Of a DNA stretch of 57,800 nucleotides, positions 1 to 57,800 are shown one piece after another. This DNA comes from an uncultured Gammaproteobacteria bacterium (GTDB lineage Bacteria; Patescibacteriota; Patescibacteriia; Magasanikbacterales; UBA922). The position numbers and the translations under genes were made by a program. The notes below the pieces were generated by a model. That model made no database searches and was not told where the DNA came from. It was given only the letters and a program-made list of their open reading frames with translations. The stretch lies in NCBI GenBank assembly GCA_964433095.1, contig CAYSPW010000004.1, positions 1 through 57,800 of the forward strand, in the 5' to 3' direction. Numbering within the stretch: position 1 is the first letter of the stretch; every line of letters begins with the position of its first letter.

Positions 1-550
1 TCACTATGGTTGAAGGCTGTTGGTGCGGCAGGCGTCCGGCATCTATCACCAAATCGGGCTGCTTCGCGGTGTTGGTAAACATGTTGCAAACCGTATCAAT
101 ATCGTATGGAGAATCTTGCGAAGAAATATTGGCGGAAGTGGAAACCAAAGGCTTGTTTAATTTTTCACTCAACTGCCGAGCGAGCGGATAATCGGTAACC
201 CGAAAGGCCAAAGAATTTCCCGGACCGATTACTCCGGCAGGCAAATCCACGCCATCTTTCAACTCAGCCACCACGGTCAAAGGACCGGGCCAGTATTTCC
301 GCGACAAATCTTCCAACACGGTAGTCCATTTCACGTAACGCATGGCCATTGCCATATCGGGCATCACCACCAAAACCGGCTTATCCGATTGTCTTTTTTT
401 GATGGCAAAAATTTTCTTTACCGCCTCCCGGTTGGTGGCATCGCAGCCCAGTCCGTAAACGGTTTCCGTGGGATAAATTATTATTTTGCCTTGCTTGAGC
501 AAATCCACCACCTTGGCAATCTCCATTTTATCTTCTTTTACAATATTCAT
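1..550 (-). CDS. tsaC: L-threonylcarbamoyladenylate synthase, TsaC/YrdC/Sua5 family (C-terminus cut by window edge)
   Basis: Hand translation of the minus strand from ATG at 550-548 gives MNIVKEDKMEIAKVVDLLKQGKIIIYPTETVYGLGCDATNREAV...PGPLTVV...LVSTSANIS...PSTIV, open to position 1. It is absent from the ORF track because no stop lies in the window. ATGA overlap with the prfB stop. Confidence 0.8.
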   Translation of the reverse strand, partial: MNIVKEDKMEIAKVVDLLKQGKIIIYPTETVYGLGCDATNREAVKKIFAIKKRQSDKPVLVVMPDMAMAMRYVKWTTVLEDLSRKYWPGPLTVVAELKDGVDLPAGVIGPGNSLAFRVTDYPLARQLSEKLNKPLVSTSANISSQDSPYDIDTVCNMFTNTAKQPDLVIDAGRLPHQQPSTIV

Positions 551-1647
551 ATTGTTTGTTGTTTCAAATAACGCAGGTAAGCTTCCACAAATCCATCCAG
601 ATCGCCGTCAAGCACTTTATCCGGATCCGATTCCTGGTAGCGGCTGCGCAAATCCTTGACCATTTTGTACGGATGCAGCACATAGGAACGAATTTGATTG
701 CCCCACTGAGCTTGTTTATGCTCGCCGATAATTTTTTGCCTGGCCCGCTTTTCTTGCTCTTCTTTTAATTGCTGCAATTTGGATAGCAATATGGTCATGG
801 CCATTTCCTTGTTTTGATGTTGCGAGCGTTCATTTTGGCATTGCACCGTGATATTCGTGGGCAGATGCACAATTCTCACGGCCGATGAAGTCTTGTTCAC
901 GCTTTGCCCGCCGGCGCCACCAGAGCGATAGGTGTCAACGCGCAGGTCATTGGGGTCAATTTCCACGTCCACTTCCCGCAGCTCGGGCACCACCTCCGCC
1001 AGCGCGAACGAGGTATGGCGCATTTTCTCGGCGTCAAAAGGGGAAACGCGCACCAGCCTATGAGTGCCGTGTTCGGACTTGAAATGACCGTAGGCATACC
1101 GTCCTTGCACTGAAAAAGTAATGGATTTAATGCCGGCTTCCGAACCTTTGGATTGATCCAAAATTATGGTTTTGAAGCCTTTTTTTTCGGCATAACGCAG
1201 CAGCATGCGCGCTATCATCTCAGCCCAATCCCGTGCTTCGGTGCCGCCCGAGCCGGCATGCACGGATATGATGGCGTTTTTGTTGTCATAACGGCCGGAA
1301 AACAAGCGAAAGAATTCCAGCTTGTCATATTCTTTTTCCAGCTCGCCCACCCTTTTGGCCAGCTGTTTTTCCAAGCCGGAATCCGAATTATTTTCCAGCT
1401 CCTCGGCCAAACCAAACAGTTCCTCCACTTCGGTGGACAGCTTATTCCAGGTTTCAATTTCTTTTTTCAAATCTTCGTGCTCTTTGCTCACTTGGGCCGC
1501 TTTTTCCGTGTCAATCCAAAAATCCCTCGCTTGCATCCGCCGTTCCAATTCCATGACCTGATCCCTCAGCCGATCAATTCCGAGCATCTTCTTGGTTTGC
1601 TTGATTTTGCGCTTCAATTCAGCTAATTTACTTTTTTCTTCAACCAT
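547..1647 (-). CDS. prfB: peptide chain release factor 2, encoded as one uninterrupted frame
   Basis: 366 aa with the SPF tripeptide (RVSPFDA) and GGQ (GGAGGQSVNKT); layout resembles E. coli RF2 (HRLVR.SPFD...RHTSF). Confidence 0.93.
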   Translation of the reverse strand: MVEEKSKLAELKRKIKQTKKMLGIDRLRDQVMELERRMQARDFWIDTEKAAQVSKEHEDLKKEIETWNKLSTEVEELFGLAEELENNSDSGLEKQLAKRVGELEKEYDKLEFFRLFSGRYDNKNAIISVHAGSGGTEARDWAEMIARMLLRYAEKKGFKTIILDQSKGSEAGIKSITFSVQGRYAYGHFKSEHGTHRLVRVSPFDAEKMRHTSFALAEVVPELREVDVEIDPNDLRVDTYRSGGAGGQSVNKTSSAVRIVHLPTNITVQCQNERSQHQNKEMAMTILLSKLQQLKEEQEKRARQKIIGEHKQAQWGNQIRSYVLHPYKMVKDLRSRYQESDPDKVLDGDLDGFVEAYLRYLKQQTI

Positions 1648-1710
1648 AATTTACTTTTTTTACAGCCTTTTCTTATTTTTATCATATCTCAGTTAAATCA
1701 AAAAAACAAG

Positions 1711-1743
1711 CTTAAACCAAAGCAGCCGGTTAATGCCGGCTGC
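1711..1743 (-). terminator. intrinsic terminator downstream of groEL
   Basis: GCAGCCGG-6 nt-CCGGCTGC hairpin at 1722-1743, followed on the minus strand by TTTGGTTTAAGCTTGTTTTTTT. Confidence 0.55.
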
Positions 1744-1762
1744 CTTTATTAAAGCACTGTTT

Positions 1763-3421
<1,659 letters not shown>

Positions 3422-3441
3422 TTAGATAAGAATGTATTAAA

Positions 3442-3717
3442 TTATTCCAATACCGCGATCACATCATTGTGATCAAGAATTTTATATTCCTCCTCTTTGG
3501 CTTTTACCTCTTCTCCTCCCCATTTTTTAAACAGAACCTTCATCCCTACGCTGAGATTCAATTTGGCCAGTTTTTCTCCGTTGCCAATGGCAATAATTTC
3601 TCCTTCGGCCTTTTTTTCTTTGTCCACCGTATCCGGCAATACGATTCCGGAAGAGGTAACCTCTTCTTCGGCAAGAGGCTTGACTAAAATTCTATCTCCG
3701 ATAGGTCTAATGTTCAT
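3442..3717 (-). CDS. groS: co-chaperonin GroES
   Basis: 91 aa; MNIRPIGDRILVKP...GIVLPDT...; lies immediately upstream of groEL. Confidence 0.95.
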   Translation of the reverse strand: MNIRPIGDRILVKPLAEEEVTSSGIVLPDTVDKEKKAEGEIIAIGNGEKLAKLNLSVGMKVLFKKWGGEEVKAKEEEYKILDHNDVIAVLE

Positions 3718-3755
3718 AGAGCTCTATTTGGTTAAATATATATTAATTTAATTTT

Positions 3756-3782
3756 TTATCACTCTGTATTAATGAGTGATAA
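3756..3782 (-). promoter_or_regulatory. CIRCE-type operator (HrcA box), variant half-sites
   Basis: TTATCACTC-N9-GAGTGATAA is a perfect 9-bp inverted repeat with a 9-nt spacer (consensus TTAGCACTC-N9-GAGTGCTAA). It lies between the groES promoter and the start codon. Confidence 0.75.
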
Positions 3783-3799
3783 AATATTTTACTCCTGTT

Positions 3800-3827
3800 A
3801 TTTTACATCATTCGTCCGAATTGTCAA
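3800..3827 (-). promoter_or_regulatory. sigma-70-like promoter of groES-groEL
   Basis: Minus strand reads TTGACA-16 nt-TAAAAT, about 17 nt upstream of the CIRCE element. Confidence 0.6.
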
Positions 3828-3874
3828 GTGATACTCGTATTTTTTTGTACATAGTTAAATTTAGCTAAAAAAAG

Positions 3875-4610
3875 CAAAAAACCTCTGTTTTAAGGTTTTT
3901 TGGCAAATGCCCCAGCCATTAAAGAGAAGAGATTGTTTGTCTTGTCACAAACCATATTACCGATAATGCCTGATGTGCAGAATGCTAATCTTTGTTTAGA
4001 AAAGCCTGCTTTTTTATGATCCGTTTCCGATCATGCCGGCACCAAACACATCGCAAAATACAGTAAGAGACTTGTTTCGTGTCCGCCCATTAACCTCTTC
4101 TCTTGATTAGGGCTAAACGATTGGCAGACACCGGACGGATATTTACTACCCATAATATGTAATTTTCAGTTACGCTATTTGATGGTAGTTTATCACCTCC
4201 TCTGGGCCCTTTTGATCCTCTGTATACCTCATCAGACGATTACCGTCCACTTTGATATCCAGTCTTGTCCGCAAAAAGCCATATCAAGGATTTTTTGAAT
4301 TTAGCTCTACGGCCTATGCCGCAGGGTTAATTTCTCTTTACTCAAGATCAAAAAAGCCCAAAGCAAGTGATAAGCCCATCGTGCCGACCATTTATGACTT
4401 TGTGATGCCTGTCGAAAACACAAAGTCCTTATGGCGCTTTCATCTTGTGATGAAAAACACATGTGCCTACCACCAACTTTAGGCTCTTGCGCCGCGCGGC
4501 CGCGGCCGTTCCCCCTGTTGGTAATCGTATCTGCCGGTCGCCAAAATTGATGGTTGGCTTGGCCGGTACGTTTGCTACTTTTTTAAATAATTTTAATCAA
4601 CTCTGTAATA
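3875..4610 (-). ncRNA. unassigned non-coding stretch; candidate long structured RNA (strand and ends uncertain)
   Basis: Only one weak ORF of 60 aa or more, and it has a TTG start. A TTGACA box lies at 4634-4639 (minus). A hairpin plus T-run lies at 3878-3901. Several local hairpins and a 10-bp long-range complement are present. No known RNA family was recognised. Confidence 0.25.
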
Positions 4611-4654
4611 ACTATCTCATTAATGAATGAGCGTGTCAAGCGAAAAAATTTGGC

Positions 4655-4684
4655 TAAAAATACACCGGGTGGGCATAAACGGTG
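4655..4684 (-). terminator. weak terminator-like hairpin after the O-antigen ligase-like gene
   Basis: CACCG-12 nt-CGGTG, followed on the minus strand by TATTTTT. Confidence 0.35.
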
Positions 4685-4686
4685 GA

Positions 4687-6051
4687 CTAATTGTGGAGAG
4701 ACTGTGGAATAATCCGAATGATGATTGATAAGTATATCGCGCACAAAATTATTCCAAAAAATGAGGAAAAGAGATAGTGATCTAACAGGCTTACAATCAG
4801 TATCGGGCTAAGCAAAATGGTCAAAAAAAGGAGAATTTTAATACTCTGCTCCCGCTGCCGGCTGTAGGACAAATTAAACAGATACATGCTCAATAACAAA
4901 AACACAAACAACGCGTAACCGACCAGGCCCAATTCCACAATCAGCAACAAAACCGTATTGTGCACCGGCTGGTAAGCCCATCCCGGCTCGCCCGGCCAAT
5001 AACGATACAAAGCCAAAGTGTAGTTGCCGATTCCGGTGCCAAGCATGGCGTTATCGCCGAAAATAACAAAGGCCCGCCCGTAGCCGTCTATTCTTTGGCT
5101 GATTGATAATCGCTCGGCGCGCGAATCCGCCAGCGTCCGCACCCGCACCAGTGAATGATACAGGCCGAACAAAATAGAAATCATAATCAAGACAATGGCT
5201 ATGTAAAAGGTGAACCGCTTTTTCGCTTGCGCGCTGAATCTCTGTATGCCGACCACCACCAGGCATATTGTTAATATGGCAAAACTGATCCAAGCGGCGC
5301 GCGAAAAAGTGAAAAACAGGGCCGTAAGCTGTAGCAGATAAACGCCGAGTAAAGCCGCCCGGTGCCTTTCAATCTTAACCGAGTAAATCAGTATTCCGGT
5401 GAACAACAGCGCCACCACCAAATAACCGCCGAACATATTGGGGTGGGAAAAAGAACCGTAAGCACGCAGCCAGCGCCCCACCTGCGCCGAACCGACCACC
5501 GAACTGCCCAGCTCCCATACCGGGTGAGATACCAACCCCAGCCATTTGAAACTGAATGTGGATTGGCTCAAAAATTGCCCGATGCCGAGAATACTGGGCA
5601 CGACCGAACCGATCGCAAACCATTTCATTTGATTGATCCAACTCATCGGACCAATCAGTAGTATAAAAAAGAGCAAAAAGCCTTCAATGACATACAAAGC
5701 GTGCCGCAGCGCCAGCGAAAGATCAATAGCCCAAAAAACCGAAGCCGCGCCATAGGCGACAAATAAAAAAGCGGCCAACGCCAACAATCTGTCGGCGGTA
5801 AAAGAAAATTTCTTTTTACCGCGCCGCGCCAACTTTTTCATGAACAAAAAAAAGAAACAGACAAATATCAGCCAAATCAAAATTTCGGAAAGGTAAAATC
5901 CCAAAGTGCCGTATTCCCACTTTTGGCCATTAAACGCCTGCTCCATGTAAAGCCAAACCGTTGGCCAGGGAAATAAGAAGAAAAACACGGCCAAAAAAAA
6001 CTTCAATGCGTTTTCCCAGCTTAAGCGTTTGTTGTCGGGAATATTGTTCAT
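4687..6051 (-). CDS. O-antigen ligase / Wzy_C-family polytopic membrane protein
   Basis: 454 aa and highly hydrophobic with many predicted TM helices; FTFSRAAWISFAIL segment resembles the O-antigen ligase family. Confidence 0.65.
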   Translation of the reverse strand: MNNIPDNKRLSWENALKFFLAVFFFLFPWPTVWLYMEQAFNGQKWEYGTLGFYLSEILIWLIFVCFFFLFMKKLARRGKKKFSFTADRLLALAAFLFVAYGAASVFWAIDLSLALRHALYVIEGFLLFFILLIGPMSWINQMKWFAIGSVVPSILGIGQFLSQSTFSFKWLGLVSHPVWELGSSVVGSAQVGRWLRAYGSFSHPNMFGGYLVVALLFTGILIYSVKIERHRAALLGVYLLQLTALFFTFSRAAWISFAILTICLVVVGIQRFSAQAKKRFTFYIAIVLIMISILFGLYHSLVRVRTLADSRAERLSISQRIDGYGRAFVIFGDNAMLGTGIGNYTLALYRYWPGEPGWAYQPVHNTVLLLIVELGLVGYALFVFLLLSMYLFNLSYSRQREQSIKILLFLTILLSPILIVSLLDHYLFSSFFGIILCAIYLSIIIRIIPQSLHN

Positions 6052-6061
6052 CGGTTAAAAC

Positions 6062-7006
6062 TTATACCGTTATTTTACTACAAGCCAAGATCCATTCCTT
6101 TTTGAAATACCGACGGCGGTCGTTGTCATGAAACTTAAGCATATGGTCTTCTATTACCACGGAGATACCGTCCCTGTTGCCGACCAAACGCGGATTATTG
6201 TCAATTTTGGCCAGCTGCAACACTTTGGCCCTCGCTTCCAACATGTCCCCGTACCGGCCGGACCACAATTTCTGCGCTATCGCTTTACTCCATCGGCTAA
6301 AAACATTATCGTTCACGCCGTATTTACCGGCATAGACGAACTCGGACAGAGAATTGTGCAGATATTTTTTTATCCAGCGGTTTGCATCAATTACATCTTT
6401 TCTTAAATTATATGGATCATAAAGCGGTATTAAATGTTCCAGCCAGTATATAAGATAGATATCCGGATCCTCTATGGATATTTTCCGAAAATCCAAAGAA
6501 TTGTGATCGACAAAAAAACTAAGGCAAATTTTATCACGGCCGCCATCGTTGCCCGGCCGCAGTCGGAAAATCTTCATGGTGAAGATAATGATGGCTCGCG
6601 TCAGCCAAATCCTGCCCGGCTTGACCACAATAAACAAATCCACGTCAGACTCCTCAACCGCCACTCCCATGGCAACGCTATTGCACACATAGACGCCCTT
6701 TACATAAGGCAAATAACGAATTTTTTTTACCGCCCGCCCGGCTATCTTTATCTTTTGCCTGCCGACGCGTACGGCTCGCCGCCTCTGTTGCACCGTCTGT
6801 TGTTGACCTGGTAAGAAATAGTAGCCGAATTGCGCGCTTATCATCCCGCTATCACGCGTTTTTTTTAAATAATTCAAAAAATGACTATATGAAATTTTGC
6901 CAAACCCGAAGAGACGCTGGTGCAATTCCACAGCCGTAAGCGGTAATTTGAACAGAGAAAAAAAAGATAAAGTCTGAATAATTGATTTTCGCAATGCTTT
7001 GTCCAT
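6062..7006 (-). CDS. nucleotidyltransferase-domain protein (Pol-beta superfamily-like)
   Basis: GVYVCNSVAMGVAVEESDVDLFIVV resembles the G[SN]xxxG...SDxD nucleotidyltransferase signature. Confidence 0.5.
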   Translation of the reverse strand: MDKALRKSIIQTLSFFSLFKLPLTAVELHQRLFGFGKISYSHFLNYLKKTRDSGMISAQFGYYFLPGQQQTVQQRRRAVRVGRQKIKIAGRAVKKIRYLPYVKGVYVCNSVAMGVAVEESDVDLFIVVKPGRIWLTRAIIIFTMKIFRLRPGNDGGRDKICLSFFVDHNSLDFRKISIEDPDIYLIYWLEHLIPLYDPYNLRKDVIDANRWIKKYLHNSLSEFVYAGKYGVNDNVFSRWSKAIAQKLWSGRYGDMLEARAKVLQLAKIDNNPRLVGNRDGISVVIEDHMLKFHDNDRRRYFKKEWILACSKITV

Positions 7007-7110
7007 GTAAAGTATTTTATATCAAACGCGAACAAATGTATAGATTGACTCGTGCGTGAAAAATATGTTAAAATTTTAAAAAAAGAACTTTTTTTCATAG
7101 GAGGGATGGC

Positions 7111-7788
7111 ATGAATCGAGAAGACAAAAGCAAAATTGCCGGTTTTGAACAATGGACCAGAAAAATAATCGCCGGCAACCGGCAGGTGTTGCGCTTTACA
7201 TACAAGCCGCACGCGTCCAGAGAGGACGTATTGGAGCATGAAGCCAAAACTTTGCGCCTGGCCATGCTGCTTATCACTTTTGAATGGAAAGCCGGCAATC
7301 CGCACGATCTGGACTTTGTTAGGCTTCTCTACTGCGCCGGCACGCACGATGACGGCGAGGGCGTAACCGGCGTGGATCATCATGCCATGCTCAAAACCGA
7401 ACAGGATCAAGAATACGAAAACCACCACTACGAACAGCTGTTGGATCAAGGAATTCCCGGATTTGTGCGCGATCTGTTCCGCCTGCCGATAGACCAGGAT
7501 GATGAAGTTGATGAAACGCACAGGCTCTTTTGGAACGCGCTGGAAAAAACCGGCTACGTCTTTTTCGCACTCGGAGAGCTGCGTGAAGAAGAACAAACCG
7601 GCTTTACCAATCCGCAGCGCATTGCTGACTTTATAGCCGTGGGACAGCATTATAGGGAGGAGCTACTTTTTCGCGGCGAAACGTTCATCAGCATAAACGT
7701 AGTGTGTCGGATCCAGTACCAGGAACTGGACCGGCTGATTCGTGAAATACAAAAAACGGGCATTGAACTGCCCGCGCCCAACTTATGA
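7111..7788 (+). CDS. HD-domain phosphohydrolase (YfbR-like 5-prime-nucleotidase family suspected)
   Basis: VLEHEAKTLRLAMLL...CAGTHDDGEGVTGVD supplies H...HD...D motifs. GGAGG SD lies 6 nt upstream of the ATG. Confidence 0.55.
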   Translation: MNREDKSKIAGFEQWTRKIIAGNRQVLRFTYKPHASREDVLEHEAKTLRLAMLLITFEWKAGNPHDLDFVRLLYCAGTHDDGEGVTGVDHHAMLKTEQDQEYENHHYEQLLDQGIPGFVRDLFRLPIDQDDEVDETHRLFWNALEKTGYVFFALGELREEEQTGFTNPQRIADFIAVGQHYREELLFRGETFISINVVCRIQYQELDRLIREIQKTGIELPAPNL

Positions 7789-7789
7789 G

Positions 7790-7821
7790 GGCCGAACCCG
7801 AGCGTGACAAGCCCGGGTTTT
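7790..7821. terminator. bidirectional hairpin between convergent genes
   Basis: AACCCG-12 nt-CGGGTT followed by TTTTTT. Confidence 0.5.
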
Positions 7822-8121
7822 TTATTCGGTCGCTTTTCTCATGGCCACCGGTTCGGCCTCCGCTCCTGCGGAAGCTTTTTTCGCTATTTTTCTGGCCTCT
7901 TTGACCACGTTGTCATCCACCATTATTTTGTCCTCTTTGATTCTACGCACTTGCGCCCGATGAATCAAATATTCTCTGGTGCGCAAACCAGATGATTTTA
8001 CTTTGTATTGAATGATACCGTGGCTGTTGGCATCAATCACCAAATCGTAAACATAGCCGAGTATGTCTCCTCCGGCCGTTACCACTTTCATTTTTTTGAG
8101 TTGTGAAAACCCTACTCGCAT
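7822..8121 (-). CDS. PRC-barrel domain protein (YlmC/YmxH-like)
   Basis: 99 aa; MKVVTAGGDILGYVYDLVIDANSHGIIQY resembles PRC-barrel proteins. Confidence 0.55.
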   Translation of the reverse strand: MRVGFSQLKKMKVVTAGGDILGYVYDLVIDANSHGIIQYKVKSSGLRTREYLIHRAQVRRIKEDKIMVDDNVVKEARKIAKKASAGAEAEPVAMRKATE

Positions 8122-8134
8122 ATTTTTCCACCGA

Positions 8135-8884
8135 TTAACTTTCTTTACCGGCGCCGTTATCAGTTGCTTTTTTTTCTTCGTCGTCTTTTCTGAACATGAA
8201 TTTCTGCTGTAAAGCGGTCGTGAGCGTGGATAAAAACCAATACAAGGTCAAGCCCCCGGGCAGTTGCATGCCGATAATCACTGTCAAAATGGGCATAAAA
8301 TACAACATCTGCTTGTTCATCATGGCCATCATGCTTTCGTCTTTTCCGCCTTTCCCGGCGGTTAGAGGCGGTTTTTTGCGCACCATCATCTTGGCTTGCC
8401 ACCACTGCGCCGCGCCGGCCAAGAGAGCCAATATTATACTGGCTTTACCCAGATTGATTATTCCGAGGCTGACCGGATCAATATGCCGCGGATTTTCCAC
8501 GAAAGAATAAAGTAAATTAAAATTATCAGTGGTCAAAGCACCGCGCAGCACCCAGTAAAGAGCCAGAAACACAGGCAGTTGAACCAACAAAGGCAAGCAG
8601 GACCCGAACGGGTTGACTTTATTCTCCTTGTACATTTTCATGGTTTCCTGCGCCACTTTCTGCTTATCGTCTTTGTACTTTTTCTTGATTTCATCCAATT
8701 TGGGCTGCAAATCCGCCAAAGACTTTTGTGCTTCAATTGACTGCTTGGTGAGCGGATAAAGTACCAGTTTGATGATAACGGTGATAATCAATATCACTAC
8801 ACCCACATCGGGAATAATATTATACAGCCCGACAAAAACATTAAATATGGGCTGATAAAGTACGGCTTCAAATAGTTCTTTCAT
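8135..8884 (-). CDS. yidC: membrane protein insertase YidC (short form)
   Basis: 249 aa; PLTKQSIEAQKSLADLQPKLDEIKKKYKDDKQKVAQETMKMYKENKVNPFGSCLPLLVQLPVF is typical of YidC/Oxa1. Confidence 0.9.
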   Translation of the reverse strand: MKELFEAVLYQPIFNVFVGLYNIIPDVGVVILIITVIIKLVLYPLTKQSIEAQKSLADLQPKLDEIKKKYKDDKQKVAQETMKMYKENKVNPFGSCLPLLVQLPVFLALYWVLRGALTTDNFNLLYSFVENPRHIDPVSLGIINLGKASIILALLAGAAQWWQAKMMVRKKPPLTAGKGGKDESMMAMMNKQMLYFMPILTVIIGMQLPGGLTLYWFLSTLTTALQQKFMFRKDDEEKKATDNGAGKES

Positions 8885-9044
8885 AATCCAATATTGCTTT
8901 TAAAAACAAGTGTTTGCAAGTATATCACCAAAAAAGATAATAATCAATTTAATTGATAAACCAAAAACATACCTCATAATATTTAGTCGTTTCCTTTAAA
9001 AAAAGAACCGCTATAAAGCAATCTATTGGTCCTTTTTTATTTCT

Positions 9045-10454
9045 TTATTGTTTTCCCGCTTTTTCCTCTTCGGCCGTGGTTGACTTCTCTTCGGATTGTT
9101 CCTTTTTTTCTTCATCATTGTCTTCTTCTTTTTCATCATCCTTTTTTTCTTCCTTTGTCCGCGCTTCTTTTTCCGCTTCCGGCTTGTCCTGTCCAGTTTT
9201 TTTTTCTTGATTTTCATTTTCATTTTCCCGTTCAACTCCCTCGCCTTCCTTAGCCTGCTCGTCCTTGGCCTCCACTTCTTCGGGCATGTCTTCGCTACTC
9301 ACTTCAGTACTCTCATCCCCTTCTTGAATTACTTTAATCTTCCAGCCGGTCAGTTCGGCCGCCAATCTGACGTTTTGTCCGCCCCGGCCGATAGCCAACG
9401 AAAATTGATCGGACGGCACGCTGACCGTGGCCTCTTTTTCATCTTCATTCAATTCCACCGAATCAATCTTGGCCGGCGACAGGGAATTTTTGATAAATTC
9501 TTCGGTGTTCTCGCTGTATTGAATGATGTCTATTTTCTCTCCGCCCAGCTCGTCAATAATGGTGGTAATACGGCTGCCGCGCTGCCCGATACACGAACCT
9601 ATCGGATCTATGGATTCATCTTCTGTACAAACTGAAACTTTGGAACGGTTTCCCGGATCACGCGCGATTCCTCTTATTTCCACCGAACCGTCGTCTATCT
9701 CGGGAATTTCCTGCTCAAATACGGTACGCACCATGTCTTCGTGCGAACGTGATAAAATTATTTCCGGTCCGCGATTACCCATTTCCACCGACACCACGTA
9801 AAAACGCATGCGCTTGCCGGCAATGTACCTTTCACCGCGTATCTGTTCGCTTTGCGGCACCAGACCGGTAATTTTACCCAAATCTATAACAACGACGCCG
9901 GAACGATCCCGCCTTTGCACCACTCCTTGTATGATCTGTCCTTCTTCCTCTTTCAAATCGTCAAAAACGCTGTTCCTCTCCGCTTCTCTCAATTTTTGGA
10001 TGATTACCTGCTTGGCGGTCTGGGCGGCCATGCGGCCGAAATCTCCCGGAATCTCAAGCGGTATTTCCAAAATATCGTCCTCTTTGACTTTTTTGTCAAT
10101 TTCTTTGGCGTCCGATAGCATCATTTGTGTTTTAGGATTAAAACGCGGCAGGTCTTCTATTTCTTCTTCGGTTAATTCCCTGTCTTCGGCCATGGCTCGT
10201 TCACGGCGCTGGTTCAACTCTTCTTGTGCCTTTTCCAAAGTTTGCTCGTCAATATCTTCCACCACCTCTTTAACATCCCACATCTTCATGTCCCCCGTAT
10301 CCGGATCAAACTTCACTTTAATATTCTGCTGACGATGGCCGAAATCTTTGCGATAAGCCGCGCCCAGCGCGGTCTGAATAGCCTCAAGCACGGTGTCGTA
10401 GTCCAGACCCTTTTCTTCACAGATCATTTTTATCATTTTTGATACTTCTGACAT
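9045..10454 (-). CDS. nusA: transcription termination/antitermination factor NusA with long E/K-rich C-terminal tail
   Basis: S1 and KH regions are present (GVVQRRDRSGVVVIDLG...; IGQRGSRI; IGRGGQNVRLA). Start chosen at MSEVSK (ATG 10454-10452). Confidence 0.92.
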   Translation of the reverse strand: MSEVSKMIKMICEEKGLDYDTVLEAIQTALGAAYRKDFGHRQQNIKVKFDPDTGDMKMWDVKEVVEDIDEQTLEKAQEELNQRRERAMAEDRELTEEEIEDLPRFNPKTQMMLSDAKEIDKKVKEDDILEIPLEIPGDFGRMAAQTAKQVIIQKLREAERNSVFDDLKEEEGQIIQGVVQRRDRSGVVVIDLGKITGLVPQSEQIRGERYIAGKRMRFYVVSVEMGNRGPEIILSRSHEDMVRTVFEQEIPEIDDGSVEIRGIARDPGNRSKVSVCTEDESIDPIGSCIGQRGSRITTIIDELGGEKIDIIQYSENTEEFIKNSLSPAKIDSVELNEDEKEATVSVPSDQFSLAIGRGGQNVRLAAELTGWKIKVIQEGDESTEVSSEDMPEEVEAKDEQAKEGEGVERENENENQEKKTGQDKPEAEKEARTKEEKKDDEKEEDNDEEKKEQSEEKSTTAEEEKAGKQ

Positions 10455-10557
10455 ATGATTATTATTTAAGTATAAAAAAAGCAGCATTATTATTCCATGC
10501 TACTGACAGAATGAATGTTAGCAAAAAACACACGCGTTTGTCAATACGGATAATACT

Positions 10558-11112
10558 TTAATCCTGTTTAAACAAAACCAGGCCTTTATGGAATTTACCG
10601 GCCTTAAACTCCTCCTGCACGACCATGCCATGCGCTCCGGCCCATTTTTTAATATCCGCGAAATCAACAAATCTGTTGTTGTCGGGTCCGAATTTCAATC
10701 CCTTTTTTGTCCAATCAACTATTACCAAGCGGGCCTTGTTTTTTAAAAGCCTTTTAGCCTCTTCCAAAACGCAGTGCCTGTTGTCCGATTGCACCAGCGT
10801 GTTTATTAAAAAAGCCACGTCCAGGCTTCCCGCCGGAATGGCGGCCGCGCCCACGTGCTCCAGATTGGTCCAAACCGTGTGAATGTTGAACAATTTATCC
10901 ATCATCGCTCTTTTTTTGACCGACTCCAGCACGTCTTTCAAGATATCCACCGCGTAAACCACTCCTTTGTCGCCCACCACCGACGCGCAGGGAGATACAA
11001 TATGGCCGGTACGCCCGCAGCCCAAGTCGGCCACGTGCATACCCGGACGCAGATGGCACTTCTCAAAAATGATGTACGGATCAATCATCTGATTACCACT
11101 GTGATAAACCAT
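10558..11112 (-). CDS. class I SAM-dependent methyltransferase (start uncertain; ORF extends to 11160)
   Basis: Motif I VADLGCGRTGH and VYAVDI. Confidence 0.7.
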   Translation of the reverse strand: MVYHSGNQMIDPYIIFEKCHLRPGMHVADLGCGRTGHIVSPCASVVGDKGVVYAVDILKDVLESVKKRAMMDKLFNIHTVWTNLEHVGAAAIPAGSLDVAFLINTLVQSDNRHCVLEEAKRLLKNKARLVIVDWTKKGLKFGPDNNRFVDFADIKKWAGAHGMVVQEEFKAGKFHKGLVLFKQD

Positions 11113-11149
11113 TTTCTTTTTTAATAAATTAAATCGCAAATATTGACAT

Positions 11150-11392
11150 TTACATTCCAAACAAACGCCCCACGGTTGAAAGAATTAACGGGCCGAGCAA
11201 TCCGGTAACGCCGAGCATGGCAATTATTATGATTACCAGTCCTATCAGCTTGTACAACAATCGGCTGCCGCCGCTCGTCCCCAAATGGGTTTCCGCCCAT
11301 TCATTGGTGCCGAAATTCTGAACAAACCATTCTGTTTTTATTATCAACACCACTCCGAAGGCGATGCCAAGCAAAGCGAGAATATACTTCAT
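11150..11392 (-). CDS. small membrane protein, unknown function
   Basis: 80 aa with two hydrophobic helices. Confidence 0.5.
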   Translation of the reverse strand: MKYILALLGIAFGVVLIIKTEWFVQNFGTNEWAETHLGTSGGSRLLYKLIGLVIIIIAMLGVTGLLGPLILSTVGRLFGM

Positions 11393-11549
11393 AAAAAGAA
11401 ATTAAATAAACAATCAGGCATATTATACTACATTTGGGGCTTTGTTCGCAATTTAAAGCCTGTTATTGACAAAATCGCTCACTAATGATATATTTATTCG
11501 TTCTTTATTTGCAAAAAACGAACAATTTCAAGCATTAAAGGAGGTTTGA

Positions 11550-12908
11550 ATGTTTGAAATCCATACCGTGGTGTTCCACCACAAACCGCATCTGGATGAA
11601 AAGACGGCTTTCTTTCTGGCCTCGGTCTATGGAAATCATATTTTCTTGGGCATCAATGAGGCCAAAATAGAATTCTGGGGCAAAGGAATCGAAAATGTCC
11701 AAGAAACCGGCCAAGAACTGCTTAAGCATGGCTATCTGTGTCTGGGGGTGCGCGGCGGTCTGTTCGACGAACACAAGACCGGGGGGCGGCAAAAGAACGT
11801 CTGCGCCGCCACGCTCATGGCCGAGTATCTGAATATAGCGGATTACCCGGAGGTGCTCTTGCTTCTGCGTTACGTGAACAAGAGCGACAACAAGGGAGAC
11901 CGCTACTTCGGTCTGGCCAGCATGGACAAATGCCTGGAACGCTATTCGGACGCTGATCCGGTTGAGTTGCTCAACTGGACTTACGACGTCCTGACCGATT
12001 ACTTTGACTGCAAACTGAATATTGTTCCCGAGGGGCCGAGAGTGGACATCTTCAAACTCGTAGCCCGTTATTTGCGCGAAGAATTCGGAGCGGATATAGG
12101 GCCTGAGTGCGGACAAAGCCAGGACCCGTACGAGCTGATCGAACACATCGGCTTGAAACGGCGTCCCGAATTGACCGAGCTGCGCCACTATTTAAACCTG
12201 ATCAAGAATAAGGAGATGCTAAGCATCGACTTTGATTTGAGAAGGGTGGCCGACTGGATCGGGCGCGGCCAGCCGGATCGTGCTTACGAGGATACGGCTT
12301 TCTTCCTGGACGCTCATTTCCGGCGCCAACATCAATTCCATTATGTCTGTCCCCGACAAATCAACAACAAAGGCGTGTGGCACGACATGCCGTACCGCGG
12401 ACGGCAGCTGAAGGTGCTGGAAATTGAAAGCGATAATTTTGAAATCGCTTCCTGCGCCCGCCATCTGTACGGCGCGGACGCGGTGATACAAAAAAACGCC
12501 TCCGGCAACTGTTCCATCACCTTCAACCGTAAAAGCGGTATAGGCGGAAAAACTGTTGCCACAATCGGCGCTCTTGTGCGCCTGGAAGAGCAGCTCGCCC
12601 GCCACAACGGGCTAAAAGTGGTAAACCGGGAACAACTGCGCTCCAACGGGATGCCGGAGAAAATGCCCTGTTGGTACATGGAGGCGGAAAACGGATGGAT
12701 CTTGAACGGATCTCTTTCCCACCCCCTGGTGCCGGCCACAAGGTTAGCATTGAAAGTTATTACCGAAACGGTAAAACTCGGATTCAGAGAAGGGTCCAAT
12801 CCCTGTGGCGGAGAAATTTGCACTCGGGAGTCCTGTCCACTCTATCGCTACGGACTACCCGAATGCCGCAAATTAAAAGAAGGAAATAATTCCGCGCGGA
12901 TCGTCTAA
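11550..12908 (+). CDS. hypothetical protein, possibly a MYG1/UPF0160-like metal-dependent hydrolase, with Cys-rich C-terminus
   Basis: AAAGGAGG SD lies 5 nt upstream. HTVVFHHKPHLDEKTAFFLA and GGLFDEH loosely resemble the MYG1 H..FH.DE and GG.YD..HH motifs. C-terminus reads NPCGGEICTRESCPLYRYGLPEC. Visibly GC-rich. Confidence 0.55.
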   Translation: MFEIHTVVFHHKPHLDEKTAFFLASVYGNHIFLGINEAKIEFWGKGIENVQETGQELLKHGYLCLGVRGGLFDEHKTGGRQKNVCAATLMAEYLNIADYPEVLLLLRYVNKSDNKGDRYFGLASMDKCLERYSDADPVELLNWTYDVLTDYFDCKLNIVPEGPRVDIFKLVARYLREEFGADIGPECGQSQDPYELIEHIGLKRRPELTELRHYLNLIKNKEMLSIDFDLRRVADWIGRGQPDRAYEDTAFFLDAHFRRQHQFHYVCPRQINNKGVWHDMPYRGRQLKVLEIESDNFEIASCARHLYGADAVIQKNASGNCSITFNRKSGIGGKTVATIGALVRLEEQLARHNGLKVVNREQLRSNGMPEKMPCWYMEAENGWILNGSLSHPLVPATRLALKVITETVKLGFREGSNPCGGEICTRESCPLYRYGLPECRKLKEGNNSARIV

Positions 12909-12927
12909 GGACGGCGCGCGGATAACT

Positions 12928-12960
12928 AAAAAAAAGCACGGCCATGGCGGTGCTTTTTTA
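12928..12960. terminator. bidirectional terminator between convergent genes
   Basis: A-run, AGCAC...GTGCT hairpin, T-run. Confidence 0.5.
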
Positions 12961-12994
12961 ATTTTTCCAACTGTCTTTCAATCCGTATATTTTT

Positions 12995-13519
12995 TTACCT
13001 AAACAGTTTTTTTACCCAGCCGAATAAACTGAACTGTCCGGTCTCTTGTTCCACCCGATCCAAAACCTCGCCCACTGTTTGGTCCATTTCCAAAATTTCC
13101 TCATCCAAATCTCCATTCAATTCCGGATCCTCAACCCGCGCTCGCAAACGCGACAGTTGGGTTAATCTTTGCCTGGTTTGAATCATCTCCCGCCTGATTT
13201 GTTCAACCGCTTCAAAATCGGTGCCGAAAATGAAATTGCGCACTCTGCTTCTGTTTTCAATCCGATTAAGCAGCGGCTCCACCTTTTGTTGTACTCTCTG
13301 TTGTTCTCTCGCCACTTCCCTCACTTGTTCGCCTATGCCGCCCAAGGCCGGCCGATCGGCCACGTCCAACACGGTCCGCACAAAGTCGGCCACCTCGCCG
13401 GCATGGCGTTCGGCTATCGGTCCGGCTTGCTCTCCGCGCATTCTTTGGTTCTGAGCCCAGGCCGGAGTTGCCAGCAGGCAAATTATTAAAATCGGCAGAA
13501 TATATTTTATCTTTAGCAT
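12995..13519 (-). CDS. secreted helical protein, unknown function
   Basis: Signal peptide MLKIKYILPILIICLLATPAWA; the remainder is charged and helical. GC-rich like its neighbour. Confidence 0.55.
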   Translation of the reverse strand: MLKIKYILPILIICLLATPAWAQNQRMRGEQAGPIAERHAGEVADFVRTVLDVADRPALGGIGEQVREVAREQQRVQQKVEPLLNRIENRSRVRNFIFGTDFEAVEQIRREMIQTRQRLTQLSRLRARVEDPELNGDLDEEILEMDQTVGEVLDRVEQETGQFSLFGWVKKLFR

Positions 13520-13559
13520 ATTCTATATCATTAAAAATAACTAATAATAAATAGTAAAA

Positions 13560-14027
13560 TCAATTCAATAAAAAGATGTACAGGTTTAATACAGTGGCAA
13601 AACTAACCCAGAACAAGTAGGGTACCAGCAGCCACCCGGCCACCCGGCTTATCTTTTCAAACATCCAAATCAAAACCAGAATAAACAGCCAAATGATAAT
13701 AATATTTACAAAAGCCAAGCCCGGCATTCGCAGACCGAAAAATATAATTGACCAGCCGGCATTAAACAGCAAGTGGATCCAAAAAAGATTAACCGCCGGT
13801 TTGACCTTTTTTTCTTGCCTACGTTTACTCCAGACTAAATAGACACTGATACCCATCAAAATATAGAGGGTAATCCATACCGGTCCAAACAACCACCCCG
13901 GTGGCGTGATAGCCGGCTTGTCCAGCGCGGCATACCAGCCGCCTACGGCCGGGGCGGTAAACAAGGAACCGATCAATCCGGCAAGCTGCGGTGCTATCAA
14001 GGAGATTAGCAGTTTATGATAGTTCAT
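13560..14027 (-). CDS. tspO: TspO/MBR family tryptophan-rich sensory protein
   Basis: 155 aa; WYAALDKPAITPPGWLFGPVWITLYILMG...FNAGWSIIFFG is typical of TspO. Confidence 0.85.
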   Translation of the reverse strand: MNYHKLLISLIAPQLAGLIGSLFTAPAVGGWYAALDKPAITPPGWLFGPVWITLYILMGISVYLVWSKRRQEKKVKPAVNLFWIHLLFNAGWSIIFFGLRMPGLAFVNIIIIWLFILVLIWMFEKISRVAGWLLVPYLFWVSFATVLNLYIFLLN

Positions 14028-14118
14028 TTTGATATTGATTTTTAATAAAAATTACAATCTCCATTATACACTTTTTAAAAAATAAATCGCGTTTTTTGCG
14101 TTTTCGCCGCGATATTAA

Positions 14119-15066
14119 TTATTTTTTCGATTTCATTTCAATCGGCGGCATATTTACTATTCCCAAAGTGGCCGAAGCGATTTTTACTTTGTCTGATTTC
14201 AACAAGATGGCGAGCAATTTTTGACTCAAAATATTATGAACCGATCTCCTTTCCCTGACTTCGGTAATATAGCGTACATGTATTTCTATCCAGTTGTCGG
14301 TCATGGTGACAAAGGCTTCCGGCTCAATGGTTTTTTTCTCCACAAAATATTTTCTCCTCAGTTTTTTAAAATCTTTCTCGGCCATTAGCACCGTTTGATT
14401 GGTTTCGGTCTTGACTATTTTCAAAATATTGCGCGTGGCCACTTGCCAGTCACTGTCATAAGTGATCGGAATGAATATTTCATCCCAGATAAAACCGTGA
14501 TCTTCGGTATAATTGTTTACATTTTTTGTCAGCACCGTTCCATTTGGTATCTTGACTATGCGACCGGTGGGCTGGTCCCCGCTTACCCATTCTTTAATTT
14601 CCAAAATAGTTGTATAGAGAATACCGGTGTCAATCACATCTCCGTACTTGCCGTCCAGTTCTATTCTGTCTCCCACTTTGTACAAACTGTTGATGATAAT
14701 TAAAAGGCCGCCGATAAAATTCTTGAAAAAATCCTGTAAAGAAATGGTCACGCCGGCGGCGATCAAACCGTACGAAACCAACAAAGTCTGCGGATCTTCT
14801 ATCCAAATTCTGATGCCTACCGCCAATATCACCACGAAAAACAGTATGTTTATTATTTTCTTAAAAGAATATCTTAATTTGTAATCCTTGATTCGCTTAC
14901 CAACTATGCCGTTTAAGAAAACAATGAACAAAGCGTAAAGCAAAACCAAAACCAATGCCGAAGTCAACAATCTTTGCACATTATCATTGGGATAGATGTG
15001 GTTGAGATACCACAGTAGGCCGCTTCCCACCAGCAGTATGATAAAATTGACGATTTTTTTACTCAT
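14119..15066 (-). CDS. mechanosensitive ion channel, MscS family
   Basis: LYKVGDRIELDGKYGDVIDTGILYTTI...GRIVKIPNGTVLTKNVNNYT. Start chosen at MSKKIV (the ORF extends to 15132). Confidence 0.8.
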   Translation of the reverse strand: MSKKIVNFIILLVGSGLLWYLNHIYPNDNVQRLLTSALVLVLLYALFIVFLNGIVGKRIKDYKLRYSFKKIINILFFVVILAVGIRIWIEDPQTLLVSYGLIAAGVTISLQDFFKNFIGGLLIIINSLYKVGDRIELDGKYGDVIDTGILYTTILEIKEWVSGDQPTGRIVKIPNGTVLTKNVNNYTEDHGFIWDEIFIPITYDSDWQVATRNILKIVKTETNQTVLMAEKDFKKLRRKYFVEKKTIEPEAFVTMTDNWIEIHVRYITEVRERRSVHNILSQKLLAILLKSDKVKIASATLGIVNMPPIEMKSKK

Positions 15067-15112
15067 ATCTTCCGCTATTATACCACACAAAAGATAATCG
15101 AAACAATAAATT

Positions 15113-15343
15113 TCAATCCTCCGTAATTTCAATTCCCCGTTCGTCCATCAGCTCCCGCAAGATGTCGTACATGGCCCGGATATTGGGAGCCATCACACTA
15201 TCAAGATCAAACTCGGTAAAAATACCAAGCTCATGATCACGCAGTCTCCTTTTGTAGTCGTCCATGATATTGGGATAGCGCTCCAAAATTTTGCTGATGA
15301 AACTCTTCATTCGCGCCTCGCCAGGGTGGTTGTTTTGCCGCAT
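15113..15343 (-). CDS. small hypothetical protein
   Basis: 76-aa ORF co-oriented with its neighbours; no recognisable motif. Confidence 0.4.
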   Translation of the reverse strand: MRQNNHPGEARMKSFISKILERYPNIMDDYKRRLRDHELGIFTEFDLDSVMAPNIRAMYDILRELMDERGIEITED

Positions 15344-15402
15344 AATATTTTTATATATTCGTTTATTGAGCTGATTAATTCAGCTGATATCCGTAGCTTT
15401 GG

Positions 15403-15750
15403 TTAATTTCCATTTTCCGGTATATCGGTGCACACATAAGCGCATACTTGAGCGCAAAAATCGGCATCCGGCGCGCAGGGCGAGCCACAGCTGTCAAACA
15501 TACCCCCGCGCTGCTCACAATCCCTGATCAAGGCTTGCTGGTCCACGCTCATGTCGGTAGTATAAACGATCTTACTCGCATACATTTGCTCGACCGGGAC
15601 TTCTACACTAACCGGCTGATCCGTCTCATCGGGCAAAGGTTGAGCACCCTCTTCCTGTTTGGGATTAAACGAAACACATATTAAAACGCTCAAAAGAATG
15701 ACCACTATGATTGCTCCGATTGCGAGCAATATTTTTTGCATCCCGCTCAT
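15403..15750 (-). CDS. membrane-anchored Cys-rich small protein
   Basis: N-terminal TM helix, then DCEQRGGMFDSCGSPCAPDADFCAQVCAYVC (6 Cys in about 30 aa). Confidence 0.5.
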   Translation of the reverse strand: MSGMQKILLAIGAIIVVILLSVLICVSFNPKQEEGAQPLPDETDQPVSVEVPVEQMYASKIVYTTDMSVDQQALIRDCEQRGGMFDSCGSPCAPDADFCAQVCAYVCTDIPENGN

Positions 15751-15820
15751 ATATTCTTCGGTTAAGTATTATTACTATACCCTTTGATGAATTTAAAGTA
15801 AAATCAAGTGTGAACCTTTG

Positions 15821-16759
15821 TTAATTCGGCTTTGAAAAAAGAACGGTGAAATAGCTGGTGGAATTGGGCTGTTTTTTTTTCAAATAACGACCCGAATTGG
15901 TATGCCTGAGAATTTCCGCTTGACCGGCTCCGATCTGATCCATGCTGCGCAAAAAAACGAAAAGCGCGGACGGCGCGTCAATGTAGGAATTATCAAAAGT
16001 CAAGATCAAATCATAGTTGCGGTCCAGAATAGCTTGCCAGGTAATTTGATCTCTTTGCTCGGCTTCAAGATCACTCAAGTAATGTGAAAAGTCGAATGAG
16101 CCGATAATCAAAGTATTGTCCGCCCGAGCGAATTCGGCCAATTCTGAAGCCAGCTTTTCCAAATGATCAGTATCTTTGTTGTTGGTAATAACCAAGGGAA
16201 CGATATCAGCCTCGGAAAAATAGTGGGAAATGAAAGCTACTGTGGTTTTAATCGAATGTTCGGGAATGAAATTATCATTATCAAAAACCACCAAGCCTCG
16301 CTCAACCAATTGATCCAGCTTCTCATAATCGTTCTTGACAGTTCCGAACGGTGTTCGCCAGTCCACTCGGCCGCTGATCACCGTTTCCAGTCCCCGCCCG
16401 GCATGGTTGGGACCCAAAATTATTATGGTTTGCGGATTCTCAGTCCGCTTGAGTCGAACAAACAATTCGGCCATATACTCGGATACCAAATCATGATGCG
16501 GAATTATACCACCGTAAATTTTCTTAAGCTCTTCTGAATAATATTTTTGTTCCTTTTCCACGGCCGAATAAAATAACTCCCAGTTGTAATCCAGATCTAC
16601 AGTTTTAGCCCCAACGCCAACAGACCGTGTTTCAATAATATGATCACTGGCAAACCCTGATTTAATTCCTCCCCAACGATTCAACAGTAAAAACACCGCC
16701 AAGCCTATCAAGCCGATGACGGTGATTTTTAATATATTTTTTCCCGGTTTACTCAACAT
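15821..16759 (-). CDS. Memo-like / AmmeMemoRadiSam system protein B family, with N-terminal TM anchor
   Basis: GGIIPHHDLVSEYMAELF...IIILGPNHAGRG...GSFDFSHYL. N-terminal ILKITVIGLIGLAVFLLL. The ATG overlaps the stop of the giant gene by 11 nt. Confidence 0.7.
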   Translation of the reverse strand: MLSKPGKNILKITVIGLIGLAVFLLLNRWGGIKSGFASDHIIETRSVGVGAKTVDLDYNWELFYSAVEKEQKYYSEELKKIYGGIIPHHDLVSEYMAELFVRLKRTENPQTIIILGPNHAGRGLETVISGRVDWRTPFGTVKNDYEKLDQLVERGLVVFDNDNFIPEHSIKTTVAFISHYFSEADIVPLVITNNKDTDHLEKLASELAEFARADNTLIIGSFDFSHYLSDLEAEQRDQITWQAILDRNYDLILTFDNSYIDAPSALFVFLRSMDQIGAGQAEILRHTNSGRYLKKKQPNSTSYFTVLFSKPN

Positions 16760-19700
16760 TTTGTATGGTTATTCTACCGGCATCGGAGTAATTGATAATG
16801 TCTTGACTGTTCACCGACTGGATAACCGCCGGCTCAACCGTAAACTCTCCCAGTGAATTGACGCGCGCGTAATAGCTCCTGGTTGAACAATGACTGTTCT
16901 TGTATACGTTGACTTTTATCACGTTGTTGCGGCTTTGATATGGATAAATACTGCAATTATCGTAGCCGGCTTCACTTCTGTGGGCAGAGTGCTTGATAAT
17001 GCTCAAACCACTCGGCAGAATATCAGTGACCGTATAGGCGCCATCAATCGAGGCCGGGTCAATATATGGATCAAGCACGATCTGAACCACGTCATCTTCC
17101 TTGAACGAATTTGTTTCTTGACCATCCACCAAGTATTTCTTCCCAATGGAGGCATAGCTGTTCGGCCCCCGTCTCTGATCGATTTGTTCGGGAACGTCGA
17201 AATATGACACCGTGACTCCGACTTTGCCATCCACTTGCTCAACTGTCATTTTTTCATATTGTTCCGGTGTGATGGACAAGGCAAAAGTCCGTCCTTTTTC
17301 CATTTGTCTTTCAATCCGCTTACCGTCAATGGTCAAAGTAAAACTGACCGAACCCGGCTTCAGATGCTTCAATCCCTGCTTGATATACAGCAACTCTTCC
17401 AAATTTAGCAGAATCTCTTTGGTGTAATTTTTTTGCACGTAATTCCACAGTCTCTCATGATAAGAACTGTTTAGACCGGCGGCCAAATTGGCGGCGAGCG
17501 ACGTGGCGGACAGAATCTCATCCGAATTATCGTTCGGTTTAACGCGCGCCATGCTCTCAAATTCTTCGCCATGATCTTGCAATAATTGATTGAGTATATC
17601 ACGCGCCAATTCGGCGTCGCCCAACTTCTCGGCCGCGAGAGCCACGTACAACCTGTTCTTAACCGATAAATCTTCCCTTTCGGCCAGCTTGCGCACCGGG
17701 TACAAAACCGGTTCTTCCAAGGCGGACAGGCCGTACAGTGACAACGCCGCTTCATCTTGATTCAAATCGGTTTGATTGTAAAAACCGTAAAAATAGTTTG
17801 CCAAAGCGTTCCGGTCAAAAAAGCCGGGCACCAAAGCGGCCACTTTGGCCGATAATTCAAAGTCGGAATCGGCATAGGGCAGCAAGGCGATGCCGCCATC
17901 TTGCATTTGGAATAAATCTTTGTCAATTTCTTCTCGTTTGAATTTTTGTTCATCAAAATATATTTCTTTGTATCGCTCGGCCAAAACGCGCGCCAGCTTC
18001 TGATCAATCCTCTCTCCCCACGTCCAGCCCAGACTGGTCAATCGATTGTAAAATTTGCCCTGACTTTGATCAGAGAAAATCATTTTAAATCTACCTTCCG
18101 GCACAACGGTTAACTCAAGATCCTTGCTTAAATTGTAAAAATCGGTATATTCTTTTTTCAACCTGGAATCGATCACCGATATCGGCTTCACTACCAAATC
18201 GCCACCCGCTTCGGCTTGCACGGAATGGTAGAGAGGAAACACTCCCTTTCTCAGGCTGCCCAGGTTGAAATACTCGGGCACGTATGCTTGTCCGGATCGC
18301 TTCTCCTTCACGCCCAGATTTTCCACACTCAAAGAAAAATCTACTTTGTCTCCCTGCTTGAGCGCATTGCCGTAGGCTCTTAATTTTACTATCGGCTTAT
18401 CGCTTGTCAGATATTCGTCCGCGTAAGTACCGAGCACGAAAACCGGCTTGCTCACTTTGATATTGCCGGTAGACTGTCCGGCCAGCAATGATTTGCTTAC
18501 CGCTTTGGCGTTTATGCGCCAAGAAGTGAAGTTGTCCGGCAATTTGAAGGTGACTTCCCCCCGTCCATTGTCATCGGTGCGGCCGGAAAAGAATAACGCC
18601 GTATCCCTGAAATCCACTCTGGCTCCACCTTTTTCATTATGCACATATATTCCATTAGCCAGATAGGTATGGTAATTCTCAATGTGAAAGTTAAATACCG
18701 CCACCGTTTTGTCTACTTTTTCAATGCTTTGAATACGCACGTAATCACCAGACTCATTCAGCATAAAGTCGCCCACCTTTGCTTGACCGATCATCTGCCA
18801 GCCGTCGTTGATAAAAAATCTGTGTTCCGGAGTTACTTTTATGGAATCGTTTATTACGATATACCCGGGTACAACATGCTGAAAGGTTTCCACCACTTTT
18901 GCCTTGATTAATTTCTTTGTACGCGACGAATCATAGGTCGCGATTTCATCACCGACCACTATGTCTTGGATATTTTTTACACTGCCATCCGCCATGGTTA
19001 TCTTGGTACCGGCCAAAAAGCAGCCGGCTCCGCCTTCAGCTCCGCCTTGATCAAACTTTGGTTTTTCGTGCGAGCCGTATGTAAAAATTTCTCCGCCTTC
19101 CACGGTCCGGTACAAATCAACAAGCACTCCACTGTTATAATCTTCCCTGATCTTGTACAATGCTTCGTCAACCAAACTGATATTAAATCCGGATCTTACT
19201 CCTTTCCCCTCTCGGTCTTTTACGCTGATGTGCAAAGTGGCTTCCTGTCCGGGCTTGTAAGCTTGTTTATCGCTGGACACTTCAATCGTCAATTCGCGAT
19301 CATTTTCGGCCACTTTTATAATATAGCCGCTATCCGAAGAAGCATACCATCGATTTTCATAGGTGGAATGAAAAGTATCTCCGTCAAACCACACTCCTTT
19401 GAGCCTTAAATTCGGCATGTCTTGCTCGGAAAACTTAAAGCCGTATTGCGAATCCGCACTGACCCGGAAGTCGCGCAAACCGCGCTGCATTTTTAAATAA
19501 AGGAAATCGTTTTTGCTGGTTTCGGCCAATTGCTCTCCGTTATTGACAAACCCGACCTTGACCTGTTCTCCAATGGAATACTCATTTAAATCCTTGTCAT
19601 CGGTCGTTTGCTTATCTTTTATCTCCAGCTCATAAAAATCATTGTCAAAGTCGGACTTATAACGGGAATAATACACGGACGTGAAGAAACTCCTGCCGCG

Positions 19701-22349
19701 AGTGTCTCGAGCAAAAACCTTGATTCGGTAATTCTTGTCTTTATCGAGATTAAATTGGTGCCGATGTTCGCCATTTCCGCCGGTATTACCACTGTATTCG
19801 CCCACTTTGTTTTTATAACTATGGTATGAGTACCTCTTGCGTGTCAGCTTATTGATAAAATCGTAGTATGTGCCAATTTCCTGCTTCTCGTATCCGACCT
19901 CATATATCTCGGCTCTAAAATCAACATCGGTCCTTACCGGTCCGTGGTAATCATAATATATATTACCCTCACCGCCGTTGATCTTGTCAAAATTAAAATA
20001 CTCAAATTTGGTCGTTATTTCCGCACTGTCGTCGTCCAGTTCGTTCACTCGGACAGAGCCTAAGGTATCAAAACGAGCCACCACTACTCTGGTGCTGCCG
20101 CTCACTTCTCCCAACTCGGCTTTGGTCGGATATGCTTTAATGGTTCTGTGTGATACGCTTTGACAATAATTGCTTGATTTGGAACAATTACCCTCCAATG
20201 TGCCGATACCGGCCGAAGCCTCGCCCTGCTTATCGGTTATGACGTTTTTTCCATCAACCGACAGATCCAAATACGGTACCGGCGTGCCTTCAAAAAAAGA
20301 AGTTTCTAATTTCAAGTTAATATCTTCACCGCCGTAAACCGCGTATTTTTCCGGCGTTACTTCAATTTGGTATTCGGGCTTGAAATAGTCCTGCACCTCA
20401 ATGTATTCACGATTCACGAATTGATCGCCCGCGTATAGTTCGACGAAATAATATCCGCTCTTCAAATCTCGCAATTCAAATTCCGCGGAAAAGGTGCCAC
20501 CGGCGTCAAGCTCCACTTTTTCCTGTTGCAAAACAAGCGGTTCCAGATAATAATTGCGGTATTCATTTTTTACCAGCTTCAGTGATATGTCTTCATTTTC
20601 CAAACTCCGACCATCGCGATCCTGCAAAAATCCCCACAAGCGCACGGTATCATCGGTTCGGTAAACCGAACGGTCTTTTTTCAAAAGCACCCAATAGCTA
20701 CTCTTGCTTTCTTTGCTGCCGCCAAGCGAAAACAATGCCCGTTCCGAACCATGCTCAACAATAATGCTATCTTTAACTTTTTGGTCAATCTCGTCATAAT
20801 AGTTCACTTCAACCGTTTTCAATTCGTCAGTATCAAACACGACCAATCCTTCCCGATCCGAACTGAATTCACGGCCGCTCCCGGCCAATTTCACCGTGGC
20901 CCCGTCAATGGAAGCACCGGTTTGAATGTCTTTGAGCCAAACCAAAGTCCGGTCTTGCAACACATTGATGTATGCCGCTATATCGGACACCTGAAAAAAA
21001 GCTTGTTCGATTCGATCATCCGGAGTTCGCACTTCCAAAGCGTAAAAACCCACATCCAAGCTCTCGGGTAAAACCAAGTACTTGCTGTAGCCTGACTCTG
21101 ACTCTGTCGTACTCATCTCGGTTTCCATCACTTTGGACGCTCCGCCCAGATCAACCGTCGCCCTCGAACTCTGGTACGAAGCCCATTCTGGAATTTCCGC
21201 TTTTTTTTCGATCAAGGATCGGTAATTTTCCAACCCTCCCAAGTTATATACCGCCACTTGGTATTTAGTCCGGCTACCGTTTCCGTATTCATATACCTGA
21301 AAGTAAGGGGTTGTCCGGGGAGAAAATTCTCCGTAATTTTTACTGATGCCAAAACTTCGGTAGGGAGAATCGTCTTCATCTCTTTTGGTTTCAAACTGAA
21401 AAACAAAATCACGGTCCAATCGTTCATCCGAATTCTCAATGGGCAAATCTTGATCAACGGTCACCGTATAAACGGTGCCGGGCTGCAGTTGATCGGGAAC
21501 CAAAACCAAAGTGCGCCCGTGCTTCTCAAATTTATATTTCACGGCCGGCACAATGGAGACGTGTTTTTCAAAATTATGATAGCCTTCATGGCTGAAATAT
21601 ATCTCTATGCCCATGTTGGTCGGCACTCCATCAACTTGGTCGCGCGGCAGAGTGCCGTAAATTTTAAAGCGGTCTTTTACTTGAAAAGCCCAGGAATAAT
21701 CGCGTTCAACGGTCAAACCCCGGGAATTGATGTACGCGGAGTTGATTTTTAAATTGTAAACTGTTCTGTCTTGTAAAGTCTGTTTGGGCGTGACTTTGAA
21801 TTCCTGGCCGCTCACCACTTCAAAATCAAATTCCGACTCCGGGCTGAGTGTAATATTCTTTCTAAGCAAATCCGGGTCTTCAATTACGTCTTTGCTTTTG
21901 ATCATAAAAGCGGTATCGCTTTCCACGCCCAAAGAATCGGACGCGGTCGCTTCCACGGAAAAATTATCCTCGGCATAAACCGGATCAATAAGCAATTTGG
22001 AAAAATCATCAAAAGGTCCGCCCATGCTCGGTCGCCAGATATAAATGCTTGAGAGCACCACCAGAATAACTAAAGCCACGATGGCCACCGGCACCATTCT
22101 CTTTGGCCGGAACAACGCTTTGATGGAAGCGATGTTTAAACTCGGTTGTTTCATAATAATTTCTTGTTTGCGCCTTTTCTCCAGTATTTGTTTTTTAAGA
22201 GATTGTTTAAACTGTTGAGAAGCAGGCTGTGAATTAAAAACTCCTTGCTTGAGAATGTCCTCTGTTTCTTTTAACGCCGGCGGCGCCGAATTATTACGTT
22301 TTTTGTCTTTTTTCAGAAAATTAAACATATTATTTTTCGCTATTTTCAT
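16749..22349 (-). CDS. giant single-pass membrane protein, alpha-2-macroglobulin-like (MG-domain) ectodomain with embedded Hint domain; candidate anti-sigma factor
   Basis: 1866 aa with a TM helix at aa 85-105. A2M-type motifs: EYIEVQDYFKPEYQIEV, NISLVDEALYKI, VDFRDTALFFSGRTDDNGRGEVTFKLPDNFTSWRINAKA. No CxEQ thioester motif. An alternative start (M8) lies at 22328. Confidence 0.8.
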   Translation of the reverse strand: MKIAKNNMFNFLKKDKKRNNSAPPALKETEDILKQGVFNSQPASQQFKQSLKKQILEKRRKQEIIMKQPSLNIASIKALFRPKRMVPVAIVALVILVVLSSIYIWRPSMGGPFDDFSKLLIDPVYAEDNFSVEATASDSLGVESDTAFMIKSKDVIEDPDLLRKNITLSPESEFDFEVVSGQEFKVTPKQTLQDRTVYNLKINSAYINSRGLTVERDYSWAFQVKDRFKIYGTLPRDQVDGVPTNMGIEIYFSHEGYHNFEKHVSIVPAVKYKFEKHGRTLVLVPDQLQPGTVYTVTVDQDLPIENSDERLDRDFVFQFETKRDEDDSPYRSFGISKNYGEFSPRTTPYFQVYEYGNGSRTKYQVAVYNLGGLENYRSLIEKKAEIPEWASYQSSRATVDLGGASKVMETEMSTTESESGYSKYLVLPESLDVGFYALEVRTPDDRIEQAFFQVSDIAAYINVLQDRTLVWLKDIQTGASIDGATVKLAGSGREFSSDREGLVVFDTDELKTVEVNYYDEIDQKVKDSIIVEHGSERALFSLGGSKESKSSYWVLLKKDRSVYRTDDTVRLWGFLQDRDGRSLENEDISLKLVKNEYRNYYLEPLVLQQEKVELDAGGTFSAEFELRDLKSGYYFVELYAGDQFVNREYIEVQDYFKPEYQIEVTPEKYAVYGGEDINLKLETSFFEGTPVPYLDLSVDGKNVITDKQGEASAGIGTLEGNCSKSSNYCQSVSHRTIKAYPTKAELGEVSGSTRVVVARFDTLGSVRVNELDDDSAEITTKFEYFNFDKINGGEGNIYYDYHGPVRTDVDFRAEIYEVGYEKQEIGTYYDFINKLTRKRYSYHSYKNKVGEYSGNTGGNGEHRHQFNLDKDKNYRIKVFARDTRGRSFFTSVYYSRYKSDFDNDFYELEIKDKQTTDDKDLNEYSIGEQVKVGFVNNGEQLAETSKNDFLYLKMQRGLRDFRVSADSQYGFKFSEQDMPNLRLKGVWFDGDTFHSTYENRWYASSDSGYIIKVAENDRELTIEVSSDKQAYKPGQEATLHISVKDREGKGVRSGFNISLVDEALYKIREDYNSGVLVDLYRTVEGGEIFTYGSHEKPKFDQGGAEGGAGCFLAGTKITMADGSVKNIQDIVVGDEIATYDSSRTKKLIKAKVVETFQHVVPGYIVINDSIKVTPEHRFFINDGWQMIGQAKVGDFMLNESGDYVRIQSIEKVDKTVAVFNFHIENYHTYLANGIYVHNEKGGARVDFRDTALFFSGRTDDNGRGEVTFKLPDNFTSWRINAKAVSKSLLAGQSTGNIKVSKPVFVLGTYADEYLTSDKPIVKLRAYGNALKQGDKVDFSLSVENLGVKEKRSGQAYVPEYFNLGSLRKGVFPLYHSVQAEAGGDLVVKPISVIDSRLKKEYTDFYNLSKDLELTVVPEGRFKMIFSDQSQGKFYNRLTSLGWTWGERIDQKLARVLAERYKEIYFDEQKFKREEIDKDLFQMQDGGIALLPYADSDFELSAKVAALVPGFFDRNALANYFYGFYNQTDLNQDEAALSLYGLSALEEPVLYPVRKLAEREDLSVKNRLYVALAAEKLGDAELARDILNQLLQDHGEEFESMARVKPNDNSDEILSATSLAANLAAGLNSSYHERLWNYVQKNYTKEILLNLEELLYIKQGLKHLKPGSVSFTLTIDGKRIERQMEKGRTFALSITPEQYEKMTVEQVDGKVGVTVSYFDVPEQIDQRRGPNSYASIGKKYLVDGQETNSFKEDDVVQIVLDPYIDPASIDGAYTVTDILPSGLSIIKHSAHRSEAGYDNCSIYPYQSRNNVIKVNVYKNSHCSTRSYYARVNSLGEFTVEPAVIQSVNSQDIINYSDAGRITIQNVE
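18636..19022 (-). other. Hint / bacterial intein-like (BIL) domain, aa 1110-1238 of the giant protein
   Basis: CFLAGTKITMADGSVKNIQDIVVGDEI (block A), VTPEHRFF (TxxH), VFNFHIENYHTYLANGIYVHN (blocks F/G), followed by Glu. Coordinates checked in frame with the ORF start. Confidence 0.8.
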
Positions 22350-22908
22350 AATTTTTGTAAACTAAAGCGAATTTTTTCAATGCCCGATGCAGCAGCACTC
22401 CCGCGTTATTGGACGTTATTCCCATCACCTCGGCTATTTCTTTATTATCCAATTCGGCGAAAAACTTCAATTGCAGAATCTTTTGATGTTTGACTTTCAA
22501 ATCCTTTATGGCCAACCGCACCAGCTCGGCCTGCTGCCGGCTCACGGCCTGCCGCTCCGGCGAATCGGCATCGTCGCTTACATGGCTGACGCTTTTAATG
22601 TCCACCTCTCTTTTTCTGCCTTGCTTACGGTAATAATCAATCAAATTGTTATTAGCTATGGTATAAAGCCAGGAAGAAAAACCGCCTTTTTTTGTATTGT
22701 AGTCGCCCAACGCGCAAAAAGCTTTCATAAAAGTCTTTGACACTATATCCTCGGCTTCTTCCCGATTGCCGGTACGTTTGAAGACAAATCCGTAAATTCT
22801 GGGAAAATAGTGGTTATAAAGAATTTCAAAACAGGCATCATCATTTTTTGCTGTTTCCACCATAACGGCTTCATTTTCCAAAATATTGTTTGCGGTGCTT
22901 GCCTCCAT
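22330..22908 (-). CDS. ECF-type sigma-70 family RNA polymerase sigma factor
   Basis: Region 2 (FEILYNHYFPRIYGFVFKRTGNREEAEDIVSKTF) and region 4 HTH (LDNKEIAEVMGITSNNAGVLLHRALKKF). The stop overlaps or abuts the giant gene start. Confidence 0.85.
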   Translation of the reverse strand: MEASTANNILENEAVMVETAKNDDACFEILYNHYFPRIYGFVFKRTGNREEAEDIVSKTFMKAFCALGDYNTKKGGFSSWLYTIANNNLIDYYRKQGRKREVDIKSVSHVSDDADSPERQAVSRQQAELVRLAIKDLKVKHQKILQLKFFAELDNKEIAEVMGITSNNAGVLLHRALKKFALVYKNYENSEK

Positions 22909-23023
22909 AAACTTCAACGAATTGAATTGGAATTCATTACAATTAAATTATATCAATTATACTCCTTTCCACGGGGTCGTTCAATTTTGACCGCCGGTAA
23001 GCAGCGTGCTAACATACAGGTAC

Positions 23024-23638
23024 ATGCAAACACTAAAACAATTGGTACAATCCATGAGGAAAAAAGGCATACCGCGCCATAGATCAATAAAAGATGCGTT
23101 TTTGAACATTGACCGCAAAAATTTTGTATTGGACAAATATACGGACTCGGCTTATGAAGACCGGCCATTGCCCATCGGCAAAGGGCAAACCATATCCCAG
23201 CCCTCAACCGTGGCCTTCATGCTGGAACTGCTCCGGGTCAAATCCGGTCATAAGATATTGGATATCGGCAGCGGCTCGGGCTATACCACCGCTCTGCTTG
23301 CCTATCTGGCCGGGGACAAAGGCAAAGTCTGGGCCGTGGAAAGAGTGGCGGCCCTGAGAGAACAAGCCCGAAAAAACCTGTCCGCCTATCCGAGCCTGAA
23401 TTACGAACTGCTGGCGGCCGGAAAAAAAATCGGTCTGCCCGGAAACAAGTTTGACCGTATTTTGGTATCGGCCGCGGCCGATGAACTGCCCAAGGAACTG
23501 TTGTCTCAGCTGGACAGCCCGGGAAGATTGGTAATTCCGATTCATGATTCCGTGTATCTCTACCACAAAGACTCAAAAGGCAATCTCAAAGCGGAAAAAC
23601 ACTACGGCTTCAGCTTTGTGCCGCTGATTGAGGAATAA
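23024..23638 (+). CDS. pcm: protein-L-isoaspartate O-methyltransferase
   Basis: GKGQTISQPSTVAFMLELL and ILDIGSGSGYTTALLA. Confidence 0.88.
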   Translation: MQTLKQLVQSMRKKGIPRHRSIKDAFLNIDRKNFVLDKYTDSAYEDRPLPIGKGQTISQPSTVAFMLELLRVKSGHKILDIGSGSGYTTALLAYLAGDKGKVWAVERVAALREQARKNLSAYPSLNYELLAAGKKIGLPGNKFDRILVSAAADELPKELLSQLDSPGRLVIPIHDSVYLYHKDSKGNLKAEKHYGFSFVPLIEE

Positions 23639-23772
23639 AAAAACAAGCATAACCCAAACCGACAGCTTGTTTGTTTAACCCCGCTTTTTCTCCATCAGTA
23701 CGAACAACAATGCTCCGGCGGCCAAGCCGGCCGGTATGCCGCCAATCTCTATGAATAATTAAAATTACTTGA

Positions 23773-25794
23773 TCAATTACTGACCTGAATCTGTTCGCCT
23801 TCTTCCGGCCGGCAGGCCACAACCGTAATTTTTCTATCACCAAATTCTTTTTTTACCGCGTAATATGTTCTTTCCGGACTACCATAATGAGGATCATAAG
23901 GGATTTTACTTAAATATTTTGTCACCAGCTCTTCGGATAAATCCAAACACTCATCAGATATTATCACCTCGGCGTCTTGACTGCCGGTACCCCAAAAAGA
24001 AAAATCATACAATTCCCAAAAAAATCCGTGATTGGCGTAATTGGTATAAAATCTGACTCTGGCTTGAGTAATATTTCCTTCACTATAACTATATTCCACC
24101 CATTGCCTGTCTGAAAAAGCTCCTTGGTACACGTCCTCCCAAACACCGTCCTTGTAAACGTCCACGTCCACGGCGTTTGATTCGCTGTTATACAAAGCGT
24201 ATATTCTTAATTTATTGGAATTAATACCCGGATGATTGAAATATACAAAAGAACTCCATTGGGGATCACCAATGTTATGATAGCTGCGGCCGAAGGTGGT
24301 CGTATCATCGTCCATTATATCGGCCTCGGATTCCCATTTGTTACTGGGATCGGAATAAGTCGTAGGTAGGGTCCAGCCGATACCCTCCTCTTCGGTAGTG
24401 AATTCTTGATCGGAACAATTGACCGTGCCGACCGAATTTTTTAATTGCGCTCTGAAGTGATAGCCGGTCATGCCGCTTAAACCGGTAATCGACTGCTTGA
24501 ACACCTCACCACTGACCTTGCCGCTTTCCCAGCCGGTATTTTGACTATAGTTTGAGGTCAATCCGTATTGAAATCTATACTGATTCGGTTCGCCGCCATC
24601 GTCTATCACCTGGCCTTGCAGCAGAGCTGAATTAGCTCTGATGGCCGTGGCAGGCTTGGAACCGCATTGCGGCAGACCGATAGTTGAAGAGGCTTGATAG
24701 AATTGCAATTCAAAAAACCAATAATAGTATCCGGAAACTTTATAATTATACCTGAACCTGGCTTTCTCCACTTGACCTTTACCGTAAGTAAGCTCAATCC
24801 ACTGCACGTTCCAATCTTCTTCATTACCACCCTGAAAAACATCCTGCCACGCACCGTCCGTATACACATCAACGTCCACCTCTTCAATATGAGCGTCCAA
24901 ATAATCAACGTTCAAGCGCAGCCGATCTGACGTAATCGGACTGTCTAAAGTCAAAACCAAATACTGTCCCCAGCCGCTGCCGCCATATTGATTGGTGGCG
25001 TAAGTGCCCGTGTTGTCATCAAAGGCGTTCGTTTCGTTTACCCACTGATTGCCCGGATCTTCAAAACCGGTCGGATTAACCCAGCCGGATGAAGGCGGAT
25101 CCCACCAAAAAATATCACGAGTGGCCGATCGTCCGGCATGATTTCGCGCTTCAATTCTGGTGACATATCTTTTATCAACAGTATCATGAACCCGCCAAGC
25201 GGCCCGCCACGTACCGTTGTTTTCATCGCCCCGGATCAAATCAAGCTCAATTTTTTCCAGACTGCCCATATCGGCGCTGACATGATCCACACCGTATTTA
25301 TCCTCAATCTCCACTTCTACCGTTAAAATATCTCCGGGAATTACCTTGCTGGGAAAAGCTCTGGCGCTTTTGATCAGAGGCTCATCCCCCGGCGGTCGCT
25401 CTTTTTGCCGCTTATCAGATACGGCGTGAACAGTACTCTTTCTCTTTAAATATTGTTTAACGCGCTCAACCAAATTATCATTACCACTATGGAGCTGAAC
25501 CAAATTGCCGCAAGTGACGGCACAGCCCGAAGTGGCCGTGCCAAGCATTCTCAAAGCGCCGTCCAGCTCGGGTATTTCGGTATTGTTTTCTATGGTGTAT
25601 AGATTGATTGCTTTCAATATATTATCAATGTCCATATATCTTTGCGCGTTTCTGCTATCGGCAAATCTTTGAATGGGTTTTAAAGAAATTAAAACTATCA
25701 CCGCCAGCACGGCAATTACGGTTATTACCAACAAAAGTTCAATTAAGGTAAATCCTTTTCCGTTTAAATTATTTTTTTTAAAAAAATCTATCAT
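23773..25794 (-). CDS. type IV pilin-like protein with a very large globular insertion
   Basis: Prepilin signal with G|FTLIELLLVITVIAVLAVIVL; pilin-like C-terminal strands. The insertion holds two homologous ~130-aa modules and an FN3-like segment. Confidence 0.8.
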   Translation of the reverse strand: MIDFFKKNNLNGKGFTLIELLLVITVIAVLAVIVLISLKPIQRFADSRNAQRYMDIDNILKAINLYTIENNTEIPELDGALRMLGTATSGCAVTCGNLVQLHSGNDNLVERVKQYLKRKSTVHAVSDKRQKERPPGDEPLIKSARAFPSKVIPGDILTVEVEIEDKYGVDHVSADMGSLEKIELDLIRGDENNGTWRAAWRVHDTVDKRYVTRIEARNHAGRSATRDIFWWDPPSSGWVNPTGFEDPGNQWVNETNAFDDNTGTYATNQYGGSGWGQYLVLTLDSPITSDRLRLNVDYLDAHIEEVDVDVYTDGAWQDVFQGGNEEDWNVQWIELTYGKGQVEKARFRYNYKVSGYYYWFFELQFYQASSTIGLPQCGSKPATAIRANSALLQGQVIDDGGEPNQYRFQYGLTSNYSQNTGWESGKVSGEVFKQSITGLSGMTGYHFRAQLKNSVGTVNCSDQEFTTEEEGIGWTLPTTYSDPSNKWESEADIMDDDTTTFGRSYHNIGDPQWSSFVYFNHPGINSNKLRIYALYNSESNAVDVDVYKDGVWEDVYQGAFSDRQWVEYSYSEGNITQARVRFYTNYANHGFFWELYDFSFWGTGSQDAEVIISDECLDLSEELVTKYLSKIPYDPHYGSPERTYYAVKKEFGDRKITVVACRPEEGEQIQVSN

Positions 25795-26033
25795 TAGCAA
25801 CGACTAATATATTATTGCCAAACAAAAAATCATGCTTTCACCAGATATTATACATCAAATCGAAAAAAAAAAGAAAGAACCGCCTTTTTGATCATTTACT
25901 CAAAAAATCTTGAACGGTCAATAAAAAAAATCGGGGCGGTATCGATTTAAAAAAAACAACAAACCGACATTGGCAAATTAAATTATTGATTGATTGGCGA
26001 CAGCTTGCGAGTTTTTCTGTGTATTTAAAACAT

Positions 26034-26545
26034 TTATTGGCATAAGTTTGGAATATCCCGGTTTTCTCTCATGGCCTGGGTCTTTTCGGCCATGGTCCAA
26101 AAACTTTGGTGTTCAAAAAAATACTCTTCCAATACTTTCATGGTCTGATTGAAATTTTCTTCCACCGGCGGCTCGCCGCTGATTTCACCCTTTTTTATCA
26201 ATCCGTTCACTTCCTCTATATCTCTGTCGTTTTCCACCACCAAGGCCGCTATGCCCAAGCCCAAAACGGCCGCTGCTGCTGAAGATGTTTTCCTCCGGTC
26301 ATGAAGTGTTGTGCTTTAGGGTGATTTACTAAAAATTGTTCCAATGTTTTTCCGTAAGTTTGATAATGATCCTTATTCTTGATAAGATAGTCAACAAAAA
26401 TTTTTGCCGGTATGACGATAACCGGCTCAACATGATCACTCGATTTTAATCTTTCGCAATAATTGAAAAACGCTTCCGGACTGTGCAGCGGCGGGTAATC
26501 CATCATGGCGATCAATTGTTCCGGTTGAAAAAACTTCTTTTTCAT
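26034..26545 (-). pseudogene. hypothetical gene split by a -1 frame change near a T4/A4 run at 26288-26291 (possible ParB/Srx-like fold)
   Basis: ORFs 26249..26545 and 26034..26264 overlap. The downstream frame stays open upstream of its TTG start, reading ...TSSAAAAVLGLGIAALVVEND, and joins naturally after ...HFMTGGK. Confidence 0.45.
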
Positions 26546-26578
26546 GGTTATTTTCGTACAAGCTTAAAAACACTGCCT

Positions 26579-26607
26579 ATTATATTTCCAACCGCGTTAA
26601 GCGTCAA
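26579..26607 (-). promoter_or_regulatory. near-consensus promoter of the split gene
   Basis: Minus strand reads TTGACG-17 nt-TATAAT; the -10 lies about 34 nt upstream of the ATG at 26545. Confidence 0.6.
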
Positions 26608-26764
26608 TATTCGTTCACAATATTTTTTTACTCTCGTTCCGCGGTCATTTCTCTTGACCGACCGCTCCGGCAAATTCTTGCCTGACTGAAACTTGAGGTT
26701 AATTTGCGTAAAATCGCCACGGCCTCCCGGCGTATTTTTATCTTTTGACAATATTTATTTTTAA

Positions 26765-26797
26765 TATAAAATAAGACCCGCAAATAAATTACGGGTA
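26765..26797 (-). terminator. terminator-like hairpin after the 94-aa ORF
   Basis: ACCCG-11 nt-CGGGT with T-rich tracts on both sides. Confidence 0.4.
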
Positions 26798-26803
26798 CTT
26801 TTT

Positions 26804-27088
26804 TTATTTCAGCATGCTTTTCGACTTTTTTTGTGCCAACCAAAAAACATTGCCTTCCACCTCCATTCTATGCAGGTGGATAAAACTATCATCTTTTTCT
26901 CCTTTAATAACGAAAAAGTTCTTTCCCGGCCATTTCTCAAATTCCTTAATTTTTTCTCCTGTTTTAATCATCTCTTCCACCAGCTCCCGCATGTTGTCCA
27001 ACACTTCGCGTGGTATTGCTATCATATCTTTTACCTCGGGCGAGGCCTCCCTTTTTTGTTGTTGTTGACCGATATTTGATTCTTTCAT
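26804..27088 (-). CDS. small hypothetical protein co-transcribed with the kinase-like gene
   Basis: 94-aa ORF starting 21 nt downstream of the kinase-like gene stop. Confidence 0.45.
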   Translation of the reverse strand: MKESNIGQQQQKREASPEVKDMIAIPREVLDNMRELVEEMIKTGEKIKEFEKWPGKNFFVIKGEKDDSFIHLHRMEVEGNVFWLAQKKSKSMLK

Positions 27089-27109
27089 ACTTTTGTTTTT
27101 TTGTCAAGC

Positions 27110-28051
27110 CTAAATATTCTTAGCGAGCGCGGATTTAAATTTATTTTTAACCTGCCGCAATTGCAGATCATCATGATTATATCTTGTTACCGAACCGTCC
27201 GCATTCTTTATCTTGTATATATCTTCCTCATTAGTTAAAAAACTCGTCTCCACAGCCAGGCCGAAATCTATTATATATGGCAAGGCGGAGTCATAATCCA
27301 CCATTACATTTCCGGCATGCAAATCTCTATGATGAATTTTTGTTTTATGCATCTTGTCGACAAATTCCTGAACCGCGCCAAAAAATACGTCAAAATCAAA
27401 ATTATCCGGCACTCGCGACGTATCAAGCATTAATTCACTAAGGCTTGCTCCGTTCACCCGCTCCATGGAAATAACCCTAAAATCTTTGAGGGCGGCGCAA
27501 TACGCCACGGCTGGTACTCTGGCCTTCAATTGATCGTTAAATTTGGACATCATTATCTGCAAGTAGGCCTCTTTGAGTAAATTATTTCCCTCTCTATATT
27601 TTTGCCAATCTTTGACCACCTTAAAACATTTTGATGGATCTTCTAGGTTGACAAAAACCTCGGCCACTTGACCGGCTCCAATCAGTTTGTTCTGTTTGTT
27701 TGAAACCAATTCCCGAATAGAACTTATTTCTTCTTCCTGTTCGTAAAAAGGGGCCTCCGGAGTTATCAAACCCTTGTAACGATCTATTTCATCAAAATAG
27801 AAATCAGATTCCAGGTGCTCGGCCGCTTTGGCCCGCCTTTGGGAAAGATTTATTAAATCTTTTTTAAATTTTAACCAAACAGACAGATCTTCCATTTCAC
27901 TGTCAATAAGGTCGTCAAATTTTTTCTCCCAGATTTCACTCAAGCTCGGCGGTACTTTTTCAAGCAACCCCTCCACCTCGTCTATCAAATCATCCAATTC
28001 TTTGGCGGCAAAATCTTGTTTTTCTATCCTCCTTGCTTCCGCGTAAGTCAT
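27110..28051 (-). CDS. eukaryotic-like protein kinase fold protein with ~120-aa helical N-terminal region
   Basis: Gly-loop IGAGQVAEVF, CFKVVK lysine, catalytic loop HHRDLHAGNVMV, and DFGLA. Confidence 0.7.
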   Translation of the reverse strand: MTYAEARRIEKQDFAAKELDDLIDEVEGLLEKVPPSLSEIWEKKFDDLIDSEMEDLSVWLKFKKDLINLSQRRAKAAEHLESDFYFDEIDRYKGLITPEAPFYEQEEEISSIRELVSNKQNKLIGAGQVAEVFVNLEDPSKCFKVVKDWQKYREGNNLLKEAYLQIMMSKFNDQLKARVPAVAYCAALKDFRVISMERVNGASLSELMLDTSRVPDNFDFDVFFGAVQEFVDKMHKTKIHHRDLHAGNVMVDYDSALPYIIDFGLAVETSFLTNEEDIYKIKNADGSVTRYNHDDLQLRQVKNKFKSALAKNI

Positions 28052-28175
28052 ATTATTTATTTAATATCCAAACAGCAAAATTTAAAAAAAATGAATATTT
28101 GATCATAAAAAAATTAATTCATTAAATAACATTATACATTGTTTATGAAAAATAACAAACGCCGAACATACAATT

Positions 28176-28250
28176 TGGCTCCGAGAGCAGGACTTGAACC
28201 TGCAACTTCCCGGTTAACAGCCGGGTGTTCTACCATTGAACTATCTCGGA
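28176..28250 (-). tRNA. tRNA-Asn (anticodon GTT), CCA encoded
   Basis: Hand-folded cloverleaf: acceptor TCCGAGA/TCTCGGA, anticodon arm CCCGG-CTGTTAA-CCGGG, T arm GCAGG-TTCAAGT-CCTGC, discriminator G, then CCA. Confidence 0.93.
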
Positions 28251-28252
28251 AT

Positions 28253-28438
28253 GAAAAACCCGCTCCGGGCGGGTTTATTTAGCATTGTAAAACCATGCAC
28301 CGCCTAGAAGTCCTTGCTATTGTTATTATTATTTCCCGTATTTATCTGCATAGTAGAAAATATGTCGTAATCCCAAGGTGGATTTTAGATTTCAACCCCC
28401 CACTCTTCAATCGCTTCCACCGGCTATGAGTAAAGATT
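28253..28438 (-). ncRNA. candidate ~185-nt transcript or 5-prime leader ending in a hairpin that abuts tRNA-Asn
   Basis: Bounded by the promoter at 28445-28473 and the AACCCGC/GCGGGTT hairpin plus TTTTT at 28253-28276. No ORF longer than 15 aa. Confidence 0.3.
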
Positions 28439-28444
28439 AAGGTA

Positions 28445-28473
28445 ATATTAGCAATATTTTTTCGGTTTGTCAA
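28445..28473 (-). promoter_or_regulatory. strong promoter-like element
   Basis: Minus strand reads TTGACA-17 nt-TAATAT. Confidence 0.5.
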
Positions 28474-28664
28474 GCATTATATGATAACTAAAACCGGATC
28501 AACTACTTGACAAAACCGTTAAATTATGCTATTACAACATGTTTTTATCGGAAAAAACCTAAACAAAGGAGCAACGAAGAGAAAATCTTCACCGCGGCAT
28601 GACCCCGGCAAACCCGGTAACACATATAGCCGGATTTTTTATTTTCAATCATATGCCACCGCAC

Positions 28665-29648
28665 TCACCTGATACCCACCATCTCCCTGACATCACTCAA
28701 AGTCTTTTTGGCCTCCGGCGCTGCTTTATCCGCTCCTTGAATCAAAATCTCGGCTATTTTATCGTGGTCCATGAGTAATTCTTTTCTCTTTTCCCTGAAG
28801 CCCAGGAAATGATCCGACAGAGCGGTGGACACCGCCTGTTTGAGATTGCCGTATTGTATCCGGCCGCTTCGCTCTTCTTCGGCAAATTGATCATATATCA
28901 ATTGGTCACCGAATTCCTTGAGCAACAACAATAAATTACGCGCGCCCGGAGCTTCACCACCGCCCTCGGAAGCAGTAACCGCTTTCTTGATCTTTTCCTC
29001 TATCACGGCGGGACTATCGGCCAGCTCCAATACGTGGCCCGGACCTTTGCTTTTACTCATCTTTTTATCCGGCTCCAGCAGGCTCATCACTTTGGGTACG
29101 GGAGTAAGAATGGCTTCGGTTTCGGGAAAATATTCTTCGTATTTGTTGTTAAACCATCTAGCTATATCGCGAGTCAGCTCCACGTGCTGTACCTGGTCCC
29201 GGCCCACCGGCACCTTGTCGCCGCGGTAGATTAAAATATCGGCCGCCTGCAATACCGGATAAGTAAACAATCCGGCGTTAATATTGGCCCGCTGGAGCGA
29301 TAATTTGTCTTTGAATTGCGTCATGCGCTCCAATTCGGCCATCGGGGTCAGGCAGTTAAAAATCCAGGACAGCTCCGTGTGTTCAATCACATGAGACTGG
29401 ACAAATAAAACGGTTTTTCGCGGATCAATACCGGCCGCCAGTAGCTCGGCCGCGGTTCTGGTAATCTGCTCGCGCCTATCCGAGGCGGACATATTGCCGG
29501 TGAGAGAATGGTGATCGGCAATGAAAATATACATATCGTATTCGCCGCTTTGCTGCAAATCCAACCAATGCCTGATGGCGCCCAGATAATTGCCCACATG
29601 CAGATTGCCGGTTGGTTGTATTCCCGATACTATAACTGATTTTGACAT
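28665..29648 (-). CDS. trpS: tryptophan--tRNA ligase
   Basis: GIQPTGNLHVGNYLGA (HIGH-type motif) and KMSKS. Start chosen at MSKSVIV (ATG 29648). Confidence 0.93.
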   Translation of the reverse strand: MSKSVIVSGIQPTGNLHVGNYLGAIRHWLDLQQSGEYDMYIFIADHHSLTGNMSASDRREQITRTAAELLAAGIDPRKTVLFVQSHVIEHTELSWIFNCLTPMAELERMTQFKDKLSLQRANINAGLFTYPVLQAADILIYRGDKVPVGRDQVQHVELTRDIARWFNNKYEEYFPETEAILTPVPKVMSLLEPDKKMSKSKGPGHVLELADSPAVIEEKIKKAVTASEGGGEAPGARNLLLLLKEFGDQLIYDQFAEEERSGRIQYGNLKQAVSTALSDHFLGFREKRKELLMDHDKIAEILIQGADKAAPEAKKTLSDVREMVGIR

Positions 29649-29770
29649 ACAAAAAAAGTAAACATTAGCGTCTAATTTAATATATCTTACCAGCAAAAAA
29701 AGCAAAAAGCAACCGAGTCGAAAAACAATGAAAAAAAATAAAAAAGGACGGCCCGCTTGTTCGCGGCCGC

Positions 29771-30022
29771 CTAAAGTGTCATCAACTTCCTGAACTGCCG
29801 GCGCATGAATTTTTTTACCTCCAAGCTCATGCGCAGCTGTCGCAAAACCAGATTAAAACTTTTGATGGATTCAACCTGATCATGAAAGGGCCCGTGCTCA
29901 AGGCCAAAATACCTAAAATATATTGACCGTCGGGCTTCCATGTCTACCACTAATACCACGCGCAGGATGCCATCGGCCAAATCCACGGTTTCCATCACCA
30001 GCAAATCCTCGGGTAAATCAAT
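29771..30022 (-). CDS. small hypothetical protein; start uncertain (ATT at 30022 behind a strong SD, or ATG at 29995)
   Basis: AGGAGGTG lies at 30035-30028 (minus), 5 nt before an in-frame ATT. The ORF track starts at a GTG at 30070. Confidence 0.4.
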   Translation of the reverse strand: MDLPEDLLVMETVDLADGILRVVLVVDMEARRSIYFRYFGLEHGPFHDQVESIKSFNLVLRQLRMSLEVKKFMRRQFRKLMTL

Positions 30023-30095
30023 GGCCCACCTCCTTTTTGTAAGAATGAAAACCAAATATATTGTAAGCACGGACGTCCCCGGTTGTCAATACTTA

Positions 30096-31925
30096 TTAAA
30101 CTTCAATCACCACCGGCAGCACCATCGGCCTTTTTTGCGTTTTGGAAAAGAGAAATTGTCCCACTTTATCACGAATATTGTTCTTTATCTGATTGGTGTC
30201 GGCCCATGTCAGAGGATCCGACTCTATCACCATCTTTCTCACTTTGTGCCGCACTTCTTCAATCAATTTTTTGTTTTCTTTTAAAAACACAAATCCTCTT
30301 GATATTATATCCGGATTCTGCACCAGCTCGCCGGTCTTGGTGTCAATGGTAGCGATCACCACCACCATCCCGTCTTCGGCCAGCAGCTGCCGATCGCGCA
30401 AGACGATGTTTTGCGTGTCCGTAATACCGAGTCCGTCCACGAACACATAGTCGCTCGGCACTTTGTTTTGCAGTACTTTGCCGTCTTTTTTGCTGATCTC
30501 AATCACCGAGCCGTTATCCGGCACGAATATTTTATCTTCCGGAAAGCCGTTGTCCCGCGCCAGCCAGGCCGCTTCTTTGAGCATATAGTGGTTGGCGTAA
30601 ACCGGAATGAAATATGTCGGCCTGATCTGCTTCACCATATCTAAAATGTCGGCACGAGTGGCGTGACCGGAAACATGCACGTCCATGATTTCTCCGTGAA
30701 CCACGCGATCGCACTGGCGGTAAACATTATCTTTTAAACGCTGGATACTTCTTTCATTGCCCGGGATAACCGAGGAAGAAAAAATCACCGTATCTTGCTT
30801 TTTCAGCTTGATGTATTTGTGCTGCCCGTTCACTATACGCATCAATACCGCGTTCTCCTCACCCTGCGCGCCGGTACCCACCACCACGATCTTGTCGTCC
30901 GGATAATTTTCTATTTTCTTAATGTCAATCAATATATTTTTCTTCAGCTTAATGTACCCCAACTTTCTGGCAATCTCAATATTCATTTTCATGGAATAAC
31001 CGTCCAGTGCCACTTTCTTTCCCAGTTTTTCCGAGGCCCTCAACACCCATTTGATTCTCTCAATCTGCGAAGAAAAAGTGCCGATGATCACTCGGCCGGG
31101 AGCTTTGGAAATGATGGACTGCAAATTCTCATACATCTGCTCGTAATTGCCATGCGGCTTGTCATGAACCGCGCCCAAGCTCTCCAGCATCAAAACGGTT
31201 GGTTTTTTCAATTTTCTCAGATGCGTATAATCCATGGTCGGCTTGCCTTTTTTATCCCGCTCCAGTGTCCAGTCTCCCGGATGAATGGCGGTTCCGCCCG
31301 GAGTTTCAATAATCACTCCGACCGCGTCCATGATTGAGTGCTCCACTTGGAAAAACTTAATCTTGAATTTTCCCAGCTTGATCACCGAGGTAATTTTGTC
31401 GATCCTGATGCTTTTTAATTTTTTTGAAGAACCTTTTTCATGATCTTCCAGCTTGTGCCTAACCAGCGCCAGCGTCAAATCACGCGCCGCTACCGGCGGA
31501 TTGCCCAATTTATCAAGCAAAATCGGAGCGGCGCCTATATGGTCCAAATGTCCGTGGCTTAAAACCACTCCTTTGATATTTTTGGTTCTACCTTCCAAGT
31601 ACTTAATATTTGGTATTATGTAGTCAATACCGGGCATGTCTTCTTCCGGAAACTGCAGGCCCAAATCCAAAATCACGATGTCGCCTTCGTATTCAAACAC
31701 GGTCATGTTGCGTCCCACCTCTTCGCAACCGCCGAGCGGAATAATGCGCAGCACTCCTTTTTTATTCATAGAACCGGTGGAGCGCACTTTTTTTGTATTC
31801 TTGCCCAGTTGCCTGTCTTTTGCCTGCCGGGCACGGTAGTAACCGCCGGTTTTCTTTCCGCTCTTGCTTCTTTCGCGGTGGGAACGAGCACCGCTGTTGC
31901 GGCGTATTTTTTGTGTACTGTTCAT
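30096..31925 (-). CDS. rnj: ribonuclease J (metallo-beta-lactamase / beta-CASP) with basic N-terminal extension
   Basis: VVLSHGHLDHIGA; the length and layout are typical of RNase J. Confidence 0.9.
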   Translation of the reverse strand: MNSTQKIRRNSGARSHRERSKSGKKTGGYYRARQAKDRQLGKNTKKVRSTGSMNKKGVLRIIPLGGCEEVGRNMTVFEYEGDIVILDLGLQFPEEDMPGIDYIIPNIKYLEGRTKNIKGVVLSHGHLDHIGAAPILLDKLGNPPVAARDLTLALVRHKLEDHEKGSSKKLKSIRIDKITSVIKLGKFKIKFFQVEHSIMDAVGVIIETPGGTAIHPGDWTLERDKKGKPTMDYTHLRKLKKPTVLMLESLGAVHDKPHGNYEQMYENLQSIISKAPGRVIIGTFSSQIERIKWVLRASEKLGKKVALDGYSMKMNIEIARKLGYIKLKKNILIDIKKIENYPDDKIVVVGTGAQGEENAVLMRIVNGQHKYIKLKKQDTVIFSSSVIPGNERSIQRLKDNVYRQCDRVVHGEIMDVHVSGHATRADILDMVKQIRPTYFIPVYANHYMLKEAAWLARDNGFPEDKIFVPDNGSVIEISKKDGKVLQNKVPSDYVFVDGLGITDTQNIVLRDRQLLAEDGMVVVIATIDTKTGELVQNPDIISRGFVFLKENKKLIEEVRHKVRKMVIESDPLTWADTNQIKNNIRDKVGQFLFSKTQKRPMVLPVVIEV

Positions 31926-31993
31926 ATTTAAAAAAGGTTATCTTTAATATTAATATTGAAGAGAAAATGATTTTTTAAAAAACCAATTTTTTG

Positions 31994-32077
31994 TGCCGAA
32001 GGCGAGAGTTGAACTCGCACTCCCTTGCGGGAACTGGCTCCTGAAGCCAGCGTGTCTACCAATTCCACCACTCCGGC
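31994..32077 (-). tRNA. tRNA-Leu (anticodon CAG), long variable arm, CCA not encoded
   Basis: Acceptor GCCGGAG/CTTCGGC, anticodon arm CTGGC-TTCAGGA-GCCAG, T arm GCGAG-TTCAACT-CTCGC. Confidence 0.9.
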
Positions 32078-32120
32078 TTACGTATTGATATATTTGTATT
32101 TCCCTGATTTTCCCTAATTT

Positions 32121-34199
32121 TTACTTCTCTGTTTCTGTTTTTTTGTCTTTATTTAAATCCCAACGGCCGTCGGTCTTTATATACCAGCCGCAAACGTCGG
32201 CAAACCTGTCTGAAGGACTGGAAATTCTTGCCACGCCGAAGCCTCGCACCTTGTCGCTCATGGCGTAGGTGTAGGTGGGCATGTACAGAAATATAGCTGG
32301 ACGATCTTCAAGAATTTTGTCCTGAAACCGAATATAAAATTCAACCAGCTCATCATCGTCCACCGTTTCTCTGGCTCTTTCCAAAATCTGATCCACTTCC
32401 TTATCAGAATAGCTGGACAAATTCAATCCCGGGTAATCCTTCTGAGAAGAATGCCAAAACGGATATTGGTCCGGGTCACTGCCAACAATCTCGCCGTAAA
32501 GCAAAATATCATAATTGCGCCCTTTCAAAACTTCACGGGAGATATTCTTGGCCGAAACATAGTTCAAATTGGTTTTAATCCCGATCTCCTGCCAAAATCC
32601 GGCTATCAAATTCGCCGCGCTCTGGTATTCCCGAGTGTCGGCGGTAACCAGGTTCAACTCCAGTATATCACCGTTTTCATCTTTTCTAAAGAAAGTCTGC
32701 GCTTGGTTCAACTCTTGATCCAACCGCTCATCAATTTGCTTTTCCGCTTCTTCTCGCGCCCGCGCTTTTTGTTTTTCCAACTCTTGATCATCGGACTGTT
32801 CGGATAAATTTTCTTGCTCGGCCTGATCCGGCTTTGCTTCCGACTCCCATTGTTCGGACTGCGCCCGGTAGGATTCTTCCCATTCTTGCAGCAGCCTTTC
32901 TTTCAGTTCTTGGCGGTAATCCGAATAACTGACGCGCTCGTAATTTTCATTCAAAAGCTCATTGGCCTTGTCGATAGAATAGGGAGTTTTTTCTATTTCC
33001 GGGTTAAAACCGGGAAAGCCGGGTAATATCGGAGAATATATTACTTGCCCGTCCCCTTGCAGTACTTCGCGCATAATTCTATCTTTGTCTATGGCATAAG
33101 CCAAAGCGGTGCGCAAATCAATGTCGGAAAGCGTCGGCTGCAAATTTTGATTGAAAAACAAAGCGGTGTATTGAGGCAGCCGCAAGGTATGCAGCATGAT
33201 ATGCTTGCGCTGTACTTTTTCTTTCAAATCGGCCGGCACGAAATTAAGTCCGTCCACTCGCTGTTCGCGTAGAGCTTCAATCGCTCCGGCCGGACCGGAA
33301 TAGTCGGAAAAAAACTCAAATACCACTTCTTCAATGTACGGAGGCTGACGGTAAAATCCCTCAAAACGGTTCAGGCGGTAGCGGTAAATGTATCCGGTGT
33401 CATCTTTGGACAAACCGGAAAACAGAAACGGCCCGGTACCGACCGGCTGCCAGTTCTGTCGTGCCAGTTTCATTCTCTCGGCCGGTATGGCGGCCCAGAT
33501 ATGCTCGGGCAGTATACCTACGGTCAAGGTGGATAAAAACGGCGCGAACGGCTCGCTTAATGTAAAACGGATGGTATAGTCATCCAACACTTGTACATCT
33601 ACTCCTTGAAATGTAACCAGCAACGGACTGCCGACATTCGGATCTTGGATCGCTTCCACGGTAAAAGCCACGTCGCGCGCGGTAAACGGCTCCCGATCGT
33701 GCCAAAGCACGTCTTTTTTCAACTGGAACGTGTAGGTGAGCTTGTCTTCGCTGATCTGGTAAGCGGCCGCCAGGTCGGTAATGAGCCTCTGTTTTTCGTC
33801 ATAGCGCATCAGCCCGGAATATACCAGCCGGGACAGATCGGCGTCAACATCATTCATGCCCGAATAAATCGGGTTGATCAATTGCGGCGATCCAACTACC
33901 GCTTCGGTGTATTCCCCTCCCACCGCCGGCACCTGTATCCGGTTTTTAACCACAAAATCCATCCCCAACCAAACCAAGCCTCCGGCGAATAGCAGTAGAG
34001 CCAAATTAAAAGCCAGTCTTTCCTTTTTATTCAATACTTTTTTAAAACGCAAAATTTGGCCCCAGCGCGGAAAACGCCGGCCTTGGACGCGCCGCATCAG
34101 TGTCAAATCATGATCATGGTCAACAACTTGCTTATTTTTTTTCTTCAGCAAAAGGTCGACGCTTTTTTTCTTTAATTTCGCTATTAAAGACAAAGACAC
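32121..34199 (-). CDS. ABC transporter substrate-binding protein, family 5 (peptide/nickel type), N-terminal TM anchor and acidic insertion
   Basis: LKKDVLWHDREPFTARDVAFTVEAI and overall family-5 layout. An E/Q-rich insert spans about aa 440-510. Confidence 0.8.
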   Translation of the reverse strand: MSLSLIAKLKKKSVDLLLKKKNKQVVDHDHDLTLMRRVQGRRFPRWGQILRFKKVLNKKERLAFNLALLLFAGGLVWLGMDFVVKNRIQVPAVGGEYTEAVVGSPQLINPIYSGMNDVDADLSRLVYSGLMRYDEKQRLITDLAAAYQISEDKLTYTFQLKKDVLWHDREPFTARDVAFTVEAIQDPNVGSPLLVTFQGVDVQVLDDYTIRFTLSEPFAPFLSTLTVGILPEHIWAAIPAERMKLARQNWQPVGTGPFLFSGLSKDDTGYIYRYRLNRFEGFYRQPPYIEEVVFEFFSDYSGPAGAIEALREQRVDGLNFVPADLKEKVQRKHIMLHTLRLPQYTALFFNQNLQPTLSDIDLRTALAYAIDKDRIMREVLQGDGQVIYSPILPGFPGFNPEIEKTPYSIDKANELLNENYERVSYSDYRQELKERLLQEWEESYRAQSEQWESEAKPDQAEQENLSEQSDDQELEKQKARAREEAEKQIDERLDQELNQAQTFFRKDENGDILELNLVTADTREYQSAANLIAGFWQEIGIKTNLNYVSAKNISREVLKGRNYDILLYGEIVGSDPDQYPFWHSSQKDYPGLNLSSYSDKEVDQILERARETVDDDELVEFYIRFQDKILEDRPAIFLYMPTYTYAMSDKVRGFGVARISSPSDRFADVCGWYIKTDGRWDLNKDKKTETEK

Positions 34200-34228
34200 A
34201 AAAAATTTGCTTTAGAGCAAAAAATCGG

Positions 34229-34447
34229 CTAGATAATTACTTGCGCCAACGCGGTGGCGAAAAAAAGTATGGAAATGACTATTGTGGCTCTATACAAAAA
34301 TTTATCCGCTCCCCGCCTGGTCATCTGCACTCCGCCGCCGCCGCCGAAAGCCGCGCCCAATCCGGCGCTGCGCTGCTGCGTTAACACCGTAATGATGAGC
34401 AATATGGCCAATACCAGTTGTACGATTTGTATTACCTGGGTTAGCAT
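34229..34447 (-). CDS. secG: preprotein translocase subunit SecG
   Basis: 72 aa; two TM helices flank the Gly-rich GLGAAFGGGGG loop. Confidence 0.8.
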   Translation of the reverse strand: MLTQVIQIVQLVLAILLIITVLTQQRSAGLGAAFGGGGGVQMTRRGADKFLYRATIVISILFFATALAQVII

Positions 34448-34526
34448 AATAACAGTTTTTTTGCTGTTGTTTAATAATACAGAGTATATACAAACCGCCG
34501 CGAAAAAGCAAGCCTAAGGCGCGTTC

Positions 34527-34555
34527 TTGACAAATTTAATGTTAATTGATATAAT
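34527..34555 (+). promoter_or_regulatory. consensus sigma-70 promoter upstream of rpmE
   Basis: TTGACA-17 nt-TATAAT, an exact consensus. Confidence 0.65.
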
Positions 34556-34619
34556 TTGCGGGCAGTAAATGGCTGCTCAATGCAAAAAAGACGCATTTGA
34601 TAGAGAATGAAAAAAATAT

Positions 34620-34925
34620 ATGAAAAAAAATATCCATCCCCAGTATCATGATCAGGCCACAGTAGAATGCGCCTGTGGAAACAACTTTGTGATCGGCTCA
34701 ACCAAAGAATCAATCAGAGTAGAGCTGTGCGACATGTGCCATCCGTTTTACACCGGCAAACAAAAATTCGTTGATACGGCGAGACGGGTGGAAAAATTCC
34801 GGGAAAAAATAAAAAAAGCGAAAAAAGCGGCCCAATCCAGAAAAGGCAAAAAGGCCAAGCAAGCCTCGCGCCGCGAAAAAAACCAAGCCAATCAGGATAA
34901 GAAACAAAAGCCGGAAAGCAAATAG
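34620..34925 (+). CDS. rpmE: 50S ribosomal protein L31 (Zn-ribbon type) with K-rich C-terminal tail
   Basis: [10 protein letters not shown]...ECACGNNF...[13 protein letters not shown]. Confidence 0.9.
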
Positions 34926-35021
34926 CCGCGAAAAAAAGAAAGCAGGCCCCTTTTTTCGGCCTGTTTTTTTGTGAAGCGTTTTTGTGATATATTAAAAAAA
35001 GCGATTGACTACATCAAAAAT

Positions 35022-36074
35022 ATGAAAGAAAAATATATACAAATAAAAGAAAAATTCAAGCGGCTGGAGTCTGAACTCCGAGATCCGCGGGTAATGTCCG
35101 ATCAGAAGAAAATAAAGGAAGTGTCGCGGCAATACAACGAACTCAAACCGGCGGCCGCGGCCATCGCCGAGCTGGAAAAAATTGAAAAAGAACAGCGCGG
35201 TGCCAAGCGCCTGCTCAAAGATGAAGAACCAAGCGAAATTTTGGATATGGTAAACAAAGAACTGGAAGAGTTAAAACGGGAAAAGAAGCGGTTTGAAAAA
35301 AAATTGCAAGCCGTCACCAGGCCGACCGATCCGATGGACAAAAAAGACGTGATAATTGAAATCAGAGCCGGAGCGGGCGGAGACGAGGCGGCCTTGTTCG
35401 TTGGTGATTTATCGCGTATGTACATGAGATACGCGGAATATAAAAAATGGCGCGTCAGTCTGATCAGCGCCAACCAGATCGGCATCGGCGGATACAAAGA
35501 AATAATATTTTCCATAGAAGGCGAAAAAGTGTATGGCGACCTGAAGTATGAAATGGGGGTTCATCGCGTTCAGAGAATACCGGAAACCGAAAAATCCGGC
35601 CGAATTCACACTTCCACCGCCAGCGTGGCGGTGCTGCCCGAGATTGAAGAAACCGAATATGAAATCAAGGACAGCGACCTGCGCGTTGACACGTTTTGTG
35701 CCGGCGGCCACGGCGGGCAAAGCGTCAATACCACCTATTCGGCGGTGCGCGTCACCCATATACCCACCGACATCGTGGTGCAGTGCCAAGATGAAAGATC
35801 GCAGCTGCAGAACAAAGTCAAAGCTTTAAATGTGCTGCGATCCCGGCTGTACGAATTGGAAGCGGAAAAGCAAAGAGCGGAGATTGACTCCAAACGCAAA
35901 AAACAAATCGGACGAGCCGGCCGTTCGGAAAAAATCCGCACCTACAACTTTCCCCAGGACCGCGTTACCGACCACCGCATCAAGCAGAGCTGGAATAATA
36001 TTGAGAAAATACTGAACGGCGACATTGTCGCCATCATATCAGCTTTAAAAAAAGCCGACTATGAAAAAAAATAA
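35022..36074 (+). CDS. prfA: peptide chain release factor 1
   Basis: PxT tripeptide ([23 protein letters not shown]) and GGQ ([11 protein letters not shown]). Start chosen at MKEKYIQ. Confidence 0.93.
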
Positions 36075-36951
36075 ACGACCGCACCCTTTGAGCATTGCCG
36101 GCCTGCTTCACCGAGCCAAACAAATGATAGATCCGCTTGACGCGCGAATTCTACTCGCCTTTATTCTGCAAAAAGACAAATCCTACCTGATCGCGCACTC
36201 GGACAAAAAACTGGATAACAAAACAGCGGCCAAATTTGAACGGCTGACGCAAAAAAGATCCGGCGGCAAACCGATTGCCTACCTTATCGGCCGCAAGGAA
36301 TTTTACGGACTGGAATTTGCGGTTAATCGCTTTACTTTAATTCCGCGGCCGGAAACCGAGCTGGTGGTAAAATACGCGGTCACCGTGGCCAAGCGAGCGA
36401 TAGACCAAAATCCACGCACTATTCTCATTGATATCGGCACCGGCTGCGGCTGCATACCGATCTCTCTATACGCCGAGTTAAAAAAACAAAACAAACATTT
36501 TCACAAGATTATAGCGACGGACATTTCCGCCCCGGCGCTAAAGATGGCCGCGCAGAACGCGGATAAGCATCGGGTTGACATGGAGCTACTACAAGGCGAC
36601 CTACTTGGCGCTTTCAATAGAAAAGACGTGGAACAAATTTGCGCCCATGATATAATAATAACGGCCAATCTGCCGTATTTAAAAGACGGGCAATACCACT
36701 CGGAACCGACAATTAAATTTGAGCCCAAACAAGCCTTGGTCTCTTCCAAGCGCGGCTTGGCCGCGTACGACAAGCTGTTTACCGAACTGGTAGCCAATCG
36801 GCTAAAAAATATTCGCGCCATTATCATTGAGATAGACCCATCGCAAGCAGAACCGATTAAACTGGTAGCCAAAAAACATTTTCCCGGCTGCCGACCGGCG
36901 GTTTTAAAAGACTTCAGCCGCCAATTCAGAGTGGTAAGAATAACTTTTTAA
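36061..36951 (+). CDS. prmC: release factor glutamine N5-methyltransferase PrmC/HemK
   Basis: [10 protein letters not shown] and ITANLPYL (an NPPY variant). Overlaps prfA by 14 nt. Confidence 0.85.
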
Positions 36952-36991
36952 AATCGGAGCCCGAGCGTCGGTTTTTTTGCGCGGCAATCCT

Positions 36992-37261
36992 CTATTCAAT
37001 TCCGGCCACTTTGGCATTGTAACTATTCAAAAGTTGGCGCGCTTGTTTTTTTAACTCACGCATCTGTTGACGCAAATCATGACTTTCATTTCGCAGCCGG
37101 CTCAACTCTTGCACATCCTGCTGCCGCTTTAATTCCATATTTATCCGGTCCAGGCGCTCCTCAATCCCTTCTATTTCTTGTTCCATGTTCATTATCTCCG
37201 GATTACCGAACACTTGATTGATTTCCTCTCCGCTGACATATCTTTGTTTTAGTCGCTCCAT
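36992..37261 (-). CDS. small coiled-coil hypothetical protein
   Basis: 89-aa charged helical ORF. Confidence 0.4.
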   Translation of the reverse strand: MERLKQRYVSGEEINQVFGNPEIMNMEQEIEGIEERLDRINMELKRQQDVQELSRLRNESHDLRQQMRELKKQARQLLNSYNAKVAGIE

Positions 37262-37272
37262 ATTTTTTTAAA

Positions 37273-38421
37273 TTAAAAATACTCAATATTCATTTTTCCA
37301 TCTTGACCCAATATTTGCACCCAGGTAATGCCCGGTGTCAATTCTATGGGCCGACCTTCCGTACTCAGCCACTGCGTTGTCTTTTTTTGTTCTTCTTTTT
37401 GCCAGCGTCCTTCAAGTATGTTTCCGCGCGTGAATATGTAAGCGTCTCCCTGTCCCACGGTGGATATTCGCAGGCGGCCCAATTCATCTATAACCGCGGT
37501 TCGCACTCTTTGCACTATCACATTGTCCGCCAGTACTGGCGTGCCGTCCGAGTCAAAATATTGCTCACCGTTTTCATGGCGCACAAATTTTCCGGTTGAA
37601 GTATTGTACCACCAGGAAGGCTCAAAATATCCCGGGCCGTATTCAAGCTTAACATGAAGCACGCAATCCCGCTCACAACATTCAACTTGGCCGTAATGCC
37701 AGCCGCTGAACCGGCTGCTACCGGCTTCTTGAGCATATTTTTCAAATCCTTTTTTCCATAACCGGTCGTTGGTATATACATTATGTGGAGCGGCCCTTTG
37801 CTGATCGCGCCAAAAATACCAGCCGCGGTAAAATTCATTAAAATCAAATATATTGTAAAACTCAATTTGTTCCAATGCCTGAGGCGAGCCGCCCACGTGC
37901 ATATACAGCGGCCGTCCGTACTCCAGCAGCCAGTTCAAAAAATATGGACGAGCGCTGCGCACCGGACCGACTTTTTCCACCCGCGTTTCCAGGGCATATA
38001 TAGCCATAAACCTGGTAAAATTACCTTCTACCGGAGCCTCATAAACAATAGATGCCCGCGCCAGGCCGGACTGCGGCCGGGCGCGCATGTGATTATCTAT
38101 CATTACCGCCACCGGCTGCACCGATTCCTCCTCATCCGCGAGGCATCGTCCGCTCAGCGGATTTATTTTCACACAGTCATTGGTACTATTTTGCGTATTC
38201 TTATGCGGCTCAACCAAGCTATTGCCACTGCGATTGGCCGAAAAATATCCATACGCGAACCAAAGAGAAAGGAAAAAAGCGGCCGACAGCACCAAGGCGC
38301 TTAAGGCGTAAACGTAGCGTACCTCGTTAAACCAGGCAATCCTGCTTTTGAAAGGCAGCCTTTTATGGTAAATTTTTTTAAATAACTTTCGGGGCATATT
38401 TTTTATTATACCACTATTCAT
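37273..38421 (-). CDS. DUF3048-family (YerB-like) secreted/anchored protein; start uncertain
   Basis: VAVMIDNHMRARPQSGLARASIVYEAPVEGNFTRFMAIY is typical of DUF3048. Confidence 0.7.
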   Translation of the reverse strand: MNSGIIKNMPRKLFKKIYHKRLPFKSRIAWFNEVRYVYALSALVLSAAFFLSLWFAYGYFSANRSGNSLVEPHKNTQNSTNDCVKINPLSGRCLADEEESVQPVAVMIDNHMRARPQSGLARASIVYEAPVEGNFTRFMAIYALETRVEKVGPVRSARPYFLNWLLEYGRPLYMHVGGSPQALEQIEFYNIFDFNEFYRGWYFWRDQQRAAPHNVYTNDRLWKKGFEKYAQEAGSSRFSGWHYGQVECCERDCVLHVKLEYGPGYFEPSWWYNTSTGKFVRHENGEQYFDSDGTPVLADNVIVQRVRTAVIDELGRLRISTVGQGDAYIFTRGNILEGRWQKEEQKKTTQWLSTEGRPIELTPGITWVQILGQDGKMNIEYF

Positions 38422-38486
38422 TGACTTTTTTAAAATAAAAATCTCGCCGGCTGTCGCCAAAATGCGAGATTTTCCAGTTCTTTTTA

Positions 38487-39197
38487 TTATTTCTTTTCTT
38501 CCTTGTCTTCTTTTTGTTCGGCCTGCTCTTCAGCCGACTTTTGCTTGCTTTCTTCCTCTTCTTCAACCTTACCCTTTTCTTCCACTTCCACATCTTCCAC
38601 GGACGGCGCTTCCGCCTCCTCCATCGCTTTAAGCTGATCCTCGGTCAAAGGCGCGCTTACTTTTGCCACTACCGTGTTCGGGTTATCGGTAACTTCCATG
38701 CCTTCGGGTACGGGAAGATCGCCGATTTTTATTACGTTGTCAAAAGTGCGCAGATCGCTCAAATCAACCTTGATATCGGATACCAAATCCTTGGGTAAAC
38801 ATTTGACATTGATGTAGTCAAGACCCTTCACCAAAGTACCGCCCAACTCTTTTACCGCCGGCGCCTCATTGACATAGTCAAGTTCAATTGAAGTATACAT
38901 TTGTTCGCCCATTTTAATTTGTCTGAAATCGGCATGAATCATATCGCGCTTGACCGGATCGTACTGCACGTCTTGAATCAATACTTTAATCGGTTCGCTT
39001 TCTCCTTCTATGGTAAGATCAATCAAAGAAGATTCTCCCGCTTCTTCATAAAATTTTTCAAAAGTATTGTAATCAAGCGATACCGGTTGCGTCTGCTCGC
39101 GCTCCGGTCCGTACACCACGGCCGGCAGCAGGCCATGTTCGCGCTCAGCATCGGGTCTTCCGGCCGCTCTTTTTTTTACCATTAAACTGAAAGTCAT
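38487..39197 (-). CDS. rplY: 50S ribosomal protein L25 / general stress protein Ctc, with E/K-rich tail
   Basis: LPAVVYGPEREQTQPVSLDYNTF...IHADFRQI. Confidence 0.85.
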   Translation of the reverse strand: MTFSLMVKKRAAGRPDAEREHGLLPAVVYGPEREQTQPVSLDYNTFEKFYEEAGESSLIDLTIEGESEPIKVLIQDVQYDPVKRDMIHADFRQIKMGEQMYTSIELDYVNEAPAVKELGGTLVKGLDYINVKCLPKDLVSDIKVDLSDLRTFDNVIKIGDLPVPEGMEVTDNPNTVVAKVSAPLTEDQLKAMEEAEAPSVEDVEVEEKGKVEEEEESKQKSAEEQAEQKEDKEEKK

Positions 39198-39220
39198 ATA
39201 TTATCTTTTTAAAATAAAGG

Positions 39221-39580
39221 TTAAACATCTAAATTTTTAAACAATGCCAATTGTTTTTTTCTGATCAACGAATGAAATTCCAGAAATTCATCATCTGATA
39301 CCGGTTCTTTGTCCTGCAGCCGAACGACGTCTTTTTGGGACAGGTCGGTCACCAGGCCGAGCGAGCTTAAACCCACTTCCGAAACCACCATTACCGACAA
39401 TACCGCATTATTGCAATGCGGACAGGTGGCATGCACCAGCATGCTATTATTTTTTTCTTTCAAAATACTCATGTCATCCAGCTCGTATTCTCCTTCACAT
39501 AGCGGACAATCGCGAATAACGCGCATGCCTTTAATATGCCCGCCGTCGGTTGTAATATCTTCTGAATGCTGCTGATTCAT
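39221..39580 (-). CDS. zinc-ribbon hypothetical protein
   Basis: CPLCEG...CPHCNN gives a four-Cys arrangement. Confidence 0.45.
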   Translation of the reverse strand: MNQQHSEDITTDGGHIKGMRVIRDCPLCEGEYELDDMSILKEKNNSMLVHATCPHCNNAVLSVMVVSEVGLSSLGLVTDLSQKDVVRLQDKEPVSDDEFLEFHSLIRKKQLALFKNLDV

Positions 39581-39635
39581 AAGTCGCGCTGATTATATAT
39601 CAAAAAATAAGAATAAGTCAAGTGTTATTGTAACA

Positions 39636-40739
39636 TTATTTTCGCGACGAGCGAAATATACTTTGCGCCATGCCGATCAGTAAAAAATTAATTATTAAAG
39701 AAGATCCGCCATAGCTCAAAAAAGGGAGAGTGATTCCGGTTACCGGCAACAGGCCGGCGGAGCCACCAATATTCAACACTATCTGAATCAAAAATAACAA
39801 AAATACGCCCACCGTCAAATAGGCGGCAAAATCATTTTTTCCGTGCTTGGCGATTAAGGCCAGGCGCCACAACATTAAAAAATACAAGCTCATTACTATC
39901 AACACCACGACAAAACCGAGCTCTTCGGCAATCACGGAAAAAATGAAATCGGTCTGAGCTTCGGGCAGAAAATGCAACTGGCTTTGCGAACCAAACCCCA
40001 ATCCACGACCAAAAAAACCACCCGCCCCGATCGCTATTATTGACTGACTGACATTGTATCCGGCGCCGAGTGGATCAAGCTCAGGATTCAAAAAAATACG
40101 CAAGCGGTCTTTCTGGTAATCGGCCAGCACAAAAGTCCAGCTTAAAAAAGCTACCAGAATGGCTCCGACCGCCAACGACGCTATATATCTTTTTTTTGTG
40201 CCGGTAAAAAGCAGCATTAAGAACCAAACGGCCATCATAATAATCGCCGAGCCCAAATCAGGTTGCAGCATTGTGAGCGTCACCGGTACCAATGTTATCA
40301 GGGCGCTGGTAAATACGAACTGCCAACGATCAAAACGGCGGCCATGCCTTTCTATCCAATAAGCCAAAAAAATTATCAAAGAAAGCTTGGCAAACTCCAC
40401 CGGCTGAAATGAATATCCGGCCAGGCGAAACCAACCGGTGGTGCCGCGTATTGTAGTGCCAAAAAAAAGCACGGCCACGAGCAGTACCAGCGACAACAAA
40501 TAAAACAAGCGTGCCGAATACTGGTAAAAAGTAACATGCAAAGTTCCGGCCGCGAAAAAAAGCACCGCCCCCATGACCAACGCCGCCACCTGGGTGGGAA
40601 AAAAAAGCAATTCTTCACCGAGCGACAGGTCAACACTATAGATGGAAATCAAACCGATGCCGGCTAAAATAAAAACAACGATTGTCAAAAACCAATCGTA
40701 ATTTCTAATCAAAAAAAACTTCTCCAGCAACCAACCCAT
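39636..40739 (-). CDS. SEDS-family glycosyltransferase FtsW/RodA
   Basis: 367 aa and polytopic; FLPEAQTDFIFSVIAEELG and LPFLSYGGSSL are typical of FtsW/RodA/SpoVE. Confidence 0.88.
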   Translation of the reverse strand: MGWLLEKFFLIRNYDWFLTIVVFILAGIGLISIYSVDLSLGEELLFFPTQVAALVMGAVLFFAAGTLHVTFYQYSARLFYLLSLVLLVAVLFFGTTIRGTTGWFRLAGYSFQPVEFAKLSLIIFLAYWIERHGRRFDRWQFVFTSALITLVPVTLTMLQPDLGSAIIMMAVWFLMLLFTGTKKRYIASLAVGAILVAFLSWTFVLADYQKDRLRIFLNPELDPLGAGYNVSQSIIAIGAGGFFGRGLGFGSQSQLHFLPEAQTDFIFSVIAEELGFVVVLIVMSLYFLMLWRLALIAKHGKNDFAAYLTVGVFLLFLIQIVLNIGGSAGLLPVTGITLPFLSYGGSSLIINFLLIGMAQSIFRSSRK

Positions 40740-40762
40740 AAACTATTCTTAATCCTTTTCTT

Positions 40763-41665
40763 TTACGATCCCGGCTCCATGTATTCGTAAGAGTCGTAAA
40801 TATTGATTAGCGGAATCAAATTGACAGAGTCGGCCTCCAAGTTTTCGATCAGAGAACGCAGATCCAATTCCCTCGTATCGCCGCTTCTAAAAGCGGTCAC
40901 GGTCAAATACACCAATCCGGTTCGCCTGCCATTATCTAAAAGCTCCACATAAAAATCGGGCTCCCAGTAACTATATGCACTATCATTGTACAAGTCAAAT
41001 TGAATTCTATGCGCCGACAAACCGCTTTGCCCCCCGGCGCGAGTAAAATCAAAATTTTCCCAGCGAAAATTCAGTCTTTCCCGCTTATGCGCAATCACAT
41101 CCTCCACCGCGCGCGGATTGATGTTTCGCCATTCCACGCCAATCACTTCCAGTTTGGCGTAAGTGGGATAATTGAGTAATTCGTGTCCGAGAAAAGCCAC
41201 CGGCCGCTCGCTGTTGGGCAATATTACGGTCTTTAGAGCGTCAGTTTGCCCGCCGGTGTAGGTGTAGCGGTAATTCAACTGCGCCACCCAGCGGTTGTTC
41301 GGATTTCTCACGTCCGTGACAAAGTCATAGCTTTGCGCGGCTGACGCAAACACTTCGGTGGTTCCGAACTGCAAATTCCGGGCACTGTAAAGAGGTTGAA
41401 TGGCGGTGTAATTGGGAAATTCAATTACTTGCCTAGCCAGCATTTCCCGGTCTTCAAAATAGTCAAAGATCAGATACTTACCCCAAGCGTACACGCTGAA
41501 GCTGACCGTGGCCGCGCACCAGGCCACCAACGCTCCGGTCGCTATCTTCTGCAACAGCCGTCTATTCTTCACATACCAGGTGGCAATTTTTAATTCTTTA
41601 ACTCCGAATTCGCCAATCGGATCTTCATAGGTTTCAGTGCCGGATTTTTTTTTACCTAAGGCCAT
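40763..41665 (-). CDS. membrane-anchored hypothetical protein
   Basis: 300 aa with one N-terminal TM helix; no motif recognised. Confidence 0.5.
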   Translation of the reverse strand: MALGKKKSGTETYEDPIGEFGVKELKIATWYVKNRRLLQKIATGALVAWCAATVSFSVYAWGKYLIFDYFEDREMLARQVIEFPNYTAIQPLYSARNLQFGTTEVFASAAQSYDFVTDVRNPNNRWVAQLNYRYTYTGGQTDALKTVILPNSERPVAFLGHELLNYPTYAKLEVIGVEWRNINPRAVEDVIAHKRERLNFRWENFDFTRAGGQSGLSAHRIQFDLYNDSAYSYWEPDFYVELLDNGRRTGLVYLTVTAFRSGDTRELDLRSLIENLEADSVNLIPLINIYDSYEYMEPGS

Positions 41666-41738
41666 AATTTTGCGAGATTAAAAAAGAAAGTAAATATTTG
41701 CATATATTATACACTAAAAATATGCCTGTTTACACCCC

Positions 41739-41767
41739 TTGTCCGGCGCGGTCCCGCGTGATATAAT
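41739..41767 (+). promoter_or_regulatory. promoter upstream of gyrB
   Basis: TTGTCC-17 nt-TATAAT; the spacer contains the palindrome CGCGGTCCCGCG. Confidence 0.55.
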
Positions 41768-41801
41768 AATGATGCTGTTTTACTAAACAAAAATGAAATA
41801 A

Positions 41802-43946
<2,145 letters not shown>

Positions 43947-43956
43947 AATACGCGGC

Positions 43957-43984
43957 AAAAACCCGGCCTTTGCCGGGTTTTTTG
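43957..43984. terminator. bidirectional intrinsic terminator
   Basis: AAACCCGGC-CTTT-GCCGGGTTT followed by TTTT. Confidence 0.65.
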
Positions 43985-43986
43985 AT

Positions 43987-45018
43987 TTAAGCTTCCGAGT
44001 ACTGCTCATATATTTCCACCAACTCCCCCTCTTCAATCAATTTGACTGATTCTCCTTTTCTTTTTACTTCGTCATTCAACATAAATTCCGCTCCCACCCC
44101 CACTTCCACGGCATAGCGCAAACAGTCGTATTTGTTGCTGCCGATCGAACGCAGGAACAAAGGATTGACAAGCGCTTTTTCTTCTTCCCGCCTATAGTTT
44201 ATACCAGGAGCCACTTGTTTCAAAATCTCTTTTAATCTGATATCACCCGCGTTATACGCGGCCGCCGCCAGGCCCCAGTGCCCGTCAAACTCTTGGTATG
44301 TCAGGCGCAGGTATTTCACTCCCGCTTCAATATTCGCGTCCATTTTTTTCATGCTTCCCTTCACTCCGATCAATCCGGCCGTAGTCGGTTTGACTTGCAT
44401 CAGTCCGGTGGCGCCGCTGCGCCTGTTTATACGATTAGGATTCATCACGCTTTCTTTGAAGGCCACGCCGAGCGCCATCCACAAGGGCACGCCCTGCTCA
44501 ATGCAATTTTTCACCATCAAACACAGCATTTGTTCTTTGTATTTGAAAAAAGGCTTCAGATATCTGCTTTTGACCATTTCGTTATTGTTGAATTTATTTG
44601 TAAGCAAATATCTTTTTATTCTTTGCCTGGTTGTTTCCATTCGTTTTTCAAAATGCTTGACCAGCTCTTTTTCATCCTTGATCTCGGGCGGAGCCACCCG
44701 GCGCAGTAGTCTGGAATCGGCTCTTCGGAGCAAATCTTTCGCTTCTTGAACGATCAGGTCGGTCCGCACCAATTCTTCCAGCTCTTTTTTCTTCTCCGCC
44801 TCCGCTCTTCCCGCTTCGGCCGCCGCGGCCACTCTTTTTCGCGCCTCTGCCTGTTTAACCTGTCCACTTATTTCCACCCTTCGGCTCGCTCTTTTCGCCT
44901 TTTCTTCTTTGCCGTGCTTAAAGGCCTGGCCCACGCCCAAACCGACCGCGCCGGCAGCAAAAGCAGCCGTGTCTCTTAAAAATTCCCTCCTGGTTTTTCC
45001 TCCACCTGATTCAGACAT
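43987..45018 (-). CDS. lytic transglycosylase (SLT domain) with Tat-like N-terminal signal
   Basis: ESVMNPNRINRRSGATGLMQV and AAYNAG. N-terminus reads KTRREFLRDTAAFAAGAVGLG. Confidence 0.8.
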   Translation of the reverse strand: MSESGGGKTRREFLRDTAAFAAGAVGLGVGQAFKHGKEEKAKRASRRVEISGQVKQAEARKRVAAAAEAGRAEAEKKKELEELVRTDLIVQEAKDLLRRADSRLLRRVAPPEIKDEKELVKHFEKRMETTRQRIKRYLLTNKFNNNEMVKSRYLKPFFKYKEQMLCLMVKNCIEQGVPLWMALGVAFKESVMNPNRINRRSGATGLMQVKPTTAGLIGVKGSMKKMDANIEAGVKYLRLTYQEFDGHWGLAAAAYNAGDIRLKEILKQVAPGINYRREEEKALVNPLFLRSIGSNKYDCLRYAVEVGVGAEFMLNDEVKRKGESVKLIEEGELVEIYEQYSEA

Positions 45019-45317
45019 ACATATATATATTTAGAATAAATATACTACAAACTAAGCACAAATGACAAATAAAAAAACGGCGCGTGCCAATTTTACTTCT
45101 CCATAATGATCAAAACATAATGAGTATAAAGAAGGGCTGAGACAGGAACCGCATCGTTTATTTAAAAAACATGAGCAGGATCGCCTCATCCTTCCCTCCA
45201 ATAAGAGTGGGCACTATCAATATCGTCCGGATGGACAAATTCATGCTCGTCCACCAAACATCGCATCTAAACGGATTGAAATGGATTTGTCATGTGACTG
45301 AATTGTCCACACTGTGC

Positions 45318-45346
45318 TTGACAATTTGGTTTGTTTTAGGTATATT
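45318..45346 (+). promoter_or_regulatory. promoter upstream of secE-nusG
   Basis: TTGACA-17 nt-TATATT. A CGGCCCCGGGCCG palindrome plus T-run follows, before the secE ATG. Confidence 0.55.
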
Positions 45347-45397
45347 ATGCGCATCAATCGGCCCCGGGCCGTTTTTAAATAAAAAATTTTTAATTTT

Positions 45398-45598
45398 ATG
45401 GCAAAAAATAGTAATTTAAGCCAAAAAATAAAGGAATATTTCAAGGGTTCGGTCTCGGAAATGAAAAAGGTGGTCTGGCCGACAAAAAAGCAAACCACCA
45501 CCTACTCCATCATCGTGATCGCCATGAGCTTGGGCGTGGCTGTTTTTTTCGGCATTCTAGACTATATCTTCAACCTTATCTTAGAAAAAATTATTTAA
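45398..45598 (+). CDS. secE: preprotein translocase subunit SecE
   Basis: 66 aa; EMKKVVWPTKKQ followed by a single TM helix; lies upstream of nusG. Confidence 0.85.
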   Translation: MAKNSNLSQKIKEYFKGSVSEMKKVVWPTKKQTTTYSIIVIAMSLGVAVFFGILDYIFNLILEKII

Positions 45599-45605
45599 AA
45601 AAATT

Positions 45606-46151
45606 ATGGCTAAACAAACATTAGACTTGGGCAAACGCTGGTACGTGCTCCACACCTACAGCGGATACGAAGAAAATGTCAAACGCAATCTGGAGCAGCG
45701 CATTGACACTTTTGACATGCATGATAAGATCTTCAAGGTGCTGGTGCCCAAAGAAAAGAAGATCAAGATTAAAAACGGCAAGCGTCAGACCGTGGAAGAA
45801 AAAATTTTTCCGGGCTATGTGCTGGTGCAGATGATTGTGACCGATGATTCCTGGTACGTGGTGAGAAACACCCCCAATGTAACCGGCTTTGTCGGCTCCG
45901 GCACCACCCCCACTCCGATAGACCCCAAAGAAATGCAAAGCCTGACCAAAAGAATGAAAGTGGAAGAACCGACCCACAAGATTGACGTGAGAGAGGATGA
46001 TCCGGTAAGAATCATTGACGGACCTTTCAAGAACTTTGAAGGCAAAGTGGAAAGCGTGGATGAAGCCAGAGGAAAAGTCAAAATATTGGTAAGCATGTTC
46101 GGGCGGGAAACTCCGGTAGAACTGGACGCGCTGCAGGTAAAAAAACTCTAA
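45606..46151 (+). CDS. nusG: transcription termination/antitermination factor NusG
   Basis: KRWYVLHTYSGYEENV, and a KOW region with VRIIDGPFKNFEGKV. Confidence 0.93.
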   Translation: MAKQTLDLGKRWYVLHTYSGYEENVKRNLEQRIDTFDMHDKIFKVLVPKEKKIKIKNGKRQTVEEKIFPGYVLVQMIVTDDSWYVVRNTPNVTGFVGSGTTPTPIDPKEMQSLTKRMKVEEPTHKIDVREDDPVRIIDGPFKNFEGKVESVDEARGKVKILVSMFGRETPVELDALQVKKL

Positions 46152-46254
46152 ATTGACAAGCGAGATTAAAAAACAAAGATTAAGAAATCTAAAATTAGTT
46201 AATGGACGAGGTGGCTCTCACGCGTGCTTCTCACCTCAAAATGAATAAAAAAAT

Positions 46255-46677
46255 ATGGCAAAGAAACTAATGACGCAGATAAAACTGCAAATTATGGGCG
46301 GAGCGGCCAATCCGGCTCCTCCGGTTGGCCCGGCTTTGGGCCAGCACGGCCTGAATATACAGGACTTCTGCACCCGGTTTAACGCCGCCACCCAGGATAA
46401 AAATGGTGAAGTGGTGCCCGTGATTATTAACGTGTACGAAGACAGGTCGTTTGATTTTGTCACCAAAGTGGCCCCGGCCTCGTCCCTAATCATGAAAGCG
46501 GCCGGCCTAAAAAAGGGATCTGGCAATCCGCTTAAGGAAAAAGTGGGAAAAATTACCAAAGCACAGGTAAAAGAAATAGCGGAAAAGAAGATGCCCGATC
46601 TGAACGCCAACGATATTGAAGCGGCCATGAAAATTATTGAAGGTACCGCCAGACAAATGGGCGTTACGGTAAAATAA
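46255..46677 (+). CDS. rplK: 50S ribosomal protein L11
   Basis: [31 protein letters not shown]. Confidence 0.95.
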
Positions 46678-46695
46678 TGGAAAAACGGATAAAAA

Positions 46696-46720
46696 AGCCT
46701 GGAAAATTCCGGGCTTTTTT
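46696..46720 (+). terminator. intrinsic terminator directly after rplK
   Basis: AGCCTGG-6 nt-CCGGGCT followed by TTTTTT; a TATAAT box comes next. Confidence 0.6.
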
Positions 46721-46768
46721 GGTATAATAACGGCAATAAAATTTTTTAATCAAAAGAAAAATATACAT

Positions 46769-47797
46769 ATGAAGAAAAAATTAAACTGCGTCATGTATTC
46801 ATTCGTGCCGGATATGAACGATTACCTGCGCTCCAAGCTGCGCGGCCAGAGCGTGAAAATAATAAACGAACCGCTGAATACCAATAATGTGGACCCTGAT
46901 ACGGAAGTGCTGGGCGTTTTTGTGGATTCCAAAGTGGATAAAAATATTTTGAACAAGCTGCCCAAGCTGAAGCTGATCACCACCTTTTCCACCGGCTACG
47001 ACCATATTGACACCAAGGAGGCCAAAAAAAGAGGTATACCGGTATGCAATGTCCCCACATATGGCGAAAACACGGTGGCTCAGCATACTCTCGCTCTAAT
47101 ACTGGCCTTGTCGCGCAATCTATTCAAATCAATCAAAAGGCTCAAAGAAGGCACCCGCGACTACCACGGCCTGCGCGGCTTTGACCTGAAAGATAAAACC
47201 GTGGGCGTAATCGGCACCGGACATATTGGAACGTATGTAATTCAAATGCTCTCCGGCTTTGAAATGAAAATTCTAGCCTACGACGCTTTCCCCAATAAAA
47301 AGCTGGCCCAAAAGCACGGCTTCCGCTATGTTACCCTAAACACACTGCTTTCCAGATCAGACATCGCTACCCTGCATGTCCCCCTGCTGGACTCCACCTA
47401 CCACATGATCAACAACAAAAACATCCGCAACCTGAAGCAAGGCGCATATATCGTCAATACTGCTCGGGGTGCGCTGATAGAACCCAAAGCTTTGTTGTGG
47501 TCGCTTGACAGCTGCCGGGCGGCCGGAGCCGGATTGGATGTGTTTGAAGACGAAGAACTGATCAACGCACCCAAAAAAGTACTGAAAAACCTAAAAGACA
47601 AGAAAAAAATCACCAACAACCTGATTAACGCGCAGATAATAGATCACCCCAATACCATTGTCACTCCGCATAACGCCTTCAATTCCACCGAAGCAATAAA
47701 GAGAATCATTGACACGGCCGTGGATAACGTGAAAAAGTTTGTCAAAGGCGATAAACAGAACGATGTTACCAAGACTAATAAAAAGGGGGGGAAATAA
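46769..47797 (+). CDS. D-isomer-specific 2-hydroxyacid dehydrogenase (NAD-binding)
   Basis: GVIGTGHIGTYV (GxGxxG), NTARGALI, and TPHNAF. Confidence 0.85.
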   Translation: MKKKLNCVMYSFVPDMNDYLRSKLRGQSVKIINEPLNTNNVDPDTEVLGVFVDSKVDKNILNKLPKLKLITTFSTGYDHIDTKEAKKRGIPVCNVPTYGENTVAQHTLALILALSRNLFKSIKRLKEGTRDYHGLRGFDLKDKTVGVIGTGHIGTYVIQMLSGFEMKILAYDAFPNKKLAQKHGFRYVTLNTLLSRSDIATLHVPLLDSTYHMINNKNIRNLKQGAYIVNTARGALIEPKALLWSLDSCRAAGAGLDVFEDEELINAPKKVLKNLKDKKKITNNLINAQIIDHPNTIVTPHNAFNSTEAIKRIIDTAVDNVKKFVKGDKQNDVTKTNKKGGK

Positions 47798-47810
47798 TGT
47801 GCTTTTTTAC

Positions 47811-47839
47811 TTGACAGTTTAAGACGAAAGTGATATAAC
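47811..47839 (+). promoter_or_regulatory. promoter upstream of rplA
   Basis: TTGACA-17 nt-TATAAC. Confidence 0.5.
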
Positions 47840-47856
47840 TAGGGCGAATTAAAAAT

Positions 47857-47891
47857 CGTGGGACCTTGATCATTCAAGGGCTAGTACCACG
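47857..47891 (+). promoter_or_regulatory. leader stem-loop before rplA (candidate L1 autoregulatory site)
   Basis: CGTGG-GA-CCTTGA-TCAT-TCAAGG-GCTAGTA-CCACG is a nested helix with an asymmetric internal loop, 14 nt upstream of the ATG. Confidence 0.35.
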
Positions 47892-47904
47892 CAAAATATA
47901 TTTT

Positions 47905-48579
47905 ATGTCAAAAAGAATGAAGGAGCTGAAAGCCGGCATTGACAGTTCCAAAAAATATGATATTGACGAGGCCGTTGATATTGTCAAACAAACATCCAAT
48001 GTAAAATTTGACGCTTCGGTGGAGCTACACGCTCGCCTGGGCATTGATCCGAAAAAAGGAGATCAACAGATCCGTACTACAGTGGTTTTACCCCATGGCA
48101 GCGGAAAAACCAAAAAAGTGGCCGCGTTTGTCGGACCTAATCATGAAAAAACGGCCAAGCAGGCCGGGGCGGACTACGTGATGGGAGAACAAGAGATAAA
48201 AAAGATAAAAGATACGGGTAAGGTGGAATTTGACATCGCCGTCGCCACTCCGGAAATGATGCCCAAGCTGGCCGTGGCCGCCAAAGTACTGGGTCCGAAA
48301 GGCTTGATGCCCAATCCCAAGACAGGTACTGTCGGAGAACATGTAAAGGAAATGGTGGAAGAGCTGAAAAAAGGCAAAATCGCTTTTAAAAACGACGACG
48401 GCGCCAATGTGCACGTAATGGTCGGAAAAGTCAGTTTTAACAAAGACAGGCTGAAAGAAAATATCACCGCTTTCATAGACGCGCTGAAAAAAGCCAAACC
48501 GACCGGCACAAAAGGCGTTTACATCAAGACCTTGTACCTAACCAGTTCCATGGGACCGAGCATTCAACTGGAAGTATAA
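47905..48579 (+). CDS. rplA: 50S ribosomal protein L1
   Basis: MSKRMKELKAG...DASVELHARLGIDPKKGDQQIRTTVVLPHG. Confidence 0.93.
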   Translation: MSKRMKELKAGIDSSKKYDIDEAVDIVKQTSNVKFDASVELHARLGIDPKKGDQQIRTTVVLPHGSGKTKKVAAFVGPNHEKTAKQAGADYVMGEQEIKKIKDTGKVEFDIAVATPEMMPKLAVAAKVLGPKGLMPNPKTGTVGEHVKEMVEELKKGKIAFKNDDGANVHVMVGKVSFNKDRLKENITAFIDALKKAKPTGTKGVYIKTLYLTSSMGPSIQLEV

Positions 48580-48581
48580 AA

Positions 48582-48609
48582 AATCGGCTGTTTCCCAGCC
48601 GGTTTTTTA
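48582..48609 (+). terminator. intrinsic terminator after rplA
   Basis: CGGCTG-5 nt-CAGCCG followed by a T-run. Confidence 0.6.
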
Positions 48610-48634
48610 TTACTTTTTTTCAAAAAAATACAGT

Positions 48635-48663
48635 TTGACCACGCCTTGTTCATAAGGTAAAAT
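48635..48663 (+). promoter_or_regulatory. promoter of the dTTP-synthesis gene cluster
   Basis: TTGACC-17 nt-TAAAAT. Confidence 0.5.
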
Positions 48664-48701
48664 AATAAAGGATAAGAAATCGTCAATATATTAAATTTTC
48701 T

Positions 48702-49193
48702 ATGTCTTCCACCAATCATGTCCGACCAAGCTGGGATGAATATTTTATGGAAGTGGCGAGGGCGGTGGCTAAGCGGGCCACTTGCGACCGCGGACGTTCC
48801 GGGTGCGTGATTGCCAAAAACAGGCAGATTTTGGTTACCGGTTACGTGGGTTCGGCCGCCGGTCTGCCCCACTGCGATGATGTTGGTCATCAAATGAAAA
48901 CCACTACCCACGAAGACGGCCGCCAAAGTCGGCACTGCGTGCGTACCACCCATGCCGAACAAAATGCCATCGTGCAGGCGGCCAAAGTGGGCGTGGCCAT
49001 AAAAGGAGCCACTCTTTATTGCAAGATGACTCCGTGCGCAGTATGCGCGCGCATGATCATCAATGCCGGCATTAAACGAGTGGTATGCGAAAAAAAATAC
49101 CATGCCGGTGATGAAAGCGAAAATATGTTTAAAAAAGTGGGTATAGAGCTTGACTATTTTTCCCAAGAATTAGAACAATATGCCAACCAATAA
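48702..49193 (+). CDS. dCMP deaminase (ComEB family)
   Basis: HAEQNAI and PCAVCARMIINAGI zinc-binding motifs. Confidence 0.85.
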   Translation: MSSTNHVRPSWDEYFMEVARAVAKRATCDRGRSGCVIAKNRQILVTGYVGSAAGLPHCDDVGHQMKTTTHEDGRQSRHCVRTTHAEQNAIVQAAKVGVAIKGATLYCKMTPCAVCARMIINAGIKRVVCEKKYHAGDESENMFKKVGIELDYFSQELEQYANQ

Positions 49194-49749
49194 AATAATT
49201 TTCGGACTGGTAGGACCACTCGCCAGTGGCAAAGGTACATCGGCCGCTTATTTAAAACAAAAATACCAAGCGAGCGCCTACCGCTTTTCCACCATGCTGC
49301 GCGACCTGCTGGATAGAATTCACCTGAAAAAAAATCGGGATAATCTGATTAAAATGTCCGAGGCCATCAGGGAAAAATTCGGCGAACACATCATGGCTAA
49401 AACCATGGCGGCCGACGCGGAAAAAGATGCCGGCCATATAGTAGTGATAGACGGCATTCGCCGGCAAGCCGACATAGAATATTTGTCAAAAAATCCCGGT
49501 TTCATTCTTGTATCAATTGACGCCGATATTGAAACCAGATATGACAGACTCACCAAAAGAGAAGAAAACACCGACGACAATGAAAAAACTTTTGCCCAGT
49601 TCAAAGCCGACCATCAAAGATCAACAGAATTGACCATTCCGCGGGTAATGAAGCAAGCGGACGACCATATTGACAATAACGGCTCTATCTCTGATTTGCA
49701 TTTGCAGCTGGACAATCTGATAAAAAAATATGTTGAAAATCAACTATGA
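49180..49749 (+). CDS. P-loop nucleotide/nucleoside-monophosphate kinase-like protein
   Basis: Walker A GLVGPLASGKGT. Overlaps the deaminase by 14 nt and thyA by ATGA. Confidence 0.55.
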   Translation: MPTNKIIFGLVGPLASGKGTSAAYLKQKYQASAYRFSTMLRDLLDRIHLKKNRDNLIKMSEAIREKFGEHIMAKTMAADAEKDAGHIVVIDGIRRQADIEYLSKNPGFILVSIDADIETRYDRLTKREENTDDNEKTFAQFKADHQRSTELTIPRVMKQADDHIDNNGSISDLHLQLDNLIKKYVENQL

Positions 49750-50618
49750 AGCAATACATTGACATTATTAAAACTATTTTGGAGAAAGGTGAAATTAAAG
49801 ACGACCGTACCGGGGTCGGTACCATCGCCATACCGGGCATGATGTTTAAACATGAAATGAGCGATGGTTTTCCCATGTTAACCACCAAAAAAGTGCCATT
49901 TCGCCTGGTAAAAACCGAACTGGAATTTTTTATTAAAGGCGTTACCGACAAAAAATGGCTGCAAGAGAAAAAAAATTTTATCTGGAACGAGTGGGCCAAC
50001 CCAAAAAAAGCCCCCTACGGCCATGATGAACAATCAAAACGAAGAATGGCCGAAGAAAGAGATTTAGGTGCCATTTACGGCTTTCAATGGCGTCATTTCA
50101 ACGCTCCCTACGATGACCACAATACGGATTACAGCGGCCAAGGCGTGGATCAGCTGCAAAAAATGGTTCATACCCTAAAGAACAATCCGAGCGACCGGCG
50201 CATGATCGTATCCGCCTGGAATCCCTGCATGTTGAATCAGATGGCCCTGCCGCCTTGTCATTATTGTTTTCAAGTAACAGTGATCAACAACAAGCTAAAC
50301 TTGCTCTGGAACCAGCGCTCGGTAGACTCCATGCTCGGCCTTCCATTTAATATAGCGAGCTATGCTCTGCTGCTGCACCTGCTGGCTAAAGAAAGCGGAT
50401 TTCAAGAAGGTAAGTTGGTCGGTTTTCTGGCCGACACCCATATCTACAAAAACCATATTGAAGGCGCCAAGGAACAAATCGGCCGTGATTACGGCAAATA
50501 CAAATTACCGACAATAGAAACGGAAAATTTCACTTCTATTTTCGACTGGTCGTCCGATCAAACCAAACTTGTTGATTATAAAAGTTACCCCACAATTAAA
50601 TTTGAAATAGCGGTATAA
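49746..50618 (+). CDS. thyA: thymidylate synthase ThyA
   Basis: DRTGVGT, LPPCH catalytic Cys, QRSVDSMLGLPFNIASYALL (Asn, so dUMP-specific), and DTHIYKNH. Confidence 0.93.
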   Translation: MKQYIDIIKTILEKGEIKDDRTGVGTIAIPGMMFKHEMSDGFPMLTTKKVPFRLVKTELEFFIKGVTDKKWLQEKKNFIWNEWANPKKAPYGHDEQSKRRMAEERDLGAIYGFQWRHFNAPYDDHNTDYSGQGVDQLQKMVHTLKNNPSDRRMIVSAWNPCMLNQMALPPCHYCFQVTVINNKLNLLWNQRSVDSMLGLPFNIASYALLLHLLAKESGFQEGKLVGFLADTHIYKNHIEGAKEQIGRDYGKYKLPTIETENFTSIFDWSSDQTKLVDYKSYPTIKFEIAV

Positions 50619-50631
50619 AAAATTATCAATT

Positions 50632-51063
50632 ATGAAACTGCAAATAAAACGCGTGGATACTTCCCTGCCCCTGCCCGGTTACCAAACAGCCGGCTCAGTT
50701 GCTTTTGATCTATACAGCAGAACGGACATCGAAATAGAACCGAAAACCCTTGCTTTGATACCGACCAATCTCATTATCAAAGTTCCTGCCGGATTTATGC
50801 TGGCGATCGTGCCGCGTTCAAGCACCCCCAAAAAAAAGGGCTTGCTCAGTCCGCACGGTTTTGGGATTATTGACCAGGACTATCACGGTGAAAAAGATGA
50901 ATTAAAATTGTTGGTATACAATTTTTCCAAACAAACAACCGGAGTAAGCAAAGGAGAAAGGGTGGGTCAAGCCTGCCTGATACCGATAGAAAAAGTTGAA
51001 TTTGAAGAAATGCGGATCGTGAAAAAAAGCAGCCGCGGCGGATTCGGCAGTACGGGTAATTGA
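50632..51063 (+). CDS. dut: dUTP diphosphatase
   Basis: AGSVAFDLYS, PRSS, GIIDQDYHGE, and RGGFGSTG. Confidence 0.88.
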   Translation: MKLQIKRVDTSLPLPGYQTAGSVAFDLYSRTDIEIEPKTLALIPTNLIIKVPAGFMLAIVPRSSTPKKKGLLSPHGFGIIDQDYHGEKDELKLLVYNFSKQTTGVSKGERVGQACLIPIEKVEFEEMRIVKKSSRGGFGSTGN

Positions 51064-51092
51064 TATATATATAAAAAATTAAATTAATTATT

Positions 51093-51248
51093 ATGAACGA
51101 CGATACAAAAAAAGCCACGCTCCTTGAATTATACGCCGAGGTTCAATTGGCGTATGATGAGTTTTTAAATAAAGCCCGGGATATAGACGAGAAAATTTTA
51201 AAATTAAAAATGGAAAAACTCAATTTAAATCAAAAGGACAACCAATGA
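51093..51248 (+). CDS. possible 51-aa small ORF (below the ORF-track cutoff)
   Basis: Hand translation gives MNDDTKKATLLELYAEVQLAYDEFLNKARDIDEKILKLKMEKLNLNQKDNQ. No SD and no recognised homology. Confidence 0.25.
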   Translation: MNDDTKKATLLELYAEVQLAYDEFLNKARDIDEKILKLKMEKLNLNQKDNQ

Positions 51249-51276
51249 TTAAAATAATTAACGTAATAAACTAAAT

Positions 51277-52554
51277 ATGAACCCAGAAACTCAATCGCAC
51301 ATTTCCGACAAAGGAGCACCTCCACCTTCCTTATTAAAGGCGGAAATTCCCAGTACTCCTATCGAGCAAAGTTTGGCCGATATGAACGAACGGGAAAAGA
51401 TGGAAGTCTTGCAAAATAATGTGGAAAAGAAAAAAGAACGCGCCAAAAAAATTACCACCCGCCAAAGCGAAGAATTAAAAAAAATGAAGCGGCAAAAACC
51501 GAACCTGGCTGATGAGACTGACGAACTGGCGCAAAAAGTGGAGCAAAACAGTTCCAAATATTTCAGCGCGGTAAAAAAGTTTTTCAAAAATTTGGGCGAT
51601 GCCCGCAGGGAGAAAAAAGGAATTAAAAAGCAGAAAAAAGAAGAAAAAAAAGTTATCGCCCGGGAAGAGAAACAAAACAAAAAAGAATTCAAGCAACTAA
51701 AAAGAGAAGTCGGGCCCGAATACGAAAAAGAAAAAAAAATTACCAAAAAGTTTACTCAAAAAGACTGGGATGATTTTGATCTGATTCAACTTGAATACAG
51801 AAGCGGCGGTCCGCAGGCGGTGGTTGATTTTATTGAACAAAACCGAGAAGAATTAAGTACTCGCTTGAAACAATTTTTGAATGAAGAATGGCTGGAGCAA
51901 GTTAAGGCTTCAATACCCAAAACCGAAGAAAAAGAAACGGCCGAGCAGCGTGAAGTTACCGAAGAAGACAAAGATGAATCAAAGGCCGAAGCGGCATCTG
52001 AAGGGGAAAAAGAAAGCGCCGGTAAAAGCGAGCCGCAGGCGAGCCAAGTGGAAGCGACCGAGCCGATGGAAGAGAAAAGCGCAGAAGATGAAAGCGAAGA
52101 GCAAGAAGAACAAGAGCAAAACAAAATTAAAAAGGCGCAAATAATCGAAGAAGAGGTGATTGCCGAAAGCGGTGAGCGATATCTGGACAATATCGCCCGG
52201 ATGATCAACTCGGCCTACGGCGAAAAAGTCACTAAGTCCTTTGTTGAAAAAATGGTACCTAAGTTTGATCGACCGGAAGATATGACCGATCAAAGAAAAG
52301 TGCTGGATACATACAACAGAACTTTGGAGCGAGATAATAAGGAAATAAAAGAGCAAATAAATACCATCAGCGAATTAATTAAATCAAAAGAAGCCGACTT
52401 GGATAAAATAACCGTCAATCGGCTGGCTCATCGCATACGCCGCGAACTATATTCCGGACAGTCGGCCGATACCGACACACCGGCAAAAGATTTAAATCAG
52501 GAAATAATTATTGAAGCTTGGAACAAAGTAAAAAATGAAGCAAAAGAAGAGTAA
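51277..52554 (+). CDS. K/E-rich low-complexity hypothetical protein
   Basis: 425-aa ORF embedded in the dTTP cluster. The antisense and alternative-frame ORFs here are low-complexity artefacts. Confidence 0.55.
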   Translation: MNPETQSHISDKGAPPPSLLKAEIPSTPIEQSLADMNEREKMEVLQNNVEKKKERAKKITTRQSEELKKMKRQKPNLADETDELAQKVEQNSSKYFSAVKKFFKNLGDARREKKGIKKQKKEEKKVIAREEKQNKKEFKQLKREVGPEYEKEKKITKKFTQKDWDDFDLIQLEYRSGGPQAVVDFIEQNREELSTRLKQFLNEEWLEQVKASIPKTEEKETAEQREVTEEDKDESKAEAASEGEKESAGKSEPQASQVEATEPMEEKSAEDESEEQEEQEQNKIKKAQIIEEEVIAESGERYLDNIARMINSAYGEKVTKSFVEKMVPKFDRPEDMTDQRKVLDTYNRTLERDNKEIKEQINTISELIKSKEADLDKITVNRLAHRIRRELYSGQSADTDTPAKDLNQEIIIEAWNKVKNEAKEE

Positions 52555-52555
52555 T

Positions 52556-53065
52556 ATGAAGGTAATATTGATGATGGCCGTTACGGCGGACGGAAAAATA
52601 GCCAAGCATGAAACCCATATGGCCGACTGGACCAGCAAGGCAGACAAAAAGATATTTGTTTCCGAAACCAAGAAAGCGGGCGTCATTATCATGGGTAAAA
52701 CCACCTATGATACCATTGGCCGCCCCCTGCCCGGAAGGCTGAACGTGGTAATGGATTTGAAGCCGGATACATCTTTAAACCGGCCCGGACTGCTTGAGTT
52801 TACGAATACCGAGCCTAAACAATTATTGCGTGAACTGGAACAAAGAGGCTTCCACAGCGTAATCATCGGCGGCGGAGCCACCATCAACGGGCTATTTCTT
52901 TCGCTCGGACTGCTCGATGAATTATGGCTGACCGTGGAACCCAAGCTGTTCGGCGCGGGCATGTCTCTGTTTGCCAATGTCGACACCGCTCTGGATTTAA
53001 ACTTGCTTGAAGTGAAGCATTTGGATGAAAACGTGCTTCAACTAAGATACAAAATAGTAAATTGA
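52556..53065 (+). CDS. dihydrofolate reductase family protein (RibD C-terminal domain type)
   Basis: MKVILMMAVTADGKIA, IIMGKTTYDTIG, and IGGGATINGLFLSLGLLDELWLTVEPKLFG. Confidence 0.7.
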   Translation: MKVILMMAVTADGKIAKHETHMADWTSKADKKIFVSETKKAGVIIMGKTTYDTIGRPLPGRLNVVMDLKPDTSLNRPGLLEFTNTEPKQLLRELEQRGFHSVIIGGGATINGLFLSLGLLDELWLTVEPKLFGAGMSLFANVDTALDLNLLEVKHLDENVLQLRYKIVN

Positions 53066-53066
53066 T

Positions 53067-53774
53067 ATGTATATAGTCATTGACGGCATTGACGGCTCGG
53101 GCAAAAGCACGGTTTTGAATGCTTGGATTGATTATTTGATCCAAAGCAATAATAAAATATTCAATTTGAAAAAATACTGGCAAGAACACAAAATACACCC
53201 TGACCTCAATGAAATCAACACTTGCGATATTTTAATCTCGGCCGAGCCGACTACGGTCTGGACCGGAGCGGCCATCAGGCAGGAAATGATAAAAAACGGC
53301 AGCCAATATAGTGCCGACAGCATCGCCGACGCCTACGCGCTGGACCGACTGGTGCTTTTGAAAAGATTGATTGTGCCCTTTAGACGGCAAGGCGGAATCA
53401 TTGTACAGGACCGCGGCGTCAGCACTTCCCTTTGCTACCAGTCGATACAGTCGCCAACAACTCTGCCCATGCGTTATGTGTCACGGATAGAAGGCAATGC
53501 TTTCGCTTTGGAAAACGCGCCTGATCATTTGGTGATAGCCGACCTACAGGCCGAGCAAGCCATGAACAGGCTCTCGCAAAGAAGCGATGAACAAGATGAC
53601 GCCATATTTGAAAAGCTTGATTTTTTGAAAAAAGCGCGGCAAAAATATCTTGATCCGGATTTTCAAAAATATTTCGCTAAACGCGGTACACGAATACATG
53701 TCTTGGATTGCGGTAAAAAAATTGATATAATGAAGCAAAGTGGCGTTAAATTGCTCAAAAGCATACTTAGTTAA
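53067..53774 (+). CDS. tmk: thymidylate kinase-like protein
   Basis: MYIVIDGIDGSGKST P-loop, and a DR..S motif (VQDRGVSTS). Confidence 0.75.
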   Translation: MYIVIDGIDGSGKSTVLNAWIDYLIQSNNKIFNLKKYWQEHKIHPDLNEINTCDILISAEPTTVWTGAAIRQEMIKNGSQYSADSIADAYALDRLVLLKRLIVPFRRQGGIIVQDRGVSTSLCYQSIQSPTTLPMRYVSRIEGNAFALENAPDHLVIADLQAEQAMNRLSQRSDEQDDAIFEKLDFLKKARQKYLDPDFQKYFAKRGTRIHVLDCGKKIDIMKQSGVKLLKSILS

Positions 53775-53800
53775 TTTAATTTTTAACATAAACAAAAACT

Positions 53801-54547
53801 ATGTTGATTTCAGCCGGCAATATTATCACGGCCAGCGTCAAGCTATACCGCGATAATGCTCGCCTTTTTCTGAAGTATATGGGATTGCTTTTTATTCCCA
53901 CAGCCATTATCGGAATTTTGGGGTTCTATTCATACCAAAGTGATTTAATGGGCATCATATATTTCATAGTAACCTTAGCCGCGGTCATAGTAACAGTCTG
54001 GATTTCCATCGCTTTTATAATAAATCTGGCAGACATCTACCAGGCCAAGAAACGGATGGAAATGAAAACAGAACTGCAAAAAGCCTCGCCAATGATCTTG
54101 CCCGTGATCTGGGTATCTATCCTCACCGGATTGGCGATATTGGTCGGATCGATCCTGCTTATCATTCCCGGAATCATTTTTTGGGTTTGGTTCGCTTTTT
54201 CCCATTACATTGTGATTTTGGAAAACAAGCGCGGCACCGAGGCGCTAAAAGCGAGCAAAAAAATGGTGGAAGGACGCTGGTTCGGCATCTTTTGGAGACT
54301 GTTCGCCCCGGGATTCGTGTTCGTTCTGTTAATGGTAATTCTACAGGCAGTTGTTACCCTGCCTTTCGGCGATCTGAGATTGACAGAGTTTGGTCTGATT
54401 GTAATGGCTCTACTCTCTTCGGCCGCTTCACTGCTGGTCACACCGCTGTCCACGGCCGCACTGACAATTCTGTATCTTGAAGCAAAAAAAAATCCGGCCG
54501 CCAAACCTATGAACAAACCCGAGCCGAAGCAGGAAGCCAAAGTTTAG
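53801..54547 (+). CDS. polytopic membrane protein, unknown function
   Basis: 248 aa with 5-6 hydrophobic helices. Confidence 0.55.
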   Translation: MLISAGNIITASVKLYRDNARLFLKYMGLLFIPTAIIGILGFYSYQSDLMGIIYFIVTLAAVIVTVWISIAFIINLADIYQAKKRMEMKTELQKASPMILPVIWVSILTGLAILVGSILLIIPGIIFWVWFAFSHYIVILENKRGTEALKASKKMVEGRWFGIFWRLFAPGFVFVLLMVILQAVVTLPFGDLRLTEFGLIVMALLSSAASLLVTPLSTAALTILYLEAKKNPAAKPMNKPEPKQEAKV

Positions 54548-54565
54548 AAAAAAATTAGGCTAAAA

Positions 54566-54590
54566 AACCGGTTAAAAACCGGTTTTCTGT
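54566..54590 (+). terminator. terminator hairpin
   Basis: Two copies of the palindrome AACCGGTT separated by AAA, followed by TTTT. Confidence 0.55.
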
Positions 54591-54668
54591 TTTAAATAAC
54601 CAGATCTTTTCAATCGCGGCAATATTTGATAATGTATATACGAAAATAATCAAAAAAAGAATAAAATT

Positions 54669-56258
54669 ATGACTAAATATACCGCTATCATAGGCATGGA
54701 GGTGCATGTGGAGCTTAAAACCGATAGTAAAATGTTCTGTCGTTGTGCCAACCGGCCGCATGAAGGGCAGCCGAATCAAAATATTTGCGAAATATGCACC
54801 GGACAGCCGGGAACACTGCCCGTGCCCAATAAAAAGGCGATTGAGTGGACCGTAAAAATAGGAAAGGCGCTTAATTGTCAAATACGAGAGTTGTCCAAAT
54901 TTGACCGCAAGCATTATTTCTATCCGGATCTGCCCAAGGCTTACCAAATATCACAATACGATGAACCGATAGCGGAAAACGGCTTTATCAAACTGTATTT
55001 TCCTTTGCGGGATAATGTCCGCGATAGCGTTAAAATAGGCATCGCCAGGGTCCATTTGGAAGAAGATACGGCCAAATTGAACCACGACGAAAAATCCACT
55101 TTGGTTGATTTTAATCGCGCCGGCACTCCTTTGGTAGAGATAGTAACCAATCCGGACTTTTTGACCGCGCTTGAAGCCAAGACCTATTGTCAAGAATTAA
55201 GGCGACTGATGCGCTTTTTAAAAGTTAGCGACGCGGATATGGAAAAAGGACAGATGCGCTGTGAAGCGAATGTATCGGTGCAGCCAAGCGGCAGTTTTGA
55301 AATAGTGGGGTCTGAAGTTAAGCCGCTCAAAGGATACAATCTCAGTGCCAAAGTGGAGCTGAAAAATTTAAATTCGTTCAAATCCGTGGAAAAAGCGATT
55401 CAATACGAAATAAAAAGACAAATCCGAATGCTGGAAATCGGTGAAAGCTGGGAGCAAGAAACACGCGGCTTTGATGAAAAAAAGCAAATTACGGTCTTGC
55501 AAAGAGTGAAAGAGAACGCCCGCGACTATCGCTATTTTCCCGAACCGGATATTCCCCCTTTTCATCCGCTCGCGCTGGCGGCAGATTTGTCTTTGGGCGA
55601 ACTGCCGCAACAAAAAACGGAGCGTTTCCGAAATGAATATGGTTTTTCACATTCGGACAGCATCATTTTGACGCAAAGCCGACAATGGGCCGATTTTACC
55701 GAGGCGGTCATGAGTGAGTTAATTGACTGGCTCTATTCACTCCCGGAAATAAAGGGAGAATCAGATCAGATAAAAGAAAACAAAAAGAATAAGGTGGCCA
55801 AACTGGCGGGCGGATGGATGACCAGTAAGCTGAACGGTATTTTGTCTGAAAAAAATATAAATCTATCCGCTATTAAATTCACCGCGGAAAATTTTGCCGA
55901 ATTAATTGCCTTGATCTACGCCGGCCGAGTGAACTCCACCAATGCCATGAAAATACTTAAGCGGATGGTTGAATCAAAGAAAGATTTGGACCCTACTCAC
56001 GTGATGGAAGAAAAAGGCTATGGACAAATCTCGGACGAAAAACTGCTATCGCGGTATATTGATCAGATAATTGACGGCTACCCACAACAAGTGAAAGAGT
56101 ACCGTGCAGGGAAACGAGAAGTACTTAAATTCCTCACCGGCATGGTCATGAAAGCTACTGAAGGCAGCGCCGATCCGCAGGTGGTAAATCAACTTTTTAA
56201 GCAAAAATTAAAAAAAATAGCCAAAAATCCTTGTCGGGCGAGAATTTTTAGTTCATAG
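54669..56258 (+). CDS. gatB: Asp-tRNA(Asn)/Glu-tRNA(Gln) amidotransferase subunit B
   Basis: YTAIIGMEVHVELKTDSKMFC.C, DRKHYFYPDLPKAYQISQ, and RVHLEEDTAKL. Confidence 0.93.
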   Translation: MTKYTAIIGMEVHVELKTDSKMFCRCANRPHEGQPNQNICEICTGQPGTLPVPNKKAIEWTVKIGKALNCQIRELSKFDRKHYFYPDLPKAYQISQYDEPIAENGFIKLYFPLRDNVRDSVKIGIARVHLEEDTAKLNHDEKSTLVDFNRAGTPLVEIVTNPDFLTALEAKTYCQELRRLMRFLKVSDADMEKGQMRCEANVSVQPSGSFEIVGSEVKPLKGYNLSAKVELKNLNSFKSVEKAIQYEIKRQIRMLEIGESWEQETRGFDEKKQITVLQRVKENARDYRYFPEPDIPPFHPLALAADLSLGELPQQKTERFRNEYGFSHSDSIILTQSRQWADFTEAVMSELIDWLYSLPEIKGESDQIKENKKNKVAKLAGGWMTSKLNGILSEKNINLSAIKFTAENFAELIALIYAGRVNSTNAMKILKRMVESKKDLDPTHVMEEKGYGQISDEKLLSRYIDQIIDGYPQQVKEYRAGKREVLKFLTGMVMKATEGSADPQVVNQLFKQKLKKIAKNPCRARIFSS

Positions 56259-56796
56259 TATCAATTCTGGTTTTGTAAAGCTTGGCATCTTCGGCGCTAA
56301 TCCTTCCTCTTTTACTGGCTCTATCTATCTTCACTTTCATTCTGATTCTATCTTTATAGGTTAATTTAGCGTCCTCCACTGATTGATCGGTGGTTTCACG
56401 CACCAGCTGATCAAAAAATTGCTTGCCTTGTTTTTTCTCTTCGGCCACTCGTTCGGCCAAGCGACGGCGGGCATAATCATAACGCTTAACATCGGCATCA
56501 GGATGGTAGATTGAATCCATGACCGACCTTTTCTGATCCGTTTTTTTTTCCATGGCCCGCGAAATGGACGAAGTTGCCTTTCTATTCCCGCGCAGACGCG
56601 AGACCGAAGTCTTGGCTCCGGTATAACCTGCTTTTCTTTTCTCAGCCCGCGAAGCCGATACAGCGACCCGGCCGCGATCGCTTCTATGCCGCAGCGTGGA
56701 TACGGACAAATCCTGCGCCCTGATAAATCCTCTCGGTCGCTTGAAGGCGGAAACATTTTTTTTGATTGGTGTGACTTTTGAAATTGGTAGAGCCAT
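56248..56796 (-). CDS. basic hypothetical protein downstream of miaA
   Basis: 182-aa ORF; R/K/S-rich N-terminal half and helical C-terminal half. Not Hfq-like. Confidence 0.5.
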   Translation of the reverse strand: MALPISKVTPIKKNVSAFKRPRGFIRAQDLSVSTLRHRSDRGRVAVSASRAEKRKAGYTGAKTSVSRLRGNRKATSSISRAMEKKTDQKRSVMDSIYHPDADVKRYDYARRRLAERVAEEKKQGKQFFDQLVRETTDQSVEDAKLTYKDRIRMKVKIDRASKRGRISAEDAKLYKTRIDTMN

Positions 56797-56802
56797 AATT
56801 TG

Positions 56803-57741
56803 TTATTTATTCAAAAAGTTTGATACCAGCTCATCGGCCTGCTGTAGTGTTTCACACCATATAATTCTATCGTCGCGCTTGAACCAAGCCGCTTGCCTCC
56901 TGGCATAACGGCGGGTATCGCGCTTGAGTGTCTTAATCGCTTCATCCAGGGATATTTTGCCTTCAAAATACGGTTTGAACTGGCGATAACCGATTCCGCT
57001 CATACTGGGTAAATGCCAACCATATTTTTGCCTGCGCAGCGCTTCCACTTCCTTAAGCAGCCCCATCTTCATCATCTCTTCCACGCGATCATCTATGCGC
57101 CTGTCCAATACCTCTTTCGGCACCTTAATGCCAATTTGCAAAATTTCAAACAACGGCTCTCCTTTTTCCCGCAGCTTGGAAAAAGTTTCACCGCTCAGGA
57201 TGCATACCTCAAGAGCGCGAATAACGCGGCGCTTATTCTCGCGATCGATTTTCTTGGCCGCTCCCTGGTCCATTTTTTCCAGTAATTTCATCAGCTCTTG
57301 ATTGGTTTTTTCTTCCAAACTTTGACGCAATTTTTTGTTAGGCGGAACGCGCGGAATGCGATAATTGTCCACTATGGACTGAATATACAGTCCGGTGCCG
57401 CCGGCGATAATGGGAACTCGGTTATTTTTATAGGCCATTTTGCAGTACTTTAGAGCCTTATCCCTGAACTCGGCCACCGTGAAATGCTTGCCCGGGTCCA
57501 AAAAATCAATCAGGTGATGCGGAATATCATCAATATAATAAGTTTTTCTCAGCCCGTTGCGGCGCCATTCGCCCGGTTCTTTGGCCGTGCCGATATCCAT
57601 TTTCTTATAGATCTGGCGCGAATCAGTGGAAATAATTTCTCCGTGGTATTTTTTGGCTAACTCAATGCTCCAACTGGTTTTACCGCAAGCGGTCGAACCC
57701 AAAATTACGATAAGTTTTGGTAATTTTTTTTCTTCTTTCAT
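56803..57741 (-). CDS. miaA: tRNA dimethylallyltransferase
   Basis: LIVILGSTACGKTS P-loop, DSRQIYKKMDIGTAK, and PHHLID. Start chosen at MKEEKK. Confidence 0.9.
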   Translation of the reverse strand: MKEEKKLPKLIVILGSTACGKTSWSIELAKKYHGEIISTDSRQIYKKMDIGTAKEPGEWRRNGLRKTYYIDDIPHHLIDFLDPGKHFTVAEFRDKALKYCKMAYKNNRVPIIAGGTGLYIQSIVDNYRIPRVPPNKKLRQSLEEKTNQELMKLLEKMDQGAAKKIDRENKRRVIRALEVCILSGETFSKLREKGEPLFEILQIGIKVPKEVLDRRIDDRVEEMMKMGLLKEVEALRRQKYGWHLPSMSGIGYRQFKPYFEGKISLDEAIKTLKRDTRRYARRQAAWFKRDDRIIWCETLQQADELVSNFLNK

Positions 57742-57800
57742 ATATATTATTTGTAAGAATGTCAAGCGTTGTTTACAATTCAGTTGGATAAAAGTAATCA

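Follow-up and report, generated by a model that had tools for sequence, protein, structure and literature searches.

Introduction

What controls an ECF sigma factor when the gene directly behind it encodes a giant surface protein in which no known anti-sigma domain can be detected? The question is raised by a locus in a 57.8-kb stretch of DNA (57,800 nt, hereafter the window). CPR/Patescibacteria have tiny genomes with very few recognizable regulators, and little is known of how they perceive their environment or their hosts. No literature was found on this sigma/A2M-like anti-sigma system. From the comparison of sequences we propose that the giant protein very probably represents a novel type of anti-sigma sensor, and that the locus is likely to be an autoregulated ECF sigma/anti-sigma operon consisting of promoter, sigma factor, giant membrane protein and Memo-like protein.

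Organization of the locus

The genes of the locus are as follows (positions are those of the window).

22330..22908, minus strand: ECF (group IV) sigma gene, 192 aa, with Pfam and NCBIfam matches
16749..22349, minus strand: giant single-pass membrane protein, candidate anti-sigma factor with A2M-fold ectodomain
15821..16759, minus strand: Memo-like gene (AmmeMemoRadiSam protein B family) with an N-terminal TM anchor

The sigma gene stops with TAA at 22330-22332, while the giant ORF can be read from ATG 22349 (1866 aa, with a 20-nt overlap with the sigma gene) or from ATG 22328 (1859 aa, after a 1-nt gap), the latter being the start in the public gene call (P0001). The sigma end at 22330 and both starts had been predicted and are present in the sequence. 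As judged from these overlapping or abutting ORFs, translation of the giant gene is coupled to that of the sigma gene, and a sequence scan found no terminator-like site between the two on the coding strand. The sigma gene almost certainly starts at ATG 22908, because TTG 22917, to which the predicted interval had been extended, falls within the conserved -10 of the promoter described below, and because the public call also has 192 aa. Dozens of independent genomes show the same sigma/giant arrangement, a pairing that is, on this genomic evidence, far beyond chance. The host genome belongs to the Patescibacteria (CPR) and is Magasanikbacteria-like.

The Memo-like gene (Pfam Memo, 115 bits; TIGR04336, 123 bits) overlaps the stop of the giant gene by 11 nt, and its N-terminal TM segment is visible in the translation. 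About 45 of 70 genome loci have it as the next gene downstream, whether or not a sigma gene is present, as do 8 of the 9 metagenome loci that reach past the end of the A2M-like gene.

Sigma factor and promoter

The sigma factor matches Pfam Sigma70_r2 (67 bits) and Sigma70_r4_2 (40 bits) as well as NCBIfam sigma70-ECF (TIGR02937; 118 bits, cut-off 42.9), in agreement with the ECF-type sigma with regions 2 and 4 that had been recognized earlier. With these two regions only, a length of 192 aa and the ECF profile match, it is assigned to ECF group IV. Among solved structures, SigW (5wuq) is the most similar to it, and BldN (6dxo) and SigE-type factors are also among the closest; BldN is among its nearest NCBIfam relatives too. 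Two promoters come into consideration in front of the gene.

22916..22941, minus strand: ECF-type promoter TGTAAT-N16-CGTT, motif conserved across loci
22956..22984, minus strand: candidate sigma-70-like promoter TTGAAC-17-TATAAT, found by a consensus scan (10/12 positions) upstream of the ECF-type promoter

The G of GTAAT stands 32 nt 5' of the sigma ATG, and therefore the sigma transcript should be leaderless or nearly leaderless. There is only one strict match to GTAAT-N16-CGT in the whole window. When the loci with a close sigma relative were compared, the motif was present in 31 out of 33, against a background of 0.026 per 270 nt, and in 24 of the 31 motif-bearing loci it sits 31-33 nt from the ATG. 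The motif has the conserved -35 and the CGT-containing -10 of an ECF promoter, but its -35 ends in AAT, not AAC; such an AAT and CGT pair resembles ECF promoters of the kind of the SigX, SigW and SigM sites. We infer from this conservation that GTAAT-N16-CGT[TA] is an autoregulatory promoter recognized by the sigma factor itself. The sigma-70-like promoter is a candidate by consensus match alone.

N-terminal module and its co-occurrence with the sigma factor

The part of the giant protein in front of its ectodomain can be divided as follows.

22098..22328, minus strand: 'type-A' cytoplasmic N-terminal module, aa 8-84, proposed sigma-binding domain
22236..22280 and 22149..22217, minus strand: predicted helices of the type-A module (AF2)
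22035..22097, minus strand: single TM helix, aa 85-105 (Kyte-Doolittle maximum 2.83; AF2)

There are 21 K+R versus 6 D+E in aa 1-84 (pI 10.8), and 1 K+R versus 9 D+E in the 40 aa after the TM helix. This positive-inside distribution is in keeping with an N-in/C-out topology. Aa 85-105 form the only strongly hydrophobic segment of the giant protein, so that charge and hydropathy both agree with the predicted basic cytoplasmic start of about 84 aa and single TM helix. The protein therefore has the layout of a membrane anti-sigma factor: its gene lies directly downstream of the sigma gene and co-directional with it, and it has one TM helix and a cytoplasmic N-terminus. In the AF2 model of the N-terminus, two helices are followed by the TM helix (model residues 75-98), with pLDDT up to 94; for the module alone AF2 gives no confident tertiary structure (pTM 0.27). 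The conserved motif of type A is [RC]N..x..aLLE.e.kI...(9-11)...PAs..F...LK..IL..R, with F40, L44 and R52 invariant in the alignment (A2).

The original prediction had noted that the N-terminus lacks the classical zf-HC2, and motif and profile searches find none: the giant protein has neither HxxxCxxC nor a match to PF13490 or another ASD profile, which places it outside zf-HC2/class I, and HxxxCxxC is absent from the N-termini of types A to D. The proposed search of the N-terminus against anti-sigma profiles was also performed, and the type-A module has no match in Pfam, NCBIfam or PDB and no detectable sequence similarity to solved anti-sigma chains. It is shorter and simpler than the four-helix class I ASD.

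This absence of a known anti-sigma domain would suit another explanation, in which the sigma factor is merely a dedicated activator of its operon and is controlled through transcription of its own gene or by a factor encoded elsewhere, while the giant protein does not bind it and uses its N-terminus for insertion, localization or another partner. ECF sigma factors without anti-sigma factors exist, the module is short and is predicted without tertiary structure, and the sigma-70-like promoter candidate upstream could supply the transcriptional control. We nevertheless consider this explanation unlikely, in view of the distribution of the module among relatives. The family sample consisted of 70 complete members from GTDB species genomes, divided into those with a cytoplasmic extension (at least 35 residues before the TM helix) and those with a short signal-anchor N-terminus. 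Of the 42 members with the extension, 34 are directly preceded by an ECF sigma gene on the same strand, as against none of the 28 without it (Fisher p ~1e-12, for counts that are not phylogenetically independent), so the conservation of the pairing, for which a check had been proposed, holds in the extended members. The gap between the two genes ranges from -44 to +197 nt and is mostly -22 to +21 nt. The remaining 8 of the 42 have no upstream sigma gene, and most of their N-termini look low-complexity or like over-extended start calls.

The module also follows one sigma clade, as a generic role in insertion or localization would not: an HMM of the type-A N-terminus matches only proteins directly behind type-A sigma factors. 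Among these, the module is fused to DUF3160 in L086/L087 (sigma 46% identical) and L088 (sigma 56% identical), to a VWA ectodomain in L093 (sigma 48% identical), and to a thioester-bearing A2M in L089 (GCVEQ). Module, sigma factor and promoter thus move together onto unrelated ectodomains, which again speaks against a sigma factor that acts only as an activator. Besides type A, at least four more types of N-terminus (B, C, D and zf-HC2) exist, each with its own sigma clade. The zf-HC2 type was seen only in P0068 among the A2M-like relatives, where the same A2M-like ectodomain carries a genuine zf-HC2 (36.6 bits, cut-off 22.2) at the equivalent position and the gene overlaps the upstream ECF sigma gene by 4 nt.

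The anti-sigma reading is therefore based on how strictly the N-terminal extension goes together with an ECF sigma gene in front of it, on the portability of module, sigma factor and promoter, on the zf-HC2 on the same ectodomain in P0068, and on the conserved ECF-type autoregulatory promoter. From the same comparisons we infer that the N-terminal module binds the sigma factor. As regards the original prediction of a single-pass anti-sigma factor, this comparative evidence strongly supports its core, and the accompanying idea that HINT provides site-1 cleavage is not borne out, as described in the next section.

The evidence for a physical link would apply equally if the bound module acted positively, delivering or activating the sigma factor as FecR does for FecI and not sequestering it, and positively acting membrane regulators of sigma factors, such as the FecR type, are known. 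However, a Pfam scan found no similarity to the FecR N-terminal domain in the N-terminus of the giant protein, and the closest solved sigma factors (SigW, BldN and the SigE type) are controlled by inhibitory anti-sigma factors. We regard positive regulation as quite unlikely and retain the anti-sigma reading.

Ectodomain and HINT domain

The extracytoplasmic part, about 1760 aa, contains the following features.

19152..21668, minus strand: N-terminal ectodomain with Big_5, MG2, more MG-type beta domains and A2M_BRD (Pfam and profile)
21387..21668, minus strand: Big_5, aa 228-321 (Pfam)
20430..20678, minus strand: MG2, aa 558-640 (Pfam)
19152..19592, minus strand: A2M_BRD, aa 920-1066 (Pfam)
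18636..19022, minus strand: BIL-like (A-type) HINT domain, aa 1110-1238 (Pfam PT-HINT; PDB 2lwy)
16752..18632, minus strand: C-terminal MG7-CUB-TED-MG8-type module, aa 1240-1866 (AF2 and Foldseek)
17370..18062, minus strand: helical TED-like domain, aa 1430-1660 (AF2)

Together with a Pfam A2M domain at aa 1257-1305, MG2 and A2M_BRD give the series of MG domains with a bait-region domain that is characteristic of the A2M superfamily, and the ectodomain profile matches the MG domains of ECAM, TEP1, C4 and C5, and also A2M. The AF2 model of the C-terminal module (pLDDT 90, pTM 0.81) has a beta, helical (aa 1430-1660) and beta order, and Foldseek against PDB retrieves C5, ECAM, Salmonella A2M and C3 at E = 1e-24 to 1e-22, consistent with the architecture MG7-CUB-TED-MG8. 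The A2M fold of the ectodomain, predicted earlier as an MG-domain/A2M-like part of this size, is thus confirmed by sequence and by predicted structure. The CxEQ thioester motif was found neither in the giant protein nor in any of 78 family members.

At the bait position the giant protein has a HINT domain, with AEGGG on one side and [DE]KGG on the other, detected by Pfam PT-HINT (aa 1120-1238, 44 bits) and by profile comparison with the BIL domain 2lwy of PDB (E = 3e-18). Its flanks match MG6-beta of C5 before the insert and the region just past the bait region of human A2M after it; these alignments place the insertion within the A2M fold at the bait-region/anaphylatoxin position. Its length is constant at 129 aa in relatives, and those that lack HINT carry a short Gly-rich linker instead. 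Cys1, a TPEH block and a terminal His-Asn are all present in the domain, and Glu follows the Asn. In 33 HINT-bearing relatives this +1 residue is D, E, Q or S, never C or T. A canonical intein has Cys, Ser or Thr at +1 as the nucleophile that permits splicing, where the window protein has E; with a HINT fold, Cys1 and a closing His-Asn but without a nucleophile at +1, the domain corresponds to a BIL of the A-type.

Cys1, the TxxH block and His-Asn are what self-cleavage at the N- and C-terminal ends requires, and the domain resembles a solved BIL domain, as would be expected if HINT autoproteolysis were the built-in site-1 cleavage that starts sigma release, as the original prediction had it. 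We consider this very improbable. HINT is present in 31 of 34 members with a sigma gene and in 31 of 36 without one, hence independently of the sigma factor; L082, L097 and L101 are sigma-coupled with the same N-terminus and have no HINT, and neither have the DUF3160 and VWA partners. The domain lies about 1000 residues beyond the membrane; after cleavage there, the TM segment would still carry a very large ectodomain, whereas site-2 proteases need a short stub. The site is moreover inside the A2M fold, where C3, C4 and C5 become two chains that stay together. We therefore read HINT as part of the A2M-like function and not of the signalling switch: it probably either cuts itself out of the bait loop or turns the precursor into a C3-like molecule of two chains.

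Proposed mechanism and implications

In the mechanism we propose, the sigma factor would recognize its own promoter, GTAAT-N16-CGTTAT, just before the nearly leaderless sigma gene. The first ~80 residues of the giant protein, an undescribed two-helix cytoplasmic module, would bind the sigma factor and hold it at the membrane, and the TM helix would join this module to the surface ectodomain of A2M fold, with its MG domains, BIL/HINT and CUB/TED/MG8 without thioester. Damage to the ectodomain, or its consumption, would lead to degradation of the anti-sigma factor, most plausibly because proteases attack an A2M-type trap. The freed sigma factor would then re-induce the operon and with it both the A2M-like and the Memo-like protein. 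Both the signal and a release by proteolysis are conjecture on our part; no gene for an M50/S2P (site-2) protease was found among the annotated ORFs of the window. More tentatively, the ectodomain may be a consumable protease sensor, in which attack on the surface trap, or its conformational 'firing', destroys the anti-sigma factor and frees the sigma factor, so that the cell would detect hostile proteases and renew its shield, the BIL autoprocesses the precursor to a C3-like two-chain molecule, and the N-terminus represents a new portable class of CPR anti-sigma factors (with A2M-like, DUF3160 and VWA ectodomains).

The locus suggests an ECF signalling module that is specific to its lineage and has a defined promoter, an anti-sigma domain that is both new and portable, and the first case of an A2M/complement-type fold as the sensor of a transcriptional switch. 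Sigma factor, 80-aa peptide and promoter form a directly testable system. The A2M-like and Memo-like proteins form a conserved envelope pair in hundreds of CPR species, and a predicted self-cleaving HINT fixed at the complement-maturation loop bears on the activation of thioester-protein-like machines.

Comparison with known systems

A BIL of the A-type is defined by a HINT fold, Cys1, C-terminal His-Asn and no +1 nucleophile (PMC7765530), all of which the window HINT shares. BIL domains have been described, according to Amitai 2003 and Dassa 2004 as cited in PMC7765530, in hypervariable regions of non-conserved proteins, whereas here HINT occupies one fixed site of a conserved family with a constant 129 aa.

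When compared to bacterial A2Ms, the giant protein resembles ECAM/YfhM and Salmonella A2M in its MG domains, BRD and MG7-CUB-TED-MG8 (ECAM profile E = 1e-22), and YfaS-type proteins in having no CxEQ. It differs from them in having an N-terminal TM helix and cytoplasmic domain in place of a lipoprotein signal, a HINT at the bait position, a coupled sigma factor, and a Memo-like partner instead of PBP1C. In C3, C4 and C5 the furin site and ANA lie in the loop from MG6-beta to MG6-alpha/MG7, as does the bait of A2M, and HINT is placed in the same loop; however, processing here would be autocatalytic by HINT and not by a convertase.

The short helical peptides of class II (CnrY/CnrH, 4cxf) and class III (RsbN/BldN, 6dxo) anti-sigma factors would fit the two predicted helices of the type-A module, a likeness to CnrY and RsbN in size and helicity only, without sequence similarity. 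In SigW/RsiW and SigE/RseA, the membrane anti-sigma factor of an ECF sigma is released by regulated proteolysis. Our locus shares with them the coupled downstream single-pass N-in/C-out protein and the ECF-type autoregulatory promoter. On the other hand, proteolytic release would here be conjectural, and unlike in the SigW/RsiW type the cytoplasmic domain is not zf-HC2/class I by sequence and the ectodomain has about 1760 aa and an A2M/complement fold. Closest in logic to this locus is SigV/RsiV, in which the anti-sigma factor senses the threat (lysozyme) directly, its ectodomain being the receptor.

Gene layout and fold of the giant protein

The sigma factor gene and the giant open reading frame (ORF) lie on the minus strand as the original prediction described:

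16749..22349, minus strand: giant ORF, 1866 aa from the ATG at 22349
22330-22332, minus strand: stop codon (TAA) of the sigma gene

Two start codons are possible for the giant ORF: from ATG 22349 it would overlap the sigma gene by 20 nt, and from ATG 22328 the two genes would be 1 nt apart; the public gene call (P0001, 1859 aa) uses the latter. The sigma start, formerly placed at TTG 22917, was moved to ATG 22908 (192 aa), since the TTG falls inside a promoter -10 element and the public call also has 192 aa. A terminator-like structure was looked for on the coding strand between both genes, and none was found. The neighbouring genes in the window belong to the ordinary chromosomal core (YidC, NusA, TrpRS, RNase J, GroEL, GyrB, RF1, RF2 and FtsW). 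The nearest relative of the gene pair is found in a Candidatus Magasanikiibacteriota MAG, where the giant protein is 67% identical and the sigma factor 59%. The window is therefore assigned to the chromosome of a CPR/Patescibacteria member.

The first 84 residues of the giant protein are strongly basic (21 K+R, 6 D+E, pI 10.8), residues 85-105 are its sole strongly hydrophobic segment, and the following 40 residues are acidic. This charge distribution points to an N-in/C-out topology, and the computation bears out the predicted basic cytoplasmic N-terminus and single transmembrane (TM) helix. This TM helix, and not a lipobox, is the anchor. The HxxxCxxC motif, which the original prediction noted as missing from the N-terminus, is absent from the giant protein.

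The Pfam domains Big_5, MG2, A2M_BRD, PT-HINT and A2M are present in the giant protein. When 50 family members were combined in a profile, it matched E. coli ECAM/YfhM at E = 1e-22, and also Salmonella A2M, human A2M, CD109, C4, C5 and TEP1. AlphaFold2 modelled the last 627 residues (16752..18632, minus strand) with confidence (pLDDT 90, pTM 0.81) in a beta, all-helical (aa 1430-1660) and beta layout, which Foldseek matched to the MG7-CUB-TED-MG8 part of C5, ECAM, Salmonella A2M and C3 (E = 1e-24 to 1e-22). From the profile matches and this modelled fold, the giant protein is assigned to the A2M/thioester-protein superfamily, which supports the A2M-like ectodomain proposed earlier. The CxEQ thioester motif was sought in the window protein and 78 family members, and it is absent in all of them. 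The C-terminal model has a TM-score of 0.61 against protease-activated ECAM (4ziq, 4rtd) and 0.35 against native ECAM (5a42). The better fit to the activated form may be a modelling artefact, or the thioester-less protein may rest in an activated-like state.

Several other genes near the gene pair were recorded. A membrane-anchored Memo-like gene of the AmmeMemoRadiSam-B family (15821..16759, minus strand) lies directly 3' of the A2M-like gene, usually overlapping it. It occupies this position in about 45 of 70 genome loci, with sigma present or absent, and in 8 of the 9 metagenome loci extending beyond the gene end, so that this pairing is commoner than that of sigma with the A2M-like gene. 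The Memo-like protein is commonly fused to a PGA_cap/CapA domain, and its gene is also found 3' of the DUF3160 variant described below. Further 3', a 115-aa membrane-anchored protein with a Cys-rich C-terminus is encoded at 15403..15750 (minus strand); it has no homologue there in related loci and was rejected as a system component. On the other side are a divergent PCMT gene (23006..23638, plus strand), just past it a gene (23773..25800, minus strand) for a 675-aa protein that has a prepilin-type N-terminal methylation motif and so resembles a pilin or pseudopilin of very large size, and a gene for a 313-aa protein (27110..28051, minus strand) whose kinase domain is of the eukaryotic Ser/Thr type (Pkinase, 49 bits).

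Sigma pairing across relatives

One genome per GTDB species was scanned for relatives; of the more than 576 found, the 80 best loci were analysed, and almost all of these are from Patescibacteria. Among these, an ECF sigma gene lies directly upstream on the same strand in 34 of the 70 loci with a complete gene, with gaps of -44 to +197 nt (mostly -22 to +21). The proposed pairing recurs among relatives, and it follows the N-terminus: in all 34 sigma-coupled members the TM helix is preceded by 35 residues or more, while 28 members have a short, signal-anchor-like N-terminus and a sigma gene is upstream of none of these (Fisher p ~1e-12, counted over loci that are not phylogenetically independent). 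Eight members with an apparently long N-terminus have no sigma gene directly upstream, and most of these N-termini look low-complexity or probably over-extended. At least four N-terminal sequence types, unrelated to one another, can be told apart (A, the window type, and B, C and D), each paired with its own sigma clade, and 60 or more sigma/N-terminus pairs are known.

In two loci of the sigma-less type an ECF sigma gene is nearby at another position (L019:12478-13050 and L056:4795-5322), one 3' of the Memo gene and the other upstream and divergent. Also, several MAG records titled 'uncultured Gammaproteobacteria' or 'Pseudomonadales' (L013, L014, L019, L020 and others) hold this otherwise CPR-restricted cluster; the titles are probably mislabelled.

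The N-terminal module and its domain swaps

The type-A module has the conserved pattern [RC]N...aLLE.e.kI...PAs..F...LK..IL..R, in which three residues (F47, L51 and R59 in the 1866-aa numbering) are invariant. AlphaFold2 predicts two helices at aa 24-38 and 45-67 (pLDDT up to 94), followed by a short helix and the TM helix, with no confident tertiary packing (pTM 0.27).

Helix 2 of the type-A module: SQQFKQSLKKQILEKRR

Profile searches of the type-A N-terminus against Pfam, NCBIfam and PDB gave no significant match, and therefore the module is placed, by sequence, outside the zf-HC2/class I family. A single-sequence search of 1.84 billion representatives with the 78-aa N-terminus returned family members and fragments only. 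The class II/III anti-sigma peptides CnrY and RsbN are nearer in size and helicity, with no detectable sequence relationship. Homology between types A and B was considered and rejected as too weak: the profile-profile alignment covers one 16-residue helix ('F...L[KR]..[IL]L') with 30% probability.

Domain swaps were found in both directions. The family member P0068, on a Clostridia-like contig, has the same A2M-like ectodomain behind a true zf-HC2 anti-sigma domain (36.6 bits, cut-off 22.2), and its gene overlaps the upstream ECF sigma gene by 4 nt. The second swap was found from homologues of the window sigma by inspecting the downstream genes. In loci L086 and L087 a sigma gene (product 46% identical) is followed by that of an 886-aa protein; a clear type-A module with its TM helix ('RNNPEDAALLETEGKIKSLVFNEQPASENFRNDLKNRILASRRK') makes up residues 1-90 of this protein, and its ectodomain is DUF3160 (497 bits). 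In L088 the gene of a type-A-DUF3160 protein overlaps that of a 56% identical sigma, and in L093 a 48% identical sigma is followed by a type-A-TM-VWA protein.

L086, 5764-8424: type-A module and TM helix fused to DUF3160
L088, 7060-9528: type-A module and TM helix fused to DUF3160
L093, 3628-5688: type-A module and TM helix fused to VWA

In L089 a 51% identical sigma precedes a type-A N-terminus on an A2M protein bearing both GCVEQ and HINT. A reading of this locus as a split system, with a separate 189-aa anti-sigma and an A2M gene, was rejected because the break is a 10-N assembly gap.

The type-A HMM matches the DUF3160, VWA and A2M swap proteins at E = 1e-15 to 1e-19. When searched against all ORFs of 90 loci, it had no match other than directly behind a type-A sigma, and likewise in 80 metagenome loci, collected by scanning contigs with the sigma alignment. 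The DUF3160-coupled sigma with 56% identity is nearer to the window sigma than most A2M-coupled sigmas, which argues that ectodomains were swapped within the clade while sigma, N-terminus and promoter were kept together. The two reciprocal swaps thus mark the N-terminus, at the level of sequence, as the sigma-linked part of the giant protein.

The sigma factor and its promoter

In the sigma factor just two regions are present, 2 (Pfam Sigma70_r2, 67 bits) and 4 (r4_2, 40 bits), and it matches TIGR02937 with 118 bits (cut-off 42.9). Two promoter elements precede its gene:

22916..22941, minus strand: ECF-type promoter TGTAAT-N16-CGTT, directly 5' of the sigma ATG
Just 5' of the ECF-type promoter, minus strand: sigma-70-like promoter candidate TTGAAC-17-TATAAT

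The ECF-type site is the sole strict copy in a motif scan of the window. Of 33 loci with a close sigma relative (match to the window sigma at E < 1e-30), 31 have GTAAT-N16-CGT, against a background of 0.026 per 270 nt, and the first G of the motif is 31-33 nt from the sigma ATG in 24 of these 31 loci. The consensus over loci is aGTGTAAT-a-N15-CGTTAT, and the same motif is found 5' of the DUF3160-coupled and VWA-coupled sigmas. We take the invariant CGT and the spacing to be ECF promoter features, as in SigX/SigW/SigM-type sites. The -10 element ends about 7 nt 5' of the sigma ATG in nearly all relatives (22908..22941, minus strand, in the window), and therefore the sigma mRNA is probably leaderless or nearly leaderless.

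The HINT domain

18636..19022, minus strand: HINT domain, BIL-type, in the bait/anaphylatoxin loop of the A2M fold

The HINT domain runs from Cys1 (C1110, 'AEGG-G|CF..GT') to the terminal Asn (N1238, 'YVHN') with a T-P-x-H block inside, and in the 33 aligned members that bear it, its length is always 129 residues. In these members the terminal Asn is followed by D or E (E in the window protein) or, rarely, by Q or S; C and T do not occur there. This excludes a canonical intein and fits the definition of an A-type bacterial intein-like (BIL) domain (PMC7765530). The best match among solved structures is the BIL domain 2lwy (E = 3e-18). The loop was assigned from the flanks: the preceding one aligns with C5 MG6-beta, and the following one ('R..F.D.A.F') with human A2M just beyond the bait region. 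Where relatives have no HINT, a short Gly-rich linker takes its place, and C3-C5 undergo two-chain processing at the equivalent loop.

The original prediction regarded HINT as a possible built-in site-1 cleavage, and this was not sustained. HINT is present in 31/34 sigma-coupled and 31/36 sigma-less complete members, the HINT-less type-A members L082, L097 and L101 are still sigma-coupled, and the DUF3160 and VWA partners of type-A sigmas have no HINT. The cleavage site is also about 1000 residues from the membrane, inside the fold. As HINT is independent of sigma coupling and its site is so placed, we conclude from these comparisons that it serves the A2M-like function and not the sigma switch.

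In L089 (7030-12353) the sigma-coupled A2M, with the assembly gap interrupting its gene, has an intact GCVEQ besides the same HINT insert, so HINT and thioester can coexist. This weakens the idea that the HINT thioester intermediate substitutes for the missing CxEQ.

Proposed mechanism and comparison with known systems

The most likely mechanism is an autoregulated ECF operon. The sigma factor would be held at the membrane by the N-terminal module of the giant protein. The trigger could be that the A2M-like ectodomain is lost or fires, plausibly under attack by foreign proteases, upon which the anti-sigma would be degraded and the sigma freed. The A2M-like protein and its Memo-like partner would then be made anew.

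Full-text literature searches turned up no work on anti-sigma factors of A2M type, on macroglobulins with BIL domains or on ECF systems in CPR bacteria, and a search on DUF3160 gave nothing relevant. Public annotations of the family are 'hypothetical', 'YfaS' and 'polymorphic toxin-type HINT domain-containing protein'. An ECF sigma factor with a membrane anti-sigma factor is a well-known kind of system; the new variants are the candidate anti-sigma module, the proposed A2M-fold sensor and the BIL domain at the bait position.

Follow-up and report, generated by a model that had tools for sequence, protein, structure and literature searches.

What is an intein-like Hint domain doing in the middle of a macroglobulin-like surface protein of an uncultivated, CPR-type bacterium, and what does it do to the chain that carries it? 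The question is raised by a single gene in the window, that is, the whole 57,800-nucleotide stretch of contig CAYSPW010000004.1 that was analysed. The features needed to pose it are the following.

16749..22349, minus strand: alpha-2-macroglobulin (A2M)-like membrane-anchored protein with Hint insert, 1866 aa (open reading frame, Pfam, Foldseek)
18636..19022, minus strand: Hint / type-A BIL-like (bacterial intein-like) domain, aa 1110-1238 of the 1866-aa frame, 129 aa (Pfam, PDB match, model)
18822..18833, minus strand: block B, TPEH, aa 1173-1176 (sequence; family consensus vTpeH)
18633..18635, minus strand: Glu1239, the non-nucleophilic residue at +1; KGG comes next (sequence)

Residues are numbered on this open reading frame; were translation to start at Met8, the start that database entry P0001 (1859 aa) has, every number would fall by 7.

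The minus-strand translation of 18636-19022 (CFLAGTKITM...VTPEHRFF...NGIYVHN) is exactly 129 aa long, extends from the Cys1110 codon (19022-19020) to the Asn1238 codon (18638-18636), and is preceded by GGAEGGAG and followed by EKGGARVDFRDTALFF; a plus-strand reading was rejected, as it contains a stop codon and no Hint motif. The initial annotation, made from the sequence alone, had recognised a full Hint catalytic set with no homing endonuclease, and this description holds: Cys1110, T1173-P-E-H1176 and His1237-Asn1238 are all in place, and the 129 residues, mini-intein in size, contain neither an endonuclease nor a remnant of one. In the model search proposed there, four profiles scored above their cut-offs: Pfam PT-HINT (cut-off 27.7) gave 44.2 bits for the full-length protein (E 3e-11) and 48.9 for the isolated segment, which also matched Intein_splicing (36.5 against 35.8) and the NCBIfam models intein_Nterm (25.9 against 24.5) and intein_Cterm (20.1 against 15.6). 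The top PDB relative in a single-sequence phmmer search was 2LWY, a 'bacterial intein-like domain' (E 3e-11, and 1e-18 against the family profile), and the mini-inteins of RecA and DnaB are detectable as relatives. The match to Hint is far above chance, and by sequence criteria the insert is confirmed as a type-A BIL-like member of the HINT superfamily. Its nearest relatives outside A2M-like proteins form tandem arrays with junctions such as 'GG|CF…VHN|KGG'.

The position of the insert was judged against the domain order of its host.

22038..22094, minus strand: single transmembrane helix, aa 86-104 (hydropathy scan and AF2 helix 86-104)
21387..21668, minus strand: Big_5 bacterial Ig-like domain, aa 228-321 (Pfam, 44.1 bits)
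20430..20678, minus strand: MG2 macroglobulin domain, aa 558-640 (Pfam, 41.3 bits; family profile aligns with ECAM 154-487)
19152..19592, minus strand: A2M_BRD bait-region-domain homology, aa 920-1066, first part of the putative split bait-bearing MG domain (Pfam, 36.5 bits)
19023..19073, minus strand: N-side flexible linker HEKPKFDQGGAEGGAG, aa 1093-1109, Gly at -1 (pLDDT <50, model residues 193-209)
18435..18581, minus strand: post-bait A2M homology, aa 1257-1305, with FKLPDNFTSWRINAKA motif (Pfam A2M, 33.9 bits)
17370..18062, minus strand: helical TED-like domain without thioester, aa ~1430-1660 (AF2 helices, model residues 530-760; Foldseek A2M/TEP matches)
18000..18011, minus strand: RIDQ, aa 1447-1450, in place of CxEQ, the thioester motif of A2Ms (alignment with classical A2Ms)

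The family profile aligns with ECAM 815-875 and C5 540-611 at the A2M_BRD homology; beyond the insert, profile positions 1192-1271, which start at the end of the Hint domain, align with human A2M 721-804, and positions 1212-1274 with ECAM 936-997. The Hint site is therefore bracketed by ECAM residues 875 and 936, and the human A2M alignment resumes at 721; the disordered bait of ECAM spans 923-942 (PMC4498604), and trigger region IV of human A2M is Glu729-Arg732 (PMC9181621). An AlphaFold model of aa 901-1866 (pLDDT 86.5) contains a well-folded Hint domain (block-mean pLDDT 82-95) between linkers of pLDDT <50, and in Foldseek this model matched ECAM, Salmonella A2M, CD109, A2ML1, C3/C4/C5 and TEP1 (E 1e-31 to 1e-19). 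Family-profile matches to ECAM and SaA2M reached E 1e-24 to 1e-21, at a sequence identity to these distant homologs of ~12%. Profile alignment, model and Foldseek together support the proposal of the initial annotation that the Hint domain occupies the bait-equivalent loop of an A2M/TEP fold, a site that here holds a Gly-rich linker plus Hint and not a multi-protease bait. The A2M motif read directly after the insert is likewise real, but its assignment as the start of MG7 is doubtful: on the basis of the alignment to the re-entry segment of human A2M and of secondary structure, this segment probably completes the same split bait-bearing MG domain. If so, the two halves of a cleaved chain could stay associated, and the release of the C-terminal 628 aa that had been suggested is not implied. 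Besides Cys1110, the open reading frame has cysteines at 722/729 and 1799/1821, whose pairing as disulfides is predicted, and no cysteine pair obviously bridges the parts on either side of the insert.

The loss of the A2M thioester, also claimed at the outset, was borne out by the alignment of RIDQ with CxEQ. In the aligned family members, with and without Hint, the thioester Cys is replaced by Arg (RIDQ versus C[TSV]EQ), and CxEQ was not found at the thioester position in any of 79 members; the single CKEQ among them, at residue 721 of P0029, lies far from the TED. Arg is found at this position in Hint-less relatives too, so that the thioester was lost before the Hint domain was gained, and compensation for that loss as a necessity was rejected; the Hint thioester may substitute for the A2M thioester but need not.

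A survey of homologs, also called for in the initial annotation, yielded a Hint-bearing set of at least 172 sequence clusters. Both Cys1 and the terminal His-Asn are present in 172/172, the Thr and His of block B are essentially invariant, and the domain is 127-130 aa long, mostly 129 (101/118 census members). At +1, the residue is Asp in 78 clusters, Glu in 37, Gln in 24, Ala in 15, Ser in 10, Asn in 3, Thr in 2, Lys in 2 and Ile in 1; it is thus non-nucleophilic in 160/172 and one of D/E/Q/A in 154/172, with Ser/Thr in 12/172 (7%) and Cys in none. With this pattern across 172 clusters, an assembly error at Glu1239 was rejected and the residue taken as genuine. Lys stands at +2 in 144/172 clusters and Gly at -1 in 161/172. 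Hint columns are more conserved than those of the host (pairwise identity 0.49 versus 0.35; divergence slope 0.80), within a family in which host p-distance reaches 0.77. These residue patterns point to selection on the catalytic apparatus and to none for efficient splicing at +1.

Because GC and GC3 of the Hint segment fall inside the gene's own range and the Hint and host trees are congruent (distances correlated with r 0.77; Mantel 0/2000), a foreign or recently transferred element was rejected. Comparison with 25 Hint-less relatives revealed a clean 129-aa insertion or deletion: at the same site these proteins have a short Gly-rich loop or, in some, a low-complexity loop of 25-40 aa, and the AE.GG motif of the N-side linker is kept. 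The site is thus a flexible, indel-tolerant, variable Gly-rich loop of an exported protein, not a conserved active site. At least one Hint-less clade is nested within the Hint-bearing clade (96/100 bootstraps), representing a secondary clean loss in which the gene's sigma and Memo partners were retained. Judged from these alignments and trees, the Hint-bearing A2M-like proteins are a large, vertically inherited family and not a case of a stray intein.

The partner genes and the cytoplasmic tail add a context that the initial annotation had left aside, as it had the extent of the family.

22330..22917, minus strand: ECF sigma factor gene, 195 aa (Pfam Sigma70_r2 67 bits, Sigma70_r4_2 39.8 bits, Sigma70_ECF)
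22095..22349, minus strand: cytoplasmic N-terminal tail, aa 1-85, putative anti-sigma segment (Lys/Arg-rich; AF2 helices aa 24-35 and 45-65)
15821..16759, minus strand: Memo-like protein, 312 aa, itself membrane-anchored at the N-terminus (Pfam Memo, 115 bits)

The TAA stop codon of the sigma gene (22332-22330) overlaps the A2M-like gene if translation starts at the ATG at 22349, or ends 1 nt short of the ATG of Met8 at 22328, and this gene order recurs in homolog loci. On the other side, the start of the Memo-like gene overlaps the A2M-like stop codon by 11 nt, and Memo lies downstream in 11/13 loci examined. ECF sigma, A2M-like protein and Memo constitute a conserved gene module. Because the tail co-occurs with the sigma gene, which lies upstream of 7/7 long-tailed members versus 0/6 short-tailed ones, an anti-sigma role for the tail is suggested. 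A Pfam search of the tail of the window protein gave no anti-sigma domain match; a homolog, P0068, combines the same ectodomain with a true zf-HC2 domain (36.6 bits) and is linked to a sigma gene. Gene order, N-in single-pass topology and the cytoplasmic N-terminal region are those of a transmembrane anti-sigma factor with an adjacent, co-oriented ECF sigma gene. In the window protein and its nearest kin, which have such a tail and an adjoining sigma gene, the ectodomain is therefore probably the sensor part of an anti-sigma factor. The Hint domain is equally present in members without tail and without sigma gene; its association is best taken to be with the A2M-like/Memo module, not with sigma. 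The idea that it performs the site-1 cleavage of an anti-sigma factor is weakened both by this distribution and by its location ~1000 residues from the membrane.

The favoured answer, held at an even balance of probability, is that a type-A BIL-like Hint domain has been domesticated to process, autocatalytically, the bait-equivalent loop of its host, an A2M-like surface protein that is anchored in the membrane and has no thioester. By the chemistry of the Hint family, after export and folding Cys1110 would attack the Gly1109 carbonyl in an N-S acyl shift to form a thioester, and cyclisation of Asn1238 would break the Asn1238-Glu1239 bond. Because there is no +1 nucleophile, the main outcome would be excision of the 129-aa Hint with scission of the chain, leaving aa 1-1109 anchored in the membrane as the N-fragment and aa 1239-1866 as the C-fragment; a small share of ligation by aminolysis may occur. 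BILs set a precedent for this balance: a single +1 mutation converts them to efficient splicing, and their native products arise mainly by cleavage (PMC7664689; PMC4031507). By analogy with the beta and alpha chains of C3/C4/C5, which share MG6, the two fragments would probably be held together non-covalently through the shared split MG domain. With the C-terminal cut falling ~5 residues ahead of the stretch aligned to trigger region IV of human A2M, self-cleavage would mimic bait cleavage and could provide a built-in, protease-independent activation or maturation step. Both the association of the fragments and an A2M-like conformational change upon cleavage are extrapolated from distant homologs of ~12% identity. 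Against autoprocessing of this kind, apparently repeated clean losses of Hint leave an intact loop in proteins that keep their sigma and Memo partners, and conservation of catalytic residues would also be expected of a passenger that must remove itself.

An extension of this reading, for which we would claim only a slim chance, treats the Hint domain as a built-in trigger and the ectodomain as a spring-loaded sensor whose 'bait' cuts itself, perhaps conditionally. The thioester might be resolved, for example, by ligand binding, a shift in redox state or a nucleophile from the environment; cyclisation of Asn1238 would then free the same new N-terminus as protease cleavage does in classical A2Ms, and the conformational change might be read out via the ECF sigma factor, the extracytoplasmic Memo protein or both. 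In a stronger version, the Gly1109 thioester would capture a target covalently, in place of the lost TED thioester.

The strongest competitor, with roughly half the weight of the favoured reading, is BIL-type splicing, in which the Hint domain excises itself and its flanks are joined through attack of the Glu1239 alpha-amine on the thioester at Gly1109; the domain would then be a long-resident and essentially neutral passenger. The initial annotation had excluded canonical splicing; a +1 nucleophile is indeed absent, but 'excluded' was too strong, as type-A BILs that end in His-Asn are able to ligate their flanks by aminolysis even where +1 is no nucleophile, although in characterised BILs cleavage products dominate (PMC4031507; PMC7664689). 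The predicted ligated loop (…GGAEGGAG-EKGGAR…) closely resembles that of Hint-less proteins (…GGAEGGGG-GDGGGR…), the clean, partner-preserving loss described above is what is expected if the mature Hint-bearing product is a ligated chain like the Hint-less form and so favours splicing, and ~7% of members have Ser/Thr at +1. Yet Cys, Ser or Thr has never become fixed there over the full range of host divergence, though one change suffices; a useless passenger in an indel-tolerant loop could have gone by imprecise deletion, and instead at least 172 clusters have kept it at 127-130 aa; and it changes less rapidly than the host protein.

Improbable is a Hedgehog-like transfer, in which an external nucleophile resolves the Gly1109-Cys1110 thioester and is joined to the C-terminus of the N-fragment, the Hint thioester standing in for the lost one, a substitution that the initial annotation had proposed. 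Candidate nucleophiles include lysine side chains of captured proteins, amines of the cell wall and small molecules. The scissile junction of Hedgehog is Gly|Cys-Phe, which the GG|CF junction here (Gly at -1 in 161/172) resembles, and the thioester Cys of the TED is replaced by Arg. Hint thioesters are competent for such chemistry, and Hedgehog uses the N-S shift alone for cholesterol addition (PMC7664689). Hint-less relatives, however, also lack the thioester and persist, hence no replacement is required; the invariant terminal His-Asn indicates that C-terminal cleavage, of which pure transfer has no need, is selected as well; and the domain, mini-intein sized, has no adduct-recognition (sterol-recognition-like) region. 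Equally improbable, and with nothing specific in its favour, is a catalytically silent Hint fold whose role in the bait loop is purely one of structure or binding: with Cys1, block-B Thr/His and terminal His-Asn essentially invariant over 172 clusters and both scissile junctions in flexible linkers, the pattern is hard to explain without catalysis.

A canonical selfish (class 1) mini-intein undergoing standard four-step splicing was rejected as very improbable: the N- and C-terminal splicing-region models match and RecA/DnaB mini-inteins are among the relatives, but +1 is Glu here and non-nucleophilic in nearly all clusters rather than Cys/Ser/Thr, no endonuclease or remnant is present, the site is a variable loop of an exported protein rather than a conserved active site, inheritance is vertical, with congruent trees, rather than sporadic, and a BIL ranks above the inteins among the matches. 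A polymorphic-toxin PT-HINT that releases a C-terminal toxin cassette, suggested by the best Pfam model and by the automatic NCBI name of some homologs ('polymorphic toxin-type HINT domain-containing protein'), is scarcely credible and was rejected, as HINT in such proteins directly precedes a variable toxin domain at the C-terminus (PMC3482391), whereas here the C-terminal 628 aa are conserved CUB/TED-like/MG domains common to Hint-less relatives, and the next gene downstream is Memo rather than an immunity-like gene.

The bait loop is the one place where A2M/TEP proteins are proteolytically activated. If autoprocessing of this loop by the Hint domain is correct, this would be a natural case of a macroglobulin fold that has taken on a self-processing domain as its activation switch, and the family would offer a tractable system for the role of type-A BIL domains, a question that dates from their discovery, with Hint-bearing and Hint-less sister proteins as a ready-made natural comparison. 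Functional study of the large conserved surface module (ECF sigma / A2M-like / Memo) of the CPR bacteria, whose cell-surface biology is barely known, would also gain a first point of entry.

Hint/BIL domains and bacterial A2M-like proteins are each already known; searches of one literature library on Hint/BIL with macroglobulin, and on anti-sigma with macroglobulin, found no description of a Hint domain fixed in a bait loop, in line with the suspicion of the initial annotation that the architecture was undescribed. With the C-terminal autoprocessing domain of Hedgehog, the insert shares the Hint fold and the Gly|Cys-Phe junction; Hedgehog lacks the terminal His-Asn and has a sterol-recognition extension, whereas here His-Asn is invariant and the extension is absent. 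A thioester intermediate in an extracellular protein would be a further likeness (PMC7664689). Autoproteolytic anti-sigma factors (RsgI/SEAL, FecR) offer, by analogy, a precedent for a single-pass anti-sigma-like protein, encoded beside an ECF sigma gene, whose extracytoplasmic part cleaves itself (PMC10328401; PMC10556640; PMC12036975). The fold here is Hint, however, and its site, ~1000 residues off the membrane, cannot itself be the membrane-proximal site-1 cut.

Complement C3/C4/C5 likewise carry a whole domain at the matching place of a split MG6, and C5 540-611 aligns just before the insert. In C3 and C5 an anaphylatoxin domain is inserted in the split MG6, and a maturation cut there produces two chains that share this domain. 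External proteases (furin, convertases) and an inter-chain disulfide are used in complement, whereas an autocatalytic cut is proposed here, with no inter-fragment disulfide apparent.

Bacterial A2Ms, both type I (ECAM/YfhM, Salmonella A2M) and type II (MagD/YfaS), share the MG ring, bait-region domain, CUB, TED-like domain and C-terminal MG, and type II proteins also have no thioester (PMC5764988). The present family differs in its N-terminal transmembrane anchor, with a cytoplasmic tail in many members (bacterial A2Ms such as YfhM are annotated as lipoproteins in PDB titles), in an extra N-terminal Big_5 domain, in a bait that is a short Gly-rich loop with or without Hint, and in its identity of ~12%. 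Partners differ too: ECAM is functionally linked to Pbp1C (PMC4498604) and MagD to the Mag complex (PMC5764988), whereas the A2M-like gene here accompanies ECF sigma and Memo, and neither pbpC nor mag/yfaTAQP genes adjoin it in the window or in the homolog loci examined.

PT-HINT domains of polymorphic toxins (PF07591) are the best Pfam model and are autoproteolytic Hint domains of Sec-exported proteins (PMC3482391), but they accompany toxin cassettes and immunity genes, whereas an A2M CUB/TED-like/MG module follows here. The closest likeness is to type-A BILs such as 2LWY, in Hint fold, N-terminal Cys, TxxH, C-terminal His-Asn, lack of +1 nucleophile and of endonuclease, and residence at non-conserved sites of exported bacterial proteins. 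Here, by contrast, the domain appears as a single copy at one fixed bait-loop site of one A2M-like host family, inherited vertically, as far as sequence comparison indicates, in at least 172 clusters.

Translation of the minus strand across 18636-19022 reproduced exactly the 129-residue Hint sequence proposed in the initial annotation; read on the plus strand, these positions include a stop, and no Hint motif was found there. The interval lies within one open reading frame:

16749..22349, minus strand: A2M-like ORF, 1866 aa, containing the interval 18636-19022

If the start is placed at Met8, as in the database entry for this protein (P0001, 1859 aa), all residue numbers become 7 lower. The domain runs from Cys1110 to His1237-Asn1238 with block B (VTPEH) inside, and thus carries the Hint catalytic set; its flanks read …GGAEGGAG before and EKGGARVDFRDTALFF… after. 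The Pfam search that had been suggested as a check returned PT-HINT at 44.2 bits for the whole protein and 48.9 bits for the segment (cut-off 27.7), and the isolated segment also passed the cut-offs of Intein_splicing and of NCBIfam intein_Nterm and intein_Cterm. When all PDB sequences were searched, the top match was 2LWY, a "bacterial intein-like domain" (E 3e-11; 1e-18 with the family profile), and RecA/DnaB mini-inteins ranked behind it. On these sequence matches the domain is a Hint domain nearest to type-A bacterial intein-like (BIL) domains. Its GC and GC3 fall inside the range of its own gene. Type-A BILs end in His-Asn, lack a nucleophile at +1, the residue following the terminal Asn, and give mainly N- and C-cleavage products, although ligation of the flanks by aminolysis is possible and a single +1 mutation turns them into efficient splicers (PMC4031507, PMC7664689). 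The earlier exclusion of canonical splicing by Glu1239 at +1 therefore stands, but it reaches no further than the canonical mechanism.

The host protein has an A2M/TEP fold without a thioester. Pfam recognizes Big_5, MG2, A2M_BRD (920-1066) and A2M (1257-1305), and the family profile matches the bacterial macroglobulins ECAM/YfhM and Salmonella A2M (E 1e-24 to 1e-21) as well as human A2M, CD109, C4, C5 and TEP1. An AlphaFold model of aa 901-1866, built from a 57-sequence alignment (mean pLDDT 86.5, pTM 0.69), places beta domains, Hint, further beta domains, a helical domain resembling the thioester domain and C-terminal beta domains in that order, and Foldseek retrieved ECAM, SaA2M, CD109, A2ML1, C3/C4/C5 and TEP1 with it at E 1e-31 to 1e-19. 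Where classical A2Ms have their thioester motif, C[TSV]EQ, the alignment shows R-[IVL]-D-Q in the family (here RIDQ, aa 1447-1450), and CxEQ was found at this position in 0 of 79 members; Arg replaces Cys in the aligned members with and without Hint alike, bearing out the suspicion that the A2M thioester had been lost. The model (m3c453e134ccf) fits protease- or methylamine-activated A2M-family structures (TMq 0.39-0.43 for 4RTD, 4ZIQ, 9FX3, 6TAV, 7O7P and 7Q60) better than native ones (0.26-0.28 for 5A42, 4U48, 8S3O, 7VON and 7Q1Y), with a lower value of 0.33 for 7Q61, TEV-conjugated A2ML1. This preference may reflect a modelling bias, or a thioester-less protein that rests in a compact state.

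The Hint domain occupies the position equivalent to the bait loop, as the initial annotation had placed it, and profile alignment and model agree on this. ECAM 815-875 aligns immediately before the site and ECAM 936-997 immediately after; the C5 alignment (540-611, the beta part of MG6) precedes Hint, and that of human A2M (721-804) begins at the last Hint residues. The disordered bait of ECAM comprises Arg923-Leu942 (PMC4498604), and MG6 of human A2M carries the bait-region domain as an insertion, region IV of which (Glu729-Arg732) is a trigger that needs freeing by cleavage (PMC9181621). An A2M re-entry segment does follow the insert, but because it aligns with that of human A2M it is probably the remainder of the split MG domain that holds the insert, not the start of an "MG7" as first thought. 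The Hint block is well folded in the model (mean pLDDT 82-95) and sits between flexible junctions, pLDDT being below 50 over the 17 positions that precede Cys1 and the 3 that follow Asn. When 79 family members were aligned with MAFFT, the stretch spanning the insertion site measured 176-186 residues in 54, 48-58 in 21 and 77-98 in 4. Members with Hint follow the pattern …AE.GG↓CF…(129-130 aa)…VHN↓(D/E/Q)KGG.R..F.D.A.F… (arrows, Hint borders), and those without it …GGAE.GGG-GDGGGR..F.D.A.F…. Some of the latter (P0068, P0071, P0072, P0073) hold a low-complexity, Ala/Pro/Ser-rich stretch of 25-40 aa at the exact insertion point, so that, judged by sequence, the site is an insertion hot spot; in these four proteins the loop looks like a conventional protease bait.

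A survey of homologs for the insert and its +1 residue, proposed at the outset, found Hint in 54 of the 79 members, with mostly Asp, Glu or Gln at +1 and never Cys. A census by HMMER, run exhaustively over 1.84 billion cluster representatives with aa 1040-1320 as query, yielded 426 matches at E <= 1e-30; among the best 150 of these, which were inspected, 118 were new relative to the first set and had the pre-flank, one Hint and the post-flank.

Conservation of Hint and junction residues in the first set (54 members with Hint) and the census (118 members)
Cys1: first set 54/54; census 118/118
Terminal His-Asn: first set 54/54; census 118/118
Gly at -1: first set 52/54; census 109/118
+1 residue: first set D26 E18 Q7 A2 S1; census D52 E19 Q17 A13 S9 N3 T2 K2 I1
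Lys at +2: first set 49/54; census 95/118

Hint is 129 aa long in 101 of the 118 census members. It is under purifying selection: pairwise identity is 0.49 in Hint columns versus 0.35 in the rest of the protein, and Hint with the adjoining post-bait domain forms the best-conserved region. It has also descended vertically, since Hint distances follow host distances (r 0.77, Mantel 0/2000, slope 0.80) and the clades of the host reappear in an NJ tree of Hint. A clade without Hint (P0044/45/48/54) is nested within the Hint-bearing crown in 96/100 NJ bootstraps, and other lineages without it lie inside the span of all Hint-bearing ones; the simplest history is a single ancient gain followed by several clean losses. 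As far as sequences can tell, Hint in an A2M-like bait loop is a conserved, vertically inherited trait of a large family. Taxa named by the source are mostly CPR/Patescibacteria (Magasanikbacteria, Uhrbacteria, Peregrinibacteria), and the nearest relative of the window's protein, at 67% identity, comes from a Magasanikbacteria MAG. The nearest Hint relatives outside A2M-like proteins (about 40-45% identity) carry 2-10 tandem Hints, head to tail, with junctions of the type GG↓CF…LVHN↓KGG↓CF… (P0093, P0097, P0109, P0127, P0153, P0171, P0205, P0207 and others). Because KGG after Hint is common to these arrays and the A2M-like family, the sequences point to a common origin.

The A2M-like gene has an ECF sigma gene on one side and a Memo-like gene on the other; these two, the tail of the A2M-like protein and three further neighbours are:

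22330..22917, minus strand: ECF sigma factor, directly upstream; its stop overlaps or abuts the A2M-like start
22095-22349, minus strand: N-terminal part of the A2M-like ORF, an 85-aa, Lys/Arg-rich cytoplasmic tail with two predicted helices
15821..16759, minus strand: Memo-like protein, itself anchored in the membrane at its N-terminus, downstream; overlaps the A2M-like stop
23773-25800, minus strand: neighbouring gene for a 675-aa protein whose N-terminal methylation motif resembles that of type IV pilins
13560-14027, minus strand: neighbouring TspO/MBR protein
14119-15132, minus strand: neighbouring MscS-type mechanosensitive channel

The last three have no apparent link to the Hint finding. 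Translation of the sigma gene is coupled to that of the A2M-like ORF. In the A2M-like protein a TM helix (86-104) comes after the tail, and a disordered stalk connects it to the ectodomain. Across 13 loci, an upstream ECF sigma gene accompanied tails of at least 73 aa in 7/7 cases (the window, P0002, P0016, P0047, P0045, P0030, P0068) and tails of at most 38 aa in 0/6 (P0064, P0070, P0074, P0049, P0008, P0031); for 3 of 5 later loci the outcome had been written down beforehand, and it held in 3/3. P0068 joins a canonical zf-HC2 anti-sigma domain to the same ectodomain. No Pfam match was found for the window's tail. From sigma coupling, co-occurrence and P0068 we infer that its protein probably acts as a membrane-spanning anti-sigma factor whose sensor is A2M-like, which suggests an undescribed class of such factors. 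Memo follows the A2M-like gene in 11/13 loci, irrespective of Hint or sigma; locus L011 encodes a fusion of Memo with a PGA_cap domain, and at L009 a PGA_cap gene lies directly upstream of the sigma gene. Because Hint is present in 5 sigma-linked and 4 unlinked loci (proteins without it likewise occur in both kinds), its role belongs to the A2M-like/Memo module. A gene for protein-L-isoaspartate O-methyltransferase (PCMT) adjoins the module in the window (23006-23635, plus strand) and at the P0031 locus, L013 (9202-9822, minus strand). Cyclisation of the Hint Asn yields a succinimide. PCMT mends isoaspartyl residues, which form via succinimide intermediates (PMC3818261, PMC7859441). No signal peptide was found on PCMT and it occurs in only 2/13 loci, so its position is probably coincidental.

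For the function of Hint, we give about even chances to autoprocessing dominated by cleavage. After export, Cys1110 would form a thioester with Gly1109 and Asn1238 would cyclise; given Glu at +1, this would yield mainly an N-fragment anchored in the membrane, free Hint and a C-fragment starting EKGGARVDF…, its new N-terminus about 5 residues ahead of the stretch that corresponds to the trigger segment of human A2M. Self-cleavage would thus imitate a cut in the bait, with no protease involved. The five Cys residues (722, 729, 1110, 1799, 1821) offer no pair that obviously bridges the two fragments. These need not separate, because both would share one MG sandwich, as C3/C4/C5 chains do. The main rival, which we consider rather unlikely, is BIL-type ligation to a product equivalent to proteins without Hint. 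The clean losses speak for it, and so does the predicted ligated loop, which is nearly identical to the Hint-less loop. Two observations favour cleavage: the family has not fixed a +1 nucleophile, and Hint, although its loop tolerates indels, is kept at nearly constant length and evolves more slowly than the host. Hedgehog-like transfer to an external nucleophile is chemically possible but improbable, since it is not demanded by the loss of the thioester and leaves the invariant His-Asn unexplained.

Hint/BIL and A2M-like components are both of known kinds. The initial annotation knew of no description of their combination, and in the literature library searched we likewise found no paper tying Hint/BIL domains to macroglobulins, nor any tying A2M-like ectodomains to anti-sigma factors; database names for the homologs are automatic only. 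The architecture is real, widespread and tractable by experiment. Functional precedent for cleavage-dominant autoprocessing is provided by the autoproteolytic anti-sigma factors RsgI/SEAL and FecR, from which it would differ in that Hint would cut about 1000 residues from the membrane.
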